A stretch of 23,062 nucleotides of DNA from a bacterium (lineage in GTDB: Bacteria; Krumholzibacteriota; Krumholzibacteriia; G020349025), in NCBI GenBank assembly GCA_031362565.1, contig JANLSU010000100.1, positions 1 to 23,062 on the forward strand. The letters are read 5' to 3'. A program made the position numbers and the translations under genes. This document shows, in pieces, positions 1 through 23,062 of the stretch (its first letter is position 1; every line of letters begins with the position of its first letter). A model generated the notes under the pieces. The model had not been told where the DNA came from. It saw only the letters and a program-made list of their open reading frames with translations, and made no database searches.

Positions 1-1
1 C

Positions 2-2116
2 GCGGGCCTTGTCGGGCTCGGAGAAGTAGTTGGAGAAGTCGGTCCCGATGAGCTCCTCCCGTGGCACCCCAGTCACGGTGACCGAGCCCGCGTTGACGTC
101 GGTGATCTTGCCCTCGGGACTGATGGTGACCAACGGGTCCAGGCTGGCTTCGATGAGGCTGCGCGCATACTGCGACGCTGTGCGTAGCTTGTCGTCGGCC
201 TGCTGGCGCGCCGTGTTGTCGGTGCCGATCAACAGATAGCCGATGATCGCACCCTGCGCATCACGCAGCGCCGTGACCGACACCACCGCCGGGAACCGGC
301 TCCCATCCTTGCGGATGTAGGTCAGCTCATAGATGTCCTCGATTCCGCGCGATGCCTTGAAGACGAGCGCTTCGAAACCCGGCGTAATGGTGGTCGCCAA
401 CTCGGCGCTCAACGCCTCGGCGCGCGCGACGACTTCCTGCGGATCGGAAATGTCCGCCGGTGTGATCTTGTTCATCACTTCAGTGGCCGTGTAACCCAGC
501 ATGCGTTCCGCGCCGACATTGAAGATCTGAATGACGCCCTTCGCGTCCGTCGCGATGCTCGAAAAATTGGCGCTGTTGAAAATCGCGCTCTGCAACGCCC
601 CCGTCTTGATCAGTACCTCTTCGGTCTCTCTACGGGTGGAGATGTCGCGCAAAACGCCCGTGAAATGGCGCTCTCCGGCCAGCCACATTGCGCTCAAGGT
701 AATTTCCAATGGAAACGTCCGCCCATCCTTGCGCCGGCCCACGACCTCGCGTCCGAGGCCGTTGGCGCGCTCCTGATCGCTCACGCACAAATACGCGATG
801 GGTTCCTTGCGTACGTCACTTTCCAGATCGGGGATCAGCAGGCTGAAATTCTGGCCGACGAGTTCCGAGGTCGCATAGCCGAACAACCGTTCGGCCCCCG
901 GATTCACCGTTTCGATGGTGCCTTCGCTGGCCTTGAGCGTGATGACGCCATCCGCCACGGTATTGAGAATCGTGTGAACTAGCGCCGCGCTGTCGCGCGC
1001 CGCCCTTGCCACCGCATACTCCTCGGTGACATCCCGGAACACGAGCACCGAACCGACCACCACTCCGCCCCGGTCTCGAATCGGCGCGCAGGTCTCGGCA
1101 ATCGCGCACTCGGTGCCATCACGGGCAATGAGAATCGTATGGTTGGACAGGCCGTGAACCGTTCCCTTCGTCAGCGCTTCCATGACCGGAATGGTCGAGG
1201 TGGCGCGGGTCTTCTGATTGATGATATGAAAGATCTCCTCCACCGGCCTCCCGGCCGCTTCCTTTTGCGTCCATCCGGTAAGTTTTTCGGCGACCGAATT
1301 CAGGAGTGTCAGGTGCCCCGCCGCATCTGTGGCAATCATCCCATCGCCGATGGAGTGCAGCGTGACGGCGAGCCTCTCCTCGCTGGCTTGCAACGTGACA
1401 TTCGCCTTGTCCAGCCGACCGTTCAATGCCACCTGCCCGTCGAGCAACCGTTGCGTTTCGCGCTGCACCACATTCTTCACCCGGTGCTGCATCTCCCGAT
1501 AGATCATGAAAGCGAACGCAAGCGCGAACAGCAGCGCCAATGCGCTCGCGGCAACGATCAGGCCAAAGAGAAGCCTCATCTTCGACTGAAATGCCGCCTC
1601 GTGTTCCGCCAGCGCACTTGCCTGGATCCTGGTAAAATCTTTCATCTCCGCACGAATCGAATCCATCAGTCGCTTGCCCTCGCCCGCATTCATCACTGCA
1701 ATGACCGCCGGCATGTCCTTGCTGCGTCGCAGCTCGATCAAATGCGCCGACGCCGCCAGCTTCGCCGCCATCAGCGGCACCACCGCATCCAGATGCTTCT
1801 GCGCCTCGACACTTAGCGTGGCCTGACGCAATTCCTTCAACTGCCCGTCGACGCGATCCCGTACCGCCGTATACGGCTCCAGAAACGCCTCGTCACCCGT
1901 CAGCCCAAAGCCGCGCTCCCCGGTCTCCGCATCCTTCAACGCCGACAGAAGATCGTCCGCATGATTGATCAGCACCCGCGAATGCTTCCGGGCTTCGGCG
2001 GTTTCTCCGATCTGCCGGAACGCCGAGAAAAACAACGCCGCACCCAGTGCAACCAGCACGACTGAGCTCGCCAACGAAGCTGTAATCTTATGCGTCGTCT
2101 TCATGGGAATGTTCAT
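2..2116 (-). CDS. CHASE3 + multi-PAS sensor protein (probable histidine kinase or diguanylate cyclase); 3' end runs off the window
   Basis: Not in the ORF track because it has no stop inside the window. Manual translation gives MNIPMKTTHKITASLASSVVLVALGAALFF (TM), the CHASE3 signature LKDAETGERGFGLTGDEAFLEPY, a second TM, then at least four PAS domains (e.g. IFNSANFSSIATDAKGVIQIFNVGAERMLGY; YARSLIEASLDPLVTISPEGKITDVN). Start and end segments are in the same frame. Alternative start ATG at 2104. Confidence 0.9.
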   Translation of the reverse strand, partial: MNIPMKTTHKITASLASSVVLVALGAALFFSAFRQIGETAEARKHSRVLINHADDLLSALKDAETGERGFGLTGDEAFLEPYTAVRDRVDGQLKELRQATLSVEAQKHLDAVVPLMAAKLAASAHLIELRRSKDMPAVIAVMNAGEGKRLMDSIRAEMKDFTRIQASALAEHEAAFQSKMRLLFGLIVAASALALLFALAFAFMIYREMQHRVKNVVQRETQRLLDGQVALNGRLDKANVTLQASEERLAVTLHSIGDGMIATDAAGHLTLLNSVAEKLTGWTQKEAAGRPVEEIFHIINQKTRATSTIPVMEALTKGTVHGLSNHTILIARDGTECAIAETCAPIRDRGGVVVGSVLVFRDVTEEYAVARAARDSAALVHTILNTVADGVITLKASEGTIETVNPGAERLFGYATSELVGQNFSLLIPDLESDVRKEPIAYLCVSDQERANGLGREVVGRRKDGRTFPLEITLSAMWLAGERHFTGVLRDISTRRETEEVLIKTGALQSAIFNSANFSSIATDAKGVIQIFNVGAERMLGYTATEVMNKITPADISDPQEVVARAEALSAELATTITPGFEALVFKASRGIEDIYELTYIRKDGSRFPAVVSVTALRDAQGAIIGYLLIGTDNTARQQADDKLRTASQYARSLIEASLDPLVTISPEGKITDVNAGSVTVTGVPREELIGTDFSNYFSEPDKAR

Positions 2117-2544
2117 CTGACCCCCGGATCCAAGCATTTCAACCTCATCACGCATTCAGACTACGCCACCACAACTCGCCTCCGCAATTGGAACTCTCCG
2201 CCAGCGGTCGTTTCCAATCATTGGAACTTGAACGCATCACCCGGACAACCAGGCCGCCCGACGCGGTGCCGGACAACGGGTCGCACGAGCGCACCGCGAC
2301 CAGTCGGACACGCGAGATTCCTCCGGTGCGCCTTGCCCCAGGCGGCAAGCCAAAAATGGCGATCGCGAAACCAGTGACAGAGCAACATGCCAAGCGTGGC
2401 GTCCGCGGCCGTGGATCAGGGGGCCGCCGCCTGAGGTCTACACACGTCTTGACTCAAGCCCCCATGGCCCGCCAACGTACAAACACAGGAGGAGACCCTA
2501 ATGAACCTCAAGATCACGAGGCTCGACGCGGAGCCGCAATCACT

Positions 2545-3078
2545 ATGAAGCCGCCATCGGGTCCCGTGGGCATGTCAGGCAAGGCGAAGGCCAAGGCCAA
2601 GGCCAAGGGCACGTCGCGGGCGAGCAAACCACGCAAGTCGGCCACCAAGTCCAAGTCCGCGCCGAAGCCTGGCGCGACCGGGAAACCCGCTTCCCGGCCC
2701 AGCGACTCGCGGATCCGCGACCAGGGGGATTGGCGCCAGGCGACCCTGGCTCGCATGCGGGAACTGATCCTGGAGGCCGACCCCGAGATGATCGAGGAGC
2801 GGAAATGGCGCAAGCCGTCGAACGCGATGGCGGGGGTTCCGGTCTGGTCGCACAACGGGATCGTCTGCACCGGGGAATCGTACAAGCAGGTCGTGAAGCT
2901 CACATTCGCCCGGGGCGCTAGCATCCCAGACCCATCTCGCCTCTTCAATTCCAGCTTGGAAGGCAACACGCGAAGGGCGGTCGACATCCACGAAGGGGAG
3001 ACGGTCGACGCGCGCGCGTTCAAGACGCTCGTGAAGGGCGCGGTGGCCCAGAATGGCCCGCCGGCGAAAAAACGGTAG
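2545..3078 (+). CDS. DUF1801 (YdhG-like) domain protein with Lys/Ala-rich N-terminal extension
   Basis: DWRQATLARMRELILEADPEMIEERKWRKPSNAMAGVPVWSHNGIVCTGESYKQVVKLTFARGASIPDPSRLFNSSLEGNTRRAVDIHEG matches the DUF1801 pattern. The real start is probably ATG 2545 or 2572, not 2188. Confidence 0.85.
   Translation: MKPPSGPVGMSGKAKAKAKAKGTSRASKPRKSATKSKSAPKPGATGKPASRPSDSRIRDQGDWRQATLARMRELILEADPEMIEERKWRKPSNAMAGVPVWSHNGIVCTGESYKQVVKLTFARGASIPDPSRLFNSSLEGNTRRAVDIHEGETVDARAFKTLVKGAVAQNGPPAKKR
2581..2610 (+). repeat. 6-bp tandem repeat (AAGGCC)n encoding KAKAKAKAK
   Basis: aaggcg aaggcc aaggcc aaggcc aagggc, in frame within the DUF1801 gene. Confidence 0.7.
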
Positions 3079-3150
3079 ACCCTGAGTCATCCTCGCAACG
3101 CATTCTGGTAATCCGCGGCGCCGGCCGCCGCATCGCACTCTGGAGAAACG

Positions 3151-3945
3151 ATGACCGACCCGTTCGCGCAGTTCAAAGCGGTGCAGCGCGAGGGCTGGTC
3201 GCTCTTTGCACCACTCGCCATCTTTACGACGATGCCGGCGGCCAATCTGGTTCGATTCGCCGGAGTGGAACCGGGCCAATCGGTTCTCGACGTCGCCTGC
3301 GGAACGGGCGTCGTGTCGGTGACCGCGGCGCGGTCGGGCGCGCAGGTTCGTGCCCTGGATCTCTCGCCGGCACTGCTCGAACACGCGCGCAAGAATGCCC
3401 AGATCGCCGGCACGAAGATCGAATTCGTCGAAGGCGATGTGGAAGCGTTGCCGTACGCAGACGAGTCCTTCGATGTCGTGCTGAGTCAGTTCGGCCACAT
3501 GTTTGCGCCGCGGCCCGACGTTGCTGCCTCCGAAATGCTACGCGTGCTGCGGCCGGGCGGACGGATTGCGTTTTCGACGTGGCCGCCGGATCAGATCCTG
3601 GGGCGCATCTTCGCGCTCGTGAGCCGGTACACGCCGCCGCCGCCTGGAGTCGCCGCGCCCCCCGCGTGGGGCGATCCGAACATCATCGCGGAGCGTCTCG
3701 GGACCCGCGTGAAGGACCTCCACTTCGACCGCGCTTTGGTGCAAAGACCCGTGTTGAGCCCGCAGCATCATCGCTTGGATATGGAAGCCACCAGTGGGCC
3801 GGTCACGACCTTGATCGCGAAATTGGCCGGGGAGCCGGAGAAACTCGCCGCATTTCGCGCCGACCTCGAAGCAATGGCCGCTCCATATATTGTCGGCAAC
3901 GCCGTGCAGCAGCATTACTTGATGACGCGGGCGACGAAGGCGTAG
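3151..3945 (+). CDS. Class I SAM-dependent methyltransferase (UbiE/Methyltransf_11-like)
   Basis: Motif I VLDVACGTG, GDVEALPYADESFDVVLSQFG, EMLRVLRPGG; GGAG RBS upstream. Confidence 0.93.
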   Translation: MTDPFAQFKAVQREGWSLFAPLAIFTTMPAANLVRFAGVEPGQSVLDVACGTGVVSVTAARSGAQVRALDLSPALLEHARKNAQIAGTKIEFVEGDVEALPYADESFDVVLSQFGHMFAPRPDVAASEMLRVLRPGGRIAFSTWPPDQILGRIFALVSRYTPPPPGVAAPPAWGDPNIIAERLGTRVKDLHFDRALVQRPVLSPQHHRLDMEATSGPVTTLIAKLAGEPEKLAAFRADLEAMAAPYIVGNAVQQHYLMTRATKA

Positions 3946-4079
3946 ATGAATCCGTAGCTGCTACAGCGCGCCGCGCCGCCGCCGGAGCGCCGTCCGCCGC
4001 CAGCGAAGCACGAGTGCCAGCCCCACGGCCACCAGGCCGCCTCGCAACAGCCCGTCGAACACGTGCGGTAGCACACGCG

Positions 4080-4088
4080 TGGTACACT
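4080..4088 (+). promoter_or_regulatory. Candidate extended -10 promoter (TGgTACACT) for the LRR lipoprotein
   Basis: TG-n-TACACT lies ~60 nt upstream of ATG 4148; no clear -35. Confidence 0.35.
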
Positions 4089-4147
4089 CGCGACGCTGAA
4101 CCCTCGCTAGTCGGGGCACGCTCACCGGCGTGTCTACGGGTGATGAG

Positions 4148-5422
4148 ATGTCGACGTCGCACGCGCGAACATTTGTAGACGGACGCTGGCTGCACCGGCT
4201 TCTACTGACGGCCGCGTTCTGCACGTTGGCCTTCGTGGCATGCAACTACCGAGCGCCGACCGGCCCTGTCGTTCGACGCGGTGGCTTCCAGATTCACTCG
4301 CAGGCGGAACTCGAAGCATTGGCCGGCGTCGAGGAAATCGACGGCAGCGTGCTCATCGAGGCGGACCGATTCGTGGCGTCGGATCCGGTAAGAGATCTTG
4401 GCCCTCTTCGCCACTTGGTGGCGGTCACGGGCAGCCTGCGCATCGAAGACGCCGATTCGATTCGTTCCCTGGACGGTCTCTCGAGCCTGGTATCGGTCGG
4501 CGACAACTTCTACATCGGTCGGAACGACAACCTCCTTTCTCTAGCTCCGCTCCGCAATGTGCGGCATTGTGGATTGGCTTTTTTCGTCCAGGACAACGAC
4601 CGGTTGAAGTCTCTCGATGGTTTGCAAGGTTTAGGAGATGTCGAGGGCAACGCCGTGCTTCAAATCGCCCTCAACGACTCGCTGGAGACCCTGCTAGGCC
4701 TCGGTAATTTGCGAACCCATGTCAGGGTACCCCACTCGACGGACTGCTGGATCGCGATCGTCGCGAACCCTCGGTTGCGAAGCCTCGAAGGGCTCGAACG
4801 GTTGCAAAGGGTTGTAGGACTTCGCATCGGCGACAACAACGCGCTCGAGGACATCGATGCCCTTCGTGGCCTTCGCGTGGCGCACGAACTCGTCATCGGA
4901 GCCCTCCCTGCCTTGCGCGACCTTTCCGCTCTGGCTGGGATGGAATCCTGCTCGACGCTACGGCTCGGTAGTCTGCCGGTATCGAGCCTGGCTCCGTTGC
5001 AGGACGTGAGCATCGGCAGCATCGATCTGAGAGATCTCCCGATCGAGGACTTCTCGGCCTTCGCGCGCCTCGTGGCTCTTCAGGAACTCTGGATCGAGAG
5101 GCTGCCGCTCGTGAACAGTTTCCGAGGACTCGAGCGTCTCGAACGGTTGGAGCGTCTCTCGATCCTGGACAGCCCGTCCATGACGAGCCTCCAGGGACTC
5201 GACGGACCACGCGCGATGGAATTCGTCCGCATCGCGGGCAATCGGCACTTGTGTCCGAGTGTCATTGATTTGTGGTTGAGCGCCATCCAGGTCGCTAACG
5301 CACCCATGATCGAGAACAACGGCGAATGTCCCGACAACCCCGCCCCCGAAGCGATCCTGAGTGTTCATCGGACGACCACCATTCGACGCGTCAGCGCCCG
5401 TTTCGGCGTCTGCAACCGATAG
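4148..5422 (+). CDS. Leucine-rich repeat / receptor L-domain putative lipoprotein
   Basis: Hydrophobic segment ending in lipobox-like FVAC; repeats of the form LxSLxGLxxLxxVxxxxxIxxNxxL; C-terminal cap GNRHLCPS...NNGEC. The last ~19 codons overlap an antisense gene remnant. Confidence 0.8.
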   Translation: MSTSHARTFVDGRWLHRLLLTAAFCTLAFVACNYRAPTGPVVRRGGFQIHSQAELEALAGVEEIDGSVLIEADRFVASDPVRDLGPLRHLVAVTGSLRIEDADSIRSLDGLSSLVSVGDNFYIGRNDNLLSLAPLRNVRHCGLAFFVQDNDRLKSLDGLQGLGDVEGNAVLQIALNDSLETLLGLGNLRTHVRVPHSTDCWIAIVANPRLRSLEGLERLQRVVGLRIGDNNALEDIDALRGLRVAHELVIGALPALRDLSALAGMESCSTLRLGSLPVSSLAPLQDVSIGSIDLRDLPIEDFSAFARLVALQELWIERLPLVNSFRGLERLERLERLSILDSPSMTSLQGLDGPRAMEFVRIAGNRHLCPSVIDLWLSAIQVANAPMIENNGECPDNPAPEAILSVHRTTTIRRVSARFGVCNR

Positions 5423-5448
5423 AAGTACACGCCGGAGCCAACTCGCAC
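5365..5448 (-). pseudogene. Orphan 3' fragment of a T9SS type-A/FlgD-Ig C-terminal sorting domain
   Basis: Minus strand reads VRVGSGVYFYRLQTPKRALTRRMVVVR-stop (TGA 5367-5365), the classic SGvYfYrL...TrKmvvlr terminus. No credible upstream coding part. Confidence 0.7.
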
Positions 5449-5562
5449 GCGGTGCGGCGTCGGACGCGGGGAATTCCGGACCCTTCTAGGTCCCGGATTC
5501 AAGTACGGCCGAGCGAGGCCGACCGAACAAACAGCGGTCACCAACGCGCAATGCCCCGTGTC

Positions 5563-6527
5563 TCATCGGTAGAGCCGCTTCAGATCGCTCCACGTCTTGG
5601 ACTCGACGCGCACGGTTCGCAGGTCTGACGCGATCCAAATGTTGGCGCACCCGGAGCGGTCGGATGTGAAGGCGATCCGCGTGCCGTCGGGCGACCACGA
5701 GGGTTCGACGTCGCCTGCAGGATCGGTCGTGACTTGTGACAGGGCGCCGCTCGAGACGCGCACGACCCAGAGATCAAGATTGCCGCTGCGATCGGACGAG
5801 AATGCGATCAACTCGCCATCGGGCGACCAGCTCGGGTCCCCGTCCGCAGCGACGTCGTCCGTGATCCGGCGCGGTTCGCCGCCTTGTGCCGAGACGATCC
5901 ACAGATCCGAGCGTCCATCGCGCCCCGAGCCGAATGCGATCCACTGGCCATCGCGCGACCAAGCCGGGCTCCGGTCGGGGCCGGAAGTCAGTTGAATCGC
6001 ACTGCCGCCTGCAGCCGGGACGGTCCGGAGACCCGTAGCCCAATCGCTGTAGGCGATGGAGGCGCCATTCGGCGACCATGCGGGTTCGCGGCCGTCCAAA
6101 TTGAGTGAAGTGAGCAACGACTCCGCGACGCCACAGATCCACAGACTCGAAGGTGCCGAGAAAACGATCCGATCGCCGCCCGGTGACCAGGCAGGATCCA
6201 TGTTGAGGGGCCATGCCAGGTTCCCGGCAGGTTCTGGTTGGGGATTCCGAACCATCCGCCTCCGTCGGCACCTACTACGGCAATCCAATCGTGGGCTTCG
6301 TAGGGGAAATAGGAATCCACCGTCCACGATGTGACGGCGATCTTGGTGCCGTCGGGCGACCATGCGGGAGACCCTACACCATTGTCGTAGTTTGACGTCG
6401 CGAACGTAATCTGCTGAAACCCGGTGGCGTTGGCGTCGTGCACCGAGAGACAGACGACGGCAAGGATGACACTGCGAACAAATCGTGAACGCCATGGCGA
6501 AATCTGCCGAGGGGCGAGACCGTGCAT
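5563..6527 (-). pseudogene. TolB-like PD40/WD40 beta-propeller secreted protein, split by one frameshift near 6205-6215 (real or sequencing error)
   Basis: ATG 6527 with GGAGG RBS. Signal peptide and GSPAWSPDGTKIAV are in one frame; NMDPAWSPGGDRIVF and five more P[AS]WS[PR][DN]G repeats ending VESKTWSDLKRLYR are in another frame. The switch is near the C-run at 6207-6210. Confidence 0.8.
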
Positions 6528-6715
6528 TACTGCACCTCCAGGCGAGATTGGCAACGCGGTAAGCATAGGCGTGTTCCACTCCAGGTGCAAGCAGTGCCTC
6601 CTTCAGACTCCCTTGACACCATTCCTGTCCTGGGGAAGGATGCACGGCATCTGGTTTGATTGTGTTGGGGGCGCCGAACTCAGGCCGGACGCTTCGTATC
6701 GCCAAGGGTGGGATC

Positions 6716-8617
6716 ATGACCGCACATTGTTCCGCACCATGGGGTGGCCGTTGGCGCGCTGGCGCCGTGGTGTTCTGCGTCGCGTTTCTCGCTACCCGCG
6801 CCGCCGCCCTCCCCGGCGACAACGAACACTGGTCGCAAGTCCGCACCCGCAACTTCATCCTTCTCGGGCGCAGCGACCCCAACGACCTCATCCGCACCGG
6901 CCTTCGCCTCGAGCGCTTCCGTGCAGTGCTCGAGAACGGGCGCGCCCCGAGCCCCGAGAGCGGCGTCTCGCCGACGACGATCATCGTCTTCAAGGACGAA
7001 CTTTGTTTTGCGCCCTACAAGCGCACTGCCGACGGCAAGACCGCCGGGTACGGTGGTATCTTCGTGCCGGGCGTCGACCGCAACTACATCGGCATGAACG
7101 CCGATTGGGACGATGACGAATCCAACATTGTATTTCACGAGTACGTGCACTTTTTCTTGAGCCACCGGTACGGCGACGTGCCGCTCTGGCTGCACGAAGG
7201 TCTGGCCGAGTACTACAGCACGTGCCGTATGAACAAGAATGAGGTTGATGTCGGGCGGCCGATCGACAGCCATGTCCAATACCTCGCCGAGAAACCGTTG
7301 ATGCCGCTCGGAGACCTCTTCGAGATGAACACCGATTCCAAGGACTATAGCGAAGGCGAGCGCCAGGGCGTTTTCTACGCCGAGTCCTGGGCCTTGGTCC
7401 ACTATTTGTTGCTTGGAAATGCGGCACGGGCCACGCAGCTGCAAACGTTCCTGGACTCGAGCGGTGGTCTCATCTCGCAGCCGGATGCCTTCACCCAAGC
7501 GTTCGGAGCCGGCCACGAGGCGATGCAACAACAACTCGACGATTACGTGCACAACGCCGATTTCCGCTATCTCCACCTCAAGTTCTCGAGTCTCACCACC
7601 GACGAGACGGCAGAGGTCCTACCGTTGTCGCGTCCGGAGTTGCTGTACACGCTGGGCGACTATGTGGCGCACGTGACGCCATGGCAGGTCGAGGCGGCAG
7701 AAGCCCATTTGCGGGAGGCGCTGCGGCTCGATTCAAGCCACGCGCGGGCCCACGCCGCGCTCGCCGCGCTCCTCGCGAAGCGCGACGCGTGGCCCGAGGC
7801 TGAAGAACATTTTCAGAAGGCGATCGAAACAGGGTCGGCGGATGCTCTGCCGTTTTACCTGTACGGCAAAGCGCAGCTCGAGCGTGGCATGGCGCACCGG
7901 CGCGACGTCGCCATAAATCCGGGCCCGCTGCCCGAATCGATCCAGGCAGCGCGCGGCCTGCTGGCGCGGAGCGTCGAACTCGCGCCCAACTTTGCCGAGG
8001 CGTCCGTCGCCCTCGGCTGCACCTACCTCTACGACCCTGGCGATTTGACCGATGGGATCGCTGCGCTCGATCATGCGCGCCAACTCCTCCCGGCCCGCAT
8101 GGACATTCCTCACAACCTGATGATGTTGTGTTTGCGGCGCGGCGACCGCACGAGCGCCGAAACGCTTGCCAACGAAGTTCTCTTGCACAGCCGCGACGCG
8201 ACGATTATTGCCGACGCCAACCAGGTTCTTGAACGGTACGACCAACATCTGGAAGGGAAGCAGTTTAGCGAAGGCGTCGCCAAGTTGAACGCACACGACT
8301 ACACGGGCGGCATCGCGATCCTGGAAAGCCTGCGGGCGACGACTCAGAACTCCGAGCTCGCCGGGCAAATCGACAAACTGCTTCGCGAGGTCCAGGCGGC
8401 AAGGCAGGACGACGCAAAGGCCGCTGCCTTGAACCGGCAAATCGACGAATACAACGTCGCGTCCCAGAAAACCCGGGAAGGCGACTATGCCGGCGCGATG
8501 GCGATCTTGCGGCGGCTCGCGCCCCAGGTGACCGACCCGGATCTCGCGAAGCACGTGAAGCAACTCACGAAAGACCTCCGTACGGCTCTGGATGCGACCT
8601 CGCCGGCACGCCGCTGA
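6716..8617 (+). CDS. Secreted DUF1570/peptidase-MA-like (gluzincin) protein with C-terminal TPR repeats
   Basis: Signal peptide; WSQVRTRNFILL; HEYVH followed by PLWLHEGLAEYY; FYAESWALVHYLL; TPR-like helices (AEAHLREALRLDSSHARAHAALA). ATG 6716 preferred over TTG 6656. Confidence 0.8.
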   Translation: MTAHCSAPWGGRWRAGAVVFCVAFLATRAAALPGDNEHWSQVRTRNFILLGRSDPNDLIRTGLRLERFRAVLENGRAPSPESGVSPTTIIVFKDELCFAPYKRTADGKTAGYGGIFVPGVDRNYIGMNADWDDDESNIVFHEYVHFFLSHRYGDVPLWLHEGLAEYYSTCRMNKNEVDVGRPIDSHVQYLAEKPLMPLGDLFEMNTDSKDYSEGERQGVFYAESWALVHYLLLGNAARATQLQTFLDSSGGLISQPDAFTQAFGAGHEAMQQQLDDYVHNADFRYLHLKFSSLTTDETAEVLPLSRPELLYTLGDYVAHVTPWQVEAAEAHLREALRLDSSHARAHAALAALLAKRDAWPEAEEHFQKAIETGSADALPFYLYGKAQLERGMAHRRDVAINPGPLPESIQAARGLLARSVELAPNFAEASVALGCTYLYDPGDLTDGIAALDHARQLLPARMDIPHNLMMLCLRRGDRTSAETLANEVLLHSRDATIIADANQVLERYDQHLEGKQFSEGVAKLNAHDYTGGIAILESLRATTQNSELAGQIDKLLREVQAARQDDAKAAALNRQIDEYNVASQKTREGDYAGAMAILRRLAPQVTDPDLAKHVKQLTKDLRTALDATSPARR

Positions 8618-8686
8618 CTTCACGCCGTTCGTCCGGCGCGGCCGGAGGGCCCGTCAGCCGGGACCAAAGGTCTCAGAGCGTCGGAA

Positions 8687-8715
8687 TTGACACGCGTCAC
8701 GTGACAAGCTACACT
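8687..8715 (+). promoter_or_regulatory. Sigma-70 promoter of higBA with palindromic operator
   Basis: TTGACA (8687-8692), 17-nt spacer, TACACT (8710-8715). Perfect palindrome GTCACGTGAC (8696-8705) sits in the spacer. ATG at 8722 is at the expected +1. Confidence 0.8.
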
Positions 8716-8721
8716 TGTATC

Positions 8722-9004
8722 ATGATCAAGACGTTTGCGGACCGGCACACGCAAGATCTGTACGCGACGGGCAAGTCGAAACGGTTTCCGGCGGACGTCG
8801 TCAAGCGAGCCAGACGGAAACTGGAGTACATCGACCTGGCGGCTCGACTTGACGACCCAAGGGTCCCACTGGGCAACAGGCTTCATGCACTTGAACGGAA
8901 CCGTGCCGGACAACATTCGATCTCGGTCAAACGACCAATGGCGCATTTGCTTTCAATTCGTTGATCGCGACGCTTACGATGTCGAGATCACCGACTACCA
9001 CTAA
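8722..9004 (+). pseudogene. higB: HigB (RelE/ParE-family) toxin, frameshifted
   Basis: MIKTFADRHTQDLYATGKSKRFPADVVKRARRKLEYIDLA...GNRLHALERNRAGQHSISV continues in another frame as NDQWRICFQFVDRDAYDVEITDYH; one extra A in AAA 8929-8931. Confidence 0.85.
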
Positions 9005-9018
9005 TGACGAGGGGTGAG

Positions 9019-9333
9019 ATGAGCGTTCGGAATACCGGCCGACGGAAGGTTCGGCCCACCCATCCAGGCGAGATGCTTCGGGAGGATTTCCTCCCGGACT
9101 ACGGTCTCACCGTCTCCGGTCTTGCCGCGGCGCTGGGCGTCTCGCGTCAAACCATGAACGAATTGCTCCGGGAGCGCCGTGCCGTTAGTCCGGAAATGGC
9201 ACTTCGGCTCTCACGTCTATTCGGCAACTCGCCGGAGTTCTGGCTCAATGCGCAGCGCGCAGTGGATCTCTGGGATGCGGCAAGGGCCCTCAAGGCGCAG
9301 GTTGCGCACATCAAACCGCTCAAGGTCGCCTAA
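9019..9333 (+). CDS. higA: HigA antitoxin (HTH-XRE)
   Basis: PTHPGEMLREDFL...LAAALGVSRQTMNELLRERRAVSPEMALRLSRLFGNSPEFWLNAQ. Start ATG 9019 (GAGGGG RBS) or 9004. Confidence 0.93.
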   Translation: MSVRNTGRRKVRPTHPGEMLREDFLPDYGLTVSGLAAALGVSRQTMNELLRERRAVSPEMALRLSRLFGNSPEFWLNAQRAVDLWDAARALKAQVAHIKPLKVA

Positions 9334-9410
9334 CATGCGCTGCCCGGCGGTCGTTGACGTCGGGCCTGGCAGCCTTGCCGACAGGCGTCTTCGCAGGTTC
9401 GAGGAGTGCT

Positions 9411-10793
9411 GTGACGCTGAGCGTCCGCAAACTGCTTCTGGGGCTCGCCGTCGGGGCCGGTCTTGTGGCGCTCGTTGTGAACCTGTCACGCCCGTCGGTG
9501 GCCGGCGACGGGATCGGGTACTACGCGCCGCTCGCCTCCGTTGTGCTTGATCACAATCTCGACTTGCGCAACGAATTCGCCTACAGCAGCAAGTCGATTC
9601 GCCAGCGCTGGCTGACGCTTCCTGATGGACGCCTGGTCGATCCGTATCCGGTGGGCGCCGCGATTCTCTGGGCGCCGGTGGTCGTCGTCGCCTGGATCTT
9701 CGACCCGCATCGCGACACATACGGCTTGCCGGACCACTGGCAGAACTCTTCGCCTGGATTCTCACGCCGCTACGTGAATGCCGTCGCGATTGGCACGGCG
9801 ATGGAAGCGCTGGGTGCGGCGGTGCTTCTGTTCTGGTGCTTCAGGCGCCGGGCCGGGCTTGGCGCTGGCGCGGCTGCGCTCGGAGTTGCGGCCGCGACGC
9901 TCGGCACACCTCTCGTCTACTACGCGCTCACCATGCCGTCGTACGCCCATGTCGCATCCTTTCTTGCGTGCAGCGCGTTGCTCGCTGCCGTTCTGGCGGG
10001 CGGTACCGGGCGCCGCTCACTGCTCGTTCTAGGCCTGCTCTGGGGTCTCGTGAGTCTGGTGCGCAATCAGGATGTCTTTCTCGGGATCCTTGTCGCACCG
10101 CGACTGTGGCGCGAACTGCGCGGCGCGGGTCACGGTTCGAAGCGCGAGACGGCACTGCGGCTCGCGCTCTTCGGCGCCGCGGCGATCGTCGTCTTCCTGC
10201 CGCAAGCGCTCTTCTGGCAGCGGATCTATGGGAGTCTTCTCCCGCAGACGGTGCCGAGCGGTTTCATGCATTGGACGCGGCCCCAGGTCTTGGCGTTCTT
10301 GTTTTCGACGTGGCAGGGCGCTCTGCTCTGGTCCCCGATCATTGGCATCGGCATCATCGGGTTGCGTTGGATCGAAGATCGTCCCCTCCGTGCCGCACTG
10401 TGGGCGGCAGTCGGGCTCGAAATCTACGCCTCGGCAGCTGCGGGCGATTGGTGGGGAAGTGCTTCGTGCGGTGCCCGGCGGCTCGTCGTCGTGGCGCCGA
10501 TTCTGGGCCTTGGCGTCGCGCTTGCGATCGACCGCGGTCTCGTTCCCGAACGCTTCCGGCGCTTGCGCATGTCGCGCCTCGCGCGCACCGCGATCGTTCT
10601 CGTCTTGACGGCGTGGAATCTACGCCTGACGCAGTACTACGCCGCCGACCTCTTGCCCAAGAACACCGGCAATCCCGGCGACTATCTGCGGGGTTACGCG
10701 CCCAGCGACCCGCACGCCCAGCCCTGGGGCCTGTGGGACTACCGGCGCTTCACCAGCGACGTCGTCGACGCCGAAAAGCGTTTGTGGCGTTGA
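9411..10793 (+). CDS. Polytopic membrane protein, GT-C-like glycosyltransferase (paralog 1)
   Basis: GTG 9411 after GAGGAG. First-loop acidic motif GDGIGYY..S...DHNLDL, YPVGAAILW, many TM helices, WWGSASCGARR. Confidence 0.75.
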   Translation: MTLSVRKLLLGLAVGAGLVALVVNLSRPSVAGDGIGYYAPLASVVLDHNLDLRNEFAYSSKSIRQRWLTLPDGRLVDPYPVGAAILWAPVVVVAWIFDPHRDTYGLPDHWQNSSPGFSRRYVNAVAIGTAMEALGAAVLLFWCFRRRAGLGAGAAALGVAAATLGTPLVYYALTMPSYAHVASFLACSALLAAVLAGGTGRRSLLVLGLLWGLVSLVRNQDVFLGILVAPRLWRELRGAGHGSKRETALRLALFGAAAIVVFLPQALFWQRIYGSLLPQTVPSGFMHWTRPQVLAFLFSTWQGALLWSPIIGIGIIGLRWIEDRPLRAALWAAVGLEIYASAAAGDWWGSASCGARRLVVVAPILGLGVALAIDRGLVPERFRRLRMSRLARTAIVLVLTAWNLRLTQYYAADLLPKNTGNPGDYLRGYAPSDPHAQPWGLWDYRRFTSDVVDAEKRLWR

Positions 10794-10815
10794 GCGAGCG
10801 CGCGACGCCGGCCCG

Positions 10816-12627
10816 TCAGCCGAGCCGCTTCTCGAGTGCGTCGAGTTCGTTGCGGAGCCCCGCCGGCAACTTGGCACCGAAGCGTTCGAAGTGCTGTCGA
10901 ATCGACGGCACTTCCTCTTTCCAAGCCACGGGATCGACCGACAAGAGCGCCTTCACCGCTTCGGCCGATAGATTGAGGCTCTTCAGGTCGAGCGCCTCCG
11001 GTGTCGGCAGCTTGCCGATCGGCGTGTCGACGGCTGCGGCCTTGCCGTCGCAACGTCCCGCGACCCAGGCCAACACCCGGCTGTTCTCGCCATAGCCCGG
11101 CCACAGGAACTTGCCGTCCGGGCCCTTGCGGAACCAGTTGACGAAGAAAATCTTCGGCATCTTGTCGCCGCCCTTTTCGCCCATCTTGAGCCAATGCGCG
11201 AAGTAGTCGCCCATGTTGTAACCGCAGAAGGGCAGCATCGCCATCGGATCACGCCGCAACTCGCCGATCTTGCCGGTCGCCGCCGCTGTCTGTTCCGACG
11301 CCATGATCGAACCCAGGAAAACACCGTGTTGCCACGACGTGGCCTCGGTCACGAGCGGCACGTTGGTCGCGCGCCGGCCGCCAAAGAGAATGGCGCTAAT
11401 CGGCACGCCCTTCGGGTCTTCCCATTCCTTGGCGATGACCGGACATTGCTTGGCCGGCACCGTGAAGCGCGAATTCGCATGCGCCGCCGGACGCCCGACC
11501 CCCGGATGCCACGGCCGGCGCAGCCAGTCGGTGACCGACTCGGGCTCGTGATCCAGCATCTGCTCCCAATAGACGTCGCCATCCTTGGTGAGCGCGACGT
11601 TGGTGAAGATAGAATTCGCATGCAGGCTGCGAAGCGCATTGCGATTGCTGAGATCGCTCGTGCCCGGAGCGACGCCGAAAAAACCCGCTTCGGGATTGAT
11701 GGCGTAGAGCCGGCCATCGGCGCCAAACTTCATCCAGGCGATGTCATCGCCCACCGTCTCTGCCTTCCAGCCCGGAATCGTCGGGATGAGCATCGCGAGG
11801 TTCGTCTTGCCGCAGGCCGACGGAAAGGCGCCGGCGATGTACTTCACGTCGCCCGCCGGGCTCGTCAGCTTCAAGATGAGCATGTGTTCCGCGAGCCAGC
11901 CCTCGTCGCGCGCCTGCACGGAGGCGATGCGCAACGCGTGGCACTTTTTCCCGAGGAGCGCATTGCCGCCGTAGCCCGAGCCATACGACCAGATTTCGCG
12001 TGTCTCGGGGAAATGCGTGATGTACTTGGTGGTCGCGTTGCACGGCCACGGCAAATCGGCCTGCTTGGGATCGCGGAGCGGATAGCCCACCGAATGCGAG
12101 CCACGCACGAAATCGGTGCTGTCGCCCAGCACCTCGAGGACGCGATGTCCGACCCGCGTCATGATGTGCATGTTGATGACGACGTACGGCGAATCCGACA
12201 CCATGACGCCGATTTTGGCGATCGGCGAACCGACCGGTCCCATGGAGTAGGGAATGACATACATCGTGCGGCCCTGCATCGTGCCGTCGAAGAGCTCGGC
12301 GAGTTTCGTCTTCATCTCGACGGGGTCGGCCCAGTTGTTCGTGGGGCCGGCGTCGTCGCGGTTCACGGAGCAGATGTAGGTCTTGTCCTCGACGCGCGCC
12401 ACGTCGGCCGGGTCGCTGCGGACGAGAATGCTGTGCGGGCGCTTCTTTTCGTCGAGGCGGATCGCGGTGCCCGCGTCGACGAGCATCTGCACCATTTCTT
12501 GGTATTCGGCCGGCGAACCATCACACCAGCGCACCCCGTCTGGACGCATCATGCGCGTCGCCGCGTCGACGAATGCGAGAACCTTGGCATTGGTAGTGGG
12601 AACGGATACGGCAGGCATGATTCCCAT
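10816..12627 (-). CDS. pckG: Phosphoenolpyruvate carboxykinase (GTP)
   Basis: [85 protein letters not shown]. Confidence 0.98.
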
Positions 12628-12736
12628 GGGTTCTAGCTTCCTTCAGGTAAGCGGGGCGAGCCCCCTTTGGCGCCCCGAAAAGCGCCACAACCATACCGGA
12701 TCGCTCCTCCGGGCCGCCACCTGGTAGGGTGGGCGT

Positions 12737-14113
12737 GTGACTCACCGGCGAACCCCTCCACTGCGGCATCTTGCGGCCCTCGTGCTGGCCGTGCTGCTTG
12801 GCGCCGTGTGTGTCGTGCGGCCGCTCGTCCGGCCGTCTATTCGGATGGATGGAGTGGGTTATTACGCACCGCTTGCCTCGGTTCTCTTCGACCGCGATCT
12901 GAACCTCGCGAACGAGATCGCCCACGCCGGCAACTTCATGCGCAACGCTTGGTTCAGGCTGCCCGATGGCCGGCTCGTAGACCCGTATCCGGTGGGGGCG
13001 GCGATCTTATGGTCGCCGGCAGTGGCGGTCGTTTTGGCCTTCGACCCGCAGCGGCACGAGTACGGCCTGCCGGACCGATGGCGCGGTGCATCGCCCGGAT
13101 TCGAGCGCCGGTACGTGCGGGCCGTAGCCCTTGCGACCGCACTCGAAGCGCTGGCCGGAGCGGCCCTTCTCGCTTGGAGTCTGCGATCTCGGCTACGCCG
13201 AAGTTCGGTCTTGGCGGGAGTCGTGGGCGGCACGCTCGGGACACCGCTCGTCTACTACGCCTGCGCCGAGCCATCGTATGCGCATACCGCGTCATTCTTG
13301 GCGGCGAGCGCCTTCTTGCTCGTCGCGCGCCTAGAGCGGTGCGATCGCCGCTCGCTTGTCGTGCTGGGTGCCTTGTGGGGACTGCTGTGCTTGGTGCGCT
13401 CGCAAGATGCGGTGCTGGGCGTACTGGCGGCGCCGGTACTGCTGCAAGCATTGGCGCGCGCCTGGCGCCGCGCTCGGTGGCGTGCGCTGGAGGTTGCCGG
13501 GCTCTTCCTGCTTCCCGCGTGCATCGTGTTTCTGCCGCAGGTGCTCTTTTGGCAGCGCATCTACGGCCAGCCGTTGGTGTTCGCGGCACCGAACGGCTTC
13601 ATGCACTGGTCGAGTCCTGCTGTCCTGCCGTTCCTGCTCTCGACCTGGCAAGGGGCTTTCGTATGGTCGCCGCTTTTGCTCGCCGGCATCGCCGGCGTTG
13701 GGTGCGTTCCGGAACGCCGCTGGCGCATCGCGCTTTGGAGTGCGATGGCGCTCGAGATCTATGTGTCCTCGGCGGCCGGTGACTGGTGGGGAAGTGCGTC
13801 GTTCGGCGCCCGCCGGTTGGTCGTCATCGCGCCGCTCGCCGGGTTCGGGGTCGCATTCCTCTTCGAGCGGCTCGTGACATCGCGCCGGCGTGCCGTGTGG
13901 GTGACCGCCGTGCTCGTGGGGCTCGTAGCATGGAATGTGCGCTTGGCGCAGTACAGCGCCGCCGGTTGGCTGCCGCTCAATGTCCGCAATGTCGGCGAGT
14001 TCGGACGCGATTTCCCGGCTGGGCATCCGTATCGTGAGCCGTGGGGCGAATGGGACTACGCGCGGTTGGCGGGCGAGTTCGCGCATGCCGAGCACCGCAT
14101 GTGGGCCCCCTAA
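12737..14113 (+). CDS. Polytopic membrane protein, GT-C-like glycosyltransferase (paralog 2)
   Basis: MDGVGYYAPLASVLFDRDLNL, LPDGRLVDPYPVGAAILW, WWGSASFGARRLVV; colinear with 9411-10793. Confidence 0.75.
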   Translation: MTHRRTPPLRHLAALVLAVLLGAVCVVRPLVRPSIRMDGVGYYAPLASVLFDRDLNLANEIAHAGNFMRNAWFRLPDGRLVDPYPVGAAILWSPAVAVVLAFDPQRHEYGLPDRWRGASPGFERRYVRAVALATALEALAGAALLAWSLRSRLRRSSVLAGVVGGTLGTPLVYYACAEPSYAHTASFLAASAFLLVARLERCDRRSLVVLGALWGLLCLVRSQDAVLGVLAAPVLLQALARAWRRARWRALEVAGLFLLPACIVFLPQVLFWQRIYGQPLVFAAPNGFMHWSSPAVLPFLLSTWQGAFVWSPLLLAGIAGVGCVPERRWRIALWSAMALEIYVSSAAGDWWGSASFGARRLVVIAPLAGFGVAFLFERLVTSRRRAVWVTAVLVGLVAWNVRLAQYSAAGWLPLNVRNVGEFGRDFPAGHPYREPWGEWDYARLAGEFAHAEHRMWAP

Positions 14114-14160
14114 AACGACGCGTGCCGCCGCGGTGTTCCGCAGCGGCGCGCGATGTCGTT
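14114..14160. terminator. Hairpin between convergent genes (probable terminator)
   Basis: AACGAC-GCGTGCCGC-CGCGG tgtt CCGC-AGCGGCGCGC-gat-GTCGTT, immediately after the TAA at 14113. Confidence 0.45.
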
Positions 14161-14182
14161 CGCCGGGGGCGGCGTGGCTCGA

Positions 14183-15115
14183 TCAGATCTCGCCTTTGGG
14201 CTTCTTGATGACGCTCACACCGAAAGCGAAAGTCGTGCTGGCTTCGCCCTCTTCGGTATGGCCGACGCTGTGGCCGATGGACGCGAACCCCACGAATTCC
14301 ATCTTGGACCGTGCCAGCGCCTTGGGGAACAACGCCTCGACCCAGCCGACGCGCACGTCCGTTTGGCGATTGTGGAGATTCTCGTCGCGTTCGGAGTAGA
14401 TCTCGGTCAGGACCCGGATGTATTCGCCGATCGCGCGCCCAACGCCGAACGCCGCGGTCGTGTCTTGCAGTTCATGGTCCAGGTTGTGCCGGTAACCGAG
14501 ATTGACGGCGAGCGTGTAGTCGCGGTGCACCGTTTTCGAGATCAGCAGTGGGAGATAGTACGAACTGCCTTCGTCCGATTCCGGATTGCCTTCCTCGTCC
14601 TTGAGCGTGAAACCGTCATTGAAGGAGTAGTTCGGATAGACGGCCGCTTCCAGGCCATTGTTGTCCAGGAAGCGCCATTTCACGCCGATTTCCGTTGCCC
14701 CGAGCCCCTGCTGGTTGTGTTCGCCGACCGCGCCCTCGGTCAAGTAGGGACGCTCGAACTTGAGTTGGATTCGGTCGCCGATCCCATAGTTGGCATCGAG
14801 CAGAGTCTCGGATCCGCGCCCCTGCCCGGCGCGCGCCAGCGTGCCGACCAAATTCACTTCGATGCCTTGGCGGCCCGGCGTTCCCGGATCGTCCATTTCC
14901 ATGGGCGGGGAACTGACCGCGCTCTCTGGCGCTTCCTCTTCCTCGGCGCCGGCTTCGGCGCCGCTCTGAACTTCACCACTGCTGGCTGCCGCGACGACCT
15001 GGACGTGCGCCGCGTCCTTCGGTTCGTTGTCGTTCGCTTGCCAGTCGCTGGCGTCGGCGATTCCGGCTGAACTCATCAGCCCCATCGCCACGACCACTGC
15101 AAATGTTCTGAACAC
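14183..15115 (-). CDS. Putative outer-membrane beta-barrel protein (transporter/MetA-pathway-like)
   Basis: Signal peptide, acidic linker, PPMEMDDPGTPG..IEVNL, DANYGIGDRIQLKFERPY, GLGATEIGVKWRF, alternating amphipathic strands. Likely start GTG 15115. Confidence 0.65.
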   Translation of the reverse strand: MFRTFAVVVAMGLMSSAGIADASDWQANDNEPKDAAHVQVVAAASSGEVQSGAEAGAEEEEAPESAVSSPPMEMDDPGTPGRQGIEVNLVGTLARAGQGRGSETLLDANYGIGDRIQLKFERPYLTEGAVGEHNQQGLGATEIGVKWRFLDNNGLEAAVYPNYSFNDGFTLKDEEGNPESDEGSSYYLPLLISKTVHRDYTLAVNLGYRHNLDHELQDTTAAFGVGRAIGEYIRVLTEIYSERDENLHNRQTDVRVGWVEALFPKALARSKMEFVGFASIGHSVGHTEEGEASTTFAFGVSVIKKPKGEI

Positions 15116-15186
15116 GGTTGACCCCCGACGTTCCAATCAAAAACGGGGCGCTTTCTTCGCGAAGTGGCTTGTTCGAATTGAACTCG

Positions 15187-15216
15187 ATTAGACACTTTTA
15201 CGGCGTCTCGAGTCAA
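15187..15216 (-). promoter_or_regulatory. Candidate sigma-70 promoter for the barrel gene
   Basis: Minus strand TTGACT-N18-TCTAAT in an AT-rich intergenic stretch. Confidence 0.35.
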
Positions 15217-15311
15217 GGATTTTGCAATGCTGTTACGTTGATCGGCACTAAAAAACCAGCGGTTTGCGCGGAACGGTGGGTCGAATTGCGCAACTGCGCC
15301 GATAGTTGTAA

Positions 15312-16334
15312 TCAATGCAGACTGGCTGTATACGGATCAGTCACCGCGAGCAAGCGGCCGTGCTCCGGGTCGCCGAAGTACACCTTTCCCCGGACCGCGA
15401 TGCAGTGCGAATCCTCGGTGGCCGGGAAGGTACCAAGCAACGAGAGCGCACCTTGCAACGAGACCCCAACCATGGCGAGGGTCTTGGTTTCGGCGCTCGG
15501 AACATACACGTGTCCCAGATCCGGATCGTACGCAATGATGTCGATGCCGCCGGCCAGGGCGATCTTGCTCAGCTGTTTTCCGGTCGTCACATCCACAGCG
15601 GTGAGACCGCCGGCCTCGCAGGCGACGAACAGCAAGCCGCGTTTCGCGTCCAGCGCGAGGCCGGAGGCGCCTTCGCAACCGTTCTTCCACGTGGCCACGA
15701 TCGCCCGCGTCCGCAGGTCGATGGCCACGGTCTTGGATTCGAGATTGGTGTAGGCGCGCCGGCGCCGCACATCGAGGACGAGCGATTCGGGGTCCCCGGG
15801 CAACGTGATTTTGGTGACGGCCTCGAGACGCGGCGGCTTGTCGGTGGTGAGCCGGAAGATCTCGATGCGCTGCGAGTCGGGCTCACTCACCCAAATCTCA
15901 CGCGCCGCGGCAAGCCAGCGCACGTAGTCCGGGCTGGCGCTGAGCGCCGTGTGGCCGACGATCGCTTTGGTCGCCGGATCGACGATGGAGAGTTGAAGCG
16001 CCGTGCGGTCGGTGGCGAAGAGCAGACCCTCGCCCTCGACGACCGACGTCACTCCATCCTCGTGACCGCCGGGGAAGTCGGCGCGAGCGGTGAACCCGGG
16101 GATCGACACGACCGAGCCGGTCTCGAGATCGACGAGATCGATCATTCCAGTGCGGCCCGCGGGCACGAGCAATTTCCCGAGCCTGGTCGAGTAGGCGAGA
16201 TCGTCGAATCCGATACCGGCTTCGCCGCCGGGCATCGCGATGGCGACTGGCGTGGGCGGCGCTTGGGCGGTGGTTCCGGCGGCGAGGGCGGGGCTCGTCG
16301 AGAAAAGGCAGAGCCCCAGAACTAAGAGTCGCAT
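15312..16334 (-). CDS. Secreted YncE/YVTN-like beta-propeller protein
   Basis: ATG 16334 with AAGGAG RBS; signal peptide; GIGFDDLAY, LSASPDYV, LPGDPESLVLD, GCEGASGLALDAKRGLLFVAC, GGIDIIAYDP. Confidence 0.8.
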   Translation of the reverse strand: MRLLVLGLCLFSTSPALAAGTTAQAPPTPVAIAMPGGEAGIGFDDLAYSTRLGKLLVPAGRTGMIDLVDLETGSVVSIPGFTARADFPGGHEDGVTSVVEGEGLLFATDRTALQLSIVDPATKAIVGHTALSASPDYVRWLAAAREIWVSEPDSQRIEIFRLTTDKPPRLEAVTKITLPGDPESLVLDVRRRRAYTNLESKTVAIDLRTRAIVATWKNGCEGASGLALDAKRGLLFVACEAGGLTAVDVTTGKQLSKIALAGGIDIIAYDPDLGHVYVPSAETKTLAMVGVSLQGALSLLGTFPATEDSHCIAVRGKVYFGDPEHGRLLAVTDPYTASLH

Positions 16335-16414
16335 CGGTGTACTCCTTGGTCTCGGCGCAGCCTGTTGGCGCGCGGCGAAAGAACGACGCACGCACATCGC
16401 CGCTGACGCGGCAC

Positions 16415-16443
16415 TTGTGGCACTCTGTACAGAACGCTAAATT
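16415..16443 (+). promoter_or_regulatory. Candidate sigma-70 promoter pointing into the structured gap
   Basis: TTGTGG (16415-16420), 17-nt spacer, TAAATT (16438-16443); divergent from the YncE-like gene. Confidence 0.4.
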
Positions 16444-16444
16444 G

Positions 16445-17365
16445 GGGCAACCACCCCACCGCGGGGCCCGCGGGCTCGCCGCATGCTACGGCGATGCCGT
16501 GGAGAAACGGAAAAAAAGGGAGGGTCGAACGCGAGTCGAGTCGGACCGGCATCGAACAGAGTTCCGTCACTGACGTTGCTCTGGCGAAGTTATCCGTGGT
16601 GACTGTAGCCTGCCCGTTCTTACCAGCCACCACGCCCACATCCGGTCTGCCCGTTCGCGCCGGCCCTCCCTCAATTCCATTTGTGCATTCGAGGTGGCGT
16701 GGTTCCATGCACGCGCACCGCATCGCTCACCGTTGCAAATGCAGGGTCCGAGCGCGATCAACACCGCGTCCTCTATTCCGAACGCGTCGTCCCGGTGAGA
16801 TACGAAGACCCGCCGCGAAGTGCTGAAGCCCCGGGTACCGACAGGGCGCAACGCGACGAATCACCGCACAAGGGACGAGGATGGAACGGCCGGAGCAGCC
16901 GCGTTTCACGCCTAGCCTCGAAACCGGTGCGGAGGGGGAATACCTGGGCACCGGAGCTCGAACCACCGTGAAACCACGGCCGAAGGCCGCGGCTCCCGCG
17001 CACGAACCCACACGACGAGGAAAGCGGTGCCGCGTCTCTCGGCCCTGGTTGGGGCGCGTGTCGGACGGCAACGGCGAAGATGGCGCCGCGACAATCGGCA
17101 ACCAACGAGCGTGCGAAACGGGATGGAGTTTCGGCACCGTCTTCCTCAAAGGTCTACCGCTCGCCGCGTACGTTCCCATTCAGGGGAGCGGCCTCTTTGG
17201 CCGCGAGAACGTTGTTCGAACGAGCGTCTGGTCGGTCTTTATCAGTCCGCCATATCGACCTTTGAGAGATGCCTGCGAAGCACGAACGGGCAGTCCGTGT
17301 AGGACAAGTCTAGTGGAGTCTGGTCCCGGCTGCAACTCGAAAAGTGCGTTTGCGGCGTCTTTTCT
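16445..17365 (+). ncRNA. Candidate large (~900 nt) structured non-coding RNA, family unassigned
   Basis: Nested helices found by eye: 16517-16549/16642-16671, 16787-16798/16861-16878, 16924-16930/16948-16954, 17017-17032/17132-17147, 17145-17154/17257-17266, plus long-range 16610-16619/17284-17293. No convincing ORF; A-rich linkers on the + strand. Ends are approximate. Confidence 0.6.
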
Positions 17366-17417
17366 GGCGCCCGGCGGCTCCACGCCCTTGGGTCCTGGAG
17401 CCCTTGCTCCCGCGCGC

Positions 17418-17446
17418 TTGCCGGGGTCTTGCCGGCGTGCTAACGT
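17418..17446 (+). promoter_or_regulatory. Sigma-70 promoter for the TPR operon
   Basis: TTGCCG (17418-17423), 17-nt spacer, extended -10 TGcTAACGT (17438-17446); GGAGG RBS before GTG 17488. Confidence 0.5.
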
Positions 17447-17487
17447 GGCGTGCTTCTCACTTGTGAACCAGGCTCGTACGGAGGTTC

Positions 17488-18177
17488 GTGGCTTTGGCAC
17501 CAGCGCAGCAACCGATCGGCCGCAAGGTCAAGGAAGATGAAGATCCCGTGATGACCTCGGTCCATCGCGGCCTGGATTACGTCACGACCCACATGAACAT
17601 CGTCCTGGGCGTGGCGGCGGGCATTGTCCTCATCGTGGTCATCGGCGTCCTGTGGTCGCGGGACCACGCTGCCCGGGCCGCGGCCGCCGACAGCAGCATC
17701 TCGGAGGTTGTACTGGGGTTTGCGGGCGGCAACTACCAGGCGACCTTGGATGCCGCCAATGCCGTCCAAGCGAGCCACCCCGGAACCGAGGCGGCGCGGA
17801 ACGCTAAGTACTTCGCCGGCGCCAGCCAGCTCCGCATGGGGCAGTTTCCGGAAGCCGAGCAGACGCTGCGTGCCTACCTCGCGGATACGGGCCCCAAGGG
17901 GTTCTACGAGCACGCCGCCCGTGCAGCGGTTGCGGCGAGCCTCGAGGGCCAGAGCAAGTTCGCGGACGCCGCGGCGATCTACCAAGAAGAAGCGAACGTG
18001 CTTCCCGAAGCACTCGCGAACGATGCGCGTCTCGACGCGGCTCGCGCCCTGCGGCTCGCAGGTTCCGTGGATCAAGCCAAGGGAATCCTGACCAAGTTGA
18101 GCGAATTGACCAATGCTCCCATGGTCGCGCGGCAGGCCAAGATCGAACTTGCGGTAATCGAAAGCGCGCATCCCTGA
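17488..18177 (+). CDS. YfgM-like membrane-anchored tetratricopeptide repeat protein
   Basis: N-terminal RKVKEDEDPV, single TM (IVLGVAAGIVLIVVIGVLW), HPGTEAARNAKYFAG, TPR helices. Confidence 0.8.
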   Translation: MALAPAQQPIGRKVKEDEDPVMTSVHRGLDYVTTHMNIVLGVAAGIVLIVVIGVLWSRDHAARAAAADSSISEVVLGFAGGNYQATLDAANAVQASHPGTEAARNAKYFAGASQLRMGQFPEAEQTLRAYLADTGPKGFYEHAARAAVAASLEGQSKFADAAAIYQEEANVLPEALANDARLDAARALRLAGSVDQAKGILTKLSELTNAPMVARQAKIELAVIESAHP

Positions 18178-18237
18178 CGCCGTACTCGCCGCATGGCGTC
18201 GCGGCCGCTCCGGACGCGCGCGGGAGACGAGCGCCGA

Positions 18238-18663
18238 ATGCTTCAAGCCCCGCACGATGACACGAACTCCGCGCCGCGCGAAGCGGGCGGTTCGGGCGAG
18301 CGCGCCGAGGATCCCAGCGATGTCTCGCGCTGGCTCGCGGCCCTGTCCTATGCATTCGTAGTGGCGATCTTCGTCGTCGTCGAAGCCCGCCGGCGCCCGC
18401 CGGATGAATTCCTGCGCTTCCATGCGCGCCAAGGCTTCCTGCTCTTCTTCGCGGAATTCGCGCTGCTCATCGTCTCGATGATTCTCAATCACACCGTCGG
18501 GCGGATCGAAGTCCTGGGCTTCGTGATCATGGTCACCTGGAACTTGGTGACCGGACTGCTGGCCGTCGGCGTTTCGGTGATGGGATTCATGTACGCGCTT
18601 TCCGGCGAGCGCTGGAAGCTGCCCCTGTTGGGCGACCATGCGGGGCGCGTGCCGCTGAAGTGA
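18238..18663 (+). CDS. DUF4870-like small membrane protein
   Basis: LAALSY...DEFLRFHARQGFLLF...ALSGERWKLPLLG, three TM segments. Start ATG 18238 (GGGAGA RBS) or 18193. Confidence 0.8.
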   Translation: MLQAPHDDTNSAPREAGGSGERAEDPSDVSRWLAALSYAFVVAIFVVVEARRRPPDEFLRFHARQGFLLFFAEFALLIVSMILNHTVGRIEVLGFVIMVTWNLVTGLLAVGVSVMGFMYALSGERWKLPLLGDHAGRVPLK

Positions 18664-19259
18664 CGAGCAGCTTGGAGCCTCCCATGGGCCCGATCCAGTT
18701 CATGCGGTGCCTTGCATGTTCGGTGGCGGTTGCTTTGGCGTCCGTCCTGTCGTCTGCACGGGTCGAAGCGCAGGTCCCGGCGCCAGCGTCACCGGAGCGA
18801 TCGAGCAGCTATCTCGGCACCATGATGTTGACGGACGTGGCGGTGATCGGAGTCACGAGTGCCGTCCTCGCCGCCTCAGTGACCGGCGCCGGAAACGGCT
18901 TGGTAGTCGCAGCGGCCGGGGCCGTCGGGTTGATTGCTTTTGTGGGCACAGGGGCGGTTGTGCACGCCTCGCACGGCAACCATCGGCAGGTCTGGCGGAG
19001 CCTGACCCGTCGTTCGTTGTTGCCGCTGGGCGCCGGGCTCGGTGCTGGGCTGGTCGCGAATTCCAGGGGGTGTTCAGGCGAGGACTGCGACCTCGGGACG
19101 GCAGGTTACGCCGCTATCGGTGTGGGCGCCGGCATGCTGGTCGCGGTGGCGTGGGATTGGTCCGTGGCCCACCTGGATTCGAGGTTCGCGACCGCACTGG
19201 TACCGTTCAGCGCCACCGACCGCGAGCGTGTGGTGTTCGGTCTCGTCGGGCGGTTCTGA
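18660..19259 (+). CDS. Hypothetical secreted/membrane protein with Gly/Ala-rich hydrophobic helices
   Basis: GTGA overlap with the upstream stop; signal-like segment; GAVVHASHGN; CxxxxC loop; C-terminal VFGLVGRF. Confidence 0.65.
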   Translation: MTSSLEPPMGPIQFMRCLACSVAVALASVLSSARVEAQVPAPASPERSSSYLGTMMLTDVAVIGVTSAVLAASVTGAGNGLVVAAAGAVGLIAFVGTGAVVHASHGNHRQVWRSLTRRSLLPLGAGLGAGLVANSRGCSGEDCDLGTAGYAAIGVGAGMLVAVAWDWSVAHLDSRFATALVPFSATDRERVVFGLVGRF

Positions 19260-19545
19260 GTGGCCGAGGCGCCGGACCAATCACTGGACTGACGTCGCAC
19301 GTTGACGCGTGCCACCGGGGAACCGAACGTCCGTTCGGTGGGTCCGGCCGGCGGTACGCTCCCGCGCTTCGCCCAGTACGGCGCGCGCCGCCTGGACCGG
19401 GCCCCGTCGATGCAGTCCTTTTTGCGCTGCGGCCACTCGCTGCAGTGTTTCCTCAGGACACACCCCCGTTCCGTACCCGGCCCGGGGCAATTCTCTAAGC
19501 CACATTGTTGCAACTGCTTGTGCTGTGACCGCTGGTTGCAGCAAA

Positions 19546-19561
19546 CGGCATGTTGTTCGCA
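19546..19561 (+). promoter_or_regulatory. Candidate sigma-54 (-24/-12) promoter
   Basis: CGGCATGTTGTTCGCA: GG at 19547-19548 and GC at 19559-19560 with exactly 10 nt between; AT-rich tract upstream. Confidence 0.45.
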
Positions 19562-19670
19562 ATGCATCTCCACTGATGGCGCCCCGCAACAGCTGCGGCC
19601 GCCCGGGGGAGAACCGCCGCGAGGTCCTACCGGTCGGATTCGAGCCCGGCATTGGAGGAGGTGGGTGACG

Positions 19671-20537
19671 ATGACAGCGACAACACCCCGAATGGCGGAG
19701 CGGGCTGCGTTTCCTGGTGACCTGGCGACACTGGCCCTGTACCAACGTGAAATCCAGCGCATTCCGGTTCTGTCTGCGAGCGACGAGCGGGCGCTCGGTG
19801 CGCGCGCGCAATGCGGCGACCGCACCGCGATCGATGCTCTCGTCCGGCACAACCTGCGCTTCGTGGTGATGGTCGCACGACGCTACACGCGCCATGGTAT
19901 TCCTCTCGAAGATCTGATTGATGAGGGGAACCTTGGCCTCATTCGTGCAGCGCAGCGCTTCGATCCGACGCGCGGCTTCCGGTTCGTGTCTTACGCCGTG
20001 TGGTGGATCCGCCAGTCCATTCTGCAGTGCCTGAGTGACAAGTCACGCATCGTGCGCTTGCCGGTGAGTCAGGTCCAACGGTTGTCGCGCCTCTCGCAGG
20101 CGAGCGATCGGTTGACCCAGGCCCTGGGACGCGATCCGACGGCGGACGAGCTGGGCAAGCGCCTGTGCATCGCCGCCGAGAAAGTCGATTGGCTGCGGAC
20201 GCTGCCGACGTTGGCGTTCTCGCTGGACGAACCGCGTGAAGGCGAGGAGACGGACTTCGAAATGGACACGCTCCAGGACCCGCGTGCGAGCAACCTCGAG
20301 GCTGCGGTGGCCGACAAGATCCGCGACGAGATGTTGGGGCGTTGCCTCGATCAGCTCGATGCACGCACTGCCGACGTCGTGCGCCGCTACTACGGCCTTG
20401 GCGGCACCATTCCGGAATCCCTCGAGGCGATTGGCAAGACCTACGGCATCACCCGCGAACGGGTTCGCCAGTTGCGGGACCGGGGCATTCACAAGCTGCG
20501 GACGGCGCCGGAGTGCGCGATGCTCGCTGAAGCGTGA
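19671..20537 (+). CDS. RNA polymerase sigma-70 factor, RpoD/RpoS-like without region 1.1
   Basis: GGAGGAGG RBS. Region 1.2 LYQREIQRIPVLS; region 2 HNLRFVVMVARRY and DLIDEGNLGLIRAAQRFDPTRGFRFVSYAVWWIRQSI; region 4 SLEAIGKTYGITRERVRQL. The ORF-track extension to 19302 is spurious. Confidence 0.93.
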   Translation: MTATTPRMAERAAFPGDLATLALYQREIQRIPVLSASDERALGARAQCGDRTAIDALVRHNLRFVVMVARRYTRHGIPLEDLIDEGNLGLIRAAQRFDPTRGFRFVSYAVWWIRQSILQCLSDKSRIVRLPVSQVQRLSRLSQASDRLTQALGRDPTADELGKRLCIAAEKVDWLRTLPTLAFSLDEPREGEETDFEMDTLQDPRASNLEAAVADKIRDEMLGRCLDQLDARTADVVRRYYGLGGTIPESLEAIGKTYGITRERVRQLRDRGIHKLRTAPECAMLAEA

Positions 20538-20585
20538 GAGCCGCGAGCTGCCGCCGCTTCGATCCCTCCGGAGCAAGTTGCGCAA

Positions 20586-20616
20586 CGGCCCGGGAGTCGA
20601 CTCTCGGGCCGCTTTG
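20586..20616. terminator. Intrinsic terminator-like hairpin between convergent genes
   Basis: CGGCCCGGGAG-tcga-CTCTCGGGCCG followed by CTTT. Confidence 0.6.
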
Positions 20617-20617
20617 G

Positions 20618-21520
20618 TCAAAAATTGTCGAGCAACCAGACGCTTTCGCTGCCGGTGTTACTGGTGAACGCCACGTGCTGGCCGTCGGGAGACACGGCGG
20701 CGCTGTACATCCACATTTGAGCGGGAAGTTGCGGCGTCGACTTTCCGTCGAGATCGATCTTGCGGAGGTTCCATTCGACACCACGGTGCTGGTCGATCAC
20801 GAGCCAGCCGCGGCCGTCCGCCGTCCAGGTGATGTTCAGGATGTTCATCGGTCGATCGAGACGCACTTCGTGCACCGCGCCTCCCGGCAGCGAGATGACG
20901 CGGAGGCGTGGCAGTCGCGTGCCTTGCACCGCGCCGTGGGGTGGGTCCGAGCCAAGTGCCGCGCCCGGCGTGTCCACGTAAAGAATCCGGGCCCCATCCG
21001 GCGTGACGAGTGGGCCGCCTTGATTGCCAGGACCCATGACGAGCGGTTCGGCCTCCGGCGCGCCGATCGCTTGCTTGAAGACATCGGCGGTGCCGTTGCG
21101 GTTCGATGCGAAGAGAATCGACTTGCCATCGGGCAGCCAGCACGGGCCCACATCGAAGCGATCGTCGAGGGTCAGCCGGGTGACATTCTGCAACAACGAA
21201 TCGCCGCCCGCGATTCTCCCGGTGTAGCAGTCGCTTTGATAGGACGCGACCACGACCGTGAGGTGCTTGCCGTCTGCAGAAACGCCGGTCGGCGCGACGA
21301 ACTGCACGCCTTGCCACTGCGTGATGCGGCGCGGCGTGCCGGACGGGGCGCCCGAGCGCGGGTCGACGCGCAGCGACCAGAGGTTCAGCTCTCCCTGACT
21401 CGGCGGTGGATCCGAAAGACCGAACACCAATCGGCCGTCTGCGAGCCAAATCGGGCGGGTCGAGGCGTGCAACGCTTGCTCGGGCGTTTCCTCGAAGGCG
21501 AGACGGCGATGTCCGTCGAG
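20618..21520 (-). pseudogene. 5'-truncated TolB-like (PD40) beta-propeller, resembling the C-terminal part of kinase- or wHTH-TolB fusions
   Basis: PIWLADGRLVF, NLWSLRVDPRSGAPSGTPRRIT, PCWLPDGKSILFASNRNG, AAVSPDGQHVAF, SVWLLDNF. No credible start, RBS or signal peptide; 5' boundary approximate. Confidence 0.65.
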
Positions 21521-21730
21521 TCCCAGGATTCGATGATGAACAGCCGCAGCGAGACTTCGAGCGAGTCGTGGGCCGGGATGTCCTGAAGGCTCAAACGGAT
21601 TGCAGCGGGTTGCTGGTGCGCCCGGCAGCATCCGGAGCCGGCCGGCCCGCACCGGGAGGCAACCCGGGAGTTTGGCGCATAAGACGGACGCGGTAAACTT
21701 CCAGACGTTTCCGTAAGTAGCACCGAATCA

Positions 21731-21758
21731 AGAACTTCGCACATAACTGCGAGGTTCT
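21731..21758. promoter_or_regulatory. Inverted repeat, candidate repressor operator ahead of the phage-like ORF string
   Basis: AGAACTTCGCA-N6-TGCGAGGTTCT (10/11 match) in an AT-rich patch. Confidence 0.45.
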
Positions 21759-21761
21759 ACT

Positions 21762-22100
21762 GTGATTATTCAGACCCCCACCTCCCCACCGGAAACCCAC
21801 GCCGCGCACTGCATGTGCGAGGTCTGTTTCGCGCCAATCCATCGCCGCGCCGCGGCTCTGCTCGAGGTGCCCTCGCAGTCACTTCCGGGCGGACCGCGGC
21901 GCGCATCCCTGTGTGTCCAGGTCGAGCACCACGGCGACAAGTGCCAGTGCAGCAAGTGCTGCGAACCAGCGCGGTGCGCGCGCTGTCGCCGGCGTCTCCC
22001 CGTGAAGTTTTTGTCTGTCCGATTGGGGCTCCTCGAGTGGGCCTTCTGCTCCGTCCGTTGTGTTCCAAGCCAGGAGGAAGTCGATGCGATTCATTCGTGA
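21762..22100 (+). CDS. Small Cys/His-rich putative zinc-binding protein
   Basis: HAAHCMCEVC, HHGDKCQCSKC and CARC...FCSVRC motifs; start uncertain. Confidence 0.5.
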   Translation: MIIQTPTSPPETHAAHCMCEVCFAPIHRRAAALLEVPSQSLPGGPRRASLCVQVEHHGDKCQCSKCCEPARCARCRRRLPVKFLSVRLGLLEWAFCSVRCVPSQEEVDAIHS

Positions 22101-22614
22101 ATGTTGGAAGGCCCTCGCTCTGGGCGCCGTCGTCGCGTGCTTCGGCATGTTCGAACCGGCGACCGCGAATCAGGCGACGATCGACATCGCCGGTTCGACC
22201 GTCTCCGTCTCGAGCGACTGCGACAGCATCATCTACGTGCAGCTCGCGTTCACGAACGGCGCCAACGTGCAAGGCGTGACGCTCGGCAGCGCGGCATCGG
22301 CCGCCGGCTGGAGTCTCGAGACGAACGCCAGCGGCCCCGATGGCACCTACATCGCGCAAGGCGCGGGCCTGCACCCGATCGCCGGCGGCGCCGTCTTCGA
22401 AGTCGACGGCTGCTCGTTCGACGTCCACGAGGGCAGCTTCGGCGGTCTCGCGTATTCGGAAGTGCTGACCCAGTGCTTCGATCAGACGGACGGCTTCACC
22501 TACAGCGGCGCCGGCCCCGAGCAGTGTGACACCGGCGGCGGTGGCGGCACCAAGCCGGCGACCGATCCGGTCGAGCCGGTCACGTGGTCGCGGGTGCGCG
22601 GGCTCTACCGATGA
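22084..22614 (+). CDS. Secreted hypothetical protein with C-terminal PVEPVTWSRVRGLYR tail
   Basis: AGGAGG RBS, ATG 22084, signal peptide, beta-rich body, Gly linker, terminal motif shared with the 5563-6527 protein. Confidence 0.8.
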   Translation: MRFIRECWKALALGAVVACFGMFEPATANQATIDIAGSTVSVSSDCDSIIYVQLAFTNGANVQGVTLGSAASAAGWSLETNASGPDGTYIAQGAGLHPIAGGAVFEVDGCSFDVHEGSFGGLAYSEVLTQCFDQTDGFTYSGAGPEQCDTGGGGGTKPATDPVEPVTWSRVRGLYR

Positions 22615-22787
22615 ACCAGGGGACAATCTCCTTGCGCGTCGAGTCGCCGGACGTGGACTCGCAACGCTTCGGGCTCGAGCTCACCGACCTGATTCAGAAG
22701 TGGAAGGCCGCCGACGACAAGGGCCGTCGCAAGCTCATGCGTGCGCTGGCCGCAGTCAACCGAGTCGACTACTCGGGGGCCAAGTGA
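22611..22787 (+). CDS. Small hypothetical protein (58 aa)
   Basis: ATGA overlap upstream and GTGA overlap downstream. Confidence 0.65.
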   Translation: MNQGTISLRVESPDVDSQRFGLELTDLIQKWKAADDKGRRKLMRALAAVNRVDYSGAK

Positions 22788-23014
22788 TCCACGCGCTTCT
22801 GATGATCATCGCCGGGCTCGCGTCGCTGACGCTGTACTTCGCGTTCCGGCGGGATCGCGACACGAGCCCGGCGGTGATCACCGATCGCCTGGTGACTGTC
22901 ATTGACCGCGACGGAACGCTCTACATCCGCGCCCGCTATTCGGTTCTTTGTGGCCTCCATGACTTCGAATCGATGAATCGCGACCAGTTGGTAATCCGCA
23001 TGGGTGCGCTGTGA
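22784..23014 (+). CDS. Small hypothetical protein with N-terminal TM helix (76 aa)
   Basis: MIHALLMIIAGLASLTLYFAFRRDR; GTGA overlaps on both sides. Confidence 0.65.
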   Translation: MIHALLMIIAGLASLTLYFAFRRDRDTSPAVITDRLVTVIDRDGTLYIRARYSVLCGLHDFESMNRDQLVIRMGAL

Positions 23015-23062
23015 AGCGCGCGCAGCACAAGTGGGCGCCGAAGGAGGCGATCCTCGGCCGCG
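23011..23062 (+). CDS. Hypothetical protein, 5' fragment at window edge
   Basis: GTGA overlap; MKRAQHKWAPKEAILGR, open to the end of the window. Confidence 0.4.
   Translation, partial: MKRAQHKWAPKEAILGR

What the first reader, a model, noticed from the sequence alone, without database searches (positions are those of the whole stretch)
16445..17365. Candidate ~900-nt ornate non-coding RNA filling an 'empty' intergenic region
Seen: the 1.15 kb between divergent genes (16334 and 17488) has no credible ORF but is tiled with nested, multi-branched helices. Domain 1 is a ~30-bp interrupted stem (AGGGAGGG 16517-16524/CCCTCCCT 16664-16671, continuing to GACCGG 16544-16549/CCGGTC 16642-16647) enclosing two hairpins (CAGAG 16557/CTCTG 16579; CGTGGTG 16595/CACCACG 16628). 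Other helices: GTGCAT 16683/ATGCAC 16707; TCGTCCC-GGTGA 16787-16798/TCACC...GGGACGA 16861-16878; CCGGTGC 16924/GCACCGG 16948; CCGTG 16966/CACGG 16975; GAGGAAAGCGGTGCCG 17017-17032/CGGCACCGTCTTCCTC 17132-17147 (15 of 16 pairs) enclosing more hairpins; CTCAAAGGTC 17145-17154/GACCTTTGAG 17257-17266; GAAAAG 17339/CTTTTC 17359. Linkers are A-rich on + (CGAA, GAAA), several helices use G-U on +, and a TTGTGG-N17-TAAATT promoter points into the region. The next gene has its own promoter, so this is probably not just a UTR. Established: bacteria encode rare large ornate RNAs (GOLLD, ROOL, OLE, MISL, HEARO). I see no hallmark motifs of RNase P, tmRNA, SRP or group I/II introns. Inference: a standalone large ncRNA, possibly a new class.
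Basis: partly seen in the sequence, partly recalled or inferred. Interest (0 to 1): 0.88.

Follow-up and report, generated by a model that had tools for sequence, protein, structure and literature searches.

The report
New 0.8-kb structured RNA, minus strand

Summary
The 1.15-kb gap is non-coding and holds a real, conserved, structured RNA gene. It lies on the MINUS strand, about window 17300 to 16510 (~790 nt).

Evidence:
- A sigma-70-type promoter (TTGCNN-17 nt-TANNNT) sits at the same place on the minus strand in 10 of 10 homologous loci.
- The full-length consensus has 104 pairs. 91% of cells are paired, against 37-44% when partners are slid. 39 pairs carry compensatory changes, against 10-19.
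- G-U pairs number 160 on the minus strand against 28 on the plus strand.
- Three relatives have a hairpin-plus-U terminator on the minus strand.
- Substitutions show no codon periodicity.
- Soil metatranscriptome contigs cover the element but not the flanking genes.
- The RNA's 5' end pairs with the invariant loop of a 3' hairpin.
- None of 4227 Rfam families matches. The genome has its own RNase P, tmRNA, 6S and SRP RNAs elsewhere.

The RNA was found only in one family of Candidatus Krumholzibacteriia (4 of 208 class genomes) and in 10 metagenome contigs. It always lies divergent from a gene pair for a membrane-anchored TPR protein and a Tic20-like membrane protein.

Function is unknown. My best guess (~25%) is an OLE-like RNA-protein particle built with those membrane proteins.

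The parts
16510..17300 (-). The ncRNA gene (~790 nt). The predicted 5' end is near 17300-17298. The predicted 3' end lies after the U7 run at 16516-16510. Neither end has been mapped.
   Evidence: Promoter position. Full-length covariation. RNA contigs reach 17291 and 17260 on the right. No Rfam hit.
17330..17335 (-). -35 hexamer of the RNA's promoter (TTGCAG on the minus strand).
   Evidence: TTGCNN-17 nt-TANNNT lies at the same aligned place in 10 of 10 loci, with a free-varying spacer.
17307..17312 (-). -10 hexamer of the RNA's promoter (TAGACT on the minus strand), with a 17-nt spacer at 17313-17329.
17284..17293 (-). 5'-terminal strand CUGCCCGUUC, which pairs with the loop of the 3' hairpin (long-range pseudoknot).
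   Evidence: Best duplex partner of the loop anywhere in the RNA in 9 of 11 RNAs. In 8 of those it scores -23 to -26 kcal/mol, against -15 to -19 for the next best. G002 has a compensatory C>U / G>A change.
17144..17267 (-). 5' domain. It is closed by helix UCUCAAAG/CUUUGAGG (17260-17267 with 17144-17151) and holds the conserved hairpin AUGGCGGACUG..AGACCGACCA (17229-17252).
   Evidence: Helices 1-4; coordinates.
17017..17147 (-). Second domain, closed by GAGGAAGACGGUGCCG/CGGCACCGCUUUCCUC. Its interior varies between lineages.
   Evidence: Helix at columns 215-222/374-381 of my MAFFT alignment, with 2 pairs carrying double changes.
16743..17009 (-). Central domain: a multi-helix junction with conserved strands GUGGGUUCG..GC.GGAGCCG, CCGUUCCAUCC and CCGGGC..ACG.
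   Evidence: 51 pairs, 90.6% of cells paired against 37-48% when slid, 24 pairs with double changes against 4-10, 0 of 500 shuffles as high. G-U 71 against A-C 9.
16672..16742 (-). Variable linker, with lineage-specific hairpins.
   Evidence: Not alignable between clades.
16521..16667 (-). 3' domain: P1 (16659-16667 with 16521-16529), P2 (16644-16647 with 16544-16547), a variable hairpin, and the invariant hairpin 16595-16634.
   Evidence: Covariance model R1 scores 137-162 bits in the four genomes.
16606..16623 (-). 18-nt loop GUAAGAACGGGCAGGCUA, with the core AACGGGCAGGCUA nearly invariant. It is the partner of the RNA's 5' end.
16510..16516 (-). U7 run directly after P1. It is a possible terminator tract.
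   Evidence: Sequence. G004, L020 and L025 instead carry a separate GC hairpin plus U run about 25 nt after P1 on the minus strand. The tool's terminator scan found none in G000.
17418..17446 (+). Separate conserved promoter of the divergent TPR gene (TTGCCG-17-TAACGT, with TG before the -10).
17488..18177 (+). Gene for a membrane-anchored TPR-like protein, always next to the RNA.
   Evidence: Weak Pfam TPR_21/TPR_19 hits, below cut-off. Present in 10 of 10 loci that extend far enough.
18193..18663 (+). Gene for a small Tic20-like membrane protein with the conserved basic loop RRxDFVRFHARQGF.

Best explanation
SHOWN OR STRONGLY SUPPORTED
- The gap encodes a standalone, highly structured non-coding RNA of about 790 nt on the minus strand.
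- It is transcribed from its own sigma-70-type promoter (-35 at 17335-17330, -10 at 17312-17307).
- It runs leftwards through four folded domains and ends just after the long-range stem P1, at the U run 16516-16510.
- Its 5' end base-pairs with the invariant loop of a hairpin in the 3' domain, so the two ends are tied together.

INFERRED
- The RNA acts as a folded particle rather than as an antisense or leader RNA.
- It most likely acts as the RNA part of a ribonucleoprotein with the two membrane proteins encoded divergently next door, a TM-anchored TPR protein and a Tic20-like protein. This would parallel the way OLE RNA works with OapA.
- I put about 25% on that specific function.

The confidence given below is for the 'real standalone structured minus-strand ncRNA' part.
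For: 1. Conservation. Multi-block similarity over ~800 nt in 4 genomes and 10 of 15 metagenome loci. The RNA region differs less between G000 and L018 (71 of 795 positions) than the TPR gene does (102 of 687).
2. Non-coding. No GC3 periodicity, no Pfam hits, and substitution phases 25/27/19 against 20/13/69 in the gene control.
3. Structure. Full-length consensus of 104 pairs: 91.1% of cells paired against 37.1-44.4% with slid partners; 39 pairs with changes on both sides against 10-19; 0 of 500 shuffles reach the observed values. The central domain alone gives 90.6% against 37-48%, and 24 against 4-10.
4. Strand.
   - Minus-strand promoter in 10 of 10 loci with exactly 17-nt spacers.
   - G-U 160 against A-C 28 cells. 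In pairs predicted on both strands, 73 against 34.
   - Invariant G-U pairs.
   - MFE z-score -3.75 on minus against -1.79 on plus. RNAalifold energy -264.8 against -220.5.
   - Hairpin plus U run after P1 on minus in G004, L020 and L025.
5. Standalone. The left-hand neighbour is not conserved. In G002, G004, L020 and L021 the best coding frame there is convergent with the RNA.
6. Expression. Metatranscriptome contigs cover 16746-17260 and 16792-17291 (one study) and 16741-16903 (a second study) at 97.6-98.8% identity (2-12 differences). They give no cover of 15800-16470, and none of 17312-18300 apart from a 38-nt piece at 17612-17649, while the DNA run covers everything.
7. Link to the neighbours. 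TPR homologue in 10 of 10 and Tic20-like in 6 of 6 loci that extend far enough. Within the family, the RNA and both genes were found in G000, G001, G002 and G004, and none of the three in G003, G005 or G006.
Against: - No strand-specific reads were available. Contigs cannot show strand, start or end, and an RNA library can contain DNA.
- The promoter does not pass the tool's stricter consensus scan, and no terminator was called in G000.
- Only about seven independent lineages exist, all within one family. The shuffle control can be inflated by relatedness, as the tool itself notes.
- The G-U count was made on a structure predicted on the minus strand.
- The 5'-loop pairing is only a 7-bp core in L029, L019 and L021, and is not clearly the best partner there.
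- The functional link to the membrane proteins rests on gene neighbourhood and on 7 related genomes. No binding evidence exists. The genes are divergent, not co-transcribed, and each has its own promoter.
- Absence in G003, G005 and G006 was tested with single queries in genomes that are 86-97% complete.
Confidence: 0.85

Rival explanations
1. One reading: the RNA is on the plus strand. It starts at the TTGTGG-N17-TAAATT promoter (16415-16443) and runs toward the TPR gene.
For: The promoter-like site is present in G000 and L018. The plus strand is A-rich in 16750-17050, with AT skew +0.35. Helices are strand-symmetric, so most of them also form on plus.
Against: That promoter is absent from the other 8 of 10 loci. 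G-U against A-C is 28 to 160 against plus. Invariant G-U pairs would become A-C mismatches. The plus-strand z-score is only -1.79. Terminator-like hairpins carry their U run on minus.
Confidence: 0.04
2. It is a folded RNA that works without the neighbouring proteins. It could be an RNA-only multimeric assembly like ROOL or GOLLD, or a ribozyme.
For: Its size and ornate multi-domain fold have highly conserved junction strands. The ends are tied by a pseudoknot. GOLLD, ROOL and OLE form homo-oligomers (abstract of PMC12286853 in the listing).
Against: No similarity to those families. No phage or tRNA association. No self-complementary kissing motif was sought or found. Nothing here bears on catalysis.
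Confidence: 0.15
3. It is a regulator of the divergent TPR/Tic20-like operon. It would act through divergent-promoter interference, or as a trans-acting RNA or decoy for a factor controlling that operon.
For: The divergent arrangement is strictly conserved, 0.1-0.6 kb from the TPR promoter. The RNA and the operon occur together.
Against: About 800 nt of covarying multi-domain structure is far more than such regulation needs. The two promoters do not overlap. I did not search for complementarity to the TPR mRNA.
Confidence: 0.12
4. It is a long 5' leader or riboswitch-like cis element of the gene downstream on the minus strand (the 340-aa secreted beta-propeller gene, 15312-16334).
For: In G000 and L018 that gene follows on the same strand, about 175 nt after the RNA.
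Against: That gene is next to the element in only 2 loci, G000 and L018. In G002, G004, L020 and L021 the neighbour is convergent. Terminators follow the RNA. RNA contigs do not extend into the gene.
Confidence: 0.03
5. It is not an RNA at all. It would be a conserved DNA-level element or a decayed protein gene.
For: None beyond the sequence conservation.
Against: Compensatory changes keep the helices. There is no codon-phase signal. Indels are not multiples of three. Metatranscriptome contigs cover the element.
Confidence: 0.02

Closest known systems
OLE (ornate, large, extremophilic) RNA with its membrane protein OapA
   Same: Both are large (~600 nt against ~790 nt) multi-domain ncRNAs with highly conserved strands and unknown biochemistry. 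Both are encoded directly beside a gene for a small multi-pass membrane protein. OapA has four predicted TM helices and a conserved basic cluster, and it binds OLE RNA and brings it to the membrane (passages of PMC12265935; abstracts of PMC9723947 and PMC10898510 in the listing). The Tic20-like neighbour here has a conserved basic loop RRxDFVRFHARQGF.
   Different: No sequence or structure match to any Rfam model. The host is Krumholzibacteriia, not Bacillota. The neighbouring genes are divergent, not downstream in one operon. They encode a TPR protein and a Tic20-like protein, with no Pfam hit other than weak TPR/TIC20/DUF998 ones. Binding and membrane localisation are untested.
GOLLD and ROOL RNAs
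   Same: Both are very large ornate bacterial ncRNAs of unknown function, known mostly from metagenomes. GOLLD is of similar length (about 800 nt, recalled).
   Different: No model match. No tRNA beside the element and no match in viral contigs, whereas phage and tRNA association of GOLLD and ROOL is recalled from the literature. Their homo-oligomeric cages (abstract of PMC12286853, listing) could not be tested here.
raiA motif RNA
   Same: Both are abundant, structured ncRNAs with their own promoter and unknown function (abstracts of PMC12968392, PMC10861870 and PMC11706538 in the listings).
   Different: raiA is much smaller (about 200 nt, recalled) and is found in >2500-2700 species of other phyla. 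There is no model match here.
Housekeeping structured RNAs (RNase P, tmRNA, 6S, SRP RNA)
   Same: All have multi-domain folds with long-range helices and pseudoknots.
   Different: The genome has canonical copies elsewhere: RNase P on C83 (313.6 bits), tmRNA on C75 (177.5), 6S on C15 (71.4) and SRP on C24 (77.1). None of these models matches the locus.

Membership tests
Any Rfam 15 family (4227 covariance models, including OLE, GOLLD, ROOL, HEARO, raiA, group I/II introns and riboswitches) | Match to the family's covariance model at or near its gathering score | tested here: not met
   0 matches at gathering score in the whole window. At E<=10 in 16250-17600 there were only Ms_AS-4 (24.1 bits against a cut-off of 50) and chrB-b (15.8 against 36.5), both chance-level. 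0 matches at E<=0.1 in 9 homologous loci totalling 42,331 bases.
OLE RNP | Adjacent oapA gene (four-TM protein whose TM region is CNNM-like, per PMC12265935) | tested here: not met
   Pfam scan of the neighbours gave only weak TPR_19/TPR_21 and TIC20/DUF998 hits, and NCBIfam gave nothing for the Tic20-like protein. A different small membrane protein is present instead.
OLE RNP | RNA bound by the membrane protein and localised to the membrane | not testable with these tools
   Needs a pull-down or imaging experiment.
GOLLD / ROOL | Association with phage or prophage DNA and with tRNA genes (recalled) | tested here: not met
   ARAGORN found 0 genes in 16200-17600. The core pattern gave 0 matches in viral contigs. 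The locus is syntenic in chromosomal contigs.
GOLLD / ROOL | Homo-oligomeric RNA-only assembly | not testable with these tools
   Needs native gels or cryo-EM.
RNase P / tmRNA / 6S / SRP RNA | Being the genome's copy of that RNA | tested here: not met
   Canonical copies over cut-off lie elsewhere in G000.
Riboswitch or 5' leader | Lies in the 5' UTR of a conserved downstream gene on the same strand | tested here: not met
   The downstream gene on the RNA's strand is shared only by G000 and L018. The neighbour is convergent in G002, G004, L020 and L021. A terminator follows the RNA in G004, L020 and L025.
Independent ncRNA gene | Own promoter | tested here: met
   TTGCNN-17-TANNNT on minus at the same aligned place in 10 of 10 loci. 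It does not pass the stricter consensus scan.
Independent ncRNA gene | Conserved secondary structure supported by compensatory changes | tested here: met
Independent ncRNA gene | Transcript detected, with strand and ends | tested here: inconclusive
   RNA-library contigs cover the element and not its flanks. Contigs give no strand or true ends.

The most novel reading that the evidence does not exclude
A new class of ~0.8-kb ornate bacterial RNA from the little-known phylum Krumholzibacteriota. It would be the RNA core of a membrane-associated particle built with a TM-anchored TPR protein and a Tic20-like protein. That would make it a second, independent case after OLE of a giant RNA working at the membrane, or else a new natural ribozyme or RNA-only assembly.
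Probability: 0.25. Interest if true: 0.9.

Novelty: categorically new. Interest (0 to 1): 0.8.

Why it matters
Large, highly structured bacterial RNAs outside the translation and processing machinery are very rare; OLE, GOLLD, ROOL, HEARO and raiA are the main examples. Each has opened new biology, such as membrane RNPs and RNA cages.

This candidate is as long as GOLLD. It has strong covariation, a mapped promoter, metatranscriptome cover and a fixed pair of membrane-protein neighbours. A concrete experiment is therefore possible: co-express the RNA with the two proteins, then test binding, localisation and structure.

It also shows that uncultured phyla still hide whole RNA classes that Rfam-based annotation leaves as empty intergenic DNA.

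Tried and rejected
- Rfam at gathering score and at E<=10: nothing real.
- tRNA/tmRNA scan: none.
- Viral contigs: none.
- Consensus promoter/terminator scan on G000: 0 and 0. The promoter call therefore rests on conservation, not on consensus strength.
- Metagenome pattern scan: 15 loci. Five of them (L016, L017, L022, L023, L028) do not align outside the pattern and were dropped as chance matches. L027 repeats L019 and L030 repeats L024, so they were not counted as separate sequences.
- Model R1 over 151 class genomes and 151 phylum genomes: the only extra hit, G116 (31 bits), lies in a stretch with GC3 of 0.94 and no synteny, so it is a false positive.
- A two-block pattern search was mistyped by me and missed even G000. 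It says nothing.
- The corrected one-block search gave exact matches in G000, G001, G002, G004 and one other genome. One-mismatch hits elsewhere were about as frequent as the reversed-pattern control, that is chance level.
- The 30-nt match in G006 (L005) was not examined further. R1 and both protein queries found nothing in G006.
I used strand folding on G000 only.
- The adapter remnant at the left end of RNA contig X4 (16792) could hint at strand, but the library's strandedness is unknown, so it was not used.
- Parts of the element without RNA cover (16641-16740 and left of 16542) are not interpreted.
- Searches of this scan's earlier findings returned nothing.
- Literature searches: 'Krumholzibacteria' + 'noncoding RNA' gave 0 papers. 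Two broader searches on large or ornate bacterial RNAs listed nothing on this RNA.
- Three align_proteins calls failed on stop codons in my coordinates. The alignment was made in a script instead.

Full report
WHAT IS THERE

The window is contig C9 of a 5.4-Mb metagenome-assembled genome. Its relatives are labelled Candidatus Krumholzibacteriia (record titles). The 1.15 kb between the minus-strand gene ending at 16334 and the plus-strand gene starting at 17488 is non-coding.
- It lacks the strong third-position GC bias of both flanks.
- None of its five ORFs that were scanned hits Pfam.
- Differences between G000 and its 88%-identical relative L018 fall evenly over codon phases (25/27/19). In the adjacent TPR gene they pile up at one phase (20/13/69).
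- No Rfam family matches, at gathering score in the whole window or at E<=10 in the region.

HOMOLOGUES

- A DNA search of 60 relatives found a 55-64-nt core (window 16586-16649, 89-91% identical) in three genomes of the same family: G001, G002 and G004.
- A pattern from that core found the same three genomes among 185,579 species genomes.
- The same pattern found 15 metagenome contigs. Ten are true homologues (L018-L021, L024-L027, L029, L030). Five (L016, L017, L022, L023, L028) match only the pattern.
- Aligning the whole intergenic regions shows many conserved blocks spread over ~800 nt, separated by variable stretches with indels that are not multiples of three.
- Every locus that extends far enough has, on the right, a homologue of the TPR gene (10 of 10), followed by a Tic20-like membrane-protein gene (6 of 6). 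Genes further right and the gene on the left are not conserved.

STRAND AND ENDS

Searching both strands of 10 loci for TTGNNN-N16-18-TANNNT gave two positionally conserved sites in each.
- One is the TPR gene's own promoter on the plus strand. In G000 it is TTGCCG-17-TAACGT at 17418-17446.
- The other is on the MINUS strand, with a 17-nt spacer every time and with hexamers conserved while the spacer varies freely. In G000 it is -35 TTGCAG at 17335-17330 and -10 TAGACT at 17312-17307, which predicts a start near 17300.

Other strand evidence agrees.
- G000 folds better on minus (MFE -369.4, z -3.75) than on plus (-341, z -1.79).
- The consensus fold of 11 sequences is -264.8 on minus against -220.5 on plus.
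- In pairs predicted on both strands, G-U pairs are 73 on minus and 34 on plus.
- On the tool-made full-length consensus they are 160 against 28. Several G-U pairs are invariant.
- In G004, L020 and L025 a GC hairpin followed by a U run lies about 25 nt after the last helix on the minus strand. G000 has U7 (16516-16510) directly after that helix.
- In G002, G004, L020 and L021 the gene to the left is convergent with the RNA, so the RNA is not a leader.

I therefore place the gene at about 17300 to 16510 on the minus strand, ~790 nt. The ends have not been mapped.

STRUCTURE

- RNAalifold on the tool's alignment of 11 full-length sequences predicts 104 pairs in 18 helices.
- 91.1% of 1142 cells are standard pairs, against 37.1-44.4% when the 3' partners are slid by 1-3 columns.
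- 39 pairs show changes on both sides, against 10-19 in the slid controls.
- None of 500 column shuffles reaches the observed values.
- The central domain alone (window 16743-17009) gives 90.6% against 37-48%, and 24 against 4-10.
- Caveats: the sequences represent about seven lineages of one family, and the consensus was derived from these same sequences. The shuffle control in particular overstates the case, but the slid controls and the number of double changes are clear.

The RNA has these parts (coordinates):
- a 5' strand (17293-17284);
- a 5' domain closed by UCUCAAAG/CUUUGAGG;
- a second domain closed by GAGGAAGACGGUGCCG/CGGCACCGCUUUCCUC;
- a central multi-helix domain;
- a variable linker;
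- a 3' domain (P1, P2, a variable hairpin, and an invariant 11-bp hairpin with an 18-nt loop).

The loop (GAACGGGCAG in G000) is complementary to the 5' strand (CUGCCCGUUC).
- In 9 of 11 RNAs the 5' end is the best duplex partner of the loop anywhere in the molecule. In 8 of those the duplex scores -23 to -26 kcal/mol, against -15 to -19 for the runner-up.
- G002 carries a compensatory C>U / G>A change.
- In L029, L019 and L021 only a 7-bp core remains.

EXPRESSION

- Of 20 public runs sharing words with the stretch, three are RNA libraries from two studies.
- Their contigs, laid on 15800-18300, cover 16746-17260 (10 differences), 16792-17291 (12 differences) and 16741-16903 (2 differences). 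A 99-nt piece covers 16542-16640 at depth 131.
- They give no cover of the left flanking gene, and on the right only a 38-nt piece at 17612-17649, while the DNA run covers everything evenly.
- This fits an RNA much more abundant than its neighbours' mRNAs, with a right-hand limit just inside the predicted start.
- Contigs cannot give strand or true ends, and RNA libraries can hold DNA, so this is supportive rather than decisive.

WHAT IT IS NOT

- G000 has canonical RNase P, tmRNA, 6S and SRP RNAs on other contigs.
- ARAGORN finds nothing in the region.
- The core pattern is absent from viral contigs.
- Nine homologous loci give no Rfam match at E<=0.1.
- Literature searches for Krumholzibacteria with noncoding RNA (0 papers) and for new large or ornate bacterial RNAs (listings and abstracts only) turned up nothing on it.

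DISTRIBUTION

- A covariance model of the 3' domain (R1) found the RNA in G000, G001, G002 and G004 only, among 151 class genomes and 151 phylum genomes. One further hit (G116) lies inside a coding region and is false.
- A conserved central-domain motif gave exact matches in the same four genomes plus one other, and otherwise hits at the rate of the reversed control, among 208 class genomes.
- Within the family, G003, G005 and G006 (86-97% complete) gave no match for the RNA (apart from one unexamined 30-nt DNA match in G006), the TPR protein or the Tic20-like protein. The four RNA-bearing genomes have all three.
- This is a small, related sample tested with single queries, so it is a hint of joint presence and not a proof.

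HOW IT MOST LIKELY WORKS

Shown or strongly supported: an independent, promoter-driven, highly structured ~0.8-kb RNA with its ends tied together.

Inferred: it acts as a folded particle. The only functional lead is the fixed divergent neighbourhood.
- One neighbour is a protein with an N-terminal TM helix and a TPR-like domain (weak PF09976/PF14559 hits).
- The other is a small Tic20-like membrane protein with a conserved basic loop, RRxDFVRFHARQGF.
- OLE RNA is the precedent for a large RNA whose neighbouring gene encodes a small membrane protein with a basic cluster that binds it and takes it to the membrane (passages of PMC12265935).
- I therefore favour an OLE-like ribonucleoprotein (~25%). 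Next come an RNA-only assembly or ribozyme (~15%) and a regulator of the divergent operon (~12%). The rest is unknown.

It is not a member of the OLE, GOLLD or ROOL families, because their models do not match.

VERDICT

It read the RNA on the wrong strand, with the wrong promoter and the wrong ends.

Noticed in passing
L008:6600-6795, L006:3285-3495, L024:1620-1800, L026:1670-1870 (also in G004 and L020); absent from the window: In the six 'long-form' loci, a second conserved element lies between the RNA's promoter and the TPR promoter: GCGGGCCCGG..GGUAGGGGGGACAACCUUCCGC..GGAGGUGUCGC..CGGGCCCGCC, ~170-190 nt, followed by further conserved blocks. Its invariant G-U pairs favour the plus strand. 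It has no Rfam match and no BLAST match in G000. It may be a second, divergent ncRNA.
   Followed up: partly
window 17418-17446: The TPR gene's promoter (TTGNNN-17-TGNTANNGT, an extended -10) is conserved in all 10 loci. A conserved GTCAAG block lies 35-60 nt upstream of it in the long-form loci.
   Followed up: partly
window 16542-16640 (RNA run X2, record 7): A 419-nt metatranscriptome contig at depth 131 matches 99 nt of the 3' domain with 3 differences. It then runs on for 320 nt into sequence unlike the window, left of 16542. It could be a variant locus, a chimeric assembly or a processed or ligated form. This is unexplained.
   Followed up: no
window 16741-16746: RNA contigs from two different studies begin at 16741 and 16746 with no loose end. 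This is the border between the central domain and the variable linker. It is a weak hint of a processing site, or simply of divergence or a coverage drop.
   Followed up: no
window 16415-16443: A plus-strand promoter-like site, TTGTGG-17-TAAATT, is shared only by G000 and L018. If active it would give an RNA antisense to the ncRNA's 3' domain.
   Followed up: partly
window 18193-18663 and homologues: The Tic20-like protein (about 3 hydrophobic segments by eye) has an invariant SRWLAA..SY start to its first TM segment. It also has a conserved basic loop, RRxDFVRFHARQGF, reminiscent of the basic cluster described for OapA.
   Followed up: partly
window 17011-16996 (minus strand): The conserved strand GUGGGUUCGAAUGCCGGAGCCG (GUGGGUUCGUGCGCGG in G000) resembles a tRNA T-arm/T-loop sequence. 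The resemblance is recalled, and ARAGORN calls no tRNA there.
   Followed up: no
L005 (G006:C105:43181-43210): A 30-nt, 93%-identical match to window 16975-17004 occurs in a family member that otherwise lacks the RNA and both neighbouring genes. It was not examined.
   Followed up: no
window 10816-12627 (-), 19302-20537 (+), 15312-16334 (-): Ordinary neighbours: a GTP-dependent PEP carboxykinase, a group-1/2-like sigma-70 factor (best NCBIfam hits RpoS/RpoD, below cut-off), and a secreted YncE-like beta-propeller protein.
   Followed up: partly
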